DNA of 64,000 bases from Candidatus Bathyarchaeia archaeon (GTDB lineage Archaea; Thermoproteota; Bathyarchaeia; Bathyarchaeales; Bathycorpusculaceae). The stretch lies in NCBI GenBank assembly GCA_038882655.1, contig JAVZNT010000002.1, positions 98,790-162,789 of the forward strand, given 5' to 3'. Below are positions 1 to 64,000 of this stretch, piece by piece (the first letter of the stretch is position 1; each line of letters opens with the position of its first letter). The translations under genes and the position numbers were made by a program. Below the pieces are notes generated by a model, which saw nothing but the letters and a program-made list of their open reading frames with translations, was not told the origin of the DNA and made no database searches.

Positions 1-1
1 T

Positions 2-265
2 ATAATTTCTTACAAAATTTTCCCGACGGACATAACAGTAAACTTCGAGAATTTGAAAAAGAAGATTGAGGCTTCTCTGCCTGAATTCGCAACTATATAT
101 GGTTACGACGAAGAGCCTATAGCCTTCGGCCTAAACGCCTTGATTTGCGCTATCAAAATTCCAGAGGACAAGAGTGGAGTGCTTGAAGAGTTGGAAAAAC
201 GATTTGAACAGATAAGCGAAATAAGCCAAGTGCAAACAGTAATGGTTAGAAGGATAAGCAGATAA
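2..265 (+). CDS. ef1b: Translation elongation factor 1-beta (5' truncated by window edge)
   Basis: Frame open from position 2 (IISYKIFPTD...); EEPIAFGLNAL motif typical of aEF-1beta. Confidence 0.93.
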   Translation: MISYKIFPTDITVNFENLKKKIEASLPEFATIYGYDEEPIAFGLNALICAIKIPEDKSGVLEELEKRFEQISEISQVQTVMVRRISR

Positions 266-274
266 GGTTAAACC

Positions 275-282
275 TTTATATA
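275..282 (+). promoter_or_regulatory. Putative TATA box for cdc48
   Basis: TTTATATA in the intergenic gap, about 55 nt upstream of the GTG start. Confidence 0.5.
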
Positions 283-335
283 GAAATTTAACGTGTTTCG
301 AAGCAGAGCAACCAATCTTATGGGAAGGGTTTTAG

Positions 336-2507
336 GTGAGCGAAGTTCAGCTTCGAGTCGGAGATGCAAGACAGAGGGATGTCGGCAGAGGAATAGCTAG
401 ACTAGACCAGAGAACAATGCAGAAGCTAGGCATAAGCGCTGGCGACGTAATAGAAATAGTCGGCAAAAGAACAACATCGGCCATAGCATGGCCAGCCTAT
501 AGCGAAGACCAAAACCGCGACATAATACGCATAGACGGGTTCACCCGCAAAAACGCCGGAGTAGCCATAAACGAATATGTCATGATAAGGCCGGCAAAGG
601 TTAAAGAGGCTCTAAACGTCACACTCGCGCCGGTGGACATGCGCCTAAACGTGGATGAAGACTTTACAAACTTTGTCAAAAATCGCTTAATGGAAAGAAC
701 ATTAGTTGAAGGGGACACAACCCTTGTTATGATGCTTGGTCACGCAATACCCTTCGTTGTAACGAAAACCCGTCCCCATGGCATTGTGAAGGTTACTCCT
801 GAAACCAAACTGACAATTCTTAGCGAGCCAGCCCCCGAAGGGAAAGGAGTGCCAAGAACAACCTACGAGGATATAGGCGGCTTACATGAGGAGATTCAAA
901 GAGTGCGCGAGATGGTGGAGCTTCCACTGAGGCATCCGGAGCTCTTCCAAAGGCTCGGCATAGAACCGCCAAAGGGAGTGCTGCTGCATGGACCGCCGGG
1001 CTGCGGTAAGACTTTGCTAGCTAGGGCTGTGGCAAACGAGTCAGAGGCCAACTTCTTCTCCATAAACGGACCAGAAATAATGAGCAAATTCTACGGTGAG
1101 TCTGAAGCGCGTCTTAGGGAGATTTTCCAACAAGCTCAGCAGAATGCTCCAAGCATAATATTCATTGACGAGCTGGACGCCATAGCCCCAAAAAGGGAAG
1201 AGGTAACAGGCGAAGTTGAAAGACGTGTCGTGGCGCAACTTTTAGCATTAATGGATGGATTATCCGGAAGAGGAAATGTCATAGTAATAGGCGCAACCAA
1301 CAGACCTAACGCTCTTGATCCGGCTCTCCGCCGGCCAGGAAGGTTTGACAGAGAGATCGAGATAGGCGTTCCAGACAAGCAAGGAAGATATGAGATCCTC
1401 CAGATTCACACCCGTGGAATGCCGCTTGCTGAAGATGTGGACCTTAAAAAGCTTGCTGAAATGACTCATGGATATACCGGCGCAGACTTAGCAGCACTTT
1501 GCAGAGAGACCGCCATGAAGGCGTTAAGACGATATTTGCCGCAGATTAACCTTGAAGAAGAGCGCATACCACCGGAAGTCCTGGAAAAAATGGAGGTCAA
1601 AATGGAAGATTTCTTGAACGCGTATAAAGAAGTTACGCCGACAGCCATGCGAGAAGTGTACGTTGAAGTCCCAGCGGTTCACTGGGAAGACATCGGTGGG
1701 CTAGAGGAGGTTAAGCAAGAGCTGAGAGAGGCTGTTGAGTGGCCTCTAAAGCATCCCGGCATCTTCAAAAAGATGGGAATAAAGCCTCCTAAAGGAATAC
1801 TGCTTTACGGGCCCCCAGGCTGCGGTAAGACACTACTGGCTAGGGCTGTAGCAACAGAGAGCGAAGCCAACTTCATAACAATTAAGGGCCCAGAAGTCTT
1901 TTCCAAATGGGTTGGAGAATCTGAAAAAGCCATAAGAGAAGTCTTTAGAAAAGCACGAATGGCAGCACCAGCAGTAATATTCTTTGATGAAATTGATTCA
2001 CTTGTGCCCCGTCGAGGATTGGGCTTTGCAGACAGCGGCGTAACAGAACGAGTAATAAGCCAACTTCTAACGGAAATGGATGGCATAGTGACCCTAGAAG
2101 ACATAGTTGTTATAGCTGCAACCAACAGACCAGACATAGTTGACCCAGCAGTGCTTCGCCCCGGAAGATTTGATAGGCTAATATATGTGCCAGAACCAGA
2201 CGAGAAAAGTCGTCTCCAAATATTCAAAATCTACACCAAGAATATGCCCCTCGCAAGGGACATAAGCCTAGAAACTTTAGCCGCCATGACAAAGAACTAT
2301 TCCGGTGCAGACATTGAAGCTGTCTGCAGAGAAGCAGCTATGCAAGCCTTAAGAAGAGATATGAACGCAAAAGAAGTCACAATGAAAGACTTTGAAGAGG
2401 CTTTGAAGCGCATAGGGCCTTCCATAACACCTGACATGGAGAAATGGTACAAGAGCTTCATGCAGCAAGTCCGACAAGTACAAAAGCCCGCAACACCAGT
2501 AGCCTAG
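336..2507 (+). CDS. cdc48: CDC48/VCP family AAA+ ATPase
   Basis: N-domain plus two AAA modules with GPPGCGKT Walker A, IFIDE/IFFDE Walker B and RPGRFDR. Confidence 0.97.
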
Positions 2508-2518
2508 GAGAAAACAGA

Positions 2519-2746
2519 ATGCCAACGAAAATATGGAAAACTCAACCCATCTACCACACATTACTTGAAATTCTAAAAAAGAAAGGCGCCATGACAGACA
2601 CAGAGCTCTTTGAATACCTAAGCGAGGAGTTCAAAGACATTGGGTACAAAGACTTCAACAAAGCGCTCATGCAACTTGAAATAGGCGGAAAAATACGCAC
2701 AACATCCCTTGTCCGCGGAAAGAAAAGAGTCGAGCTCATAGCCTAA
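2519..2746 (+). CDS. Small winged-helix protein
   Basis: ATG at 2519 after GGAG; pattern LLEILKKKGAMTDTEL...FNKALMQLEIGGKI fits a wHTH; directly follows cdc48. Confidence 0.75.
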   Translation: MPTKIWKTQPIYHTLLEILKKKGAMTDTELFEYLSEEFKDIGYKDFNKALMQLEIGGKIRTTSLVRGKKRVELIA

Positions 2747-2785
2747 TTTTTCCAAAGAATTTTTGAGTTTTAAACGTGTAAACAG

Positions 2786-4009
2786 ATGGAAAACTTTTCA
2801 GACGTAATAGTTGTTGGAGGAGGCTCATGCGGTTCCTTCAGTGCCCTAAACCTTTCAAAAAGGGGTATCAACGTAACAGTCTTTGAAGAACATGACGAAA
2901 TCGGTGTTCCACGCCACTGCGCTGGACACATAAGCATTAGCGGGCTAAAAAATCTCGGACTTTACCCTCTACCAGAAGGTATCATGGAGAATACATTTGT
3001 CGGAGCAAAAATTCATTCTCCCAGCGGCACAGCGTTTACAGTTCGATTATCAAAACCAGTAACATGTGCTGTTAACCGCGTCTTGTTCGATAAGTACATC
3101 GCAGAGCTAGCCCAAAAGGCCGGCGCATGCTATACTTTGGGCGCAAGGGTTGAATCTCTAGTATTTGCAAGGGGATTTGTAAAAGGTGTCGTTATTAAGC
3201 GGTATAACAAATTATCTGAATTTTTTGGCAAAATAATTTTAGACGCAGAGGGAATATCTGCAAAACTGCTGAAACAAGCACTATTACCTCAACCAACAAG
3301 CGACAAAATTGTCCGCGGAGCACAGGTTGATGTTGAAAATGTTAAAGATGTCGAAACAGACATAGTCGAGGTCATCCTTGGAAGCAACTACGCCCCGGGT
3401 TTTTATGCTTGGTTAATCCCAAAAAACGAGACGGAAGCAAGAGTAGGGTTAGCAGCTAAAACTGGGAATCCAAGAGCGCTCCTGCAAAGGCTTATAAACA
3501 AGCATCCAACGGTCTCCGCAAAATTGCGAACGGCAAAAATAATCAGAGAATCTTATCATCCAATAACGCTTGGCGGGCCAATACCGAAGGCGTACACCAA
3601 CGGTTTTCTTGTGGTCGGTGATGCAGCCTCGCAAGTGAAGCCGACAACCGGCGGCGGAGTAATATTAGGTTTGAACTGTGCGAAAATCGTCGCCGATGTT
3701 ATCGTAGAAGCCTTGAACAAAAATGATTTTTCAGCAGAATTTTTAAGCGTATATCAGAGGCGCTTCATGAAAATGTTTGGTTTTGATTTGAAAATTATGC
3801 TTAAGATTAGGGAGATGCTGGATACGCTTTCAGACAAAAAGTTAGACAACATCGTAAGCCTTTGTGGAAAAATACAGTTAAATGAAGTCTTAAAAGATTT
3901 GAAGGAAATCGATTTCCAAGGGCGTGCCCTTCTAAAATTGGCGTGGAATCCAAAGGTTTCAACGGCACTAGCCTTCTTTTTTCTTAGTTATCTTTTGGGG
4001 AAACCTTAA
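2786..4009 (+). CDS. Geranylgeranyl reductase family FAD-dependent oxidoreductase
   Basis: VVGGGSCG Rossmann motif, PGFYAWLIP, VGDAASQVKPTTGGG. Confidence 0.88.
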   Translation: MENFSDVIVVGGGSCGSFSALNLSKRGINVTVFEEHDEIGVPRHCAGHISISGLKNLGLYPLPEGIMENTFVGAKIHSPSGTAFTVRLSKPVTCAVNRVLFDKYIAELAQKAGACYTLGARVESLVFARGFVKGVVIKRYNKLSEFFGKIILDAEGISAKLLKQALLPQPTSDKIVRGAQVDVENVKDVETDIVEVILGSNYAPGFYAWLIPKNETEARVGLAAKTGNPRALLQRLINKHPTVSAKLRTAKIIRESYHPITLGGPIPKAYTNGFLVVGDAASQVKPTTGGGVILGLNCAKIVADVIVEALNKNDFSAEFLSVYQRRFMKMFGFDLKIMLKIREMLDTLSDKKLDNIVSLCGKIQLNEVLKDLKEIDFQGRALLKLAWNPKVSTALAFFFLSYLLGKP

Positions 4010-4046
4010 AACCGTATTTTAGCAATGTAGCAGTGGCTGAATCGTT

Positions 4047-4409
4047 ATGAGTGAGTTTCGCTACAAGCAGGTCATAGTTTTTCGATCAGACTTAAAGCTT
4101 AGCAAGGGAAAAGTGGCAGCTCAAGCTGGACACGCGGCTGTGTCTGCGGCTGAGGATGCTCGCAAACATAGGAGAGAGTGGTGGAAGGCTTGGCTAAACG
4201 AGGGGCAGTGCAAGATTGTTGTAAAGGTTAAAAACGAAGCAGAACTTCTAATGCTGGAGAAACAAGCGAAGAAAATGGCTTTACCGTGCGCCCTAATCGT
4301 TGACAGAGGACTGACAGAAATTCCTCCCGGAACTATAACATGTTTGGGGATAGGACCTGCCCCAGCCGAAAAATTTGATAAAATTACTGGAAACCTCCCG
4401 CTTTTATGA
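4047..4409 (+). CDS. pth2: Peptidyl-tRNA hydrolase Pth2
   Basis: KGKVAAQAGHA, DRGLTEIPPGT, GIGP motifs. Confidence 0.96.
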   Translation: MSEFRYKQVIVFRSDLKLSKGKVAAQAGHAAVSAAEDARKHRREWWKAWLNEGQCKIVVKVKNEAELLMLEKQAKKMALPCALIVDRGLTEIPPGTITCLGIGPAPAEKFDKITGNLPLL

Positions 4410-4422
4410 CTGAGGCTCAGCA

Positions 4423-5799
4423 GTGCGCGTTTCAAGACTTGAAAAAAGCATTGGAATTGAGGTTTATGCCACCCGTTCTCCTGGCATTGGAGGCGTGATA
4501 AGGCAATTATGCGAAGATTTTATTGTCGAAGAATTGCTGGTAAACGGCTCAAAAGCGGAAGTTCGCACTTCCAATCTGTCGCTGCCAACCCAAGAAAAGC
4601 CTTCAACTAGCCGTTATTTGCTTTGCATTTTAATTAAGCGAAACTGGGATACCTTCCAAGCTCTTGAGGCTATTGCAGAACAGCTAGGCATAAGCCCACA
4701 AAAAATTCATATAGCTGGAATTAAAGATGCAAAAGCTGTCACCGCTCAACATATAACGATTAAAGACGTGAAGCGGGAAGACGTTAAAAATGTAAGCATC
4801 AAGGACGTAAAAGTTGTCCCGGCTGGCTACTTCCAAACTAAACTCTCGCCGTACTACTTGCTCGGCAACACGTTCCAAATAGTAATACGCGCTATAAGTC
4901 ATACAAAACCAGCTATTCGACAAAGAATAGAAAAAGTTGTGGAAGAAATTGCTGCGTTAGGCGGGGTACCAAACTTTTTTGGGCATCAGCGTTTTGGCAC
5001 AGTTCGCCCGATAACTCACTTGGTTGGAAAAGCCATCGTCAAGGGTGATTTTCGTAAGGCGGCAATGCTTTTTCTCGCCAAATCGTATCCTTTTGAACAT
5101 CAAGAGTCAAGAACTGCCCGTGAAGAGCTTTACCGAACGCAAGACTTTAAGAAAGCCTTGAAATCCTTTTCTAGATCTCTATACTATGAGCACTTGATGC
5201 TTGAGCATCTAGTAAAGAAGCCAGACGACTTCCAAGGTGCCTTCAGAAGATTACCCGTAAAACTTCGTATACTTTTCCCCCAAGCGTATCAAGCGTACTT
5301 ATTTAACAGATTTTTAAGCCGAAGAATCACGTTGGGGTTTCCCTTAAACGCTGCGGAAGTCGGAGATCACGTGATTAGAATCGAGACTACTGGATTGCCA
5401 AGCCAGATGCTGCGCGAAATTGCAATTCAAGCGAAACTATCTGAAATAAACAATGCAATAGCCTCCGGAAAGATGCGCTTAGCAATTCCGTTAGTTGGTT
5501 TTAGGCAACACTTATCAGGAGGCGCCCAAGGCGAAATTGAAAAAAAGATTTTGGAGGAAGAAGGCATAGCCCCCGAGAACTTTAAGATAAAAGGGATGCC
5601 GGAACTGAACCTAAAAGGTGGCTTACGCACAGCCTTAACAACATCAAAAGATTTTAAAGTAGAGGAAATATCCGAAGACTCTGCTAATCCTCAGAAGAAC
5701 ATGGTAAAGATAAGCTTTAATTTACACCGCGGATCATATGCTACGGTCTTCTTGAGAGAACTTATGAAACCCCGTAACCCGATTAAGGCAGGATTCTGA
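4423..5799 (+). CDS. truD: tRNA pseudouridine(13) synthase TruD/Pus7
   Basis: EDFIVEE, AGIKDAKAVTAQ (catalytic Asp), PNFFGHQRFG, GSYATVFLRE. Confidence 0.96.
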   Translation: MRVSRLEKSIGIEVYATRSPGIGGVIRQLCEDFIVEELLVNGSKAEVRTSNLSLPTQEKPSTSRYLLCILIKRNWDTFQALEAIAEQLGISPQKIHIAGIKDAKAVTAQHITIKDVKREDVKNVSIKDVKVVPAGYFQTKLSPYYLLGNTFQIVIRAISHTKPAIRQRIEKVVEEIAALGGVPNFFGHQRFGTVRPITHLVGKAIVKGDFRKAAMLFLAKSYPFEHQESRTAREELYRTQDFKKALKSFSRSLYYEHLMLEHLVKKPDDFQGAFRRLPVKLRILFPQAYQAYLFNRFLSRRITLGFPLNAAEVGDHVIRIETTGLPSQMLREIAIQAKLSEINNAIASGKMRLAIPLVGFRQHLSGGAQGEIEKKILEEEGIAPENFKIKGMPELNLKGGLRTALTTSKDFKVEEISEDSANPQKNMVKISFNLHRGSYATVFLRELMKPRNPIKAGF

Positions 5800-5817
5800 G
5801 AAGAAGCAATTAAAAAT

Positions 5818-6990
5818 CTACTTTATAATTCTTTCAGCGTTCTCTAGTATCTCCATCTTTCTGTTCGCTGGCAAGACAACGTTTGCAGCGTATTGATGGC
5901 CATCAGCCATTCCAAAACCCTCAGAGGCTTTTTCTAGAAGGTTAACAGCTCCCGGTAGTTTTCTGCTATCAATTAGTTGTTGCATGGTCTTAGGCACACG
6001 AACAGAAGCCTTTACAAACTTTTCCTTGAGTTTTCCCCACTTCGGTATTTCAGGCGGCACGTTGACAAAGCCCAGTATATACTTGTTGGGCTTTATTAGC
6101 CGTGCTTGATAAGATAGGAAAGAGCAGAATTGCCCGATAACCTTTGTTCCCATACCGGCATACGTATCTCCAGCGTCAAACCATTGAATGCGCTCCGTTT
6201 CCTTAAGCCGCTCACGATATAGCATTCCCAACAGCTTGCGATTAGCCTCTTTCCGCCTCCTTTCTAAAACATTAATTTTCTTCTCTATTTCCGGGTCTAT
6301 CCCTTCTATGCAAGCTCTTATACCCAAATCAGGGCCGTCTTCATAATAGCCAGCAGCACCCAAAATTTGAAGTTTCGAAAATAAATTGTCCACGTTAACC
6401 TTTAACTGTGTGATTTCAAAATTCTTCCCCTTCTTTTGAACTATCCCAGCTTTTAGGGACTCCTCCAAAACAATTCTGTTAATTGCCTTGAAACCTTCTG
6501 GGATTTCGCAACTTCCTACAAGAGCCAAGTACCCTAAATCAGAATTGTCTCTACTTAAAGCCTTTACAAAAAGGTAACAGCAAGTAGCCCCAGAAAAGTC
6601 TGTCTCACCCCTAAAACCAAAATTTTCTAGGTTCAAATCCAAAACTTTTGGGTCCTTGGATACTTTGGGGTCGTGATGGTCTAGTATTATGGTCAAGTTT
6701 CGCCCCTTGTTAAATTCGGATATGAGATCTGCGTGCGAAGAGCCTATATCCACATAAAAAATTGTTTGTCCAGTCTTTAAATGTACATCTTCAATTACTT
6801 CCGCGTAGACTTTCTCTAGACAGAAAATCTTTGTCTTTATTCCTTCTCGCTCCAGAGCTTTTTGGGTTATTGCCGCTGAACATAAGCCATCTGCATCATC
6901 GTGGTGGACAATGATAGCTTCTTTCGGCGCTTCTTTCCTTAAAATTGAGATCACGTTTGTAGCGTACCGTTCAAAATCTTGCAACGACAT
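5818..6990 (-). CDS. DHH family phosphoesterase (RecJ/Cdc45-like)
   Basis: HDDADG, DIGS, LDHH motifs and a C-terminal DHHA1-like DGHQYAA; ATG at 6990 preferred. Confidence 0.85.
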   Translation of the reverse strand: MSLQDFERYATNVISILRKEAPKEAIIVHHDDADGLCSAAITQKALEREGIKTKIFCLEKVYAEVIEDVHLKTGQTIFYVDIGSSHADLISEFNKGRNLTIILDHHDPKVSKDPKVLDLNLENFGFRGETDFSGATCCYLFVKALSRDNSDLGYLALVGSCEIPEGFKAINRIVLEESLKAGIVQKKGKNFEITQLKVNVDNLFSKLQILGAAGYYEDGPDLGIRACIEGIDPEIEKKINVLERRRKEANRKLLGMLYRERLKETERIQWFDAGDTYAGMGTKVIGQFCSFLSYQARLIKPNKYILGFVNVPPEIPKWGKLKEKFVKASVRVPKTMQQLIDSRKLPGAVNLLEKASEGFGMADGHQYAANVVLPANRKMEILENAERIIK

Positions 6991-7000
6991 TTTTAAGCCT

Positions 7001-7534
7001 CTAAGCAATAGTTTTCAAAAGATCTGAACGAGTTATTATTCCAATAACTTTTTTGCCTCTTGCCACTAAAACCCCTTGTCGACGCTCAAGCAGTGGGCGT
7101 ACAGCGTTGATGCTTGCTTCTTCTGATACTACTGGCAGTGGCGGATCCATGATATTTCTAACCTTCTCATTTGCTATATTTGAACCAAGTTTTCTAATTA
7201 TGCTTTCTTCCGTTATTGTCCCAACAACTTTATGTCCATCAATGACTGGCATTTGGGATATGGCATGCCTAACCATTATTTCGCTAACCTTCAACACATT
7301 ATCTTCTGGTCGTGCGAAAAGCACACCTCTCGTCATTAATTCTCTACACTTTACTTCTTTCCCCTCAGTTAAGACTTTCAAAATCTTATTAACCGTTGAC
7401 AGTCTAGGGTCAACTTTCCCTTGTTCTATTTTCGCAATATGCGCTTGTGAAACCCCTACAAGTTCTGCCAGGTTCTTCTGGGTTAGCTTAGCTTCTATCC
7501 GCAGTTTTCTAAGCATGGAGCCTGTTATTATCAA
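7001..7534 (-). CDS. XRE-type HTH transcriptional regulator with a CBS pair
   Basis: LTQKNLAELVGVSQAHIAKIEQG HTH followed by two CBS repeats. Confidence 0.92.
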   Translation of the reverse strand: MIITGSMLRKLRIEAKLTQKNLAELVGVSQAHIAKIEQGKVDPRLSTVNKILKVLTEGKEVKCRELMTRGVLFARPEDNVLKVSEIMVRHAISQMPVIDGHKVVGTITEESIIRKLGSNIANEKVRNIMDPPLPVVSEEASINAVRPLLERRQGVLVARGKKVIGIITRSDLLKTIA

Positions 7535-7637
7535 TAATAACCACCAGTTATTCTAAATGCAAAGTTAATACAGCAAAATATATATTTTTGTTTCACACAT
7601 AAAACCGAAACTTCACGTGTGTTAATGGAGGATTGGC

Positions 7638-8846
7638 TTGCGAAACATAATAGTTGAAAGGTTAAGACAGACCCCCCTTGAAAAGCAAAGACTGGAAATA
7701 GTGGAAAGGAAGGGTTTAGGTCATCCGGACTACATTTGCGACGCTGTTATGGAGCAAATATCCCTACGTTTAAGCAAGGAATACTTGGAGAAAGCTGGCA
7801 CAATACTCCACCATAACGTGGATAAATCCCTACTTGTAGCTGGGCAGTCTGAGCTCAAATTTGGAGGAGGCATCATAAAGCAGCCAATGCTCTTCGTTTT
7901 CGGCGACAGAGCCACCGCAGAGTTCGATGGCATAAAAATAAACGTTGAAGAAATAGCCATAAACGTTGCGAAGGAATGGTTCAAGAGAAACATGCGCTTT
8001 GTAGATCCGGAAAAGCACGTAAAATATCAAGTGGAACTTAAACCAGGTTCAGCAGGATTAGTAGACATTTTCAAGCGCAAGGGTAAAGTTTTGGGGGCTA
8101 ACGACACATCCGCCGCCGTTGGTTATGCGCCAATGACAAGAACTGAGAAAATAGTGCTAAAAACAGAAAGGTTCTTGAACTCAAAGGAGTTTAAGCAACG
8201 CCACCCAGAGTCTGGCGAAGACATAAAGGTTATGGGTTCACGGAACAATAATAATCTAAACTTAACGGTATCAATGGCTTTTGTGGATCACTTCATAAGC
8301 AGCGAAGAGGACTATTTCGAGAAAAAGGCGAAAATCCTTGAGGAAATTAATAGATTTGTTAGAGCAAATACGGATTTCGAAAAAATAAACGTTCAATTAA
8401 ACACTTTGGATGTTCATGGCAGAGGAATCGATGGTGTATACCTAACTGTCTTAGGAACGAGCGCAGACAGCGGAGACTCTGGGCAAGTTGGCAGAGGAAA
8501 CCGCGTAAACGGTTTAATATCCTTAAATCGGCCATTCTGTTCAGAAGCGGCTGCTGGCAAAAACCCTGTAAGTCATGTTGGAAAAATATACAATGTTCTA
8601 ACGTTCAGAGTGGCGCAACATGTCTACACTGAAGTGCCAGAACTTGAGGAGGTTTACATATGGCTTTTAAGCGAAATTGGTCGCCCAATCGACCAGCCAG
8701 CAATTGCCGCAGCACAAGTTGTAATGGCGGAAAACAGTTCACTTGACAAAGCTAAAAGTAAGATAGAGGCTGTATTAGAATATGAGCTGGAAAACATAGA
8801 AAAGTTCTGCATGGAGCTGGCCGAAGGGAAAATTTCAATCTGCTAG
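7638..8846 (+). CDS. mat: Archaeal S-adenosylmethionine synthetase
   Basis: VERKGLGHPD, GANDTS, GEDIKVMG, GQVGRGNRVNG, GKNPVSHVGKIYN. Confidence 0.96.
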   Translation: MRNIIVERLRQTPLEKQRLEIVERKGLGHPDYICDAVMEQISLRLSKEYLEKAGTILHHNVDKSLLVAGQSELKFGGGIIKQPMLFVFGDRATAEFDGIKINVEEIAINVAKEWFKRNMRFVDPEKHVKYQVELKPGSAGLVDIFKRKGKVLGANDTSAAVGYAPMTRTEKIVLKTERFLNSKEFKQRHPESGEDIKVMGSRNNNNLNLTVSMAFVDHFISSEEDYFEKKAKILEEINRFVRANTDFEKINVQLNTLDVHGRGIDGVYLTVLGTSADSGDSGQVGRGNRVNGLISLNRPFCSEAAAGKNPVSHVGKIYNVLTFRVAQHVYTEVPELEEVYIWLLSEIGRPIDQPAIAAAQVVMAENSSLDKAKSKIEAVLEYELENIEKFCMELAEGKISIC

Positions 8847-8937
8847 TCGCAATCAAAATTTTCAGCGCGTACACTTTAATGCTTTAAATGCTTAAATTGC
8901 AGTTACTTTAAACGTAAAGAGTGAGAGGGTAAACATC

Positions 8938-9198
8938 TTGACAGAAACTAGTGAAAAGTTGCCCATTTCCAATTTTTATAAGGTAATCGATTATATTACA
9001 ATTTTTAAGAGTGAAAAATGGTGGGAAGCCATAGTAATTTTTGAATCCTTTGGAAAGTGCTCTATTGGAATGTATCTTTGGCAAAAGAAAGATGGCGTTT
9101 GGAAAAGGAAGCATAAGTTCAATGTGAGAAACATGGAGGAGTGGAATAGGCTTAAGGATGCCATAGAGAAGCTTGCGCCTAAATTATTACAAAGGTAA
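8938..9198 (+). CDS. Hypothetical protein, possible PC4/YdbC-like fold
   Basis: Aromatic beta-rich sequence YLWQKKDGVWKRK...NMEEWNRLKDAI; SD-like GAGGGT upstream. Confidence 0.65.
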   Translation: MTETSEKLPISNFYKVIDYITIFKSEKWWEAIVIFESFGKCSIGMYLWQKKDGVWKRKHKFNVRNMEEWNRLKDAIEKLAPKLLQR

Positions 9199-9287
9199 AC
9201 CTAATTCTGAATTCTTATTCTAAATACGAATCCAAAATTGAATAATTTTATTAATTCACACATCCAAATCTCAAAGAGGCGATTAGC

Positions 9288-9662
9288 ATGGAAGTTGAAG
9301 AGACACAAGAAGAAATCCAGTTTAGCGCAGGTTCAGATGAACAGGGACTTGAACAAACGACACAAGAACAAGTGTTAGAACAGAAGGAACTCGAACAAAA
9401 AGAGCATGGAAGACAGCCGGAAGTAAACGATCAGAATGATAAAAGCAGCTTTATACACGGGCTTTCCGTAGGCTTAGGGTTGGGTTGTATCTCAACTTTC
9501 ATTATAATGTGGGTTGTGGTCTTCTTCACCCCACAAATGCCGCCGACATTAACCTATGAATCCATGCTTTCAATGTTCATCTATCCAATGCTATACCTGT
9601 TGGCAGTGGGGCTTGTTGCATTAACAGCTGGCATAGTAAGAGAATATTATGTCAGAAAATAG
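9288..9662 (+). CDS. Hypothetical membrane protein with acidic N-terminus
   Basis: Glu/Gln-rich N-terminus followed by two hydrophobic helices. Confidence 0.7.
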   Translation: MEVEETQEEIQFSAGSDEQGLEQTTQEQVLEQKELEQKEHGRQPEVNDQNDKSSFIHGLSVGLGLGCISTFIIMWVVVFFTPQMPPTLTYESMLSMFIYPMLYLLAVGLVALTAGIVREYYVRK

Positions 9663-9753
9663 CGACGGTTTTAACTCTTTACTTTATGTTTCGATTCATC
9701 CACATTAAAAACAATTTTATAGCCTTGAAACACCTAAATTTAATTGTGAAGGT

Positions 9754-10383
9754 ATGCCGAGCGAAATTAAGAAACTTTTAGAGAAAATTGTTGGCGAAAG
9801 AGCATCAGGACCAGCATCTACGTTTTCTGTTTTACATGTGTTACGTGCAATAGAGCTTATTTCTGAAAAACCAGTTGGACGGGGCAAACTTGCCGAAGAG
9901 TTAAGGGTTGGCGGAGGCGCTGTACGCACAATCATAAATCGATTAAAGAAAACTGGAATTATTTCGACATCCAAAGCAGGTTGTCAACTAACCGTCAAAG
10001 GACTGAAACTTTTCGAAGAATATAAGAAAATATTTGGAAAACGAGCTAAAATAGAGAAAGCTAAACTTATGTCTACACCCTTCAACTCTGCCATATTAGC
10101 TAAAAACTGCGGAGATAAGGTTAAATTGGGCATAGAACAGCGAGACGCTGCAGTTAGAGCAGGCGCAAAAGGCGCCACTACAATAATTTTCAAGAATGGA
10201 CTATTAATTATTCCATCAGTTTGTGATGACCTTTCAAGGGATTATCCAAAAATTGCCGAAGAGTTGATTGCACTTCTACAACCTGAGGAAAACGATGTTA
10301 TTGTAGTTGCTGGTGCCGACAGCTCAGAGCTGGCAGAGTATGGAGCTACGGCTGCAGTATGGACCTTTTTTGACGATTGTTAG
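9754..10383 (+). CDS. HTH transcriptional regulator, DUF4443-type
   Basis: VGRGKLAEELRVGGGAVRTII HTH; GIEQRDAAVRAGAKGATT C-terminal motif. Confidence 0.8.
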   Translation: MPSEIKKLLEKIVGERASGPASTFSVLHVLRAIELISEKPVGRGKLAEELRVGGGAVRTIINRLKKTGIISTSKAGCQLTVKGLKLFEEYKKIFGKRAKIEKAKLMSTPFNSAILAKNCGDKVKLGIEQRDAAVRAGAKGATTIIFKNGLLIIPSVCDDLSRDYPKIAEELIALLQPEENDVIVVAGADSSELAEYGATAAVWTFFDDC

Positions 10384-11141
10384 TATGTGTACTTATCTCC
10401 ACATGCAAGTATACGCTCCAAAGCCATGTTGAAGTTGATAATGCCTTCATTTGTCTTCGCCGAGACCGGGAGGAGGAGGAACTTTAAGCCAAGCTGGTAA
10501 ATCGCCTTCATCATGTTTCTGCTTAAGAGACGCTTTGTTCCCTCAAGTTTTTGTTCTATGGCCACCTCCAAGGCTTTCGGATTCGCCGACCAATCTACAA
10601 TTTTGTTAACGTTATTCTCTGGAAGCAAGTCGCATTTTGAAAGCACGTGCAGTTGAGGTAATAGAAAACGGTTGTAAACAGCCGCGGAAAGAAACAGATT
10701 TGAAACGTAATTCAGCGGGTCTAGCGAAAATACAGCATCAAAGAGGTAGACTATGACCTTTGGCTCCTTTGTAAGCTCGCCGGCTATATAAGGTCCGCTT
10801 GCCCTAAACGCAAACAACTCCATCTGTCCTGGAGTGTCAACTAAAACAATGTCTGATTTCAAATCCTCCACATTCCTTGAAATGTTTTCAATTTCATCTG
10901 CAAGAAGATCTGCAGCCATAATTAAAGCACCATTGGGTCCCAAACCATACTCTTCCATGATCTTGTCCACGCTTATATAGTCGCGGGCGTCCACATCAGG
11001 CGAGTAAGGTAGTGTTAGGGCTCCGGGGTCTAAATTTACTATCGCAACATCTTGCTTTGACAACCTTAACCATTCGCTAAAGGCTGCTGTGAATAGAGAC
11101 TTTCCAGAGCCGGCTGTTCCAATGATAAACACAATAAACAT
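10380..11141 (-). CDS. GPN-loop GTPase
   Basis: GTAGSGKS, NLDPG, GLGPNGAL, DTPGQME. Confidence 0.94.
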   Translation of the reverse strand: MFIVFIIGTAGSGKSLFTAAFSEWLRLSKQDVAIVNLDPGALTLPYSPDVDARDYISVDKIMEEYGLGPNGALIMAADLLADEIENISRNVEDLKSDIVLVDTPGQMELFAFRASGPYIAGELTKEPKVIVYLFDAVFSLDPLNYVSNLFLSAAVYNRFLLPQLHVLSKCDLLPENNVNKIVDWSANPKALEVAIEQKLEGTKRLLSRNMMKAIYQLGLKFLLLPVSAKTNEGIINFNMALERILACGDKYTY

Positions 11142-11206
11142 TTTAGTTCACTTATATATGTTGATTTTACTTAATAACTCATATTTAGTGGTAAAAACTT
11201 TTTCCG

Positions 11207-12394
11207 TTACGGTTGGATTTCTGGAAGTTTCGATTCCGCTGTTTCCTGATATCTTTGTCTTGACATTATAAATATAATAATGCCTACACAAACCAAAACT
11301 ATAACGATTATTAGAAGCGCAATAAAGTAGATTGGTAAAACTGTCACAGTTATTATTGAGCTGTCTGCTCCGCCGTAATCACTGTTTCCAGACCAGCTTG
11401 CACGAACATAACATGCGCCTGCCTCATTAAAGCTGATGGTGCATACAAATTGGCCATTGGAATCCGTGGTTGTTATATTCGCTATAGTCCATGCAGAGTT
11501 GCCCATTTTGATGTAAATGATTATTTTTTCGCTTGATGAGTTTGGCATAAGTTGCCCAGAAAGTGTTATTGTGCTTCCTTGCATAATGAAAGTTGATGAA
11601 ATAGCTAAGGATACTGTTGAAGATGCCAATGTCGTGTAACTCGCAGCTACCTGCCCTGACCACTGCTCGCAATTTTCAAGCGCGACCACCATGGGATTCT
11701 CTCCAATTAAGTCCGACGGGCATTCTCCAACTCTCCATCCTGTCCTCCAATTTCCGCCAGTGCATTCTGCAATGTAGTACCTAACGCTATTGTATTCTAC
11801 ATAATAGGCTTGCGCCCTCACGTAGCTTGGTGAATTTGGAAGACTAACACCAACATTCATGTGCGTCTTATCTTCATAGTATAGGAGAGCAACGTCAAGA
11901 CCTCCAGCCTTCATTATTGAAGCCGCCACATAGCTAAGTAGGTCGCAATCGCCTTTGTTCTCAACGATCGTCTCCACCGGATATTTGGCGGGCACCGCTA
12001 CTTCGTAAGGTATCTGGTGAACTATCATTAGAACCCCATTTGCAAAATTTTCATAGTTACCTTGATATATTTCCCAAAGTTTTTCCGCTATTGGTTCTAG
12101 CGCGTATGGTATAACAAATTTTGGGAAATCTGCTTCTGAAACTTGCTTATGGTTCTGCTCAACGTAATACTCGTAAAGTGACTGTGTGATAACAACATTC
12201 AACTTGTATTGTTTTGCGCCGTCTGGACTGTCTAAAAGATTGTAAGCGCGGGTGTAATTTTCCGAAAAGCATAGCGGAAACATGTAAGAAAACGTGAAAA
12301 GAACAAGAAGCGCTATTAAAGTTTCGGAAAGTTTTCGCTTCATCTTACCGAGAATTGTTATTGGAGGTGATTTATGGCTTTTATGAACCCGCAA
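11207..12394 (-). CDS. Membrane-anchored secreted protein with transglutaminase-like and Ig-like domains
   Basis: Signal-like N-terminus (true start probably MKRKL), GDCD...H...E motif, Ig-like YVRASWSG, C-terminal TM helix. Confidence 0.75.
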   Translation of the reverse strand: MRVHKSHKSPPITILGKMKRKLSETLIALLVLFTFSYMFPLCFSENYTRAYNLLDSPDGAKQYKLNVVITQSLYEYYVEQNHKQVSEADFPKFVIPYALEPIAEKLWEIYQGNYENFANGVLMIVHQIPYEVAVPAKYPVETIVENKGDCDLLSYVAASIMKAGGLDVALLYYEDKTHMNVGVSLPNSPSYVRAQAYYVEYNSVRYYIAECTGGNWRTGWRVGECPSDLIGENPMVVALENCEQWSGQVAASYTTLASSTVSLAISSTFIMQGSTITLSGQLMPNSSSEKIIIYIKMGNSAWTIANITTTDSNGQFVCTISFNEAGACYVRASWSGNSDYGGADSSIITVTVLPIYFIALLIIVIVLVCVGIIIFIMSRQRYQETAESKLPEIQP

Positions 12395-12411
12395 TCAATA
12401 AGGCAGATATA

Positions 12412-12492
12412 TGGTTGCTTTGGAGAACCCGGATTTTCAATCATCTACAAGTGCATATGCATCAGCGTCTAGCCTGCCCATCATCGCAACCA
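12412..12492 (-). ncRNA. Putative C/D-box sRNA with degenerate D box
   Basis: Minus strand: TGGTTGC/GCAACCA terminal stem, C box ATGATG, D' CTGA, C' ATGAT; first guide complementary to the tRNA D-arm sequence GTCTAGCCTG. Confidence 0.6.
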
Positions 12493-12505
12493 ATAAGCTA
12501 TTGTT

Positions 12506-13321
12506 TTATTCCTTAAGTTTAACTTTTCCGCCTTTTTCCTTTATTAGTTCTGAAAGCTGAATTATGGTTTTTCCAATGCGGTCCTTCGCGGTTTTGGAGT
12601 CCTTAGCCGTTGTTGATAAATGAATTTCTATGTGGGGTTTCTTCTCGGCGCCTCTTGGATGGGATTTTATGTAAACGTATGGGTTATCATGCATTGCAAT
12701 ATCTATTAGTGGGGCTAGGGCCGACTCCATCATGCCATCTGCATATATGCTTGCTTCGAAAAACGCCACGTTTCCAGCTTCTTTCCTAAGCAGTTTGACT
12801 ACATGTTCATCAAAAATGGCTTCCATCTCAGATGGAACGCCGGGCAAGGCAATCAAATCGGTGCCGCCTATCCTTACTAAGACCCCAGGGGCTGTGCCAA
12901 CGGGGTTGAACAGCGGCTCCGCTTTTTCTGGAAGTTTTGCCATTTTAACTCTATGAGGTGTCATCTCAACAGCGCTTATTTTCCCAGCCTTAGCATATTC
13001 CTCATACTTCCTTCTAACCATTTCTAGAGCCTTTTCGTTAAGCTCCAACTTGCAGTTCATGGCCTTTGCTATCCCCTCTAATGTTTTATCATCAAAGGTT
13101 GGCCCCAACCCGCCTGTTGTAATTATAAAACGAGGGATGCGCCCCAGTGCCTCGCGAACAGCACAAGCAATTTCGCCAACATCATCACCAACAACCGTTA
13201 TCCTTTTAACGGCTATCCCTAAAGATGTTGCACGTTTAGCAAGCCATTGAGCGTTCGTGTTTAAAGTTTTTCCGATCAATAGCTCGTTGCCAACGCAAAT
13301 GATTTCCATCCGTACATCCAT
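12506..13321 (-). CDS. CinA-like molybdopterin-binding domain protein
   Basis: VGNELLIGKTLNTN, TTGGLGPTFDD, GTAPG, LPGVPSEM. Confidence 0.9.
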   Translation of the reverse strand: MDVRMEIICVGNELLIGKTLNTNAQWLAKRATSLGIAVKRITVVGDDVGEIACAVREALGRIPRFIITTGGLGPTFDDKTLEGIAKAMNCKLELNEKALEMVRRKYEEYAKAGKISAVEMTPHRVKMAKLPEKAEPLFNPVGTAPGVLVRIGGTDLIALPGVPSEMEAIFDEHVVKLLRKEAGNVAFFEASIYADGMMESALAPLIDIAMHDNPYVYIKSHPRGAEKKPHIEIHLSTTAKDSKTAKDRIGKTIIQLSELIKEKGGKVKLKE

Positions 13322-13408
13322 ATTTGCACCCTAACACGCATAATTTAGGAATAAGTTATATTCTTTTATGCTGTTTGCTAACAAGTATTAAAACTAAGGC
13401 TCTGCTAT

Positions 13409-13627
13409 CTATTTCTTTTTGCTACTTAGCCACCATTTCAAGTATTCTTTTCTTCGCCTTTCCTTTTCATCCTCTTCGCTCTCAACTGGAGGCTTCAGTT
13501 TTTCCCTAAGCTCTATGAGTTCCTGTTGTGTTACTGAAAGCCCACAGCTTCGGCAGACATAGTGTTTGGTGGCTATTATGTAGCGCATTTCACCGCCGCA
13601 TTCCGGGCAATATGGCATTTCAACCAC
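13409..13627 (-). CDS. Small zinc-ribbon protein
   Basis: CPECGG...CRSCG with charged C-terminal helix ending EYLKWWL. Confidence 0.75.
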   Translation of the reverse strand: MVEMPYCPECGGEMRYIIATKHYVCRSCGLSVTQQELIELREKLKPPVESEEDEKERRRKEYLKWWLSSKKK

Positions 13628-13683
13628 TTTCTGCCTTTAAGAAGGGATGGGCTTCAAGAAATAGCTTTCGATTAAAGTGCAAC

Positions 13684-14784
13684 TCACGTTATAAAGTTTA
13701 TTAATCCCGCTTCTTTCGCGAGTTTAACAGCCTTATCCATCTCGTCTCTTGTCAGTCTTCTTCGCAACTCCGGTATTTCGTATGCCCGCCACTCCGGTCT
13801 GTATTGGAACATGACGTTCACTCTGGTTTCTCTACCGAGGTTTTCGGCTATCCAATTTAATATGGGCTTTGTGCAGCATTCAAGATGGTTAGGCAAGACT
13901 AGAACACGTATTATAAGTTCGCCATGCTTCTCGGCAATCAAATGGTTTCGGGTGCACACTTTCCAATAGTTTGGAGCCTCTGAAATTTTCTCGGCGCAGT
14001 ATCCCGGTCCATACTTAAAGTCCAGAAGGTAAACATCTGCAAAACCCACTAAAAGTTGGGCTGTTTCCCGGCTGTAATAAGTGTTTGAGTTCCAAACAAC
14101 GGGTATGTTCACATTCACATGCGCGAATGTTTCAAGCCACTGTTCCAGCCATGGTGTTGGCTCTCCACCAACAAGGTTTACGTTTCTGCACCCGCCTCTG
14201 CGTAGGTCTTCAACTTCATCTGCTAGTCTTTCCGGCTTGTACGGTTCTCCGTTTTCGATCCATTGGGATATTGTCCAGTTTTGGCAGTGCTTACAGCGCA
14301 TAGTGCATCCCATGGTGAATATTGTTCCAGAAGGCACAAGCTCTGGTTCTTCGCCTACATGTTCAAAAATGCTTGAAACGGTTATCTCTGTTCCACATTT
14401 GCAGAAGCCCCGCTCACCCACAAGCCTATTCACTTCGCACCTTCGAACGCAGAAGTGGCATTTTTTAAGCATACGCTTAGCAATGGCAATTTTGAGGTCT
14501 AGATAGGATTTTTCTGGCTTTGGCAGCACGTCCAAATTTTTCTTTTTTGCGTCAATTTCCCGTTCAAGTTCACAGAATTGCCCTGTAAGCTCCGCGTGGG
14601 CTTGCCAAAGTTCCTCCAACATAGCATCTTCTTTGAAGTCAGCTGGAAGCTTTTTAGCTATTAGGAACTTTGCTGGTTTCTCGTTCTGCACTACGGCGAA
14701 ATACTTAGCTAGGCTTTTCCTCGCCATCTTGTCGTTCAGCACGGCAACGGCGTCTGGACGGATAATCCTCCACATCATACTCAA
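13684..14784 (-). CDS. PflX-like radical SAM protein
   Basis: CHFCVRRCEVNR, HVGEEPELVPSGTIF, CTMRCKHCQN, VVWNSN. Confidence 0.9.
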   Translation of the reverse strand: MSMMWRIIRPDAVAVLNDKMARKSLAKYFAVVQNEKPAKFLIAKKLPADFKEDAMLEELWQAHAELTGQFCELEREIDAKKKNLDVLPKPEKSYLDLKIAIAKRMLKKCHFCVRRCEVNRLVGERGFCKCGTEITVSSIFEHVGEEPELVPSGTIFTMGCTMRCKHCQNWTISQWIENGEPYKPERLADEVEDLRRGGCRNVNLVGGEPTPWLEQWLETFAHVNVNIPVVWNSNTYYSRETAQLLVGFADVYLLDFKYGPGYCAEKISEAPNYWKVCTRNHLIAEKHGELIIRVLVLPNHLECCTKPILNWIAENLGRETRVNVMFQYRPEWRAYEIPELRRRLTRDEMDKAVKLAKEAGLINFIT

Positions 14785-14808
14785 CCAAAATTTAAGGCGA
14801 GAAAACCA

Positions 14809-15864
14809 TTAAAAAAGCGCATAAGGATAAGCGTAACCATTGGCATGTAATCTTCCCTTAATTGGAATTTCCCGCCCACACACCGGACAGCGCATGTCCT
14901 TAGTCAAGTTCCACCTTGTAATCTCAAAGCTGAAGCGTTTAATCAAGAGTTCATTGCAACTTGGACAATAAGTGTTCTCAGCTGGGTGTCCAGGCACATT
15001 TCCAATGTAAACATAGTTTAAGCCAACGCTTTTAACAGCAGCATAAGCCTTCTCCAAAGTTTCGATGGGCGTTGAAGGAATATTTGTAAGTTGATACTCT
15101 GGATGGAAACGCAACAAGTGGAAAGGAGTGCCCTCCCCAAGATTTTCTCTTATCCAAGTCGCCAAATCCTTTATCCTCTCGATGGAATCTCCTATTTTCG
15201 GCACAACCAAATTAGTAATTTCAATGTGAATGTTGCTTCTTTTCATCTCTTTTAAAGACTCGTAGATGGGCTCAACTGATGGAACAGCGGAAAAAACTCT
15301 GTAGAAGTCAGGGTCGCCACCACCCTTAAAATCTACAGTTGCAGCGTCAAGATACGGCGCTATTGTCTTAACCGCCTCGGGCGCCATGTACCCATTTGTA
15401 ACAAAAGTATTAAAGAAACCCACTTGATGCGCAAGTTTAGCCGTTTCATACGCATATTCAAAAAATATTGTTGGCTCAGTATATGTGTAGCTTATCCCTT
15501 GGCATCCGTTATCTCTAGTAACCCTAACAACCTCTTCTGGCGGAAAATCTCTTCCGGCAATATTCTTTTCCTGACTTATAATCCAATTATCGCAGAACTG
15601 GCAGCAGAAGTTACAGCCAATTGTGGCAATAGACATGACAGACGACCCGGGATGGAAATGCGAAAGTGGCTTCTTGCCAATTGGGTCTACGCAAGCTGAT
15701 ATTGCCTTTCCATAAACAAGCGAGTAAAGAGTCCCTCCATCATTCTTTCTAACAAGACAGAAACCGGTTCCACCGTTGTTTATTGTGCACCTTCTACCGC
15801 ATAGATTACACTTAACCTTCTTACCATCAAGCTTCTCGTAAAGCATGGCTTCTCGCATTTTCAT
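14809..15864 (-). CDS. amrS: AmmeMemoRadiSam system radical SAM enzyme
   Basis: CNLCGRRC, DPIGKKPL-HFHPG, CNFCCQFC, YTYTEP, YVYIGNV, ENTYCPSC. Confidence 0.9.
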   Translation of the reverse strand: MKMREAMLYEKLDGKKVKCNLCGRRCTINNGGTGFCLVRKNDGGTLYSLVYGKAISACVDPIGKKPLSHFHPGSSVMSIATIGCNFCCQFCDNWIISQEKNIAGRDFPPEEVVRVTRDNGCQGISYTYTEPTIFFEYAYETAKLAHQVGFFNTFVTNGYMAPEAVKTIAPYLDAATVDFKGGGDPDFYRVFSAVPSVEPIYESLKEMKRSNIHIEITNLVVPKIGDSIERIKDLATWIRENLGEGTPFHLLRFHPEYQLTNIPSTPIETLEKAYAAVKSVGLNYVYIGNVPGHPAENTYCPSCNELLIKRFSFEITRWNLTKDMRCPVCGREIPIKGRLHANGYAYPYALF

Positions 15865-16205
15865 CTCTCCTCTATATGAAAACCATTGTTATTAAACCCT
15901 ATACTTAACTCTCTATAGGCGGCTCTAAACCCCCTTTTATGTCCATCAGTTACTATTAGCTCAGCCTCGCGAAGCTTTTTCAGATGAAAGGATATTGTTG
16001 TGGCTGAAACTGGCTTGGGAAGAATTTTCTCTATCTCATTAATTGTTTTGGCTGCTGGATACGCTTGCAAAAGATATCTAAGTATTCTCGTTCTTGTAGG
16101 GTCGCTTAGGGCTTCGCATATTTTGTGGCCGTTAAACTGTTTAGACAAGTATATCACTATTTTAATATGAAAATGCAAAAATTTAAGCTTTTCAATTCCT
16201 AGCAA
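15861..16205 (-). CDS. ArsR/SmtB family HTH regulator (start probably downstream of 16205)
   Basis: ALSDPTRTRIL, TISFHLKKLREAELI; stop overlaps the amrS start. Confidence 0.85.
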   Translation of the reverse strand: MLGIEKLKFLHFHIKIVIYLSKQFNGHKICEALSDPTRTRILRYLLQAYPAAKTINEIEKILPKPVSATTISFHLKKLREAELIVTDGHKRGFRAAYRELSIGFNNNGFHIEER

Positions 16206-16241
16206 AACCTAGCAAAATTCATGCAAGACTTTCCATTGGCT

Positions 16242-16841
16242 TTATTGAGGCTGTTTAATTTCAAAAACAAATGGCGGAGTAAAAGTTTTTACATCCAACT
16301 CCACATTTAGCAAGCCTTCTAGAAATCCAGCCCAAATTTCAGATTCGCTTATAAACGGAGCTTTTATCAAAAGGTACTTGTCTTTTAGGTAGAAGTCTCC
16401 AAAGCCTTGAACCCTAAGGCGTTTGAAGACCTCCTGCCACTTTTCACGGTTTGATGTGTGTATGCCTAACGTGGCTTCTATAGAAACTTTCGTTGCCTCG
16501 CCCATTTTGCGCCCCAATTCCCTCCATTTTTCCTTTGGAATGTTTTGAATTAATATGTTTACTAGTTCTATGTTTAGGAAGGCTATGCGGCTTATCCCGC
16601 AATAATATTCGCCTGGAAAGCGCCAATCGTAAACCATCATGCTTCTATAAACGTCAAGCATCTTTGAAATAAGTGGTTTTATGCCGGGCTCCTTGCCCTC
16701 CCTGATTAGCTTGTCAATAAACTCACGTTCCTCTTTACCCAGAATTATTGTTGTCCTTTTTGATGAACCCTTACCTTTATTTAGAATTTCTTCTATGCGC
16801 TCCTCTTTTTCATTCCGCATAATTAGTATATCTTCAAGCAT
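16242..16841 (-). CDS. Hypothetical protein: RHH-like N-terminus plus V4R-like domain
   Basis: RTTIILGKEERE strand-helix-helix pattern; ELGRKMG...QGFGDF...AGFLEGLL resembles V4R. Confidence 0.65.
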   Translation of the reverse strand: MLEDILIMRNEKEERIEEILNKGKGSSKRTTIILGKEEREFIDKLIREGKEPGIKPLISKMLDVYRSMMVYDWRFPGEYYCGISRIAFLNIELVNILIQNIPKEKWRELGRKMGEATKVSIEATLGIHTSNREKWQEVFKRLRVQGFGDFYLKDKYLLIKAPFISESEIWAGFLEGLLNVELDVKTFTPPFVFEIKQPQ

Positions 16842-16919
16842 ACTTTATATGCTTTGTTCCGTACCAGAAAAACAATTACAACCGAACTACTTTTTAACAA
16901 CTTACACAGCATAATTTAT

Positions 16920-16977
16920 TGCCGATGAAGAGCTCTGAAACGCTGAAAAGATGATGCTCCCTGGGGTATCTGAGGCA
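16920..16977 (+). ncRNA. C/D-box guide sRNA
   Basis: TGCC/GGCA terminal stem; C ATGAAGA 16925-16931; D' CTGA 16943-16946; C' ATGATG 16951-16956; D CTGA 16970-16973; 11-13 nt guides. Confidence 0.85.
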
Positions 16978-16990
16978 TAAACACTCTATT

Positions 16991-17236
16991 TTAAGAAATC
17001 ACTTTTTTCTTAATCAAGAACAGCATAAGCGCCAAGCCAGCTAGGAAAACTATGAAACCAGAAACAACTGAGACAACATAGTTTAAATCTAAAGCTTTGA
17101 AGAGCACTAGAACCACGTAGGGTCCGCCAAACGTTAAAAGTGCAGAGAACAACGTGAGCGAAACTCGCCAAAACCTCGAATTCAAATCAAATCTAATAGT
17201 TTTTCTTTCTCCACTTTTTCCTTCATTTCCACTCAT
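16991..17236 (-). CDS. Small hypothetical membrane protein
   Basis: Two hydrophobic helices, basic C-terminus. Confidence 0.65.
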   Translation of the reverse strand: MSGNEGKSGERKTIRFDLNSRFWRVSLTLFSALLTFGGPYVVLVLFKALDLNYVVSVVSGFIVFLAGLALMLFLIKKKVIS

Positions 17237-17285
17237 ATTTCATCAATCCTTAATTTTGATATGCAGCATTTAACGAGTAATTTCC

Positions 17286-17930
17286 TTATAACCCTTCCTT
17301 AACCTCATTCCTTAATACTTTCATTAGGAACTTGAAAACCGAGAATCCCGCTCCACGATCAGCCTTAAACCCCGTCGTTGCTCCTAAAAGGCATATGCCG
17401 TCTATGCCATGTTCTTTTGCCATTCCAAGCATGAGTCCAGTAGCTCCAGCGATTCTCCCTTTGCTGTATAGTATGGCGCCTTTTTCCATAAACTCCATTG
17501 CCAGCCGGGGTGAAGTGGCTGCAATATAAACTTGCGATGTGTTTTCTGCAGTTGGAATTCCACCCATTGTTATGAATAAGCGGCAGCTGTGCTTAATAGC
17601 AAAATTCAGTATTTCACCACATAACTCATAGTGGGCAACAACATCCTCAAAAGAAGGTTGCGCATCACCAGTTAATATTATGAAGTCGTTCTTCTCCATT
17701 GGCGCGGCATAAAATTCGTATTTTGGCAAACGGCAAACACCACCAGAATCAACAGAAGCATAGTCTGGAAAGTAGGGTGCATACAATTCCGCAAATGGCT
17801 TAGCTCCACAAAACTTTATCAGAAGATGAGCTGCAATCTTCCCAACATTACCAAACCCGGGTAACCCTTGAACAAAAATGGGATTCTCCAGCACAGGAGC
17901 AAAAATCTGGCGGAAATATGGCTTGTCCAT
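17286..17930 (-). CDS. PAC2 family proteasome assembly chaperone
   Basis: QGLPGFGNVGKIAA, LTGDAQP, IAGATGLMLG, GICLLG. Confidence 0.9.
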   Translation of the reverse strand: MDKPYFRQIFAPVLENPIFVQGLPGFGNVGKIAAHLLIKFCGAKPFAELYAPYFPDYASVDSGGVCRLPKYEFYAAPMEKNDFIILTGDAQPSFEDVVAHYELCGEILNFAIKHSCRLFITMGGIPTAENTSQVYIAATSPRLAMEFMEKGAILYSKGRIAGATGLMLGMAKEHGIDGICLLGATTGFKADRGAGFSVFKFLMKVLRNEVKEGL

Positions 17931-18019
17931 GGCTAACCGCGCTTGATAGGGTCAATTGCAATAATAAAGGTTTCTGGTTTCCTAAAAGGATTTAAGAAAG
18001 TTTGTTTCAGCATACAAGT

Positions 18020-18098
18020 AGCGGGGTGGGGTAGCCAGGATTAACCCGCTGGGCTCATAACCCAGAGATCGGTCGTTCAAATCGACCCCCCGCTACCA
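18020..18098 (+). tRNA. tRNA-Met(CAT), initiator
   Basis: AGCGGGG/CCCCGCT acceptor stem with A1-U72, three consecutive G-C pairs in the anticodon stem, CAT anticodon, TTCAAAT T-loop, encoded CCA, no intron. Confidence 0.96.
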
Positions 18099-18160
18099 TT
18101 TTGATAAGCTTCATTATAAAGAAATACGTGAAAATGTGGAATGTTGTGCTAGTTCATGCA

Positions 18161-18388
18161 TTAAAGTGTTTCTGGTCGCGTTAGAAGCTCATTTAAAGAC
18201 TCCTCAGAAAAAACTATTTGTCCATTTATTGTCAATATTTCACACTGAAGAAGGTAATTCCACAATCTTAGCTCAGCAGCATTTTGCCGCAAAGTTTGCT
18301 TGAGCTTTTCTAGAATAATGCTTCTTTCCGAATCTGGTACTTCTAAAAGGTTTACGTTCTTTTTGCTTTTCCTGCTTTTTGCATTCAT
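18161..18388 (-). CDS. Hypothetical protein
   Basis: GGTGA SD 8 nt upstream of ATG 18388; no recognisable domain. Confidence 0.45.
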   Translation of the reverse strand: MNAKSRKSKKNVNLLEVPDSERSIILEKLKQTLRQNAAELRLWNYLLQCEILTINGQIVFSEESLNELLTRPETL

Positions 18389-18548
18389 GCTGCAGTTCAC
18401 CGAGATTTCATGTCGTGTATCTTAATAAATTGGTTCCTTCGTATCCGGAATGTATCGTACATGGATATATGCATTTAAACCGGCAGAAAGTTTGGGAAAA
18501 ATTATAAGTGGCTTGTGTTTGGATACATAGTTTGTAAAGTGAACAACC

Positions 18549-20072
18549 ATGCAACTTGATACCATCGAAAATGTTTTGCTCTCGGTGACTGTGAATCCGT
18601 TACTTAAGGAGTTGATTGGACGATTTGATGTGGAATGCCCAGAGGACGGAAGTCTGCTTCTCAACTCTTTAAAGGACTTCCTAGGAGAGCCTGTTTCCCT
18701 TTGCCCAACATGTCAGCACATAAGCCACCGCATTGCCAGACCATTTTATAATATTGGAAGTCGTTTCTTAAAAGCAGACAAAAATTTCATGAAGAGACAA
18801 TTTGTAAAGAGCGAATATGGAGGAGCATGGTTTAAAGGCTTCGGTTTGATGATGAGAGGTATAAAAAAGTTTGGCATACGTATACCATTTGTCCCAGCTG
18901 GACCCTTTGAAATTGTCTGGAACTTTACATATAAATGCAATCTCAAGTGTAAACATTGTTATGAAAATGCGGGAGCTGGAAAACTTCCAGAGTTATCGAC
19001 AGACGAGGCGAAACAAGCTATTGATACTTTTTCAAAAATTGCTGGGGTTGGCTTACCAGCCTTGTCCTTCAGCGGAGGCGAACCCTTAGCGAGGAGAGAT
19101 TTCTTTGAACTGGCGGCGTACGCCAAAAAGCGAATCCCGTATGTTAGTATAGCCTCAAACGGAACATTGCTGACAAAAGATAACGCAAAGAAGGTTAGAG
19201 ACGCTGGTGTGGATTATGTGGAGATAAGCATAGATGGCGCATCATCGGCGGTACATGATGAGTTTAGGGGCATACTCGGGGCCTTCGAAAAGGCTATGCA
19301 AGGAGTCAAAAACTGTGTCGAAGAAGGCATAGACACATGCATAGCCACGGTTTTGCATAGAGACAACCTTGCAGAGACAGAGAAAATTCTACAATTAGCC
19401 AAGGAGTTAGACGTACGTTTTATGCATTTCAATTATATCCCAACAGGAAGAGCAAAAGAGCATGTAGAATTAGACTTAACGCCAGAGCAACGTCTTCACA
19501 TTTTACAAGCAATAGGCAAGGAAATAATCACTTTATATTTGCAAGCCAAAGAAGAAGAGCTGAAAACCGGAAAATCAAGCATCACCGTTGACAGATTTTT
19601 CAGCACTTGCCCACAGTACGCAAGTGTTACTAAGGAGTTGTCTCAACAGATTGGGCACAAATTCATGGTTGAGGCTCATTACGCTGCAAAAAAAGGTGTC
19701 GAAAATATTGCAAACTTCCTTGGTGGATGTGGGGCTGGACGCTTATACTGTGCAGTTGAGCCTAACGGTGATATAAAGCCATGCGTATTTTTCCCAACAA
19801 ATAAAAACACGGTTTTAGGCAACATTTTAAGGGACAACTTTGAAAGCATTTGGGATAATGATCCATTACTATGGGGATTACGAACAAGAGAAAACCTTGA
19901 AACCTACATTATAAATGGCAAAGAAGTTGGCTGTGGCGTTTGCTCAGATAAGTATATTTGTGGAGGCTGCAGAGCGAGAGCCTATAGCTACTTTAATGGG
20001 AACGTGAAGGCTCCAGACATTGGCTGTATCCACAATAAACCATTATGGGAAAAAATAGTGAACCGAAAGTAA
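18549..20072 (+). CDS. Radical SAM/SPASM protein with N-terminal extension (candidate GMGT synthase-like)
   Basis: CNLKCKHC, FSGGEP, GGCGAGRLYC, PCVFFP, CGVC...CGGCRARA. Confidence 0.85.
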   Translation: MQLDTIENVLLSVTVNPLLKELIGRFDVECPEDGSLLLNSLKDFLGEPVSLCPTCQHISHRIARPFYNIGSRFLKADKNFMKRQFVKSEYGGAWFKGFGLMMRGIKKFGIRIPFVPAGPFEIVWNFTYKCNLKCKHCYENAGAGKLPELSTDEAKQAIDTFSKIAGVGLPALSFSGGEPLARRDFFELAAYAKKRIPYVSIASNGTLLTKDNAKKVRDAGVDYVEISIDGASSAVHDEFRGILGAFEKAMQGVKNCVEEGIDTCIATVLHRDNLAETEKILQLAKELDVRFMHFNYIPTGRAKEHVELDLTPEQRLHILQAIGKEIITLYLQAKEEELKTGKSSITVDRFFSTCPQYASVTKELSQQIGHKFMVEAHYAAKKGVENIANFLGGCGAGRLYCAVEPNGDIKPCVFFPTNKNTVLGNILRDNFESIWDNDPLLWGLRTRENLETYIINGKEVGCGVCSDKYICGGCRARAYSYFNGNVKAPDIGCIHNKPLWEKIVNRK

Positions 20073-20089
20073 TAATTTCGTGAATGCAA

Positions 20090-20287
20090 TTATGCTTTGC
20101 CTTTTTCTTCTTTGCCAAAATAGGTTGTCCATTTAAGTTTGCGGGCATCCCTCTTAAGTTTTAGGGAGTTTTTTCTGCACTTGCTTGAGCAGAACCAGAA
20201 AATTGTACCATCGTTTTTAACGTATATCATGCCCGTGCCGTGTGGGAATTCGTTGCCGCAAAATGAGCATTTCCTAAGTTTTGGCAA
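20090..20287 (-). CDS. rpl24e: 50S ribosomal protein L24e
   Basis: CSFCG...GTGMIYVKNDG...FCSSKC...KLKWT. Confidence 0.97.
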   Translation of the reverse strand: MPKLRKCSFCGNEFPHGTGMIYVKNDGTIFWFCSSKCRKNSLKLKRDARKLKWTTYFGKEEKGKA

Positions 20288-20311
20288 AAAGAATCCCTCC
20301 AGCGTTATTTT

Positions 20312-20542
20312 CTATCTTGTTATTTTCTTTGCTTCCCTCTCTGTTTCTCTAAGCATTAAAATGTCTTGCACACGCACTGGACCCTTAACGTTACGCGTTA
20401 TGATTCGTCCCTTGTCTTTACCTTCCAGAATGCGTACTCTCACTTGTGTAATTTCGCCTGTTACGCCTGTCCTTCCGATTATTTGAATTACTTCAGCTGG
20501 AGTTAGCTCTTCTTCGGCTTCCGAAGTTTTTTCCTTACTCAT
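20312..20542 (-). CDS. rps28e: 30S ribosomal protein S28e
   Basis: [31 protein letters not shown]. Confidence 0.97.
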
Positions 20543-20922
20543 TACTTAGCTCCTTTCCTAACTTGTTCAACTCGCTTTATTATTTCTTTAACTAGCCCTC
20601 CAGCGTCCCCTTCTGTAACTATACAGACTGAAGCGGCGGGGACATCTATCCCAACAGCGTCGCCAAGTTTCTCTTTGCTCGGCACATAAACATAGGGAAT
20701 TTTCCTTTCTTCACAGAGAAGGGGCAAATGTGCCACAACTTCTGGTGGATCAACGTCTTCTGCTATAACCACAAGTTTTGCTTGTCCTCTTTCGATAGCT
20801 TTTGTAGTTTCATTTGTTCCTTTTCTCACGGTTCCTGTTTTTGCGGCTATTTGTAGGGCTTCATAGGCCGCATCTGCAACTTCTTTTGGAACCTCAAATT
20901 TTACGTAGAATGGTTTGGACAT
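20542..20922 (-). CDS. rpl7ae: 50S ribosomal protein L7Ae
   Basis: [34 protein letters not shown]. Confidence 0.97.
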
Positions 20923-21086
20923 AAGCCTCACCCTCACCCTTCAAATGCACAGTTTAATCAACAACACCTATTTATGAATGTTTCGACTAAACCGGCGAAA
21001 ATTCTTCTATACGCAAGGTAACGTAGAAAGGTTTAAATAACATGTTACGTTTGAACCTTTCTGTTTTTCGAGGGGAATATAAAAGG

Positions 21087-21335
21087 TTGATTAGGCTGGG
21101 TCGAGCACTCCATATAAGTTCAAGTAAAAATGTTATAGTAAAGGTTGAGAACACTCCAAAAATAGGCGAGATCGTGGTTGATGAAAATTTAAAAGATGTT
21201 GGCGAAGTCTTTGATATTTTTGGTCCGGTTTCCTCGCCATATGTGGCTGTGAAAACAAAAGTTGCTAAGCCCGAAGTTCTGGTTAACAAAGTGCTGTATG
21301 TTCTCCCCTCGAAAAAGGGAAAGGAGAGAAAGTAG
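21087..21335 (+). CDS. gar1: H/ACA RNP protein Gar1/Naf1 family
   Basis: VGEVFDIFGPVSSPYVAV; usual position upstream of tfb; TTG start at 21087 inferred. Confidence 0.9.
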   Translation: MIRLGRALHISSSKNVIVKVENTPKIGEIVVDENLKDVGEVFDIFGPVSSPYVAVKTKVAKPEVLVNKVLYVLPSKKGKERK

Positions 21336-22295
21336 ATGGATGATGCGGATGTTGGGGATTCAAGCCCAACATCAACTGCTCAGCAGGCTAAAGTGCAGTC
21401 GTGCCCTGAGTGTGGCAGCACAAGATTGATGCGGGATTATGAATGTGCAGAACTTGTCTGCATGGATTGTGGCTACGTCATAGCCGCAAAAATAGCTGAT
21501 AGAGGGCCCGAATGGCGTGCGTTTGACGACGAACAACGAGCAAAAAGAACTAGGGTTGGAGCCCCATTAACTTACACGATTCATGATAAAGGCTTATCAA
21601 CAATGATTGACTGGCATGACAGAGACATTTATGGGAAAGGCTTATCCCCAGGACAAAAAGCTCAAGTTTATCGCCTTAGGAAATGGCAACGGCGTATAAG
21701 GGTTTCAGATGCTACTGAACGCAACCTAGCCTTTGCATTGTCTGAAATAACAAAAATAGCCAACAACTTAAATCTTCCAAAGAACATTTTAGAAACAGCA
21801 TCCCTAATTTATAGAAAAGCTGTTAAAGAAAGGCTCATAAGAGGTAGGTCGATTCAAGGGGTTACGTCAGCAGCGATTTATTTGGCTTGTAGGCAGTGTG
21901 GCTTGCCCAGAACTTTAGAAGAGATAGCCCAAGCATCAAGTGTGAACAAAAAAGAGGTGGGACGCAGTTACCGCTTCTTGATAAAGGAATTAAACTATTT
22001 CATTCCACCCCTAAAACCAAGCCAATATATAACTAAATTCTCAAATCAGCTGACAATGCAAGGCAAAGTTGAGGAAATAGCTCACAAAATTTTGGCAGCA
22101 GCAAAAGAGCTAAAACTCACATCTGGGCGAGGCCCAACTGGCATTGCGGCAGCCGCGAGCTACATAGCTTCAGTGCTTACCGGAGAAAGGAAAACCCAGA
22201 GAGAGATTGCTGAAATAGCCCAGGTGACGGAAGTTACGATTAGGAACCGTTATAAAGAACTTGTTGAGCGATTAATGTTTCAAATGAGCCTCTAA
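21336..22295 (+). CDS. tfb: Transcription initiation factor IIB
   Basis: Zn ribbon CPEC/CMDC, GPEWRAF, two cyclin repeats, [12 protein letters not shown]. Confidence 0.98.
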
Positions 22296-22309
22296 GTGTC
22301 TAAAGAACG

Positions 22310-22612
22310 TTAGAAAAGCTCCTCCTCTTCTTGTTGGCAACATCCCTCCTCAACTTCCTCTTTTTCCACCTCGCCGCCCATAATTTTTGGAACAGTTCCG
22401 CTTAGCTCTTCTAGGATGTCTTCTGGGATTTTATTCATTAAACTCTTAATTTCTTCCTTAAGCTTGTTAACCTCTACCTCTAAGGTCTTGGCTCTTTCGC
22501 TTAACTCCAAAACCTCCTTGAGCTTATCCCTCTCCTCTAAAAGTGCACGCCTCTCCTCCTCTAATGCCCTAATTTTATCCTCCAACTTTGCTTTCGTTTC
22601 GGCAACTCGCAT
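22310..22612 (-). CDS. Hypothetical coiled-coil protein with acidic tail
   Basis: Heptad-rich; GGTGGTG SD before ATG 22612; ends EEGCCQQEEEELF. Confidence 0.65.
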   Translation of the reverse strand: MRVAETKAKLEDKIRALEEERRALLEERDKLKEVLELSERAKTLEVEVNKLKEEIKSLMNKIPEDILEELSGTVPKIMGGEVEKEEVEEGCCQQEEEELF

Positions 22613-22715
22613 TTTACACCACCAATTTAATGCATTAATGTCTCTGCAGATTAATAATTTGCTACAAAACACATTTTAGTCTCTTAGAGGCAATTCTTAT
22701 AATAGGGGTTATAGT

Positions 22716-23132
22716 TTGGTTAAGTGTCCGAAATGCGGAGGAGGGGTTGTTGCCCCCATTAAGACATGGACTATTTCTCCGCGAAAACCAGTAGAAGGTG
22801 CACCAAAGCTCATGGGAATTTTTGAGTGCCCCAGTTGCAAGGCTAGGTTCAGAGCAGTTATCGAATCTGACGCGAGGGTTGAAGAGACAGTAAGTATTAA
22901 AAACATGGTTGAAAGAATTAAAGTCATTAAGGGTGAACTTATGCAAACCTTGAAAAACTTGCGGGAGAAAATAAAAACTTTGGAAACTGAACGCGCAAAC
23001 CTCATGATCGAAATTGAAAAATTGAAGAAGGCAGCAGAGTCGAGAGTTAGCGCGCTTGAAAGCGAAGTGAACATGTTGCGAGAGGAAGTAAAATCCTTAA
23101 GAGAACTTCTCGGCTACACGGAGGAGAAGTAA
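22716..23132 (+). CDS. Cren7-like zinc-ribbon domain fused to a long coiled coil
   Basis: CPKC...PIKTWTISP...MGIFECPSCKARFR followed by about 80 aa of heptads. Confidence 0.7.
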   Translation: MVKCPKCGGGVVAPIKTWTISPRKPVEGAPKLMGIFECPSCKARFRAVIESDARVEETVSIKNMVERIKVIKGELMQTLKNLREKIKTLETERANLMIEIEKLKKAAESRVSALESEVNMLREEVKSLRELLGYTEEK

Positions 23133-23169
23133 AAATAACAGTGAATATAACGCAGCTACGCGTTACAGT

Positions 23170-23571
23170 TTAAGATTGCAAGAACTTTCTGTAATATTCC
23201 TGAGCCTTTGCCACGGCTTTTTCCGGGTTCTTCAAGATGGGATAACTTGCTTCAGGTGAGAGTTTCTCACATTTGCTGAAGTATTCGATAACTTTTTTGA
23301 CGTTTCCCTCGTAGATTGCCAGACCTCCAGCAATTTGGTACCATAGCTTCGCCCTAGTGACATCCTTTTCCTTTTCAAATTTCTTAGCATTTTCTACTGC
23401 TTCTTCCATGGAGATGCTGACTTTTCTCGGATCAAGAAACATTACATTAAACAAAGCTTCATATGTTTCTTTATCACTTCCGCACAGTTTCTCAAGTTCA
23501 GTTATCCGTCTAGCTTCAACAGTTGCAGTTTTTGCTCCCTCTTTCTTTTTCCTTCTAAATATGCCTAGCAC
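23170..23571 (-). CDS. Hypothetical helical protein
   Basis: Clean ORF with GGAGG SD; TPR-like helical character. Confidence 0.7.
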   Translation of the reverse strand: MLGIFRRKKKEGAKTATVEARRITELEKLCGSDKETYEALFNVMFLDPRKVSISMEEAVENAKKFEKEKDVTRAKLWYQIAGGLAIYEGNVKKVIEYFSKCEKLSPEASYPILKNPEKAVAKAQEYYRKFLQS

Positions 23572-23633
23572 CCATAATCTTCCTCCTTTAACTCTCCTCT
23601 ACTAAGTTCTACGATTGATTACGCATTTATGCA

Positions 23634-24287
23634 ATGATTAACTTTAAAGGTTTGCCCGCGTATATGTGCTTTATGCCATACAAGTTCACATTCGACCTTT
23701 CAAAAGTTCCAAAGTTCTTCTTCACCGAAGTGGCCAAAATTGTTTATAAAAAAAGAGTGCATAAAAGGGTTGGACATGCTTTACAAGATATTATCAAGAG
23801 GTTCAGGATCGATGAGGCAACAGGCTTAAGCTTTTCTGACGCTGTTCTGCTTTTGGAAGATTTTGTTGATATGGAAGTTAGAAATTTTTTAGAGAAGGAG
23901 CGGTTTAAGAAGACGAAAAGAAGGGCTCTGTTTTTGCCTCATTGTTCTAGGAAGTATATGGACAATAGGTGCAAGGCTAAGTTTGACCCGAATATTCCAT
24001 CATACATTTGTGCCCACTGCTCTTTTAACTGCTTGATTAGCAGAGCGGTTTCAATAGCCGAAGGGAAGGGGTATGATGTTTACGTCATACCCGGCGGCTC
24101 ATGCATTTACAAAATTTTGAAGCTTAAGCGTTATGATGGTGTTGTGGGAGTCGCGTGCGGTGAAGAGGTGAAGTTGGCTGGTGAGGCATTATCTAGGGTT
24201 GATGTTGCTGGTCAAGCTGTTCCTCTGCTTAGAAATGGTTGTGCTAACACATTTTTTGACATTGAGACTTTAGTGCAAATTCTTTAA
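23634..24287 (+). CDS. DUF116 family protein
   Basis: LFLPHCSR, CAHC...C, IPGGS, GVACGEE, PLLRNGC. Confidence 0.88.
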   Translation: MINFKGLPAYMCFMPYKFTFDLSKVPKFFFTEVAKIVYKKRVHKRVGHALQDIIKRFRIDEATGLSFSDAVLLLEDFVDMEVRNFLEKERFKKTKRRALFLPHCSRKYMDNRCKAKFDPNIPSYICAHCSFNCLISRAVSIAEGKGYDVYVIPGGSCIYKILKLKRYDGVVGVACGEEVKLAGEALSRVDVAGQAVPLLRNGCANTFFDIETLVQIL

Positions 24288-24330
24288 AGAGAAAAATAGG
24301 GCGTTACTTAATTGATGAGGAAAATTTGCT

Positions 24331-24387
24331 TTACTTCTTTTCCGCTTTGGCCTTTTTCTTAGCTGTTTTCTTCTTGCACGCTAACAA
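24331..24387 (-). CDS. Putative 18-aa Lys/Ala-rich micropeptide (MLACKKKTAKKKAKAEKK)
   Basis: TTG start preceded by GAGGTG SD (24392-24397), TAA stop; not in the ORF track. Confidence 0.45.
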   Translation of the reverse strand: MLACKKKTAKKKAKAEKK

Positions 24388-24498
24388 CTTACACCTCAAA
24401 ACTGACGAAAATAAAGATAAGTTTTTGATATCATATAATTTTTACCATCTTTTTCCTGCAAATTATATAGAATTGCTAGGAAATTGTAAAATTAAATG

Positions 24499-24660
24499 TT
24501 ACTTGACTATTTCCCGTTTTTTCCATCGAAGGTTTTTGCTGCGGCATTTACGACATTTAACCGCTGTTGTGGCATTTCGTGCACCACATTCTCTGCAAAT
24601 TTTCACGTAAAGCCTACGCTGCTGAGCCAATGATTTTTTAAATGGATCCATTATTGGCAT
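24499..24660 (-). CDS. rpl40e: 50S ribosomal protein L40e
   Basis: Manual translation MPIMDPFKKSLAQQRRLYVKICRECGARNATTAVKCRKCRSKNLRWKKREIVK; below the ORF track cutoff. Confidence 0.95.
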   Translation of the reverse strand: MPIMDPFKKSLAQQRRLYVKICRECGARNATTAVKCRKCRSKNLRWKKREIVK

Positions 24661-24739
24661 TTTGCTTCAACTCGTTTTCTTTTGGCTACACCAAACAGAA
24701 TACGCATATAAATATACTTTTTGCCTCTTTATGCTAAAT

Positions 24740-25615
24740 CTAACGCCTTACCAGTTTTTCTAACAGTGTGGCGACGTCGCTGGGCTTTTCAGCCACCTCC
24801 ACACCAGCTTCTCGGAAGGCTTCTATTTTGCTTTGAGCCGTTCCAGCCTTGCCCAGTATTATTGCACCTGCGTGTCCCATACGTTTTCCAGGAGGAGCTG
24901 AGCGACCAACTACGAAAGCTACAATCGGTTTTGGATATTTTTCTTTGACTATGTATTCTGCAGCGAGTTCTTCAAAGTTTCCCCCGATTTCTCCTATAAG
25001 GGCTATGCCTTCAGTTTGATCGTCTCTTTCAAAAAGTTTTAGAACATCTATGAAGTTCAACCCAACTATTGGGTCTCCGCCTAAGCCTATGCATGTAGAT
25101 TGCCCCATTTGCTTTTTAGTTAATCCAGCAGCTATTTCGTATGTTAGTGTCCCGCTTCTTGAGACCATGCCTATGCTTCCGGGCTTGAAAATGTGAGCTG
25201 GCATTATGCCAAGTTTACATTCTCCGGGCGTTATTATTCCAGGGGTGTTTGGTCCTATTATTGTGGCATTGAGTTGTTTGGCATATGCCATAACATTGAC
25301 GGCGTCTTTTATTGGGATATGCTCAGTGATTATGACAACTGTTTTTATTCCGTTTTCTAAGGCTTCTAGTGCTGCGTCTGCTGCGAATGGCGCTGGGACA
25401 AATATTATGGAGGCATTAGCGTGGTGGTTTTCTAGGGCTCCCTCAATGGTGTCATATACAGGGACGCCGTGGACTTTCGTTCCGCCTTTGCCCGGTGTTA
25501 CACCCGCAACTATTTGTGTTCCGTATTCCAGCATGAGTTTTGTGTGGAAACTTCCCTGCGCCCCGGTTATGCCTTGAACTATGGCCTTAGTATTTTTATC
25601 TACTATTATCCCCAT
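24740..25615 (-). CDS. sucD: Succinyl-CoA ligase alpha subunit
   Basis: [32 protein letters not shown] (phospho-His). Confidence 0.94.
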
Positions 25616-25621
25616 TCACGC

Positions 25622-26770
25622 TCACGCTCCGTTTTTGACGATTTCCACTACGCGCTTTGCTGCCTCTTCCATGCTTTCCAGTACATGTATTCCAGCTTCA
25701 GTCAGTATTCGTTTTCCTTCCTCCTCGTTTGTCCCCACTAGCCGTATGACAAAGGGCTTTTCTATGCCAAGTTTTTCCTTCGCCGCCAAAACGCCTCTTG
25801 CAACTTCGTCGCAGCGGGTTATCCCGCCTAAAATATTTATGAATAAGGCTTTAACATTTGGATCTGAAAACACAATCTTTAGGGCAGCCGCAATTTTTTC
25901 TGATGGGGCACCGCCGCCTACGTCTAGAAAGTTGGCTGGTTTTCCACCATAAAGTTGTATGGCGTCTAATGTTGCCATTACCAAGCCGGCGCCGTTGCCT
26001 ATAACGCCTATGTCTCCTTCAAGTTTTACATAAGCCAGGTCATTTTTTGCAGCTTCAATTTCTTGTAGAGAGAGTTCACCTTCCAATGTTCTTTCTTTAA
26101 ATTCTGAGTGGCGGAAAAGGGCATTGTCATCGATTATTATGCGAGTGTCAACAGCAACAAAATTTCCATCTGAAGTTTCAACGAGAGGGTTCATTTCAAT
26201 AAGTTCAGCGTCATAATCCATGCCAGCTCTGTATAGGTTATGGAAGATGTTTCCAAGCAGTGAAAGCTGGTTTCCAGAGTATTCCATGTGTCTTGCTATT
26301 TGTCTAGCGTGGTGTGGTCTAAAACCATATTGTGGGTTTATGTGGAACCTTGTGACTTTTTCTGGGGTTTTTGCGGCAACCTCTTCTATTTCCATTCCGC
26401 CTTCCGAGGAGGCTATTACAACATAGCTTTTTGAAAACCTGTCAATAGTTATGCCGAAATATAGCTCTTTTTTGGCTTGTATTTTCTCTTCAATCCAGAC
26501 GCTTCGGACAGACATCCCTTTAATTTGCATGCCTAGCAGTTTCTCCGTAGCCTCTTCTACTTCCGCTATAGAGTCTGCGAAGAGTATTCCTCCAGCTTTC
26601 CCTCTTCCTGCAACTGGAACTTGCGCCTTTATAACCAATGGCAGGTTAAGCCTTGAGGCTATTTCTCGAGCTTGCGTTGTGTTTGTGGCTAGTTCTCCTT
26701 TAGGTGTTGGAACGCCATATTTTGAAAGTATCCTTTTTGCCTCATACTCAAGGAGTTTCATTTTAAACAT
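25622..26770 (-). CDS. sucC: Succinyl-CoA ligase beta subunit
   Basis: KAQV..GRGKAGG, EMNPL, GNGAGLVMATLD, ANFLDVGGG, GGITRCD. Confidence 0.94.
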   Translation of the reverse strand: MFKMKLLEYEAKRILSKYGVPTPKGELATNTTQAREIASRLNLPLVIKAQVPVAGRGKAGGILFADSIAEVEEATEKLLGMQIKGMSVRSVWIEEKIQAKKELYFGITIDRFSKSYVVIASSEGGMEIEEVAAKTPEKVTRFHINPQYGFRPHHARQIARHMEYSGNQLSLLGNIFHNLYRAGMDYDAELIEMNPLVETSDGNFVAVDTRIIIDDNALFRHSEFKERTLEGELSLQEIEAAKNDLAYVKLEGDIGVIGNGAGLVMATLDAIQLYGGKPANFLDVGGGAPSEKIAAALKIVFSDPNVKALFINILGGITRCDEVARGVLAAKEKLGIEKPFVIRLVGTNEEEGKRILTEAGIHVLESMEEAAKRVVEIVKNGA

Positions 26771-26782
26771 CCCATTTTACGT

Positions 26783-27241
26783 CTATTTTATGGATTCTAT
26801 CGCAACGTAGGACTTAGTATCTTTTATGCCTTCGATTGCGGAAAGTTTCCTTAAAACCTCGTGGAGCTTATCCCTCTCAACGATTAGCACAGCGTCAATG
26901 TCGCCTGCAACCCTGAAAGCCTTTTGCACGAATATTTCTCTGATTTTTCCGTAGACTTCGCCTCTTTTGGGCGGGTAAACCTTAATGAATATGAAAGCTG
27001 GTGTTAATGATGCACCTAGGGCGTTTAACCCTTTTTCCGTTACGTCTATGAACCCTCTACCTGTTCTTATGTAGTTTAGGTCTCTGAGCTTTTTTAAATG
27101 AAGGTTTAGTGCTTGTCTGCTTATGCCTAATTCTTTTGCTAGGTCGCTTTGCCTTGCGTGTAAAGTGTATGTGCTCGTTGATTTCCCTCTTTCGTATAGC
27201 ATTCGGAGCAGTTGAATTGAACGCCTTGTTAGTGTTTCCAA
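26783..27241 (-). CDS. Lrp/AsnC-like transcriptional regulator
   Basis: QSDLAKELGISRQAL HTH with RAM-like C-terminal domain (VAGDID). Confidence 0.82.
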   Translation of the reverse strand: METLTRRSIQLLRMLYERGKSTSTYTLHARQSDLAKELGISRQALNLHLKKLRDLNYIRTGRGFIDVTEKGLNALGASLTPAFIFIKVYPPKRGEVYGKIREIFVQKAFRVAGDIDAVLIVERDKLHEVLRKLSAIEGIKDTKSYVAIESIK

Positions 27242-27448
27242 GGTTTTAACGCTTCTCGGAATTTGGATGTTGAGAGTTTACAATAGTATGGATTATTTAA
27301 GCATTTAGCAAGTTTTAACGCGTTTGAAACTTTAATGTAAAGGATTGTAAAGCCGCGGTAGAAGTTAAAACCGTAATGTATTTATTTATGGATAAAAATG
27401 GTTAAGGAGCCATAGAAAAAGTGGAAATAAGGAGTGAGGCGGTCCAAA

Positions 27449-27727
27449 ATGTCTGAAAGCAACTCAGTGTTGATCGGGAAGAAGCCAGTAATGAACTATG
27501 TACTGGCTTGCATAACCCTCTTCCACGGCGGAGCAAAAGAAGTAAATATTAAGGCAAGAGGGAGAGCCATAAGTCGTGCCGTCGACGTCGTTGAGGTCGT
27601 TAGGCGCCGATTCCTACCAGACGTTAAAGTTAAGAAAGTAGGTATCGGAACTGAGCAGGTGGCACCCAGAGAAGAGGGTGGCACGCCTACAAACGTCAGC
27701 ACCATCGAGATAACACTGGAACGCTGA
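27449..27727 (+). CDS. albA: DNA/RNA-binding protein Alba
   Basis: [31 protein letters not shown]. Confidence 0.97.
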
Positions 27728-27794
27728 AGTACTTCCGAGTAAAATTTCAAAGCTCCGCCGCCCCTCCTTTATTTGTTGGAGGGCATCCTTTCAA

Positions 27795-28304
27795 GTGAAG
27801 ACAGTGTTGTGTAGTTTCTGTTTGAAAAGTGGAATCTTGTGCCAAAAATGTTCGGAGAAGGTTAAATCTGGCGAAGTTTCAGAGCTTGATTTGAAAATTG
27901 CCCGTTTACTCCTTTCATTGGAGGAAACTTATCCTTCACTTCAGAACGTTTATTTTTATAAGGCTGTGGATGCTGGAAAAACTTTAGCCATTCTTGTTGG
28001 GAAGGGGGATGTCCCTCGTCTTCTTGGGTATGGTGGGAAAATAATTAAAGCGTTAGGGGAGAAAACTGGCAAGTCTATACGGGTTTTGGAGTATGGTGTT
28101 GACGATAGAAAGTTTTTGGAGGATTTGTTTGCACCTTTAAGCATAGTTACCATAAACACCATTTGGCTTCCAGACGGAACAACTGAAACGCGTGTTATTT
28201 TGAGGAAGAGAGGTGGAAGGCAGCCACCCTTCGATGTAAAGGCTTTAAAGGAGATTGCCCGTAAAGTTCGCAACATGACGTTACGCGTGGAGTTTACAGA
28301 CTAG
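27795..28304 (+). CDS. NusA-like KH domain protein with N-terminal Cys cluster
   Basis: CSFC...CQKC, GYGGKIIKAL KH motif, VTINTIWLPDG. Confidence 0.85.
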   Translation: MKTVLCSFCLKSGILCQKCSEKVKSGEVSELDLKIARLLLSLEETYPSLQNVYFYKAVDAGKTLAILVGKGDVPRLLGYGGKIIKALGEKTGKSIRVLEYGVDDRKFLEDLFAPLSIVTINTIWLPDGTTETRVILRKRGGRQPPFDVKALKEIARKVRNMTLRVEFTD

Positions 28305-28317
28305 CGGACGTGAACAA

Positions 28318-29637
28318 ATGAAACTGGACCCTATTGGGGACTGGCGGAGAACCCATTACTCTGTTGAGGTTCGACCGGAGCTTGACGGGCAAGAGGTCAC
28401 TCTTTTCGGTTGGGTTCAAGAAATTCGGGATTTAGGCGGAATTCGCTTCATAATATTGCAAGACCGTGAAGGAACTGTGCAGATAACCATTCCACGGAAG
28501 AAGGTTAGCCGCGAAGTTTTATCGAAGTCTGACGCCTTGCAGAGGAGATATAGCATAGGCGTGAAAGGAATTGTAAAGAAAACAGAAATTACGCCAAGAG
28601 GGGTCGAAGTAATACCGAAAGAAATTAAGATTTTCAGCACAGCCGCATCTCAGCTGCCAATAGACATCGCTGGAAAAGTACCTGCGCAGTTGGAGGTTCG
28701 GCTTGGCGCCCGCGCATTAGACCTTTGCCGTGAAGAAAGTATAGCCATCTTCAAGATTCAGCACACAGCTGTTGAGGCAATACGCAGTTTCCTCTTTGAA
28801 AGGGGGTTTATAGAGGTTCATACTCCCCGCATTATTGCTTCAGCCACAGAGGGTGGCGCGGCACTTTTCCCCGTGGACTATTTTGAAAGAAAAGCTTTCC
28901 TTGCACAGAGCCCTCAACTTTACAAGGAACAGCTTGTCATAAGCCTTGAAAAAGTCTTTGAAATAGGTCCCTTTTTTAGGGCTGAAGAGTCCCACACGCG
29001 TCGGCATTTAAGCGAGTTTGTCTCAATAGATATTGAGCAAGCTTTTGCCTCGGCTGAAGATGTTATGCAGTTGCTGGAGCAGCTTATGCAGCACACATGC
29101 AAAGTTGTCCGTGAAAAATGCCAAAGGGAGTTGGCAACGTTAAATCATCACGTGAATGTGCCTGAAATCCCTTTTAAACGCTTGACCTACGACCAAGTAC
29201 TTGAAGACTTGAAGAGGGAAGGCGTAGAAATTCCTTGGGGTGAGGACATACCTACACCAGCCTTTAGGACATTGGGCAAGATTCACCCATACTTCTACTT
29301 TATTACGGACTGGCCGACGAGGTCTAAGGCTTTCTACATAAAGCCCAGAGAGGATAATCCGGAAATCTGTGAGGGTTTTGACCTTATGTGGCGTTGGATT
29401 GAGCTTTCTTCCGGTGGGACCAGAATAGCTTCAAAAGAGCTTCTAATAGAGCGGCTAAGGGAGAAGGGATTGAATCCGGAATTGTTCAAGCATCATTTGC
29501 AGGCTTTTGATTATGGTATGCCGCCTCATGCTGGTTGGGCTATTGGTTTGGAGAGGCTTACAATGATGTTGACGGGGAAGAAAAACATCCGCGAAGTTAC
29601 TCTTTATCCTAGAGACAAGTTTAGGCTTACACCATAA
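28318..29637 (+). CDS. aspS: Aspartyl-tRNA synthetase, probably non-discriminating
   Basis: GWVQEIRDLG, ATEGGA, LAQSPQLYK, FRAEESHTRRH, YGMPPHAGWAIGLER. Confidence 0.95.
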   Translation: MKLDPIGDWRRTHYSVEVRPELDGQEVTLFGWVQEIRDLGGIRFIILQDREGTVQITIPRKKVSREVLSKSDALQRRYSIGVKGIVKKTEITPRGVEVIPKEIKIFSTAASQLPIDIAGKVPAQLEVRLGARALDLCREESIAIFKIQHTAVEAIRSFLFERGFIEVHTPRIIASATEGGAALFPVDYFERKAFLAQSPQLYKEQLVISLEKVFEIGPFFRAEESHTRRHLSEFVSIDIEQAFASAEDVMQLLEQLMQHTCKVVREKCQRELATLNHHVNVPEIPFKRLTYDQVLEDLKREGVEIPWGEDIPTPAFRTLGKIHPYFYFITDWPTRSKAFYIKPREDNPEICEGFDLMWRWIELSSGGTRIASKELLIERLREKGLNPELFKHHLQAFDYGMPPHAGWAIGLERLTMMLTGKKNIREVTLYPRDKFRLTP

Positions 29638-29669
29638 CAATTTAGGTTGTGGAAAAAGCCTAAATTGTT
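29636..29669 (+). terminator. Hairpin immediately after the aspS stop
   Basis: Perfect 11-bp inverted repeat AACAATTTAGG / CCTAAATTGTT. Confidence 0.45.
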
Positions 29670-29844
29670 TACTCCTCTAGATTTTTCAGAAGCGCCATCG
29701 TCTGGTTGCCTTTTTAACTTTATTCTCGCCTCCCCCTCTCTAGTTTTCACCGTTTTCGGGATTTTTATGCACATTTTGGCTTTCAAGGATTTGATTTAAA
29801 TTTGTTCTAAAAGTTGATAAAGAGGCTTTCCTTTATCCCCGTAC

Positions 29845-31350
29845 ATGGGAGAAAACCTAAAAATAGCGTGCGGAGTCTTCGGCGCAATAAACTTTGAACG
29901 GCAACCCATATTTCCATACGTATATTGGGGTTTGAGGGCACAAAATCATAGGGGACACCAGTCCCACGGTTTTCTCACATGTGCTGATGGAAAATTCTAC
30001 GTTCACAGAAGCTTAGACCTTGTACCGAAAATAAAGGCAAGCGCCATACAAGAATGGTTTGGACGCCTTCCGGGACATATTGGGATAGGCAATGTTAGAT
30101 ATACAACTTCTGGGAAGACGGATGAGAAGTCTTTGATGAAGGGTACCCAGCCCGTAACCGCTTCTAAAAATGGTTTTAGGGTGGCTATCTCCTTTAACGG
30201 TAATGTTGTCAACACTTTTCAGCTTAAAAAGGAAATATCCAGAGAATTTCCAAACTTTTCTTATGAATGTGATGCTGACCTCATCTGCCACAAACTCCTA
30301 ATGGAACTAGTCAATAGCAAAGACCTTGCCGTCGTTGTGAAAACGTGTATGCAGGAAATTGAGGGCGCCTTTTCAGTTGCTGGAATAACCGGAGAGGGCG
30401 AATTTTTTGCTTTCAAAGACCCTCATGGGATAAGACCCCTCTGCGCTGGTCATGGCGATGACGGAAAAACATACGCCTTTTCTTCTGAAACTGTTGGTTT
30501 AGACATAAACGGTTTATGCCGAGACTTTGAGGTCGAGCCCGGTGAGTTCATAATCGTCTCAGGGGACGGGTTTAAACGTGAAAAGCTCATGAGCTCTGAG
30601 CGGAAAGCCTTCTGCGCCTTTGAGTTTGCCTATTTTGCCAGACCGGACTCCATTTTTGACAATAGGTATGTTTATGAGATTCGCGAGGAGTTTGGAAGGA
30701 ACCTCGTGAGGGAGAACCTGGACATTGTTAGGGATGCGGATATAGTTATTTCTATGCCGGAAACTGGCGATGATGCGGCGCTGGGGGTTCATGAAGAGTC
30801 TGGTCTAAGGTGGGAAAGGGCGACCAGAAGACATCGTTACGTAACTGAACGCGCCTTCATATTGCTTAACAAAGAGCGTTACGCCACCATAGACAAGAAA
30901 ATTAATGTTTTAGCCTCAAAGATGGATGGAAAAAGGGTCATAGTGGTGGATGACAGCATAGTCCGAGGCGACACAACACGTATCACCGTGGAGAAGCTCC
31001 GCAGAATGGGTGCTAAGAAGGTCTATTTGTTTGTGACTTTCCCACGCATAATTGGTCCATGCTTTTATGGGATAGACATGGCAACCTATGGGCAGCTTAT
31101 AGGCGCAAAGCACACGCCCGAAGAAATAGCAAAAATTATAGGAGCGGATGCTGTGTGCTATCAGTCAATAGATGGGCTTGTGAGAGCCACTGGTTTTAGA
31201 AAGGACGAATTGTGCCTAGGCTGTTTGACTGGCGAGTATCCAACGCCTCTGGCTCGGAAGGTTGCAGACGAGATGAAGAAGAGGTTTTTGGAAGGGGTTG
31301 AGGAAACAGGAAGGCTTTATGAGATTCCAGAGCTTGTCGGCGAAAATTAG
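29845..31350 (+). CDS. purF: Amidophosphoribosyltransferase
   Basis: Propeptide then CGVFG, VRYTTSG, CAFEFAYFARPDS, VVDDSIVRGDT, PCFYGID, CLGC. Confidence 0.95.
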   Translation: MGENLKIACGVFGAINFERQPIFPYVYWGLRAQNHRGHQSHGFLTCADGKFYVHRSLDLVPKIKASAIQEWFGRLPGHIGIGNVRYTTSGKTDEKSLMKGTQPVTASKNGFRVAISFNGNVVNTFQLKKEISREFPNFSYECDADLICHKLLMELVNSKDLAVVVKTCMQEIEGAFSVAGITGEGEFFAFKDPHGIRPLCAGHGDDGKTYAFSSETVGLDINGLCRDFEVEPGEFIIVSGDGFKREKLMSSERKAFCAFEFAYFARPDSIFDNRYVYEIREEFGRNLVRENLDIVRDADIVISMPETGDDAALGVHEESGLRWERATRRHRYVTERAFILLNKERYATIDKKINVLASKMDGKRVIVVDDSIVRGDTTRITVEKLRRMGAKKVYLFVTFPRIIGPCFYGIDMATYGQLIGAKHTPEEIAKIIGADAVCYQSIDGLVRATGFRKDELCLGCLTGEYPTPLARKVADEMKKRFLEGVEETGRLYEIPELVGEN

Positions 31351-31412
31351 TGGCAAAATAGATTAGCGTCCTCTGGTATTTAGCGTTTTAGCATTCAGGA
31401 GGGTGGCACATC

Positions 31413-32825
31413 TTGGTCGAAAAGATCGGCGTGCTTGTTGTTTCTTACGGCGCCCGTGAGGTGGCGATGGTTGACGCTTTCCTGCGGAGCACAAACTATA
31501 AAGTTGAGGTTTATGTTGCCGATAAGCAGCGGAACCCCTTTAACGTGAAAAATGCCAAGGCGCATGTTGTTATTCCAGACTTGAATGTGGAGGCTATATG
31601 CAAATTCGCTGAAAACCACAAAGAAAGCATAGACTTTGGCATTGTCGGTCCTGAAAAGCCCATAATTGACGGCGCCCGCGACCTTGTTGAGAAGCGCACT
31701 GGCATACCAATGATTTGCCCAACAAAAGATTACGCCATTGAAGCCAGCAAAGTCCAACAACGCCTACTCTTCCAAGAGACTGTTCCAGAAGTGAATCCTC
31801 GCTTCAGAATTTTCCGCCCAGAAGACTACAAAGGAGCAGAAGATGCCCGTAAAGAGCTTTACAGATGGCTTGACGAACTTGGAAACATGGCTGTTGTTAA
31901 GCCAGACAAGCCAGCTGCTGGAAAAGGCGTGGGCGTATGGGGAGACCACTTCACCACCCGTGAACAACTTTTCGAGCATTTTTGTGAAAACTTGCGGCAC
32001 GGCGCTGTCATTGTTGAAGAGAAAATTGAAGGAGAAGAGTCAAGCTTCCAAGCTTTTTGCGACGGAAAACATTTGGTGCCTCTTCCAGAAACGAGGGATT
32101 ATAAACGTGCCTTTGACGATGATAAGGGTCCAAACACTGGCGGTATGGGTTCCTACAAGGGTGTTGGCGAAATACTGCCCTTTATGACAGCGGCGGACAG
32201 GGAAAAAGAGCTGGAAGTTGTGAGGAGGATTTTTGATAAGTGGCGGGCTTCGGACAACAGCGCCTTGAGGGGAATTCCATTCTATGTGGCTTTCATGCAC
32301 ACCGGCAAAGAACCGAAAATTCTTGAGAACAACAGCCGCCCAGGCGACCCAGAAATAATTAACATTCTGCCAATTTTGAAGGACGATTTTGTTGATGTGT
32401 GCTTTAAGATTCTCGACTGGAACCTAACCCGCATAGAAGTTGAAAAGGCGGCGACTGTGGTGACTTACAAGGTGCCGCCGAGTTATGGTGGTTATGTCGA
32501 AACATTTCCAGAACGCGTGAACAAGACAGAAGTGAACAAGCCAGTGGATCTAACAAAAGCCTATGAGCTGGGCAAGAAGTACGGTGACAGAATCCGTGTT
32601 TATCCAGCTTCTATGGAGCTTCGCGACGGCGAAACTTACGCCTTAAAGTCAAGGGCTGTTTGTGTGGTTGGCGTTGGCGAAAATATCGAGGATGCCAGAA
32701 ATGTCTCCTTAGAGGGCATTAAAGCCATAAAAGACGGAGCCTTATGGCATAGAAACGACATAGCCTCGAAGCAGCATATAGAAAAGAGCATACGCCACAT
32801 GGAGGCGCTCCGAAAACGCAGATGA
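31413..32825 (+). CDS. purD: Phosphoribosylamine--glycine ligase (divergent)
   Basis: VGPE, AGKGV, DYKRAFDDDKGPNTGGMGS, NSRPGDPE, SRAVCVVG. Confidence 0.92.
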   Translation: MVEKIGVLVVSYGAREVAMVDAFLRSTNYKVEVYVADKQRNPFNVKNAKAHVVIPDLNVEAICKFAENHKESIDFGIVGPEKPIIDGARDLVEKRTGIPMICPTKDYAIEASKVQQRLLFQETVPEVNPRFRIFRPEDYKGAEDARKELYRWLDELGNMAVVKPDKPAAGKGVGVWGDHFTTREQLFEHFCENLRHGAVIVEEKIEGEESSFQAFCDGKHLVPLPETRDYKRAFDDDKGPNTGGMGSYKGVGEILPFMTAADREKELEVVRRIFDKWRASDNSALRGIPFYVAFMHTGKEPKILENNSRPGDPEIINILPILKDDFVDVCFKILDWNLTRIEVEKAATVVTYKVPPSYGGYVETFPERVNKTEVNKPVDLTKAYELGKKYGDRIRVYPASMELRDGETYALKSRAVCVVGVGENIEDARNVSLEGIKAIKDGALWHRNDIASKQHIEKSIRHMEALRKRR

Positions 32826-33904
32826 GAAAAGTCTTCATTTCAGACTGTGAAGGACCAATTTCAAAAAATGACAATGCCTTCGAGTTGACAGCCCACTATG
32901 TGCCCAACGGAGCGCACATTTTCACTGTCATAAGCCGATACGATGATGTGCTTGCTGATGTCGTAAAAAAGCCTGGCTACAAGGCTGGTGATACGCTGAA
33001 GCTTATACTGCCCTTTCTTAGGGCTTATGGCGTTACAGACCGCAAAATGCAGAGTTTTTCGGCTGAAACGCTTCTGCTAATCTCAAATGTTAAGGAGAGT
33101 TTGGCTTTTATCAGAAAGGTTGCTAACGCTTTTATTGTCAGCACAAGCTACGAGCATTACATTAGGGCGCTGTGCCAAGCCATAGACTTCCCTTCCGAGA
33201 ACGTTTACTGCACAAAAGTGAAAATGGACGATTATCCGCTTAGCCAAAAAGAGCAGTATAGACTCTGGGAACTAGCAACAGAAATCGCAAAAATGCCGGT
33301 AATCGAAATTCCGAAAGGCGCAAGTTCCATTAAAGAGTTTTCGAGACCGCATCAGCAAGTCATAAGGCGGCTTGATGAAATCTTCTGGGAAGAAATCGCA
33401 AAAATGGAAATCGGGAAAATCTTCGAAGAGGTTAACCCCGTTGGCGGACGTGAAAAAGCTGAAGCGGTTATGCAGATAGCCAAAAAGCTAGGCATAAGCC
33501 TTTCAGAAGTGGTTTATGTTGGCGACAGCATAACAGACGTTGAAGCCTGCAAAACAGTCCGCAGCGGAGACGGCTTAACAATATCCTTTAATGGCAACGA
33601 ATACGCCATAAGAGAGGCTGAAATCGCCGTAATGTCTGAAAAAGCGCTTATAACAGCACTGCTAACAGTTGTCTTCTGTAAATATGGCAAAGAGAACGTA
33701 ATCGAGCTTGTAAACAACTGGAGCTTTGAAAGGATTAAAGAGCTTGATGTAGACGCGGAACTGAAAAACAAGTTTTTTGAGGCTTACGGCGAGAAGCTCA
33801 CACGCGTAGAAGTTGTCACGGCAGCAAACATGGAGAGGCTGGCGAAGGAAAGCACGGCTTTCCGCAAAACCGTGAGGAGTGAAACCATAGGGCGTCTAGG
33901 CTAG
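32822..33904 (+). CDS. HAD-superfamily hydrolase (EhaR-like)
   Basis: FISDCEGPISKNDNA (motif I), VSTSYE, GGREKA, YVGDSITD, FNGNEYA; ATGA overlap with purD. Confidence 0.82.
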   Translation: MRKVFISDCEGPISKNDNAFELTAHYVPNGAHIFTVISRYDDVLADVVKKPGYKAGDTLKLILPFLRAYGVTDRKMQSFSAETLLLISNVKESLAFIRKVANAFIVSTSYEHYIRALCQAIDFPSENVYCTKVKMDDYPLSQKEQYRLWELATEIAKMPVIEIPKGASSIKEFSRPHQQVIRRLDEIFWEEIAKMEIGKIFEEVNPVGGREKAEAVMQIAKKLGISLSEVVYVGDSITDVEACKTVRSGDGLTISFNGNEYAIREAEIAVMSEKALITALLTVVFCKYGKENVIELVNNWSFERIKELDVDAELKNKFFEAYGEKLTRVEVVTAANMERLAKESTAFRKTVRSETIGRLG

Positions 33905-33978
33905 GCTTGTCAAAGTTTTAATAGTCTAAAGCACCAACCTAAAATAATCCCAAACTTGAAGATGGAACGGGAAGTGCG

Positions 33979-34893
33979 TTGACTAAAAAAGAACTTGTTG
34001 AGGACACTTACGCGGAAGCCTTTGAGGGTATTTACTGTCGAGTGACCGTTACGGCTGATGATGAGGAAACACTGCGAAAGGCGGCACTGTACGCAACCGC
34101 CACACCATCCATAGTTATAGGCAGGGTTGAAGGCGGGATAGAAAGGTGGCTAAGCGAGAAGGAAACCCCAGACGGGCGTAAAGGTGTAATCCTCCAGTTC
34201 TGGGGCGGAATAGACCCCAAAAAACCCTTCTCAGAATCCCTCAAAAAGTTTGAAATTGAGCTCTCCTATCGCATAAGGCAGGATATTCTTGTAAAGCCCT
34301 TCACAGCGGTTTATGACGCTTTGCAGAATCCGTTGGGCAAAATTGACATGATGGAACGCGTCGGCCACTGTGGGGATGGCTACGAGTGGGAGGAAAAACG
34401 TCACAACCGCAATATCATAGTTGTGCCGATAATGGTTCCAGACTTTATAATAGAGCGGTTTTTGGGATATGCTCGCGGCGGCGTCATGGGCGCTAATTTC
34501 TGGATAATGTGCAAAACAAAAGAAGCCGTTATGGAAGCTGGAGAAAAGGCGCTTCAAGCCATCCACAAGGTGGAAGGTGTAGTTACGCCCTTTGACATTT
34601 GCTCTGCTGGTTCAAAGCCGGAAACTCGTTATCCATGGATAGGACCAACTACAAACCACCCTTACTGTCCATCATTAAAGAAAAGGCTTGGCAAAGAGTC
34701 AAAAGTTCCAGAAGGCGTAAACTACATCCCAGAAATCGTAATTAACGGAGTTTCACTTGAGGCGGTCAAAAAGGCCATGAAAGCCGGAATAGAAGCCGCC
34801 CTAACGGTGAAAGGAGTGGTGAAAATTTCAGCTGGAAATTATGGCGGGAAACTTGGCGATTACAAAATTTATCTGCGTGAGTTGTTCAAATGA
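33979..34893 (+). CDS. Formylmethanofuran--H4MPT formyltransferase-like protein (Ftr paralog)
   Basis: [42 protein letters not shown]; paralog-type [12 protein letters not shown] and GHCGDGYE. Confidence 0.9.
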
Positions 34894-35804
34894 AGCGTTT
34901 TGACGTTATAGGTTTTGGCGCCCTAAACGTGGACAAACTTTATAAGGTTAATAAGATTGCAGGACCAGAAGAGGAAGGCTTCATAAAAGGCTTCGAAGAA
35001 GCTTGTGGAGGCTCAGCTGCCAACACCATTATGGGCTTGGCTAGGCTTGGCTGCAAAGTTGGCTTTATTGGGAAGGTTGCCAACGACCGAGAAGGCAAAA
35101 TGCTCCTAGAAGACTTCCGTAAAGAAGGCGTAAACACTAGGGGCGTCATAAGGGCGAAGGAGGGACGCAGCGGAACAGTCATGGGTTTTGTAGATGAAAA
35201 GGGAGAGAGAGCCCTATATGTGGACCCTGGAGTAAACGACACAATAAGCTTTGAAGAAATAAACGTGAAGTATGCTTGCCAAGCAAAATTCCTTCATTTA
35301 ACCTCTTTTGTTGGCGAGAAGTCCTTCGAAGCCCAGAAAAGGCTTGTGGAAAATCTGCCAGAAGATGTTAAAGTGAGCATGGACCCGGGCGAGCTCTATG
35401 CAAGAAGGGGCGTGAAAATGCTGACCCCAATTTTGAAGAAAACTTTTGTTTTTATGCCAAATTCGCTAGAGCTGGCACTTTTAACAGGCGCGGAGGACTA
35501 TGTTAAGGGTGCTGAAAAACTATTGGAGCTTGGAGTGAAAATTGTTGCAGTTAAACTCGCTGGCAAAGGATGCTATGTCACAGATGGGAGGGAAAGTCAC
35601 CATGTGGAAGCCTTCAAAGTAAAGATTGTCGACACAACGGGTGCTGGGGACGCCTTCTGCGCTGGCTTCCTTTATGGCTTGTTAAACAATAAAAGCCTAA
35701 AAGAATGTGCTAAATTGGGCAACTTTGTTGCTTCGCGTTGCATAATGAGGATGGGTGCCCGCGCTGGGCTCCCACGCCTAGAAGACTTAAAACCGCTTCT
35801 CTAG
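34890..35804 (+). CDS. PfkB/ribokinase family kinase
   Basis: [19 protein letters not shown]; ATGA overlap with the Ftr paralog. Confidence 0.93.
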
Positions 35805-36617
35805 GTAGTCGATTAGGCTTTCGAAGATCAGTTTTCCATCCCCGTACTGTGGCATAAGCTTCTGTCTTGTCCAGTCGGGTTGCTGCCACCAATAGAAGGC
35901 TCTTTCCGGATGGGGCATCAAACCGAAAACCGTGCCTTCTGGGTTGCATATGCCTACAATGTCGTGGAATGATCCATTTGGATTTATCGGGTAACGCCCT
36001 TCCGCATATTCGCCATCTTTTGTGCAGTATCTGAAGACCAACTGGTCGTTATTGTAAAGCCTCTCTAAATACTGCTTCTCCTTTTCCTTAGCGAACAAGA
36101 ATCTGCCCTCAGCGTGGGCGACTGGCATACGTAAAACCTTGCCTTTTGGAATTTTCCTTGTGAATACACATTTGCCCTTATTTTCGTGCTTTATGTAAAC
36201 CCATCGGCAATTGTAGCCCGGAGGGTGATTTGTGGCAAGTGCCGCCTCTGGATAGGGGCTTATGCCATCAAATGCCGGGAGCAAGCCAGCCTCAACCAGC
36301 ACTTGAAAACCGTTGCAAATGCCGAGGATTGGGCGTCCCTCTTCCACAAAAGTCTTTAACTCTTTTTCCATTTTGGCGAGCATCCACTTCGCCCAAATTG
36401 CGCCGGCGCGCACATAATCTCCGTATGAGAACCCTCCGGGAAAAACTAAGGCGTTGTAGTCTAGAAGGTTTCGCTGTTTAACTACATCATTCACGTGGAG
36501 AATTTGGGCTTGGACGCCTAAATCTTCAAGGGCTGTTTTTGTTTCCGCGTCGCAGTTGGTACCGCCCACACGCAGAATGCAAACTTTAATCTCTTCACGT
36601 TTCATTTTAGGCTTCAC
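35787..36617 (-). CDS. purQ: FGAM synthase glutaminase subunit
   Basis: GTNCD, PGGFSYGD, GICNGFQ, AHAEG, GLMPHPER. Confidence 0.97.
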   Translation of the reverse strand: MKPKMKREEIKVCILRVGGTNCDAETKTALEDLGVQAQILHVNDVVKQRNLLDYNALVFPGGFSYGDYVRAGAIWAKWMLAKMEKELKTFVEEGRPILGICNGFQVLVEAGLLPAFDGISPYPEAALATNHPPGYNCRWVYIKHENKGKCVFTRKIPKGKVLRMPVAHAEGRFLFAKEKEKQYLERLYNNDQLVFRYCTKDGEYAEGRYPINPNGSFHDIVGICNPEGTVFGLMPHPERAFYWWQQPDWTRQKLMPQYGDGKLIFESLIDYLEKRF

Positions 36618-38994
36618 CGCCGCTAAAGGTGCGCTTCCACCAAGCCAACAACTCGCTTAGAGGCGCATCTACCACAACATCCCCTTCCAAGCCGTAAACA
36701 CGCAACCTTGGCGTAGCCATCACCTTTCCAATTTTGGCGAAGGCGCATCCACGCAGGATAGCCTCAAAATCCCTTTCATATTCTTCTGGAACTTCAACGA
36801 GGAAACGACTGTTAGACTCGGCAAAGAGGACGAAGTCGTTTCTGTCTAGACCCTCATTTGGGACAAGCCGCAAATCCAGTTCCATGCCATAGCCACCGGA
36901 AAAAGCCATCTCCGCCGCCGCAACAGCCAAACCACCTTCAGACAAGTCATGGCAAGCGTTAACTAAGCCATGGTCAATAGCCATAACCATTGCTCTAAAA
37001 GTCTTTCTGGCTTGGCTGGCGTGCACCTTCGGCACTGTTTTTCCGATAAACCCCATCAGCCTATAATATTCTGAACCGCCAAGCTCATGGCAGGTTTTGC
37101 CAACAATGTAGATGGAGCTGCAGGGCTCCTTAACGTCCAACGAGACTGCCACGCGAATGTCTGGAATTATTCCAACAGCCGTTATCAAAAGCGTCGGCGT
37201 CACTGGTCCAAGGGGCGACTCGTTGTATAGGCTGTCCTTCCCAGAAATGAAAGGTGTTCCAAAGGCTTTAGCGAAATCGTAGCAAGCCTCGCAAGCCCTT
37301 ACTAGGCTTCCAAGCCTATCGGGTTTTTCCGGGTTTCCCCAAGTGAAATTGTCTAGGAGGGCTATTCTTCTGCCGCCCACAGCCACATTGTTTCTTATGG
37401 CTTCGTCTATGGCTGAAGCCGCCATCCAGTAGGGGTCTACTTTCCCATACTGGGGGTTTATGCCACAAGAAATCACCAAACCCCTCCAAGAATCTTTTAA
37501 AGGCTTGAGAACAGCCGCATCGTTTGGACCGCCAAACTCCCCATGCAAGGGTTTTAGGACGGTATTTCCCTTAACCTCATGGTCATAGGTTCTGATAACA
37601 TTCTCTTTGCTTGCAATGTTCGGCGAAGAAAGCAGCCTCAAAACAGTGCTGGTCAAATCTTTTGGCTCCGGAAAAACTGGTTCCGTAAAAGCCGGCGGCT
37701 TGTACTCGGCGGTTCTGACGGTTCTGGGCGGTTTAAAAAGAAATGGGATGTCCAGCTCAGCCACCTTTACTCCGTCATAATAAATGCGCAAAATCTTGTC
37801 ATCAGTGTATCGCCCAATGGTGGTGGCTTCAACATCCTCGCCCTCAAAAATCTCCAAGACCCGTGCCAAGTTTTCCGGCGGAACAGCCAAGAGCATCCTC
37901 TCTTGAGATTCGGAAATGTAAATCTCCCAAGGAGCCAAACCAGAATATTTCAGTGGCACTTTGTCAAGCTCTACGACAGCGCCGCATCCAAAACGTTTGG
38001 CTGTTTCGCCAACAGCAGAGGATAAGCCGCCTCCACCTAAGTCTGTTATGGCTGAAGCCAATTCAAGGTCTCTGATGGCAATTATCGCCCTCTTAAGCTT
38101 CTCCTCCTCAATGGGATTGGCAATTTGAACGGCTGGTCTAGAAACCTCCTCAGACTTCTCCGTTAACTCCGCAGAAGCAAAAGTAACCCCGTGGATGCCG
38201 TCCCTTCCAGTTTTGCCTCCAGCCAAAACAATGAAGTCGCTTGGCTTGGCATTTCTCTTAAACTTTTTCAGTGGCAGAACCCCAACACATCCACAATAAA
38301 CAACCACGTTGCCTACATAGCTCTCATCAAAGCATATGGCACCGTTAACCGTCGGAATCCCCATATTGTTACCATAGCTTCCAATGCCGGCGACAACACC
38401 CATATACAGGTATTTTGGATGCTTAATCCCGGGCGGAAGCCTCTCATAAGGATAATCCAATGGGCCAAAGCCCAAAACGTCCGTACACGCAATAGGGCCA
38501 GCCCAAACCCCCAAAATATCACGTATGACGCCGCCAACGCCGGTGGCTGCCCCACCAAAAGGTTCAATAGCCGAAGGATGGTTATGGGTTTCCACCTTTA
38601 CAGCTATGCCGTAACTTTTCTCAAAGTGAATTATGCCAGCATTATCCTCAAAAACCGAAAAACACCAACGGGGATTAAGCTCCCTCGTCACCCCAGCAAT
38701 ATAAGTTTTGAAAAGACTATCAATTTCCTTTCCGTCAAACTTTACTACACTTTTGAAGGTTTTGTGAAAGCAATGCTCAGACCAAGTCTGCCCAAGAGTT
38801 TGGAGCTCAACATCCGTAGGATTTTTACCCTTCCCTCTAAAGTATTTCTGAACAACTTGCATCTCATCCAAGCTTAAACCCAAACCAAGCTCACGGCTAA
38901 CGTCCAACAGCTGCTGGTCAGAAGCTTGTGCCAACGCTATTTCAAAGAGCGGGAAAGACGTATCTCTGCGAATGTAGAGGTTGCCGCCGTTCAT
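36607..38994 (-). CDS. purL: FGAM synthase synthetase subunit
   Basis: WSEHCFHK, VETHNHPS, GRDGIHG, SESQERM, SGKDSLYN, HDLSEGGL. Confidence 0.97.
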   Translation of the reverse strand: MNGGNLYIRRDTSFPLFEIALAQASDQQLLDVSRELGLGLSLDEMQVVQKYFRGKGKNPTDVELQTLGQTWSEHCFHKTFKSVVKFDGKEIDSLFKTYIAGVTRELNPRWCFSVFEDNAGIIHFEKSYGIAVKVETHNHPSAIEPFGGAATGVGGVIRDILGVWAGPIACTDVLGFGPLDYPYERLPPGIKHPKYLYMGVVAGIGSYGNNMGIPTVNGAICFDESYVGNVVVYCGCVGVLPLKKFKRNAKPSDFIVLAGGKTGRDGIHGVTFASAELTEKSEEVSRPAVQIANPIEEEKLKRAIIAIRDLELASAITDLGGGGLSSAVGETAKRFGCGAVVELDKVPLKYSGLAPWEIYISESQERMLLAVPPENLARVLEIFEGEDVEATTIGRYTDDKILRIYYDGVKVAELDIPFLFKPPRTVRTAEYKPPAFTEPVFPEPKDLTSTVLRLLSSPNIASKENVIRTYDHEVKGNTVLKPLHGEFGGPNDAAVLKPLKDSWRGLVISCGINPQYGKVDPYWMAASAIDEAIRNNVAVGGRRIALLDNFTWGNPEKPDRLGSLVRACEACYDFAKAFGTPFISGKDSLYNESPLGPVTPTLLITAVGIIPDIRVAVSLDVKEPCSSIYIVGKTCHELGGSEYYRLMGFIGKTVPKVHASQARKTFRAMVMAIDHGLVNACHDLSEGGLAVAAAEMAFSGGYGMELDLRLVPNEGLDRNDFVLFAESNSRFLVEVPEEYERDFEAILRGCAFAKIGKVMATPRLRVYGLEGDVVVDAPLSELLAWWKRTFSGGEA

Positions 38995-39242
38995 TTCTCC
39001 TCCTCAGCCAGTATAGCATAATTGTCCTTTGTTGGATTAGCCAAAAGCCTCTTGCACATCTCCTCAGCCTTCGCCAAAGCCTCATCCCTAGAACCAGCCA
39101 AAACAACAACACTGTAAACCTTGCTGACGCTCACTCTCTCAACCTTATAACCAAGCTGCCTAAGCAAACGGGCGGTAGTTTCGCCCTCAGGGTCGCTGTG
39201 CCCCGGCTTTAAGCCAACCTCAATTCTAAGATGGTACTTCAT
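38991..39242 (-). CDS. purS: FGAM synthase subunit PurS
   Basis: LKPGHSDPEG...MCKRLLANP. Confidence 0.95.
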   Translation of the reverse strand: MKYHLRIEVGLKPGHSDPEGETTARLLRQLGYKVERVSVSKVYSVVVLAGSRDEALAKAEEMCKRLLANPTKDNYAILAEEEK

Positions 39243-39297
39243 AGGCTAAATTAGACCCGCAGCCGATTTAAACGCTTTCACCACAGAAAAGGCAAAC

Positions 39298-40395
39298 CTA
39301 CCTTCTCAAAAACATCTTCTTGCCTTTATAGAAGATTCGGATTCCACGAGTGCTTGTCACACGTCCTATGGTTTCGGCGCGCACTCCAGACTTTTCCAAG
39401 ACGTCAACCGCCCTATCCACATCTTGTTTGTCAATCACTATTGCGAAGCCCCAGCCCATATTGAACGTCTTAAACATCTCCTCATCGGTTATTTTGCCGC
39501 CAAGCTCGGAAGCAGCCCTCTGAATCACATCAAAAATTGGTTGAGGCTTAAAATTGTCAAACTCAAAACCTATACTCCGCGAAAAAAGCATCAAACGGTC
39601 AAACTTCAAGTAAGCATCACCAGTAATATGCACAGCAGCCTTAACCTTAACCTCATCCGCAACCCGCAGAGAAGGCTTAACATAAATCCGAGTGGGCTCC
39701 AAAACCTCATACACCAACTCCCTTTCAAGAGGCTCCGGAACATCAAACGGGTCGTATCTGCCACCCCAAAACTTAAACAAAACCTTCCGCGCCAAAGTCA
39801 CACCATTACTGTGGATTCCGGAACTTCGCAAACCAACAACAATATCACCAGCCTTCAAATCTCTACCATAAATAATCTTGTCAGCAGAAACTTCACCGAC
39901 AGTGGCAAAAACCATATCGAAACCCTTTCCCTCAGCAAAACCTCTAATCAACTCAGAAACGTCACCAATCTCGCCGCCGGGAACAACACACTCGGCTTCA
40001 ACGGCGCCCTTCACTATACCCTTCATCCACTCCCTAATCAAACCCGGGTCAGAAACTTGAGCATGAATATTATCCACAACAGCCAAAGGTCTAGCGCCAG
40101 AACGAATAACATCATTAACAGCCATAGCCACACCATCAACACCGATAGTATCGTACTTTTCAGCTAACTGAGCCACCAAAACCTTAGTGCCAACACCCTC
40201 AATCACAAAATCCAAATAAAAGCCATCATGAAAGGGAAAAATCATCCCATAAGGAAGTTGTACAACTTTCCCATAGCGGCTAAAACAATAAGTTCTTTGC
40301 AAAAAACGTAAAGCACCCTTCGCCCTAACCCTCAACCCCCTATTAACACCAGCACCAGCATAAGTAAATTCCCTAGGCAAACAACAACCCTCCAC
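39298..40395 (-). CDS. purM: AIR synthetase (phosphoribosylformylglycinamidine cyclo-ligase)
   Basis: YAGAGV, EGVGTK, AMAVND, SSGIHSNG, HITG, EMFKTFNMG; start may be a few codons downstream. Confidence 0.95.
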   Translation of the reverse strand: MEGCCLPREFTYAGAGVNRGLRVRAKGALRFLQRTYCFSRYGKVVQLPYGMIFPFHDGFYLDFVIEGVGTKVLVAQLAEKYDTIGVDGVAMAVNDVIRSGARPLAVVDNIHAQVSDPGLIREWMKGIVKGAVEAECVVPGGEIGDVSELIRGFAEGKGFDMVFATVGEVSADKIIYGRDLKAGDIVVGLRSSGIHSNGVTLARKVLFKFWGGRYDPFDVPEPLERELVYEVLEPTRIYVKPSLRVADEVKVKAAVHITGDAYLKFDRLMLFSRSIGFEFDNFKPQPIFDVIQRAASELGGKITDEEMFKTFNMGWGFAIVIDKQDVDRAVDVLEKSGVRAETIGRVTSTRGIRIFYKGKKMFLRR

Positions 40396-40455
40396 AACTA
40401 ACCAATCATAGGAAAAACGCCTTTTAAATATTCACCAACAAAAAAGACAAAAAAT

Positions 40456-40536
40456 AAGGGGGCAGGCGGATTCGAACTTCACGCCGAAAGGAGAAGGGAG
40501 AAAATCATAAGCCGAAACCCCGCCTGCCTCTCCCTT
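40456..40536. other. GC-rich stem-loop element
   Basis: GGCAGGCGG (40461-40469) pairs with CCGCCTGCC (40520-40528); T-rich tract follows on the minus strand. Confidence 0.55.
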
Positions 40537-40912
40537 TATCAACCGCCTTTTGATGAACACTCTTGCAAACGATTTCGGCTGGGATACGAGTTTCACCAGC
40601 ATCCAGAAGCATCTTCAAAATAACATGATATAACCTCAAAAACTCGAGACCTTTCTTGCTCGTCTTATACAAAAATCGCTTTTCGGAAACCTCAGTATTA
40701 ATGAAACCTAGCTTAACTAGATAAGTCAAGTATCTGCTAAGTTGAGCATAATTTGTACTTAGACGTTTTGCAATGGTAAAGCGGCTTGCCCCCCTACAAG
40801 CTGCCTCAAGTATTAGCGCAATAGTCTCAAAGGAGCTACGATATCTTTTGCCGAAAGTAGTTTCATTTCCAATTCTGCAAATCGGTGAATCTTTCTCTAA
40901 AATGATCCCCAT
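40505..40912 (-). CDS. Winged-helix transcriptional regulator (HTH_45-like)
   Basis: YRSSFETIALILEA...NYAQLSRYL...YKTSKKGLEFL. Confidence 0.8.
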   Translation of the reverse strand: MGIILEKDSPICRIGNETTFGKRYRSSFETIALILEAACRGASRFTIAKRLSTNYAQLSRYLTYLVKLGFINTEVSEKRFLYKTSKKGLEFLRLYHVILKMLLDAGETRIPAEIVCKSVHQKAVDKGRGRRGFGL

Positions 40913-41070
40913 TTTTAAGCAACCGTTACTGTATCTGTAATTTTAAAGAGAAAATGATTTTTTCCATAGAAAACATTGAACCAAAAGGCAAACAATGGAA
41001 AGCCGCTGTTGAAAACTAAAAGGCTATATATACTATCCTTTGCATTTATTTCAATTGAAACTGTTGAATA

Positions 41071-41694
41071 GTGGTAAAAATGTCACAGCGCAAATTAACA
41101 CCTATGGAAATACAGCTTTTACGTGAAGCTCTAAGCTCAGATTATAAAGCCGCTGGCATACGCTTGCGAGAGGGGGAATACCAATATGAACTATCAAAAG
41201 CAATAGCAGATTTCCAGCTGGAACTATGCTTCCCAAACGTTAAAGATCTCGTTAAAAAATTACACGGCGAAGATAAAGTAAATGATGTTCAATTTATTCG
41301 TAAAACCCAAACAATACTTAAAAAAATGGAAAAAAGCGGTGTAATAAAAATTCTACCGAAAAGCAAACCATGGGAACTGCAGCGATACGCCCTTCTAAGC
41401 CTTAAATTCATGGATAGCGACAAAAATCAAGTATCTTTAGCAACAGACGAACAAATACGAAAAACACAAGAAAATTTAAAATCAATTCTCATTCAGCACG
41501 GAGTACAAAAATTTCCAGCAAACCTAACAAAAATAAGAGTTTACGTGCTCGCATTCGCAATCACCATTTCATATGCAATTATCGTCTGGGATTTATTGCA
41601 ACCTACTATAAATCCAATCATTATTGTACCACTATTTTCGCTGGCGACTTTCTGCTCCATAATGCTTGGGAAAATGTTAGCGTCTGAAGATTAA
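41071..41694 (+). CDS. Hypothetical protein: wHTH-like N-terminus plus two C-terminal TM helices
   Basis: QTILKKMEKSGVI..KPWELQRY wing-like motif; hydrophobic C-terminus. Confidence 0.7.
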   Translation: MVKMSQRKLTPMEIQLLREALSSDYKAAGIRLREGEYQYELSKAIADFQLELCFPNVKDLVKKLHGEDKVNDVQFIRKTQTILKKMEKSGVIKILPKSKPWELQRYALLSLKFMDSDKNQVSLATDEQIRKTQENLKSILIQHGVQKFPANLTKIRVYVLAFAITISYAIIVWDLLQPTINPIIIVPLFSLATFCSIMLGKMLASED

Positions 41695-41739
41695 ATACTT
41701 AATAACTATTCTGATTGTTATTATGTGAGGAGATGAAAC

Positions 41740-43194
41740 TTGAAAAAAACTACCCTAGTTCTATTTTTAATCTTGTGCTTATACTCAGCTACAATTCTCA
41801 TGAACAATAAAACAATTGTAAACGCTACTTCATCAACATTAATAGTTGGTGATGACGGCTTCAGGAGTATACAAGAAGCCATTAACAACGCTAGCTCTGG
41901 AGACACAATCTTTGTACATAGAGGAACATACATTGAAAACATAACCATCAACAAAAGTATTATGTTAATAGGTGAAGACCGAGAAAGCACAATCATTGAC
42001 GGAAACTTCATGGGAAACGTGGTCACAGTAAAAGCTCCCAACGTGACAATTAGCGGTTTCACCATAAAGAATAGCGATCCATCGGGTTACGGAATAATCG
42101 TAGAGCGTTTCAGAAATATTGTAATACACAATAACAAGATAAGAGATAATTATGGCGGAATCCAGATAATGTTTTCAGGCGAAAATAAAATCTATGAAAA
42201 CATCATATCGGCAAACTATATAGGCATTCAACTTTTTTATTCAAGTAGCAACGCTATTTATCGAAACAACATCTCGAGCAACACCGTTGTCGGGATTGAC
42301 ATTTATTACTATTCCATCAATAATTTATTTTATGAAAACAGTATTTGTGGCAACTATTGGGGAGTCTATTTCTCTTTATACAGCCACAATAATGTGTTCT
42401 ATCATAACAACTTTGTGAATAACCTCTATCATGTGTATGCTAAAAATACAACTAACATTTGGTCCCTCAATGGAGAAGGAAATTATTGGGATAACTATAA
42501 AGGAGGGGACATAAATAAAGATGGCATAGGAGATGTCCCCTATAGCATCGACGAGAGAAACAAAGATTATTATCCCTTAATGGGAATGTTCTATATATTC
42601 GCCGCACCTTTTAAAGGAGATATTTATCACATTGCCATGATATCTAATTCAACAATTCTTAATTTTACCTTTAAAGTCGTAGCTGAATCGAGAACTAAAG
42701 TTATACTTTTTAATGCTACCACGGCTAGTGGCTGCGCAGGTTTTAGTAGAGTGGTTGTTCCTAAAGCTTTAATGGAAAGCATACATGCCGTGCTTGTTAA
42801 CGATGAAGAAGTTAACGCAATACTGCTTAATACCGCGAATGAAAAAAACATCATATATATTGAATACCCTGGCAACTGTTCAATCAAAATAGTTTATTCA
42901 GAACTGCTCGTATTGTATTATCAACTACTCGCCAATTATTCAGAGCTATACGATAAACTTCAAGGGGATTACGATGCGCTCCAAAATGAACTTAAAAATC
43001 TTAACCAAACGCTTGCTACATTAAATGAAATCGCTCAAAAATACCTAAACGCAAGCTTATACTATCAGAATCAAGCACAGAATTTCAAAGGCTTGACATA
43101 CATTTTCACCGCAACAACAGCCATCTTCCTTGCAATGACAATCTACCTATCAAAGGTAGCGCATAAGAAACAACGTTCAATCACTGAAAGCTAA
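41740..43194 (+). CDS. NosD/parallel beta-helix surface protein with coiled-coil stalk and TM anchor
   Basis: Signal peptide, SIQEAINNA..GDTI, Asn ladders, GNYWDNY, DGIGDVPY, DYYPLM, C-terminal TM. Confidence 0.85.
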   Translation: MKKTTLVLFLILCLYSATILMNNKTIVNATSSTLIVGDDGFRSIQEAINNASSGDTIFVHRGTYIENITINKSIMLIGEDRESTIIDGNFMGNVVTVKAPNVTISGFTIKNSDPSGYGIIVERFRNIVIHNNKIRDNYGGIQIMFSGENKIYENIISANYIGIQLFYSSSNAIYRNNISSNTVVGIDIYYYSINNLFYENSICGNYWGVYFSLYSHNNVFYHNNFVNNLYHVYAKNTTNIWSLNGEGNYWDNYKGGDINKDGIGDVPYSIDERNKDYYPLMGMFYIFAAPFKGDIYHIAMISNSTILNFTFKVVAESRTKVILFNATTASGCAGFSRVVVPKALMESIHAVLVNDEEVNAILLNTANEKNIIYIEYPGNCSIKIVYSELLVLYYQLLANYSELYDKLQGDYDALQNELKNLNQTLATLNEIAQKYLNASLYYQNQAQNFKGLTYIFTATTAIFLAMTIYLSKVAHKKQRSITES

Positions 43195-43321
43195 CCTATT
43201 TAACAATGCCGCTAATTATAGTCACAAGGTTTGTTGAAAACAGTTAGTTTCAGCAACCTTAGACCTTATGCACGCTCTGCAAAAGAAAAGATTAAAACTT
43301 CAAATCCGCATTTTCCTCACA

Positions 43322-43397
43322 GCGGCCGTAGTCTAGCCTGGTAGGACTTCGGCCTCCCGAGCCGGTGACCCGGGTTCAAATCCCGGCGGCCGCACCA
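43322..43397 (+). tRNA. tRNA-Gly(CCC)
   Basis: GCGGCCG/CGGCCGC acceptor stem, anticodon loop CT-CCC-GA, GGTTCAAATCCC T-arm, encoded CCA. Confidence 0.96.
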
Positions 43398-43427
43398 ATA
43401 TCTACTTCCCTTTTGAGCCAATGAGTC

Positions 43428-43543
43428 TATCCGACATTGCTTGTAGCTATTTTAGGAAACAAGCTCCTAGAAAACGCCAAAAATCCGACAAGTTTAAATA
43501 GATGTCCGAGTAAAATCTTCTCGTGACTAATAAATGTCGGATA
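43428..43543 (+). promoter_or_regulatory. Promoter of HTH-fae-hps with repeated ATCCGACA boxes
   Basis: TATA TTTAAATA 43493-43500; TATCCGACATT 43428-43438 and its exact inverse 43533-43543; ATCCGACA 43483-43490; near-inverse ATGTCCGA 43502-43509. Confidence 0.7.
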
Positions 43544-44982
43544 AAAAACCTGAGACACGCGAAGAGCTCGTCAGGATTTTGGCGGATGCCGCTAGAAAAG
43601 AGGTGGAGGCTCGTAGCCTTCTGTCGGGTAAGTCTGCGAAGCCGACAATTTCTGGTACAGCTAAGATTTTGGGGATTCATAGGGATACCCTTTATTCTTG
43701 GCTTAGAGAGTTTAATGTCGATTTCGATGAGGTTGTCGGTGGCATTTCAGCTGTTGAAGTGTCGGGTGTTCGGCTGCCTTCTAAAGGGTACACATATCTT
43801 ATTGGCGAGGCTCTCGTCGGAGAAGGGAATGAAGTTGCGCATATAGACCTCTTAATAGGCGACAAGGATGGACCTGTTGGTGAGGCTTTTGCGAATGGAT
43901 TGGCGCATCTTTCTATGGGGCATACGCCGCTTTTGGCGGTTATTAGACCTAATCTTCCGCCTAAACCGCACACTTTGCTTGTGCCTAAAGTGACTGTTAA
44001 AAATCTTGAGGATGCCAACAAAGTTTTTGGTCCAGCACAGGCTGCTGTGGCTAAGGCTATTGCTGATGCTGTTGAGGAGGGCATGATTCCAAAGGATAAA
44101 GTTGACGATTGGGTTGTTGTGTGCAGCGTTTTTGTCCATCCGAATGCAAGTGACCATAGGAAAATATACCATTATAATTATAGCGCGACAAAAATGGCTC
44201 TGAAGAGGGCTATGGCAAGGTACCCGTCACTGGAGAAGGTTCTCTATGATAAAGATAGGGCTAAGCATCCAATGTTAGGTTATAGGGTGCCCCGCCTATG
44301 GAGACCGCCGTACCTGCAGATTTCCCTTGATATACCTGACTTGGAGAGGACTAAGAAGATTATCATGCAGATTCCGAGAAGCGACAGGATAATTTTGGAG
44401 GCTGGAACGCCTCTTATCAAGCGTTATGGCACTAAGGCGATAAGTGAGCTTAGAGAAGTTGCCAAAGACATATTCTTTATGGCGGATTTGAAAACCCTCG
44501 ACGTTGGGAAGGTGGAGGTGGACATCGCTTATGAGGAGACAGCCGACGGCGTCATAGCTGCTGGTTTGGCGCCGACGGAAACTCTCGACGCTTTCATCTA
44601 TGAGGCAAAAAGGCTTGGGATTTATGCGGCTGTTGACATGCTTAATGTTGATGACCCGATTAAGAAGTTGAAAACTCTTAGAGACTTTCCAGATGTCGTT
44701 ATTATTCACAGGGGTATAGATGAGGAGACCGGCAGAACCATTGGATTGGAGCTTATCCAAGAGCTTAGGCAAGCGTTCAAAGATAAGAAGTTTCTGATCG
44801 CTGTGGCTGGCGGAATAATTCCGGAAACTGCAAAAGAGGCGTTGGAGAAGGGCGCCGACATAATTGTTGTTGGACGCTATGTGACGCAGTCAAAGGATAT
44901 TGAAAGGTCTGTCAGGGAGTTCCTAGAGCTAACACCGGAAATGCGCGAAGATATAGACGTCTACAGGGTTCACGTGGAGTAG
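43534..44982 (+). CDS. fae-hps: Bifunctional Fae/Hps with an extra N-terminal HTH domain
   Basis: Fae: GEALVGEGNEVAHIDL, GHTPLLAVIRPN, FGPAQAAVAKA. Hps: LEAGTPLIK, DLKTLD, HRGIDE, VAGGI. N-terminal ISGTAKILGIHRDTLYSWL HTH. Confidence 0.93.
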   Translation: MSDKKPETREELVRILADAARKEVEARSLLSGKSAKPTISGTAKILGIHRDTLYSWLREFNVDFDEVVGGISAVEVSGVRLPSKGYTYLIGEALVGEGNEVAHIDLLIGDKDGPVGEAFANGLAHLSMGHTPLLAVIRPNLPPKPHTLLVPKVTVKNLEDANKVFGPAQAAVAKAIADAVEEGMIPKDKVDDWVVVCSVFVHPNASDHRKIYHYNYSATKMALKRAMARYPSLEKVLYDKDRAKHPMLGYRVPRLWRPPYLQISLDIPDLERTKKIIMQIPRSDRIILEAGTPLIKRYGTKAISELREVAKDIFFMADLKTLDVGKVEVDIAYEETADGVIAAGLAPTETLDAFIYEAKRLGIYAAVDMLNVDDPIKKLKTLRDFPDVVIIHRGIDEETGRTIGLELIQELRQAFKDKKFLIAVAGGIIPETAKEALEKGADIIVVGRYVTQSKDIERSVREFLELTPEMREDIDVYRVHVE

Positions 44983-44993
44983 GTGCGCTCTCC

Positions 44994-46244
44994 TCAAGAG
45001 TAGACTTTAAACAATATGAAAGCTAGAAGAAAGATAGCTCCCACTAACAAGAATACATAGATGAAACCCCATGTTTGAGCAATAAACGGGCCAATGAAAG
45101 CGCCTGTTGCGCCACCTATGCTTACAAGCACATCAAATAAGCCTGCCTTTCCTGCTGATATGAGTTCCATTGATAGGGAGAGCACACAGGCATGGTATAT
45201 AGCATAAGCGAAACCCATTAAGGTCAAAATTAGGAAGGCTAGTGCCGTTGTGTAAACGGGAAAAGCAGCAACGACCGCTAAAAAGAAAGCAAGAAAACTT
45301 CTTACTAGGACAATTTTTTGTAGGCGTACTTTTTCTTCGCCTTGCTCCGGCCTAGCGCTTATTAAGAAATACCCGATGGCGTTTGCTGCTGAATTTGAAA
45401 CATATACGGTGAAGACCATACTAGCGGGGAACCGTAAATCTTGGGAGAAAAAGACAGGTAATGGTGTGAATAAGGTGCTTGTTGCCAGCGAGAAAAGCGT
45501 TAGCCCACCAAAAAAAGCATAGAGGTTCTCCATTTTAAGGTCGACACGAACACGAAAACCTTCTAAAATTTTTGAAGCTATGGTCACACCCTTATAGGTG
45601 AACTCAACGCTTTTTTCTATGCTGACCAAACCTCTTTCAAAAACTAGGATTGGATCTGTAATTAAGAACAAAGAAAAGAGGAAAGCAAGAAAGTTTAGGC
45701 CGCTGCAGATCAGCAACGTTGTTTTGGCGCTGAAACTTGCAAGGGAAGATACAAAAATTCCTAAGATTAGTCCAATCAGCCAGCCTACTTCTGTTAACCC
45801 CTCATAAAAGGCGTATGCTTTTCTCCACTCCTCCCTTGAGTAGAATTCGGCTATAAGCACGTTTTTAGGTGGCTCGTGGGCTGCATGGAAAACTGCCATA
45901 ACAACGTATAATGTTACGAGTATACCTATGTTTGTCGAGAGAGTGAAAAGGCATAGCAGAATAGATGATGTTAAAAAAGAAATTAGAATGTATCGTTTGT
46001 AATGCAGTGTTTTGTCACATATGTAACCCCAAAAGAAGAAGGCTGGAATAGCAGCAAACATGGCGACGGATGTCATTATTCCTATGTCAAGCAATGTCCC
46101 GCCAATGCGTATAATGTAAAGGGGGAGGAAAACAGAGAGAAGACCGAAAGTTATTTCATGGAACAGGAATCCTAAACGCCACATAGACGGAGAACCATAC
46201 AAGAGAACCATTAAAATTTTTGCCTTCGGCAGTCTCAAGCGCAT
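44994..46244 (-). CDS. MFS transporter
   Basis: About 12 hydrophobic segments; WGYICDK motif A-like. Confidence 0.88.
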   Translation of the reverse strand: MRLRLPKAKILMVLLYGSPSMWRLGFLFHEITFGLLSVFLPLYIIRIGGTLLDIGIMTSVAMFAAIPAFFFWGYICDKTLHYKRYILISFLTSSILLCLFTLSTNIGILVTLYVVMAVFHAAHEPPKNVLIAEFYSREEWRKAYAFYEGLTEVGWLIGLILGIFVSSLASFSAKTTLLICSGLNFLAFLFSLFLITDPILVFERGLVSIEKSVEFTYKGVTIASKILEGFRVRVDLKMENLYAFFGGLTLFSLATSTLFTPLPVFFSQDLRFPASMVFTVYVSNSAANAIGYFLISARPEQGEEKVRLQKIVLVRSFLAFFLAVVAAFPVYTTALAFLILTLMGFAYAIYHACVLSLSMELISAGKAGLFDVLVSIGGATGAFIGPFIAQTWGFIYVFLLVGAIFLLAFILFKVYS

Positions 46245-46321
46245 ATGACAGAAAAAGGTTCACACATAATCCTTAATAATTAGAGATTTAACTTCATAAT
46301 CTCCACTGGAGAGACAAGCCA

Positions 46322-46747
46322 ATGGCAAAATTCAAGGTTATAGTCTCAGACCCTGAAGATGGGACTTCGAAGATGGTAGAGTTGGAAGATGCGCGAGCTG
46401 TTCCGTTGATTGGAAAGAAGGTAGGCGATGTTATAGATGGTTCGGTTCTCGGCTTGCCTGGTTTTAAGGTGCAGATTACTGGTGGTTCGGATAAGGATGG
46501 TTTTCCGATGAGGCCTAACGTTCATGGGGGAGTGCGAAGATATGTCGTGTTAAGTGGTGGAGTTGGCTTTAACCCTCAGAATGAGGGGGAGCGAAGAAGA
46601 AAAAGGGTTCGTGGAAATGTCATCACCGATGAAATTGTTCAAGTGAACATGAAGGTGGTTGAAAAACCTAAGGGTAAGAAGACCGGGGAGGCGAAGGAAA
46701 AGCCTCAACTAACCAAAGAAAAGCAGAAAGCAGAGGAGAAAGTCTAA
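46322..46747 (+). CDS. rps6e: 30S ribosomal protein S6e
   Basis: ITGGSDKDGFPM, GERRRKRVRG. Confidence 0.97.
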   Translation: MAKFKVIVSDPEDGTSKMVELEDARAVPLIGKKVGDVIDGSVLGLPGFKVQITGGSDKDGFPMRPNVHGGVRRYVVLSGGVGFNPQNEGERRRKRVRGNVITDEIVQVNMKVVEKPKGKKTGEAKEKPQLTKEKQKAEEKV

Positions 46748-46804
46748 AACGCAAATTGCGTGCTTAATGTTTATTAGCTTGTAAGGCAACATCCTTCAAT
46801 AATT

Positions 46805-48082
46805 GTGGTTGCGAAAGGAAAAACAGAGAAAATGAGCGAAGAAAAGACTGTTGTCTTGCCGCGGCAGCCGGAAATAAACATTGGCACGATAGGGCATGTT
46901 GACCATGGCAAAACAACTTTAGTGCAAGCCTTAACAGGCATTTGGGCTGCCAGACACAGCGAGGAGCTAAAGCGGGGCATAACAATAAAGTTGGGCTACG
47001 CGGACATGCCTGTCTACAAGTGCCCAAAATGCGAACCGCCGAAAAACTATTCAAAAGAAACAGTCTGCCCCCACTGCGGTTCTGAAACAATATTCATTAG
47101 AGCGGTAAGCTTTGTCGACGCCCCCGGACATGAGGCTTTGATGGCTACTATGCTTTCTGGAGCCGCAATAATGGATGGAGCAATACTTGTTATTGCAGCA
47201 GATGAGCTTTGTCCACAGCCGCAAACCAGAGAACACTTGGCTGCGGCTGAGATTATTGGGATTAAAAACATTATAATAGTGCAAAACAAAATTGACATTG
47301 TAACTGAGGAGAGAGCCCGAAAAAGCTTTGAGGAGATTAAAAATTTTGTTATGGGAACAGTAGCGGAAAACGCCCCGATAATTCCGGTTTCAGCCCAGCG
47401 AAACGTGAACATAGACGCCTTAATCCAAGCTATGGAGGAGTTCATCCCAACTCCTAAAAGGGATGAGGCAGAACAGCCGTTAATGTATGTTGTTCGCTCC
47501 TTCGATGTGAACAAGCCTGGCACTCCAATAGAGAGGCTTAGGGGCGGGGTTATAGGCGGAACGGTTTTGCAGGGAAAGTTTGCCGTTGAAGATGAGATAG
47601 AACTTCGCCCGGGAATAAGCGTTGAAGAGGAGGGTAAAACGGTCTATAAGCCCCTTTTCAGTGAAATCATCAGCTTGCATGCTGGTGGAAGAAACGTTAA
47701 GGAAGCCCGCTGCGGCGGTTTGGTCGGCGTCGGCACTCTTCTAGACCCTTCGCTTTCTAAGGCTGACGGTTTGACTGGAAACATTGTTGGGAAGGCTGGA
47801 ATGCTTCCGCAAGTTCTTACGGAGCTTAATTTGGAAACGTTTATTCTTGAGCGGGCTGTTGGAACCAAAGAGCTTGCGAAAGTGGAAAGCATAAGCAAGG
47901 ATGAAACATTACTGCTTCATGTGGGCGCCGCGATAACTGTTGGAAAAGTTGTGGCGGTAAAGGGTGAAATGGCCACACTTAAGCTTACAAGACCTGTGTG
48001 CGCGCTTACTGGTTCGAGGGTTGCCATAAGTAGGAAGATTGCTGGAAGATGGCGATTAATAGGATACGGAATGATAAAGTGA
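46805..48082 (+). CDS. eif2g: Translation initiation factor 2 gamma subunit
   Basis: QPEINIGTIGHVDHGKTT, RGITIKLGY, DAPGHE, QNKID, RSFDVNKPG, RWRLIGYG. Confidence 0.97.
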   Translation: MVAKGKTEKMSEEKTVVLPRQPEINIGTIGHVDHGKTTLVQALTGIWAARHSEELKRGITIKLGYADMPVYKCPKCEPPKNYSKETVCPHCGSETIFIRAVSFVDAPGHEALMATMLSGAAIMDGAILVIAADELCPQPQTREHLAAAEIIGIKNIIIVQNKIDIVTEERARKSFEEIKNFVMGTVAENAPIIPVSAQRNVNIDALIQAMEEFIPTPKRDEAEQPLMYVVRSFDVNKPGTPIERLRGGVIGGTVLQGKFAVEDEIELRPGISVEEEGKTVYKPLFSEIISLHAGGRNVKEARCGGLVGVGTLLDPSLSKADGLTGNIVGKAGMLPQVLTELNLETFILERAVGTKELAKVESISKDETLLLHVGAAITVGKVVAVKGEMATLKLTRPVCALTGSRVAISRKIAGRWRLIGYGMIK

Positions 48083-48519
48083 CATGCCAACATAACCCTA
48101 CACTTCAAAAGGAAAAGGTGAAAGTTATTCTGGACTCAAACGCGCTTTTTGTGCCTTTAAAGTTTAAAATTGACATATTTGAGGAGTTAAGGAACCTTTT
48201 GAAGAGGAATGTTGAATTTGTGCTACTTTCACCAATTAAGAGGGAGTTGGAAACTCTTGCCGAGAAAGGTTCGCCGAAAACACGGAAAGAGGCAGCCTAC
48301 GCTTTGGGGCTTGCCGAAAAGTGCAAGCTTGTAGATTTAGGTGAAACTTGCGATGGTTCTCCGGACGACGCTATCGTGAAAGTCGCAAGCGAATGGCAAA
48401 GCCCGGTTTTCACCAATGATAGAGCGCTTCGGAAGAGGTTAAGAGATATAAATGTGCCAGTTATTTATGTGAGGCAAAAGTCCCAACTTGAAATTGAGGG
48501 AGGATGCAACATTGTTTAA
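48079..48519 (+). CDS. PIN domain protein (Fcf1/Utp24-like)
   Basis: VILDSNAL, PDDAI, FTNDRALRKRL; usual position between eif2g and rpo7. Confidence 0.88.
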   Translation: MTCQHNPTLQKEKVKVILDSNALFVPLKFKIDIFEELRNLLKRNVEFVLLSPIKRELETLAEKGSPKTRKEAAYALGLAEKCKLVDLGETCDGSPDDAIVKVASEWQSPVFTNDRALRKRLRDINVPVIYVRQKSQLEIEGGCNIV

Positions 48520-49105
48520 GCTCATAACCATGGAGGACACAATTCGTATTCCACCAGAAACCTTCGGTAATCCGCTTGATGAGGTAGGATACCAGCAAGT
48601 TAAATCAAAATATGAAGGTATCGTGGACGAAGTTCTAGGCTATGTCATTGCCGCAACAGACGTTAAAGTAAGCCCCATAGGAAAAATAATCCCAGGCGAC
48701 GGTGCAACCTATCATAAGGTAACTTTTTCTCTCTTAACGTTTTATCCGGTGCTCCAAGAGGTTGTTGAGGGCGAGGTTGTTGAAATTGCGGATTTTGGCG
48801 CTTTTGTACGTATAGGACCCGTTGACGCTTTGCTCCATGTTTCACAGTTAATGGATGACTTCATCTCCTACGACGAAAAACAAGGAGTTCTAATAGGCAA
48901 AGAGACTAACCGAAGGCTTGCGGCCGGCGATAGAGTCCGCGTACGCATAACAGCTGTCTCTCTTGGTAGGGTGGGCGGTTCGGCGAAGATAGGCGTAACA
49001 GCACGGCAACCATTTCTAGGGAAGTTGGAGTGGATAGAGCAAGAGCTACAAAAGTTGAAAGAGACTTCTGAAAAGAAGAAGGAAAGGGAGCAGGCTAAAG
49101 AATGA
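48512..49105 (+). CDS. rpo7: RNA polymerase subunit Rpo7 (E')
   Basis: GKIIPGDGATY, S1 domain FGAFVRIGPVDALLHVSQ, RQPFLGK. Confidence 0.96.
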   Translation: MFKLITMEDTIRIPPETFGNPLDEVGYQQVKSKYEGIVDEVLGYVIAATDVKVSPIGKIIPGDGATYHKVTFSLLTFYPVLQEVVEGEVVEIADFGAFVRIGPVDALLHVSQLMDDFISYDEKQGVLIGKETNRRLAAGDRVRVRITAVSLGRVGGSAKIGVTARQPFLGKLEWIEQELQKLKETSEKKKEREQAKE

Positions 49106-49287
49106 GTGAAAAAGCATGCACTACATGTCACACGATAACTACCAGCAACGTTTGCCCAAAGTGCAAAACGCCAACTCTCAGCGATGACTTTAGCGGGCTT
49201 GTGATAATATTTGACGTGGAAGGCTCGGCTATTGCGAAGGCAATGAATATCAAGGAGAAGGGACGCTACGCTTTAAAGGTCAGATAA
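49102..49287 (+). CDS. spt4: Transcription elongation factor Spt4 (RpoE'')
   Basis: ACTTC...CPKC, GLVII, GRYALKVR. Confidence 0.95.
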   Translation: MSEKACTTCHTITTSNVCPKCKTPTLSDDFSGLVIIFDVEGSAIAKAMNIKEKGRYALKVR

Positions 49288-49815
49288 ATGAGCGCCGCGT
49301 ACGTATTGCCGTTAACGCTTCGGAGAAAACTTAAAAAGCCCCTCGGTACGCTAATCAGAGGCTCTTTTGAAGAAACCATCCAAAAATTTAAGCAGATTGT
49401 GGATGATGAAAAACCGCCAAGAATAATTTCAATTGGAGACGCAGTTTCAAAAAGTCTTGTTGAAAATGGAATTTCTCTAAACCTCATAATAGTTGACAAT
49501 CGGGTTATGCGTGAAAATATAACGCCAGTGCCGCTAAGTGCAGAGGTGGAAAAACGTGTCAAAAATCCTGCTGGAAGCATAACTTTTGAAGCTCTAAACA
49601 CTATTAAGGAAACTTTAGAGGACAATCGTAAGACGAAGATTGTTGTTGAAGGCGAGGAAGACCTTCTGGCGTTGTGCGCCATTTTGTATGCGCCTGAAAA
49701 CTCTTTTGTGGTTTATGGTCAGCCCCATGAGGGCATGGTCGCCGTTAAAGTCACGAAGCAGAAGAAGAGGGAGGTTGCCAGAATCTTAAAGGCTATGGAG
49801 GTTGCGAAAGGCTAA
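49288..49815 (+). CDS. GTP-dependent dephospho-CoA kinase (DUF359)
   Basis: LKKPLG, IGDAV, NPAGSIT, VEGEEDLLAL, YGQP. Confidence 0.92.
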   Translation: MSAAYVLPLTLRRKLKKPLGTLIRGSFEETIQKFKQIVDDEKPPRIISIGDAVSKSLVENGISLNLIIVDNRVMRENITPVPLSAEVEKRVKNPAGSITFEALNTIKETLEDNRKTKIVVEGEEDLLALCAILYAPENSFVVYGQPHEGMVAVKVTKQKKREVARILKAMEVAKG

Positions 49816-49860
49816 ATAAAGGGGAAATATTATCAAGTCAGACACCACAAGGGAAAAACT

Positions 49861-50172
49861 ATGGAAGTCAAAATTCTATCTGAAAATGTGAACCCGCTTC
49901 TGAAACGCAAAGAAGTGGTCTTCCAGGTAGACCACAACCAAACTGGGAGCACTCCCCAAAGGCTAGAAGTGAAAAGCACCATTGCAAAACTATTAAAAAC
50001 CGACGCAAACCTCGTCTTTATTAAAAAGTTGGAAACAAAGACTGGCACACGAAAAGCCATTGGATTAGCTAATGTTTATGATTCTATTGAACACGCAAAG
50101 CTTATTGAGCCTGAATACATTGTAAAAAGAAACATACCGCCCGAAAAAACGAAAGAAGAGGGAAAAGAGTAA
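49861..50172 (+). CDS. rps24e: 30S ribosomal protein S24e
   Basis: NPLLKRKEV, TPQR, EPEYIVKRN. Confidence 0.96.
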   Translation: MEVKILSENVNPLLKRKEVVFQVDHNQTGSTPQRLEVKSTIAKLLKTDANLVFIKKLETKTGTRKAIGLANVYDSIEHAKLIEPEYIVKRNIPPEKTKEEGKE

Positions 50173-50418
50173 ATGACTGAAAAAACCGAGGAAACAGCAG
50201 TGGGAGAAACCGCACCGAAAGCGGCGCCGAAAAAGGGTAAGAGAGAGAAGAGAAAACGGGAAGAAAAGGGCATCCACTCAATCTATAAAGTTGAAGGAGA
50301 CAAAATTGTTAGACTTCGCCCAACATGCGAACGCTGCGGACCGGGATATTTTATGGCTGACCATGGCGACCGATACGCGTGCGGGCACTGCGGCTTCACA
50401 AGGTATAAACACGCTTAA
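50173..50418 (+). CDS. rps27ae: 30S ribosomal protein S27ae
   Basis: CERCGPGYFMADHGDRYACGHCG. Confidence 0.96.
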   Translation: MTEKTEETAVGETAPKAAPKKGKREKRKREEKGIHSIYKVEGDKIVRLRPTCERCGPGYFMADHGDRYACGHCGFTRYKHA

Positions 50419-50452
50419 ATTGTACGAGCATTATAGTGTAAGATGGTCTAGA

Positions 50453-50878
50453 ATGATTAGAGTAAACGTCCTAATAACAAACGTTTCTGGAGAACGGTTT
50501 TGGGACATAAAGAAGCCCATACCGCCAATTCAGATAAACACGAATCTTAACCTTGTTGAAGTGGAGAAAAAGTCGGATGACACGCTTGAAGTGCCTTTTG
50601 TTTTAACGGTTAATTATAACCCTTCAATAGCTCAAATAAGCCTCAAGGGAAGAGCCTACGTGGCAGGTGGTAAAGACGAAATAGCAAAGGTATACTCGGA
50701 CTATAAGGATAAGAAACCGCCGCCACCAGTTCTTGTACAGTCGATCTCAAATGTGGTTTTTGTGGAGAGCGTAATAATTTCCAGAACATTAAATATTCCG
50801 CCGCCGATACCGTTGCCCCAGATTCCGCCAGCCAAAGAGGCGGAGAAAAAGCCTTCTGGTGTGGATTACACAGCCTAA
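50453..50878 (+). CDS. Hypothetical protein, possible SecB-like fold
   Basis: ATG 50453; beta-strand-rich then helix and IPPPIPLP tail. Confidence 0.7.
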   Translation: MIRVNVLITNVSGERFWDIKKPIPPIQINTNLNLVEVEKKSDDTLEVPFVLTVNYNPSIAQISLKGRAYVAGGKDEIAKVYSDYKDKKPPPPVLVQSISNVVFVESVIISRTLNIPPPIPLPQIPPAKEAEKKPSGVDYTA

Positions 50879-50913
50879 CAGTTAGTCGTTAAAAATTGGT
50901 GGTAAACAGTCCT

Positions 50914-51318
50914 TTACTTTAGCGGAACATACATGGACGAGCGAGAAGCACCTATGCCAGGCGTTCCATGCTTAACCGGCTTGTTAGTTATTGCAAACTC
51001 GCCTAAGTAATGCCCAATCATTTCAGGCTTTATTTCAACCGGGACGAATTCCTTGCCGTTGTAAACATGAATCGTCAAGCCAACCATTTCCGGCAAAATT
51101 ATCATGTCGCGGCAGTGGGTTTTGATGGTTAAGTTTCCGCCTTTACGCATGGTTTCCTTTGCCTTCCTTACGTTTTCTAATAGGGTTCGCTGCTCTGGAG
51201 ACAAACCTCTATGGAGGCTCCTTCTTTGCCTTGATGGAAGCAGCATTATGAATTCATCCATTGACATACCTTGCAGTTGCTCAAGCGTGTACCCGCGGTA
51301 TGTGAATTCCCTTGGCAT
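50914..51318 (-). CDS. rps19: 30S ribosomal protein S19 (uS19)
   Basis: [35 protein letters not shown]. Confidence 0.97.
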
Positions 51319-51364
51319 GGCTGATCACCATTAAATTTTGAATATGACGCTATAAATCTTCTGA

Positions 51365-52108
51365 TTACTCGTTTTCCTTCGCCCTCTTCTTTCTGCGCCC
51401 CGCACCCCTTGCAGCAATAAGTCCGACCTTCTTTCCAGGCGGGGCGTTTCTCGAAACTGTTGTAACTTTCCGCGCGCTTCGTTTACTGCTTCCATATGGA
51501 TGAACTGCTGCGACCATCGCCTTTCCACGGGTTCTCGGATATTTTCTTCCTCTAGCTCTCATTAAGTGAAATTTTGCTCCAGCCTTGAGAAACGGTTTTT
51601 CGGTTCTGCCAGCGCCTGCGACAACACCTATTGTAGCTCTGCAGTAATCGCTCAGATACCTGGTTTTACCAGAGGGTAGCTTTATTAGTGTTCCCTGTGC
51701 CGTGTGAGCTACAACAGTAGCGTATGCACCGGAAGACTTTGCAATTTTCCCACCATCTCCGGGTTTAAGCTCTATGTTGCAGACCATTGTACCTTCTGGA
51801 ATTTTACCAACAGGCAAGATGTTGCCAACCTCGACGTTTGCCCTTCCACCCATCTGTATTTGCTGCCCAGTGTAAATGCCTTCAGGAACAACCGCATAGC
51901 ATTCTTTGCCGTTTTCGAATCTTATTAAGGCTAGCGGAGTGCCTCTACCTGGGTCATGGAGGATTTCTTCCACAATTCCCTTTGTTACGGTGTCGAAGGG
52001 ACTTTCTGCCGCTGGTGGGTAACATGCTGGAGCTAATCTCTTGTGAGTTGCAGCTCTAAAAGTTGGTCCGCCGCGACCTCGTCTTTGAACACGAATTCTC
52101 TTTCCCAT
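51365..52108 (-). CDS. rpl2: 50S ribosomal protein L2
   Basis: MGKRIRVQRRG, HDPGR, PGDGGK, PPGKKVGLIAAR. Confidence 0.97.
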   Translation of the reverse strand: MGKRIRVQRRGRGGPTFRAATHKRLAPACYPPAAESPFDTVTKGIVEEILHDPGRGTPLALIRFENGKECYAVVPEGIYTGQQIQMGGRANVEVGNILPVGKIPEGTMVCNIELKPGDGGKIAKSSGAYATVVAHTAQGTLIKLPSGKTRYLSDYCRATIGVVAGAGRTEKPFLKAGAKFHLMRARGRKYPRTRGKAMVAAVHPYGSSKRSARKVTTVSRNAPPGKKVGLIAARGAGRRKKRAKENE

Positions 52109-52127
52109 AACATTTCACCACACAAAT

Positions 52128-52388
52128 TTACAGTATTCCAAGTTTAATGGCGACATCCGCAGCCTTAAAGTCGGGATGAAGCTTAACAAAAGCTTTCTTT
52201 TGCCCTTTAGGCGTTACGATAACATTCACCTTTTCAACTTTAACCTCGTAAAGCTCTTCAACAGCCCTTTTCACATCTTCCTTTGTGGCTTTTAGGTCGA
52301 CTATGAAGACCAATTTGTTTTCTCTCTCAACCATTAAGCTGGCGGATTCCGTCATCAACGGGTAAAGTATAACCTCGTACGGGTCCAT
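52128..52388 (-). CDS. rpl23: 50S ribosomal protein L23
   Basis: [22 protein letters not shown]. Confidence 0.96.
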
Positions 52389-53176
52389 TAGGCTTCCTCT
52401 CCTTTGCAATAAAGCCTATCAAGAGTTTCTATAGCGCTGGCTGTCCAAATTGTTAATCTTCCGGGGTGTGTGCCGGGCGCAAGAACCTCAGCATTTAAAC
52501 TCTTAACTGGAACAACATCTACGCCTGGTATGTTTCTCGCAGCCTCGCCTACGCCTTTGTCTTCAGCCACAACTATTAGGGGTCCAACGGCCTGTTTTAT
52601 TCTTCGCCCACGCATTTTCCCCTTCCCAGCCCTAATTTTTACGCTTTCCTTTACCCTGTACAAGTCAGCGAGAACCCCGAGCTTTATGAGGGCTTCTTCA
52701 ACATCCTTAGTTCTTTTCAAATTCTCAAACTCACCGGTGACAACAAGCGGAATCTGGGGTATCCCCTCAACGGCGTGTCCCCGGGAAACCACAATTTCTT
52801 TTGAGGTTGTGGCGGCTATGGCGGAGAAAAGAGCCAAACGCTTCTCCTTCTTTGGAATCCGCTTTACTATCTTCTTCTCTGGAGTTGGTGGATGAGCTAG
52901 CCTGCCGCCAACAGTTCCAGGTGCAAACGCACCTCTTCCAGCAGGTCCTTTAGTTCTCGGTATCCTCGCTATGCCTAAGCCTACGCCTCTGGATTCTGCC
53001 GATGTTCTTTTCCCAGCCATAGGATCTCTGCCTTGCGGTTGGAACCTTGTAGATTGTATGGCTAGAACCGCGCGTTTTATGACGTCTGGTCTTATGGGTG
53101 TTTCAAAAATTGGTGGAAGCTTTATTTTTCCAATGGGTTTTCCGTTGAGGTCGAAGACTTTCACTGTTTTAGCCAT
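52388..53176 (-). CDS. rpl4: 50S ribosomal protein L4
   Basis: [41 protein letters not shown]. Confidence 0.97.
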
Positions 53177-53191
53177 AAACCTTCACCGTTC

Positions 53192-54205
53192 CTATCTGCC
53201 CTGCGGGGATTCCAGGGACAAGTATGTTATCTGTGGATGTTCTTCCGGGGTTTCTCTTGGCGGTCGTGCTGGATAACGCAGTTTTATGGGACGCTTTTCC
53301 GGCCCCGGTATGCTTCCCTCTATGAGCATGTAGGGTCCACGGACAATGCCGTAGCGTATGAAACCGCCCTTGGGCGTTACTTCTTTGCCGTCCTTGCCTA
53401 TCTTCAGAACGCGTTTGTTATATTCCGTTCTTTGGTGGAAGCCCATCTGTCCGGCGCGTGGGACGGTGTATAACACGCGATGGGGGTTCCATGGACCAAG
53501 AGTGGCAACTCCCCGCTTTGTTTTCCTACCTTTGTGTTGGAGTATGGCTATTCCCCAACGTTTCACGGGTCCTTGGAAGCCTTTTCCAGTTGTGACGGCT
53601 ATCACGTCTACGTGCTGTCCTTCCTTGAAAACATCAGAGGGGTTAACAGTCTTCCCTAGGAGGCTTTTCGCATATTCAAACTGTTGTTGGATTGTTCCTC
53701 CGCCCATCTCTATTTCAGTTATGTCTGGCTTTTTCTTTGGTACGCTTGCCTGCCTGGGTTGGGTCACGGCTATTACGCGAATGGTTGAGATTTTGTCTAA
53801 ATTCGCCTCAATCTTTTTCAGATTCTCTTCGGTGTTAAACTTTTCAGGAAGGGTTAAAACTCTACTGAGCCCTTCTGGAGGGTTTTCCATCCAAGCCTCA
53901 CAGAATATCTGCAGTCCGTAAGGCGTTTTCTTATAGGCTCTTAGGGCGCATATTAAAAGGGATGGAGTTTCCAAAACAGTGACTGAACGGATTACTTCTT
54001 TCCCGAAGTTTGGGGAACGCTTCCGGTCTTCGACTACCATGGCATAGGTCATGCCAGCCTTATAACCGACAAAACCGAGAAGGCGTGGCGTTTCAGCCTT
54101 AATTTTTGGCCAATAGCGTATTCTGGCTAAAACGTGTTTAGCACGTTTCCTAGGTAAATATGCAAGTGAACCATGTTTGGGAGCGTGCTGTTTTCTGTGG
54201 CCCAT
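53192..54205 (-). CDS. rpl3: 50S ribosomal protein L3
   Basis: HGSLAYLPRKR, GYKAGM, GKGFQGPVKRWG, RAGQMGFHQRTEYNK. Confidence 0.97.
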   Translation of the reverse strand: MGHRKQHAPKHGSLAYLPRKRAKHVLARIRYWPKIKAETPRLLGFVGYKAGMTYAMVVEDRKRSPNFGKEVIRSVTVLETPSLLICALRAYKKTPYGLQIFCEAWMENPPEGLSRVLTLPEKFNTEENLKKIEANLDKISTIRVIAVTQPRQASVPKKKPDITEIEMGGGTIQQQFEYAKSLLGKTVNPSDVFKEGQHVDVIAVTTGKGFQGPVKRWGIAILQHKGRKTKRGVATLGPWNPHRVLYTVPRAGQMGFHQRTEYNKRVLKIGKDGKEVTPKGGFIRYGIVRGPYMLIEGSIPGPEKRPIKLRYPARPPRETPEEHPQITYLSLESPQGR

Positions 54206-54271
54206 TGTTTCTCCGCTTCGCGTCTTCTAGGAATGAGACATTTAGGTTATAAACATTACCATTTTACGCTA

Positions 54272-54310
54272 TGTCAATTTTGCAGTAGTCGGCACTAAGC
54301 AAAATTGATA
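54272..54310. terminator. Hairpin between the CysC-like gene and the rpl3 promoter
   Basis: TCAATTTTGC (54274-54283) / GCAAAATTGA (54299-54308) perfect 10-bp inverted repeat. Confidence 0.4.
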
Positions 54311-54326
54311 GACCCCCTCTAGATTT

Positions 54327-54878
54327 TTAAGCGTACCACCTACCAATTATAGCCTCCAATATTTTATGGGCTGCTTGTTCCGGAGTGCATTGGACGGTGT
54401 TAACTGTTACTTCTGGATTTACTGGCGGTTCGTAGGGCTGCCCTACGCCAGGAACTGTCGGCGCTTTGCCTTCCAAGGCTCTTGCATAAATTTGTTTTGG
54501 TGCTTGGTGGGTTTCAGCCCTCCGGGATTCACGTTGAATGCAGACTTCAAGTGGACACTCTAAATAGGCTTCTATAAACTTTGGAATTTGGTGTCTGGCA
54601 TTTTCCCTATAGCGCTGTAAATTGCCAGTGGCATCGATAACAACGTTCACACAGTTCTGGGTTAGTAGCTTTGCAATGTAGACAAGTGTAGCATAAACTA
54701 TGTCGCGTTCCTCGAGCGAGTAGGTGGGTTGGGGAGTTAAAACCTTGCGTAAGGCATCAGAAGACAACAGTTGAGCTCGGATGCCCCTCTGAAGCAAAAA
54801 CTTGATTAAGGTTTCCGCTACAACGGATTTGCCGCTCCCCGGCAGACCAGTAACCCAGACACACCAACCCTCAACCAT
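54327..54878 (-). CDS. Adenylyl-sulfate kinase-like P-loop kinase
   Basis: WVTGLPGSGKS, CPLEVC, PGVGQPYEPP. Confidence 0.85.
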   Translation of the reverse strand: MVEGWCVWVTGLPGSGKSVVAETLIKFLLQRGIRAQLLSSDALRKVLTPQPTYSLEERDIVYATLVYIAKLLTQNCVNVVIDATGNLQRYRENARHQIPKFIEAYLECPLEVCIQRESRRAETHQAPKQIYARALEGKAPTVPGVGQPYEPPVNPEVTVNTVQCTPEQAAHKILEAIIGRWYA

Positions 54879-54974
54879 AACAGGAACCCACCTAATGTCC
54901 GTTCAAAATTTGTCAACCAACTAAATTAAACTTAGGAATCAAATAGCTACTACCTTTTGTTGAGTTGTAGTTTT

Positions 54975-57344
54975 CTATGTCTTAACCGTGAGACACCTAA
55001 AATGGTTGAATGCGTTCTCTTTTTTATGTATCAGGATGGTAGTTATTGTAAGAGTCACTAATATCGCAAGGGTTAATAGTATTGATGGAAATTCTAGTAT
55101 AACCGTATATGTGTAGTATTGTCCGGCGTTGTCTTCAACAACGAAGTTTCCAGCATTATCGTACACTTTTATATTATACTTTACAACAACATTTGCTTGT
55201 TGGACTTGGATTATGGCTTCATAAAATCCAGATGTTACATTGAAAGTCATTGGAATATCAGTCCATGAGAGACTGTCACCTATACAATATGAAAGTATTA
55301 TATCCTTGGCATCACTCAGAGAGTCGGTTGCATTCACCATAATTTTAACAATTCGGCCGGGTTCAACATCATCTTCAGGTTCACGTTTCAACTCTACTAC
55401 AACTGGAGCTGTCTTATCAAGTTTAATACTTGTTAAGAACTTGTGTGGAATCTCCTCATTTCCAGCGTTGTCAACGCTCCAATATTCCAAGGTATTATTG
55501 GCACCTTCGGTAGTAATCAATGGGTGCCCATCAACACTAACACGTTTAACTAGACCATTATTAATTCGACAATAGGTTTCTGCAACACCACTTCCATAAT
55601 CTATGGCTACTAATGTTATCGTGAAGTCAGAATTATGCCATAAACCGTCATAATCGTCTGTTGTAGTTGGAGGAGTGGCATCAATAAAATATGCTTCTAA
55701 AGTGTAGTTTGCGTTCATTATAATTGCTATTGGGTTTTCTGTTCTTTCTTCGCTGTCAAAAAGCCAATGTTTAAATGAAAAGCCAGTATTTGGAGTGGCT
55801 TGCACTGGCACATTTTGTCCTTGGAAGTATGTGTATGTTCCGGGTTGCGGGTCTGTTGTTCCTCCAATAGTGGTTGTGATTGTTAGAGTGTAGGTTGGCG
55901 GCGGAGGACTTCCACAAGGATACATTAACGGATAATTGTCCATATTATCTATACTGATAACATATGGCGTGTCACCTATTCCATCGCTGCCAGGCTGGTT
56001 TTGGTCAGAACCTTTCTTTATGTCTACGCCGACATAGTTACTCCAATAATTGCCGCCTGAAGGATAACCATCGTCCCAAACATTTTTTGAATATACGGTG
56101 GATGGCTGAGGCGATTGAAATGGGGATAAGTAGTTGGGAATTACGCTTATCATGTTGTTAATGAAATTGTTATGGTAGAAAATGTTTCCATTCGACTGAC
56201 GTGTGCACACGCCCACACTGTTGTTGCTGATTAGACTGTTAGCTATCGTGTTGTTGGCTGAGTTAAAAAAGATTAAACCCCCATAAAGCAGTGGACCCCG
56301 ATTCCCTCTTATGGTTATATTTACTAAATTGCAATAGTTTGACTGCACCAACAATAAGCCATCTCGGTTAAAGGAAAGGTCTACGTCCTTCACAGTTATA
56401 CGTGTACAGTTTACAAATGCCAAATATCCAACGTCTGGACAGTTTGATGAGTTTACAAGAAGATCTGAGGAGTTTATGAAGTAGTAGATTTTCTTGCCGT
56501 TTACAATGTTTGTCGTGTCAATGTAGTGTAGAAAGTCGTTAATTCCAACGCCCCAAACTATTAAGTTGTACCAGTCGCTTGTCATATTATTTTCTCTTAA
56601 AGTGTTCAATCCATTACATTGGTTGAGTATTATGCTAACGTTATTATGCAGAAACTGGTTTCGTGCAATAAGATTTTTTCCGGATTTTTCAATTTCCATT
56701 CCTTCAAGAGTGTTCTTTATGGTATTTTCGGTTATGTTGCAGTTTATACAGTTTCCATCCAGGTGGATTCCCATCAGCCCGCAACTGTCTACGAAGTTTC
56801 TCTGCACCACAATATTTGATGAAGCATACGCAATAATTCCGGCCAATGTCCCATTATAAACAATGTTATTGCCAATTTCTATGAAGGAGGAGGAATAAAA
56901 CCACACACATACAGCCGCATCTGTCAAAATGTTGTCTTTAACTTCAACGTATCTAACGTTGTTGGCGCTTATACAGCTTGGCGGATACCCTGCGCCATCC
57001 CACATTTTTCCCGCATTTCTAATTGTAAAATTGACGATACTTACATTGTTAGCGCTTACTTTAGCCACACTTCCACTACCGCTGCCATTGATAACTGTGG
57101 TTGCTTTGTCTTCTCCCACCAGCTGAATTGACTTGTTTATGTTTATGCTTTCGTTATATACTCCCGCCCTAACGTACACCGTGTCACCTTCAGTGGCGTT
57201 GTTTATGGCTTCTTGTATAGTTGTATAATCATCAGGAACCGTAATCATCCCCGCTTTCGCCTTTATTGATCTTGTACTAAATGCCAGTGTTAACACGCCA
57301 GCCAACAACAGCGTTAAAAGCATTCTAGAAACCGTTTTGCACAT
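54975..57344 (-). CDS. Multidomain NosD/beta-helix cell-surface glycoprotein
   Basis: Signal peptide, VPDDYTTIQEAIN, Asn ladders, GNYWSNY, YTLTI repeat domain, YWSVDNAGNEE, C-terminal ILEFP+TM+basic tail. Confidence 0.87.
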   Translation of the reverse strand: MCKTVSRMLLTLLLAGVLTLAFSTRSIKAKAGMITVPDDYTTIQEAINNATEGDTVYVRAGVYNESININKSIQLVGEDKATTVINGSGSGSVAKVSANNVSIVNFTIRNAGKMWDGAGYPPSCISANNVRYVEVKDNILTDAAVCVWFYSSSFIEIGNNIVYNGTLAGIIAYASSNIVVQRNFVDSCGLMGIHLDGNCINCNITENTIKNTLEGMEIEKSGKNLIARNQFLHNNVSIILNQCNGLNTLRENNMTSDWYNLIVWGVGINDFLHYIDTTNIVNGKKIYYFINSSDLLVNSSNCPDVGYLAFVNCTRITVKDVDLSFNRDGLLLVQSNYCNLVNITIRGNRGPLLYGGLIFFNSANNTIANSLISNNSVGVCTRQSNGNIFYHNNFINNMISVIPNYLSPFQSPQPSTVYSKNVWDDGYPSGGNYWSNYVGVDIKKGSDQNQPGSDGIGDTPYVISIDNMDNYPLMYPCGSPPPPTYTLTITTTIGGTTDPQPGTYTYFQGQNVPVQATPNTGFSFKHWLFDSEERTENPIAIIMNANYTLEAYFIDATPPTTTDDYDGLWHNSDFTITLVAIDYGSGVAETYCRINNGLVKRVSVDGHPLITTEGANNTLEYWSVDNAGNEEIPHKFLTSIKLDKTAPVVVELKREPEDDVEPGRIVKIMVNATDSLSDAKDIILSYCIGDSLSWTDIPMTFNVTSGFYEAIIQVQQANVVVKYNIKVYDNAGNFVVEDNAGQYYTYTVILEFPSILLTLAILVTLTITTILIHKKENAFNHFRCLTVKT

Positions 57345-57459
57345 TCTTTCTCTATAAGGCGTTATATAGCTCAGCTTTTAAAAGTTACGTGAAGGTAACC
57401 TAAACCTCACTTCCATAACATTTATTATAGTTATCGTTCAGCATGAAATTAAAAGGCGA

Positions 57460-58242
57460 GTGCTTATGCTGGTTGTTCAGATTTCGGATGTTCACTGTGG
57501 GCCGATGTTTAATTATGGGGTTTTCCGCACGGCAGTGGATGAGATTAATGCTTTGTCGCCGGATGCTGTGGTGATAACTGGCGACATAACAGAAAACGGC
57601 ATATTATCCGAGTTTAAGATGGCTGCAGACGAGTTTAAACGCTTGAAAGCCAAAAATGTCATTTACATAAGTGGAAACCACGATTACCGTTCTACTGGCT
57701 ATTTGCTCTTCAAACAGTTCTTCCCCTTCAACCAGGTAACGGAGGTCGGCGACACTGTAGTAATAGTGTTGAGCAGCGCCCGCCCAGACAGGGATGACGG
57801 TGAAGTTGGTCATAGGCAAAACCTCTGGCTGGAAAACACGTTGGAAAACTACAAGGACCGTGTGAAGATTGTGGCAATACACCACCATATAATCCCAGTT
57901 CCAGACACAGGCGCAGACCAAATCACAATAGTGGACGCTGGTGACGTCCTCAGAAGCCTTGTAAAGGCTAAGGCGGATTTAGTCCTGTGCGGGCACCGCC
58001 ACAGACCATGGAAATGGCGAATAGAAGACATGCAAGTGGTTCACGCTGGAAGCGTCTCATGCGAAAGACTGCGAGGGTTCTTTCTAAACTCCTACAATTT
58101 GATAGAAGTCAAAAATAAGAAGGTTGAGGCTAGATTGAAAATTGTTGGCGGAGACTACGTAAGTTTTGAAGAAGTTATCAAGAGAAGAGAAATCCTCCAA
58201 AAGACAGATGTCTCCCAATATAGCGATTCACTGGCGAGATAG
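57460..58242 (+). CDS. Calcineurin-like metallophosphoesterase
   Basis: SDVH, TGD, GNHD, HHH, GHRH. Confidence 0.93.
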   Translation: MLMLVVQISDVHCGPMFNYGVFRTAVDEINALSPDAVVITGDITENGILSEFKMAADEFKRLKAKNVIYISGNHDYRSTGYLLFKQFFPFNQVTEVGDTVVIVLSSARPDRDDGEVGHRQNLWLENTLENYKDRVKIVAIHHHIIPVPDTGADQITIVDAGDVLRSLVKAKADLVLCGHRHRPWKWRIEDMQVVHAGSVSCERLRGFFLNSYNLIEVKNKKVEARLKIVGGDYVSFEEVIKRREILQKTDVSQYSDSLAR

Positions 58243-58680
58243 GACAAACGGTTTAAAACCTAAATTTAAGCATGCATCCTCCAAATGATTGAAGCTGTTA
58301 AAACGGAAAAGGTGGCTTCCACACTTACAATCGGAACAACCAAACCCCTCAATCGGAGAACCGACAAGTCTAAGACTGTGCGCAGTTCTACACTCTTCTG
58401 GTTTTTCAGCCTCCTTGTAAAAAGCCTTCGCAACGCTTACGCCATCCATGGCAAGCAAGTGGTCTATGTGCCAAAAAGATTTCTTACAAGCCTTTGTGAA
58501 GTGTCTCATCAAACGCTTTTCGAGACCTTTTTGGGCAGAACCTACATAGGCATAAAAGCCCTTTTCCAAGGAAAAATTCTTTCGTGCACAAAACTTAACG
58601 TTTAGACTTTTGCTTACCAATATTGCCAGAATGTAGATCCCTTCCACCACATTTTTCCGCCTGTAAACCGCTATTTTCAT
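58228..58680 (-). CDS. GIY-YIG nuclease family protein (DUF123)
   Basis: GIYIL, YAYVGSA, WHIDHLL, GFGCSDCKCGSHL; start uncertain. Confidence 0.88.
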   Translation of the reverse strand: MKIAVYRRKNVVEGIYILAILVSKSLNVKFCARKNFSLEKGFYAYVGSAQKGLEKRLMRHFTKACKKSFWHIDHLLAMDGVSVAKAFYKEAEKPEECRTAHSLRLVGSPIEGFGCSDCKCGSHLFRFNSFNHLEDACLNLGFKPFVLSRQ

Positions 58681-58783
58681 ACCATTTAATAATTTCCTCA
58701 ACAGTCCTTTCAGAATAACCCATCTGCCTCAACATAGCCCTTACATCTGACTCTGAATTTCTACCCAAAGCCCGAATCTCCAA
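58595..58783 (-). CDS. Small hypothetical protein
   Basis: Starts 4 nt after the APH gene stop; LRQMGYSERTVEEIIKW resembles a UBA-like helix; 3' end overlaps the next gene. Confidence 0.35.
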   Translation of the reverse strand: MEIRALGRNSESDVRAMLRQMGYSERTVEEIIKWYENSGLQAEKCGGRDLHSGNIGKQKSKR

Positions 58784-58787
58784 GCCC

Positions 58788-59939
58788 TCATTTGAGATAC
58801 GAGTCTATATCCTCATAATCGAAAGTTTTGGTTTTTAGCATTTTCTGTGCAAACTGCAAAATCTTTTTTCTCACATTAGCCGAGAGGTTAGGATACCATA
58901 TGGGTGAAGCTAAAACAAGGCTTCTCCAAGCATAAAAGGGCTGGATTACGCTTAAAATTTCTTCATCGCCAGTTTTATCCACATAGTTCCGCCAGAAGAG
59001 TAGGAAAAGCCTGTCGAAGGGTCCATCCATCTGCCCATAGGCTTGCAGCGAGTAAAAGATGTAGTTTATTGTCATGGCACTCACATCGTCCGCTGGCTCA
59101 CCCCACTCACCACGACTGCGGTCGAGAACCGTAAAGCCTAAACCTTCCCTGAAAAGAACATTCCACGGATGAAAGTCCCCATGCACTTGCGAAAGCCTAT
59201 GAGCTTTCTTTTTGAGGCGCCAACGCCACTCAACACACATTTTCTCAAACTCAACCAAAAACTTTTCATTAACGTAGTCTAAACCGCTGGGATAGCTATC
59301 CGTCAACCCAAAGACTCCTTCTCCATGCCCAAGAAGGTCTCTAAGCCTCCTTACGTAAAGTTGAGGCGCATCCTTCCTCTTTACCGAGTGAATTTCAACC
59401 AGATAGTCGGATAGGGCTAGGCACCTCTCCTCATCCAAATCCATTAAGCTGCCAGTGTCTTTAATCCTGTCTAAATCACAATGATAGGGCACACCTTCCA
59501 CAAACTCTGTTAAAATGAAAAACTCTCCTGCATCTCCTAGTGACTTCAGCTTTTTACCATCAACGGTGAAGGCGCCGACATCAACGGAGCGCACATGCCT
59601 ATTCAACTTGTTAAAGGCGCTGTGTTGCCAAAGGAGAATTTGCGCACGGTCTGATGGAAAATCATGTCCAAAACCTTCGGGGTGCATTGTTTCCAATACA
59701 ACCCGCTTAACCTCACCCTTAACGCGGAACTCGATAACATATGGGATGCCATAACCGAAACCCTTTAAGTCTCTAACACCTTCGGTTTTTTCCTCGCCAA
59801 GTCTCCATATGCCAAGAATCTCCACTTTGCAGCCATATAAGTTTGAAAGATATTCTCGCAAGGCTTCCTCAGAAAGTTTGATGCGCCCAGCGTTACGGCT
59901 ACCCTTTTCAGCCATAAGGTTTACACCCAAAACGAACAT
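58788..59939 (-). CDS. Aminoglycoside phosphotransferase/choline kinase-like protein
   Basis: HGDFHPWN catalytic loop, LDRSRG, GEPADD. Confidence 0.87.
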   Translation of the reverse strand: MFVLGVNLMAEKGSRNAGRIKLSEEALREYLSNLYGCKVEILGIWRLGEEKTEGVRDLKGFGYGIPYVIEFRVKGEVKRVVLETMHPEGFGHDFPSDRAQILLWQHSAFNKLNRHVRSVDVGAFTVDGKKLKSLGDAGEFFILTEFVEGVPYHCDLDRIKDTGSLMDLDEERCLALSDYLVEIHSVKRKDAPQLYVRRLRDLLGHGEGVFGLTDSYPSGLDYVNEKFLVEFEKMCVEWRWRLKKKAHRLSQVHGDFHPWNVLFREGLGFTVLDRSRGEWGEPADDVSAMTINYIFYSLQAYGQMDGPFDRLFLLFWRNYVDKTGDEEILSVIQPFYAWRSLVLASPIWYPNLSANVRKKILQFAQKMLKTKTFDYEDIDSYLK

Positions 59940-60004
59940 ACATAGGAAGTTGTACTTAAATATAAATCGAAGCAGAATTCACAAAAGACCTTAAAGGTTT
60001 AAAA

Positions 60005-60397
60005 TTGAAAAAACACGGTAAATCACCTCCCTTCATGAAGGTTTATAGAAGCTTACCAGAGGTGCTCACAGACCACAAACTGGCAGCCTTGGGCGACGCG
60101 TACATAAACTTTGCCTACTCATTGGTATTATCCATAAAAAGGCAACGGCCATCTGGAGCAAAAGTCAAAGGAAAAGTGCTGGCAGAAGCCTTCAAAAAAG
60201 CTAGTTTAAGAAGGCATATGCCTTCAAGGGTTTCAAGCCACATGATGGCTAATGCTGCTGAAGCCCTAATAGTTTACGCTTGGCTTCACGGGCACATGCC
60301 ACTGGACGAGTGCGTGTCAATACTGCAAACGTCTGAAGATCTAGTTGAAGGCTTCACCCAGCTATTATCAACGATAAAGAACAGAATCACTTTTTAA
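60005..60397 (+). CDS. Archaeal ribonuclease III-like (Mini-III-type) protein
   Basis: LAALGDAYINF, ANAAEALI; no dsRBD. Confidence 0.8.
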   Translation: MKKHGKSPPFMKVYRSLPEVLTDHKLAALGDAYINFAYSLVLSIKRQRPSGAKVKGKVLAEAFKKASLRRHMPSRVSSHMMANAAEALIVYAWLHGHMPLDECVSILQTSEDLVEGFTQLLSTIKNRITF

Positions 60398-60668
60398 AGG
60401 TTTTTTGGAGGGCTTCAGCAAACTCCTCGTTCATCTCGCTGGCTTTTTCCAAGGCTTTCAGTAGAGCTTCCTCTGGTTTAACGTTGCCCTTTGTCCGAAC
60501 ATAAATGACCGGAACCGGCGTAAGAGGATGCGAAATATCATAGCCAGCCAGTTCCACATTTTCGTCTTCCAACAGCCTTTTCTGTAAAAGGTTGCAGAGG
60601 GTGTGACCGGCCCCTTCAACCTCAACTTTAAGCTCGTTTTCTGTTCTCTTTAAAACGGTAACCTTCAT
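60387..60668 (-). CDS. rpo11: RNA polymerase subunit Rpo11 (L)
   Basis: GHTLCNLL, AGYDISHPL. Confidence 0.95.
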   Translation of the reverse strand: MKVTVLKRTENELKVEVEGAGHTLCNLLQKRLLEDENVELAGYDISHPLTPVPVIYVRTKGNVKPEEALLKALEKASEMNEEFAEALQKTFKK

Positions 60669-60682
60669 TTTGTTTCACCTTT

Positions 60683-61264
60683 TTAAATTATTCCCCTGCC
60701 ATAGTCTATGGCTGTTTTACGCTTTTCAATCTTCCCACACCTTGGACACTGTAAACCTCGACCCCTCATTTCCAGCACCTCGCCACATTGAGAGCAAAAC
60801 GCGTAAACAACGCCTAGGCTTTTATCTTTAGTTGTTAAATGATAAGCCCTATTCTTTTCGCTGATTACTTTTGCGCGTAAGATGTCGCCGGGCTTGCAGA
60901 CATCAAACATGGACTCAACAAACCTTAAGTGCACATCAGAAACGTGGAGCATACCTGTGAAGAATCCAGAGAGCCACCTCTTTCCAATTTTAAAGATGCG
61001 GACTGTGGCTATTTGGGTCTGAACATTTGAAGCTTGCCCTATCACAATGCTCCCAACTTTTGGAACTCTAGCTCCATGAACCAAGGGAAAAACTGAAACC
61101 CGTTTGTTTAGAAGGTCTAAGAGGGAACGCCCTACAATCTTTGAGTATATAACCCCATTCTTAACATACGTGCCGGCGTTTGGAACAAACTCTTCAATAA
61201 CACCTAAGGGTTCGCCGGGCAAGACCAGTTGTCCGCTGTTCTTTTTTGAGGACCTCGAACTCAT
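60683..61264 (-). CDS. csl4: Exosome complex RNA-binding protein Csl4
   Basis: VLPGEPLG, S1 domain GDILRAKV, LGVVYAFCSQCG, CPRCG..EKRK. Confidence 0.94.
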   Translation of the reverse strand: MSSRSSKKNSGQLVLPGEPLGVIEEFVPNAGTYVKNGVIYSKIVGRSLLDLLNKRVSVFPLVHGARVPKVGSIVIGQASNVQTQIATVRIFKIGKRWLSGFFTGMLHVSDVHLRFVESMFDVCKPGDILRAKVISEKNRAYHLTTKDKSLGVVYAFCSQCGEVLEMRGRGLQCPRCGKIEKRKTAIDYGRGII

Positions 61265-61312
61265 GTTGTCAGCATCCCAACGATAAGGCTTATTAGAATA
61301 CCTCGGAACAAC

Positions 61313-62041
61313 TCAATAAACCTTTCCCAGCTTCTTGTAGGCTTGTAACACTTTAGCGATATATCGTGTATGCAGTCTTTCATGGTCTACAAGCCTCCTT
61401 AAAACCTTTCTAGCGGTCCAGAGGTTGCACATTGGGCTTTTGTCTTTTTTAGGTTGGAAAACTCCTCGCATTTTGTCCCTAGGCATTTTCATCAAATAGT
61501 TGACAACAACTTTTCTAGTGTGGGTTAGCAGTTCAAATACGTTTCTCGGATAATGTATTGGCAACTCAACATCTAAACGTGTTACGTACCAAGGCTCAAC
61601 ATAGGCTATATGTCTCAAACAGTTCCTAATGGTGCGAGGCTTACCCGGAGGCAACCAGTCAAGAACTTCGTTGCTCAAGTTTGAAACGAGCCCTAATAGG
61701 TCTTCCCTAGAATACTCCATGAGCTTTAAAGTCCATGCAACATCCTTTCTCGTGACGGAAGCCACTTCAGACCAGAAGAGGGGTTCAGGTTTTCCAGCCT
61801 CAACTGGATTGTAGCTCACCCTCAAAACTTCTGCAACCTCAATTTCAAAATCTCCTGCTTCGCCTGGAACACGCTCACCGTGCCTCTTTAGCCAATCGAA
61901 CCATTCAGCAACAGCAGTCCTCACTTTTGCGAGGGCGCTTTCTGGAGAGCGCCCGAAAACCCAGCACCCCGGATATTCCGGAACAAAAGCGCCTGTTCCT
62001 TCCAACCCAACTTCTAAACAGACCGCTATCTTTCTTACCAT
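61313..62041 (-). CDS. HicB-like domain fused to a DinB family domain
   Basis: VPEYPGCWVFG...EWFDWL (HicB-like); RHIAYVE and RRLVDHERLH (DinB His triad). Confidence 0.8.
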   Translation of the reverse strand: MVRKIAVCLEVGLEGTGAFVPEYPGCWVFGRSPESALAKVRTAVAEWFDWLKRHGERVPGEAGDFEIEVAEVLRVSYNPVEAGKPEPLFWSEVASVTRKDVAWTLKLMEYSREDLLGLVSNLSNEVLDWLPPGKPRTIRNCLRHIAYVEPWYVTRLDVELPIHYPRNVFELLTHTRKVVVNYLMKMPRDKMRGVFQPKKDKSPMCNLWTARKVLRRLVDHERLHTRYIAKVLQAYKKLGKVY

Positions 62042-62053
62042 ATGCTTTCGCTT

Positions 62054-63049
62054 CTAAAAGAATCCCCTCTTGCAAAGCTCCTTCCACGAAATTTCGCCAG
62101 TAACCACAAGCGCTTCATTTATTGTTAGCATAGGCTTTGAGAACTTCGATGGAGCGTCAAGCGATACACGAGGGCATGTCGTGTTAACGTAGGCGTCCAC
62201 CGTTTGAAAGTTCATGACCATTTCTGGCGTTATTTCTCTAATGGCGAATAGGTAGGCATCCTTGCCAGCTTTTTCAAGCTTTTCCTTGACGGTTAGGGCT
62301 TCTTCAAGCCGTTTTTGCCCGGGTTTGAGCCCCACAAGAACTGCGAAGGTTTTTGCTTTTTGGGCTTCTTGTATGCTCGCCCACCTTTGCTTTTGAATTT
62401 TCTGTGCTTCCTCGTCTATTGAATAGGCTCTTTTCTCGTATGGGTCTGCAACCACTGTTGGCTTTGAGGTTGCAAGAGCCAAGCCTAAAGCGTGAAACCG
62501 TCCACCACCTATGAAGAGGAAGCCTTCAACATCCTCAGCCATGGATTTAGCGTTGCTATGGTCGCATCCAACAACTTGCCCCGGATAGTTTAGGCGTCCG
62601 GCGTCGCCAACCATGACGGTCTTTCCGGCGCGGATTAGCATTTCTTTTGCTTCGTCAAGGGTTTGCACGTGCTGGACTGTTGTGGCTAAGCCTATCTTGC
62701 GCCAATTCGCCATTAAGGGTAATGCCTTTTCAACAGCCTCTGTTACGTTTATGGTGGCTCGCGCCTCAATGTAGATGGTCGGCACCTTCTCATACTTCAA
62801 GAGCTTCGCGTGTCCGTAGTGCACTATAAGGTCTGCGCCTAGGCTTTCAGCCTCAGAAGTTGCCAAGTCACAAGCACCATAGCATGGGTCGGCGGAAACA
62901 ATTGGTAAAGCGCCAGCCTTCTCAACCACTTTTGCTAGGCGTGGAGCTTCACTCTTGAGCCCTTCTGGCAGCTGTATTAAAACGCGTTTAGCTCCAAGCT
63001 TAACGATTTCCTGCCTTAACCTTTCCTCCTCAAAATCAAACATCTTCAA
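62054..63049 (-). CDS. dph2: Diphthamide biosynthesis enzyme Dph2
   Basis: QLPEGLK, CYGACD, HYGH, GQVVGC, GGGRFH, TCPR. Confidence 0.96.
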   Translation of the reverse strand: MKMFDFEEERLRQEIVKLGAKRVLIQLPEGLKSEAPRLAKVVEKAGALPIVSADPCYGACDLATSEAESLGADLIVHYGHAKLLKYEKVPTIYIEARATINVTEAVEKALPLMANWRKIGLATTVQHVQTLDEAKEMLIRAGKTVMVGDAGRLNYPGQVVGCDHSNAKSMAEDVEGFLFIGGGRFHALGLALATSKPTVVADPYEKRAYSIDEEAQKIQKQRWASIQEAQKAKTFAVLVGLKPGQKRLEEALTVKEKLEKAGKDAYLFAIREITPEMVMNFQTVDAYVNTTCPRVSLDAPSKFSKPMLTINEALVVTGEISWKELCKRGFF

Positions 63050-63113
63050 GGTGAAACACCAAACATTTTTAAAGAGAACATTGACTGGGAGAAAGGGGAG
63101 CTTAAGCGACTAG

Positions 63114-64000
63114 TTACTTTATGTTTTCATCCCATTGGGGCGTCCATTCCCAATCTTCTTTCGGTCTTTTAACTGGGCGCCCTAGGGCTCGCTCATGCTG
63201 TTCAGCAAGTTTCTCCAAGATTATCTTTTGCTCTAGACTTGCAACAAGCTTCTTTGTGGCTATTACAGCGTCGGGGTTTACAGATATGCTGTCTATTCCA
63301 GCCCGCACTAAAAACTCGGTGAAGTCTGGAAGGTTTGATGGAGCCTCGCCGCAGATAGAGACTGTGCAGCCGTTTTCATGTGCCACCTTGATTAGGTGGG
63401 CTATTATTCTTTTGACGGCTGGGTCTCTCTCGTCGAAGTACCCCATTTGCCCGAGGCGTTCTGAGTCTCTATCAATCATTAGCATGCCTTGTGTCATGTC
63501 GTTTGAGCCTACGGAGAAGCCGTCACAGAGCTTCGAGAACTCGTCGGCTAATATGGCTATTGAAGGCGTTTCAGCCATAAACCAAACCTTAAAGTCTTTC
63601 GACCTTTCCAAGCCTTCTTCCCGCATTATTTCTAGGCATTTTTTGGCCTCCCATACGGTGCGCACCACTGGAAGCATAACCCAAACGTTTTTCAATCCCC
63701 ACTCTTCACGGCACTTTCTTATGGCTTGACATTCTAGACGGAAAGCCTTCTCGTACCATGGGCTTATGTAGCGGCTGCACCCCCGCCAGCCCAGCATGGG
63801 GTTATTCTCAACAATCTCGTACTTTTCTCCGCCTTTAAGCTCACGGTACTCATTTGTTTTGAAGTCGCTGAAGCGCACCACCACCGGACGGGGCTGTATA
63901 GCCCTAGCAACAGTGGCTATGCCCTCTGCAAGCTTGTCAACAAATTTCTGGCTTTGCCCAATTTCTATGAGGTAAAGCGGATGCTCCCCAATGTAGCTGG
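63114..64000 (-). CDS. ppsA: Phosphoenolpyruvate synthase, C-terminal part (5' end outside window)
   Basis: [37 protein letters not shown]; frame stays open to the window edge. Confidence 0.94.

Follow-up and report, generated by a model that had tools for sequence, protein, structure and literature searches.

A diverged Ftr paralog in a bathyarchaeial purine gene cluster as a candidate GAR formyltransferase

Formyl transfer in archaeal purine synthesis and related systems

Two enzymes are described for step 3 of de novo purine synthesis, the conversion of GAR to FGAR that supplies the future C8. PurN is a GAR transformylase that draws on 10-formyl-THF, and PurT, a formate- and ATP-dependent ATP-grasp enzyme using free formate, is the alternative in folate-free archaea. 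Brown found neither in Archaeoglobi, four Methanobacteria and M. kandleri, considered biosynthetic formyl donation from formyl-MFR or formyl-H4MPT unlikely, and called inconsistent the finding that C8 comes from the C2 of acetate in M. stadtmanae and not in M. smithii (Brown, 2011). A second Ftr, Ftr2, was described by Chadwick in Archaeoglobales, M. kandleri, Methanothermobacter and ANME-1, the last of these being without PurN and PurT (Chadwick, 2022). Both sources match the statement in the original prediction that some H4MPT-using archaea lack a recognisable PurN or PurT and carry a second ftr. For Archaeoglobi, Methanobacteriales and Methanopyrus, no enzyme has been assigned to step 3 from at least 2011 onwards (Brown, 2011), and Chadwick (2022) added ANME-1 to the gap. 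Literature searches found no link of Ftr2, or of the gene triad described below, to this step.

Besides PurN and PurT, three known systems come close to the locus described here. Canonical Ftr has been solved as PDB 1FTR/2FHJ, 1M5H and 1M5S. FhcD, from the bacterial formyltransferase/hydrolase complex (PDB 6S6Y), has the Ftr fold and a mechanism with a conserved protonated Glu (Glu252 in FhcD), and works as one of four proteins in a complex that binds methylofuran. In Methanothermobacter the eha operon ends with EhaR-EhaS-EhaT, which are co-transcribed with a membrane hydrogenase and were read as hydrogenase subunits, EhaS being called Ftr-like and EhaT ribokinase-like by Kaster (2011). Methanothermobacter, the source of these genes, also lacks PurN and PurT.

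The purine locus and its Ftr paralog

The window is a stretch of 64,000 nucleotides from a Candidatus Bathyarchaeia archaeon whose genome is 84% complete. Genes were identified by Pfam and NCBIfam profile searches, which upheld the coordinates of an arrangement already predicted from the sequence, with purF and purD on the plus strand, purM, purS, purL and purQ on the minus strand and an Ftr homolog between them. The plus-strand block opens with purF (29845..31350, +), the amidophosphoribosyltransferase of step 1 (TIGR01134 322.9 bits, below the cut-off of 350; GATase_7), and purD (31413..32825, +), a GAR synthetase of diverged type for step 2 (GARS_N/A/C domains; TIGR00877 256.5 bits, below the cut-off of 288). 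Facing it are purQ (35787..36617, -), the glutaminase subunit of FGAM synthase (NF002252 330.8 bits, cut-off 298), purL (36607..38994, -), the FGAM synthase that consumes FGAR (TIGR01736 682.4 bits, cut-off 525.75), purS (38991..39242, -; TIGR00302 67.7 bits, cut-off 39) and purM (39298..40395, -), AIR synthetase (TIGR00878 252.4 bits, cut-off 236.35), all four above their cut-offs. This strand is headed by a winged-helix protein (40505..40912, -; PF14947 HTH_45, 38.4 bits), a possible regulator.

Between purD and purQ lie two further genes that the original prediction did not mention, so that the plus-strand block reads purF-purD-HAD-Ftr2-PfkB. The first (32822..33904, +; Pfam HAD), whose start overlaps the purD stop, encodes a HAD-IB-like phosphatase-fold protein of 360 aa with DxE as motif I and GDSITD as motif IV. 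Its predicted model (pLDDT 94.5) has 1y8a (AF1437) as best fold match, and AF1437 of A. fulgidus is a homolog (profile E 6.4e-51). It belongs to the EhaR family, with 32-33% identity to JGI-named EhaR proteins (33%, E 2e-54, to P0426) and an Atlas EhaR cluster score of 0.98. The second (34890..35804, +; PF00294 188.9 bits), whose start overlaps the Ftr2 stop, encodes an EhaT-type PfkB/ribokinase-family kinase with the conserved GAGD motif that scores 174.8 bits against ribokinase TIGR02152, below the cut-off of 299.65. HAD-Ftr2-PfkB shows the same three families in the same order as EhaR-EhaS-EhaT, the presumed orthology of Ftr2 and PfkB with EhaS and EhaT following the annotations given by Kaster (2011); here, in contrast to the hydrogenase setting, the triad stands between purD and purQ.

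Ftr2 itself (33979..34893, +), an EhaS-type paralog of formylmethanofuran:H4MPT formyltransferase, has both Ftr lobes at full length (PF01913 150 bits, PF02741 200.6 bits). It aligns over its full length with canonical Ftr (1m5s, E 2e-54) and shares the fold of FhcD (E 2.8e-32); no Fhc partners were found here. At 354.8 bits it clears the 297-bit cut-off of NF002554, the NCBIfam Ftr subfamily model, and it falls below the equivalog cut-off of TIGR03119 for canonical Ftr orthologs (239.2 bits versus 292.6). The two motif strings predicted for it, one of 12 residues and GHCGDGYE, are both present in the translation. A separate canonical Ftr (Ftr1) lies on contig C4 of the same genome, with the motifs RIGQCIMTCPTT and YFGDGF and 39% full-length identity to Ftr2, and fwdA and mch, which had been noted as missing from the window, are both on contig C7.

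Ftr2 forms a distinct, ancient paralog clade (SH-aLRT 98; canonical clade 99) that also takes in sequences labelled ANME-1, Syntropharchaeum and others. Where canonical Ftr has RxGQCxLT and xFGDG, Ftr2 has RxRQ(G/D)xLV and GxCGDG, RxRQ and GxCG being the motifs of the clade; both motifs are conserved otherwise, and the replacements of G by R, C by D/G, T by V and F by C are fixed in the clade across different phyla. Class-specific positions include R100, V105 and C131, whereas E252 and 39 other positions are common to Ftr1. The clade keeps the catalytic, oxyanion-stabilising Glu: E252 does not vary among the aligned Ftr2 sequences and corresponds to E246 of 1m5s, the Glu of EIVING, the catalytic residue of M. 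kandleri Ftr being Glu245. Since Ftr2 passes the NF002554 cut-off and retains the catalytic Glu together with most of the shared residues, it may still perform the canonical reaction.

Step-3 enzymes across Bathyarchaeia

PurN and PurT, noted as missing from the window, were not found elsewhere in the genome or, over the cut-off, in its relatives. PF00551 (Formyl_trans_N), the PurN domain, gave no match in the 84%-complete genome, and the best TIGR01142 match reached 36.6 bits against a PurT cut-off of 502; this protein was rejected as PurT, being a biotin carboxylase. By profile search, 41 relatives (27 of high quality, one a single 2.2-Mb contig) likewise held PurN in 0/41 and PurT over the cut-off in 0/41. 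Present in the genome are purF, D, L, Q, S, M, E and C and a PurP-like gene.

A sample of 251 Bathyarchaeia genomes was tallied by hand for Ftr2, PurN, PurT and purD, and evidence of Ftr2 was obtained in 129; the HAD partner, which is co-distributed with Ftr2, was found in 134. Among the 222 genomes with purD, 125 had Ftr2 only, 92 a PF00551 or PurT-like gene only, one (G147) Ftr2 together with a PurN-like gene, and four neither. Ftr2 was not found in 26 of the 29 genomes without purD, and a further 22 genomes without Ftr2, PurN-like and PurT-like genes also lack purD. With the exceptions just counted, Ftr2 occurs in exactly those genomes that have purD and lack PurN/PurT-like genes, as would be expected of a GAR formyltransferase; Ftr2 and PurN/PurT-like genes are almost mutually exclusive across the class. 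These counts include many sub-threshold PurN-like proteins of 270-340 aa among the "PurN" calls in families f24, f21, f14 and f30, TIGR00639 being passed in only 33/251 genomes, and they come from related genomes that are not independent, with only about 3-4 clearly independent switches, among them within f17, within f28 and between f13 and f14. Family f17 holds Ftr2, PurT-like and PurN solutions in different genera. PurD scores also differ, at about 235-275 bits in Ftr2 genomes versus 300-505 bits in PurN/PurT genomes.

The slot after purD is occupied in Bathyarchaeia by PurN (G120, G141, G174, G168, G068 and others), by PurT (G055, with NF006766 at 471.9 bits over a cut-off of 339, and G125, G101 and G046) or, in 15 families, by HAD-Ftr2, the three being interchangeable in this position. 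In two lineages, G070 (f14) and G065 (f28), the order is purF-purD-[PurN-like]-HAD-PfkB, a PurN-like formyltransferase having replaced Ftr2 in place. The purD-HAD-Ftr2-PfkB block is kept down to 50% Ftr2 identity, and of 80 genome loci, 77 have HAD next to Ftr2, 77 have PfkB there and 67 have purD. The predicted anti-correlation with PurN/PurT and the linkage to pur genes thus hold across Bathyarchaeia, but the linkage is weak outside the class: among 80 metagenomic loci, the 24 Euryarchaeota-type Ftr2 genes had no purD or PfkB neighbour, with HAD nearby in only 2 and purM in 2, and among the genes around them are PFK, a class II aldolase-like gene, FBPase and an M42 peptidase.

Proposed route and alternatives

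Ftr2 is probably the formyl-transferring part of a purD-linked HAD-Ftr2-PfkB module that serves an MFR/H4MPT-dependent route from GAR to FGAR. As far as genomics goes, the absence of PurN and PurT, the separate Ftr1 and the anti-correlation support its original description as a candidate GAR transformylase. The module would supply step 3 in MFR/H4MPT archaea without PurN and PurT, Ftr2 carrying out the canonical Ftr transfer in the direction of a primary amine. In this mechanism N5-formyl-H4MPT or formyl-MFR would be attacked at its formyl carbon by the glycinamide amine, either in GAR or in a closely related derivative, and protonated E252 would stabilise the oxyanion. Ftr2 shares with PurN the place after purD and would share the net reaction, the two having no sequence or fold relation and PurN taking its formyl group from 10-formyl-THF. 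Ftr2 also differs from PurT in being without a nucleotide-binding domain, and any ATP use might, speculatively, come from the PfkB partner. The presence of HAD and PfkB suggests chemistry beyond a one-enzyme transfer, and since a one-step transfer leaves the strict co-distribution of HAD unexplained, the true acceptor may be something other than GAR.

Taken together, the locus and related ones link the puzzles of the second Ftr and of EhaR/S/T function to the step-3 gap, and reduce them to one cloneable candidate of three adjacent genes. If true, the proposed route would add to PurN and PurT a third class of GAR transformylase, not homologous to either, and would be the first case in which formyl-MFR or formyl-H4MPT serves as formyl donor in biosynthesis, and it would correct genome-scale models and the annotations of many uncultured archaea, in which Ftr2 is now counted as a Wood-Ljungdahl enzyme. 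Against it, Ftr2 occurs together with PurN in ANME-2a/2b, according to Chadwick (2022), and with the PurN-like gene in G147.

A more elaborate version, an ATP-driven bypass by all three enzymes, is possible though doubtful. The phosphatase-fold protein (EhaR) would strip the 5'-phosphate from GAR, Ftr2 (EhaS) would pass a formyl group to the riboside from N5-formyl-H4MPT or formyl-MFR, both low-energy donors, and the ribokinase-like enzyme (EhaT) would re-phosphorylate the product to FGAR, at a cost of one ATP that would pull the near-equilibrium transfer, comparable to the ATP use of PurT. Such a bypass would explain why EhaR/S/T genes stand at the end of the Methanobacteriales eha operon, Eha replacing the reduced ferredoxin needed to refill formyl-MFR drawn off for purines. 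EhaR, EhaS and EhaT would then not be hydrogenase subunits at all, and the C8 labelling data of Brown (2011) would be reconciled.

It is rather unlikely that the triad serves another ribose-phosphate or C1 role, such as precursor supply or recycling for PurF/PurD or cofactor making, and that GAR is formylated by a not yet recognised enzyme, for example an uncharacterised ATP-grasp protein on contig C4 of this genome (13400-14614). HAD and PfkB have no obvious role in simple formyl transfer, the neighbours of Ftr2 outside Bathyarchaeia are sugar-phosphate enzymes and not pur genes, the triad belongs to the eha operon in Methanothermobacter, and the orphan ATP-grasp protein has a best match, to CPSase, of only 94 bits. 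That protein, however, has no pur linkage in the loci examined, and another role for the triad fits poorly with a slot that genuine PurN or PurT enzymes hold in other lineages, with substitution of Ftr2 by a PurN-like formyltransferase inside the same operon, with 1 overlap in 222 genomes and with the rarity of Ftr2 where purD is missing.

Formylation of another purine-pathway amine, instead of or besides GAR, is improbable. Glycine would give N-formylglycine, to be ligated to phosphoribosylamine by a diverged PurD, and the lower-scoring PurD type does travel with the module in Ftr2 genomes, but in G064 the module stands together with the other PurD type. AICAR, the step-9 amine, is suggested by the failure to find PurH in this genome, G004 or G021, where the lone step-9 candidate is a diverged PurP-like protein at 149 bits against a cut-off of 556; since this gene adjoins purC and purE, step 9 nevertheless has a candidate, and the complementarity of Ftr2 is with the step-3 enzymes PurN and PurT.

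Least probable is that Ftr2 is a second isoenzyme of the Wood-Ljungdahl formyl-MFR:H4MPT formyltransferase, placed in a pur operon only by the C1 demand of purine synthesis: its similarity to Ftr1 and solved Ftr, its retained Glu and NF002554 score and the constitutive transcription of ftr-1 and ftr-2 in A. fulgidus are in keeping with this, yet it would leave step 3 without an enzyme, the class-specific motif substitutions are fixed, Ftr2 follows purD and not Wood-Ljungdahl genes, and 79 sampled genomes, mostly carriers of PurN/PurT-like genes, have Ftr1 alone.

The purine locus and its Ftr paralog

The role originally predicted for the diverged Ftr paralog (Ftr2, 33979-34893, + strand), namely the conversion of GAR to FGAR in step 3 of purine synthesis, is probable on sequence grounds, with comparative evidence of three independent kinds in its favour. 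Its basis was observed in the family and clade of the protein, its conserved catalytic Glu, its complementarity with the known GAR formyltransferases PurN and PurT, its position and its displacement in place.

The source genome (G000) is a 1.02 Mb assembly in 27 contigs, 84% complete, in which the window spans C2, 98790-162789; close homologs of the window proteins carry a Bathyarchaeia label. The presence and location of purF, purD, the Ftr homolog, purQ, purL, purS and purM were each confirmed with Pfam and NCBIfam models. The genes purF and purD (31413-32825, below the TIGR00877 cut-off) are on the + strand, and purQ, purL, purS and purM on the - strand, with a small winged-helix gene (HTH_45, 40505-40912) at the head, immediately upstream of purM on the shared strand, where it possibly regulates the purMSLQ unit. 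Between purD and purQ the original prediction named only the Ftr homolog, which is indeed there on the + strand, but the gap holds three genes. A HAD-IB-like protein of 360 aa (HAD, 32822-33904, + strand) overlaps the purD stop by 4 bases, and a PfkB/ribokinase-like kinase (PfkB, 34890-35804, + strand) overlaps the Ftr2 stop. Given these short overlaps and adjacencies, purF-purD-HAD-Ftr2-PfkB reads as a single operon.

Two Ftr genes were found in the genome, the window copy and a separate canonical one on contig C4 (Ftr1). Ftr1 bears the motifs RIGQCIMTCPTT and YFGDGF, adjoins aRF1 and an FrhB-like gene, and shares 39% identity with Ftr2. Both divergent motif strings quoted for Ftr2 in the original prediction are present in its translation, which aligns over its full length with solved Ftr enzymes (E 2e-54 to 1m5s). 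When 1.84 billion cluster representatives were searched, 707 proteins matched Ftr2, and among the full-length representatives one group is formed by carriers of the R[IL]RQ and xCG motif. In a tree of 79 rows, the Ftr2 clade (35 rows, 34 of them with the motif) has an SH-aLRT of 98 and the canonical clade (37 rows) of 99. The motif also occurs in 114 of 117 homologs of one distant member of the Ftr2 clade; among these are sequences with the labels Methanospirareceae (ANME-1), Syntropharchaeum, Hydrothermarchaeota, Altiarchaeota and Methanocellales.

The two classes have 40 positions in common, including E252, which aligns with the Glu described as stabilising the oxyanion in an Ftr-type enzyme (Hemmann et al., 2019). 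Another 12 positions are fixed differently (Ftr2/Ftr1), among them R100/G, G or D102/C, V105/T, M125/G, C131/F and P223/A. The retained Glu, together with these class-specific substitutions, makes it very probable that Ftr2 is active as a formyltransferase and that its substrate site is altered.

Step 3 across Bathyarchaeia

Profile searches of the source genome confirmed the predicted lack of both known enzymes: there were no matches to Formyl_trans_N, the domain of PurN, and the best matches to the PurT model, whose cut-off is 502 bits, scored 36.6 and 34.4 bits. These two weak matches proved to be a biotin carboxylase and an ATP-grasp protein of generic type. Incomplete assembly as the cause was rejected by comparison with 41 members of the source genome's order, including 27 high-quality genomes, in which PurN was found in none and PurT exceeded its cut-off in none, some being 97-99% complete and one a single contig. 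Ftr2 is present in 38 of these 41 relatives and purD in 37, and by hand count the two are side by side in 29 of the 36 holding both. One relative (G034, 98% complete; C13, locus L096, 7993-11445) has purQ, purL, purS and two PurP genes, and purD, HAD and Ftr2 were not detected in it, which reflects either a partial pathway through gene loss or an assembly gap.

The remaining pathway steps are represented in the source genome, where a second pur cluster (C15, 18042-21678, locus L186) places a diverged PurP-like gene next to a long purC and purE. The PurP-like protein (494 aa) has insertions and, at 149 bits, falls below its cut-off of 556; the purC frame of 353 aa scores 85 bits. PurH was not found in this genome or in G004 and G021.

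The predicted anti-correlation of Ftr2 with PurN and PurT was borne out in one fixed sample, 251 genomes of Bathyarchaeia with a completeness of 85% or more, queried with Ftr2, PF00551, TIGR00639, TIGR01142, TIGR00877 and the HAD protein; its counts are a hand tally of the result tables, in which unlisted genomes were inferred from totals. Ftr2 matches were bimodal, with orthologs at 54% identity or more and Ftr1 copies at 46% or less. Orthologs were found in 127 genomes, and inspection added two, one frameshifted (G275) and one cut by a contig end (G195), giving 129 of 251. A match to PF00551 or TIGR00639 was found in 87 genomes, 33 of them over the PurN cut-off, and Ftr2 co-occurs in just one of the 87 (G147). 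Full-length PurT-like genes (224-303 bits) were found in ten genomes, none with Ftr2; of three that were checked, one exceeds the NF006766 cut-off and two have PurT as best hit yet fall below it. Among the 222 genomes with purD, 125 have only Ftr2, 92 only a PurN- or PurT-like gene, one both and four neither, raw counts that overstate the case because the sampled genomes are related, the independent switches numbering roughly three to four. A further 22 genomes have none of the three genes; all lack purD and many keep Ftr1. Family f17 holds all three solutions, in different genera.

Six apparent exceptions, with purD and none of the three genes, were inspected. G275 and G195 were resolved by the frameshifted Ftr2 beside purD and the truncated gene, respectively, and in G179 the contig stops within the HAD gene, while G077, G086 and G124 have purD without Ftr2 or a PurN-like or PurT-like gene. 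The Ftr2 of G275 (C4, 104139-105042) is split by frameshifts into at least five pieces, contains one stop, and is either a pseudogene or the product of assembly indel errors.

Gene position follows the same pattern. PurN comes directly after purD in PurN genomes (e.g., G174, G168, G068 and G117), PurT after purD in PurT genomes (G055, G125, G101 and G046), and HAD-Ftr2-PfkB after purD in Ftr2 genomes. Among 80 named genome loci, purD is adjacent to Ftr2 in 67 (61 of the 65 with contig room), in agreement with the predicted pur linkage, and HAD and PfkB are each adjacent in 77. Families f10, f13, f17, f19, f26, f27 and f32 retain the block purD-HAD-Ftr2-PfkB, with Ftr2 identities as low as 50%. 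PurD of Ftr2 genomes is a distinct type (about 235-275 bits against the TIGR00877 cut-off of 288) from that of PurN and PurT genomes (300-505 bits); the two are 25-33% identical and swap along with the module, except in G064, where the block is kept with the different PurD type. The most telling cases are G070 (f14) and G065 (f28), whose operon runs purF-purD-HAD-PfkB with a 281-aa PurN-like gene between purD and HAD, an order showing that Ftr2 is exchanged in place for a formyltransferase whose best model is PurN.

Two further arrangements of PurN-like genes were observed. In some PurN genomes, purD, a PurN-like gene of 274 aa and canonical PurN lie consecutively (G120, C22, 4919-7641; G141, C20, 3590-6311), and in family f24 the sole PF00551 proteins are sub-threshold PurN-like forms of 270-300 aa, away from purD.

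The HAD and kinase partners and a candidate mechanism

HAD was found in 134 of the 251 genomes, corresponding to all Ftr2 families plus two lineages in which Ftr2 is replaced, and was not found in the 46 f24 genomes or in those f17 genomes that have PurT or PurN. This distribution assigns HAD to the alternative formylation route rather than to purine synthesis as a whole. Its predicted structure (pLDDT 94.5) has as best fold match AF1437 of Archaeoglobus fulgidus (TM 0.81/0.92; profile E 6.4e-51), placing it in the AF1437/EhaR family, for which there is a solved structure (1y8a) and the function is not known. Motif I reads D-C-E rather than D-x-D, with motifs III and IV intact. Homologs on ANME-1-labelled contigs are named by JGI 'energy-converting hydrogenase A subunit R', and two such EhaR proteins share 32-33% identity with the window HAD. 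In the account of Kaster and others, the annotation in Methanothermobacter is Ftr for EhaS and ribokinase for EhaT, and both genes are co-transcribed with eha (Kaster et al., 2011). The triad HAD-Ftr2-PfkB thus corresponds to EhaR-EhaS-EhaT, with EhaS and EhaT matched by that published annotation.

In the proposed reaction, the formyl group would be moved to the glycinamide amine by the canonical Ftr mechanism acting on a different primary amine. FwdA and Mch lie together on contig C7 of the source genome, so formyl-MFR and formyl-H4MPT should be available in the host. Transfer from formyl-MFR to N5-formyl-H4MPT is worth about -4 kJ/mol, and the energy of simple formamides is close to that of formyl-MFR; on these values, transfer to GAR would be near equilibrium, with PurL and its ATP use drawing it forward. 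The phosphatase-fold and kinase partners are obligatory, which hints at more than simple transfer, and a possible cycle would dephosphorylate, formylate and re-phosphorylate the substrate, with one ATP spent. M. stadtmanae is not known to reduce CO2 to formyl-MFR, so that serine would be the source of its H4MPT-bound C1. In the labelling data as presented by Brown and others, C8 derives from acetate C2 in M. stadtmanae and not from acetate in M. smithii, a result called inconsistent there (Brown et al., 2011). If the proposal is true, an H4MPT or MFR donor would reconcile these data.

Ftr2 outside Bathyarchaeia

Complementarity outside Bathyarchaeia is taken from published accounts. Brown and others list two Archaeoglobi, four Methanobacteria and M. 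kandleri as genomes in which purN and purT were not found (Brown et al., 2011). Chadwick and others describe Ftr2 in Archaeoglobales, M. kandleri, Methanothermobacter, ANME-1 and ANME-2a/b, with Ftr1 alone characterised, and ANME-1 as without PurN and PurT; in the available text, these presences and absences are left unconnected (Chadwick et al., 2022). A literature search outside subscription journals found no link of Ftr2 or EhaRST to GAR formylation.

Two findings speak against the GAR role: ANME-2a/b are described as having both PurN and Ftr2, and the 24 Euryarchaeota-type Ftr2 genes among 80 metagenomic loci have no purD or PfkB neighbours, with HAD nearby in two and purM nearby in two. 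Other neighbours include PFK, an aldolase-like gene, FBPase and an M42 peptidase. At two of these loci (L106, 3822-6970; L109, 3291-6433) an ATP-PFK (PF00365) and a class II aldolase-like gene of 420 aa stand directly before Ftr2 and share its strand, and at a third (L113) Ftr2 follows FBPase_3 and an EhaR-like HAD, a link of Ftr2 to sugar-phosphate enzymes.
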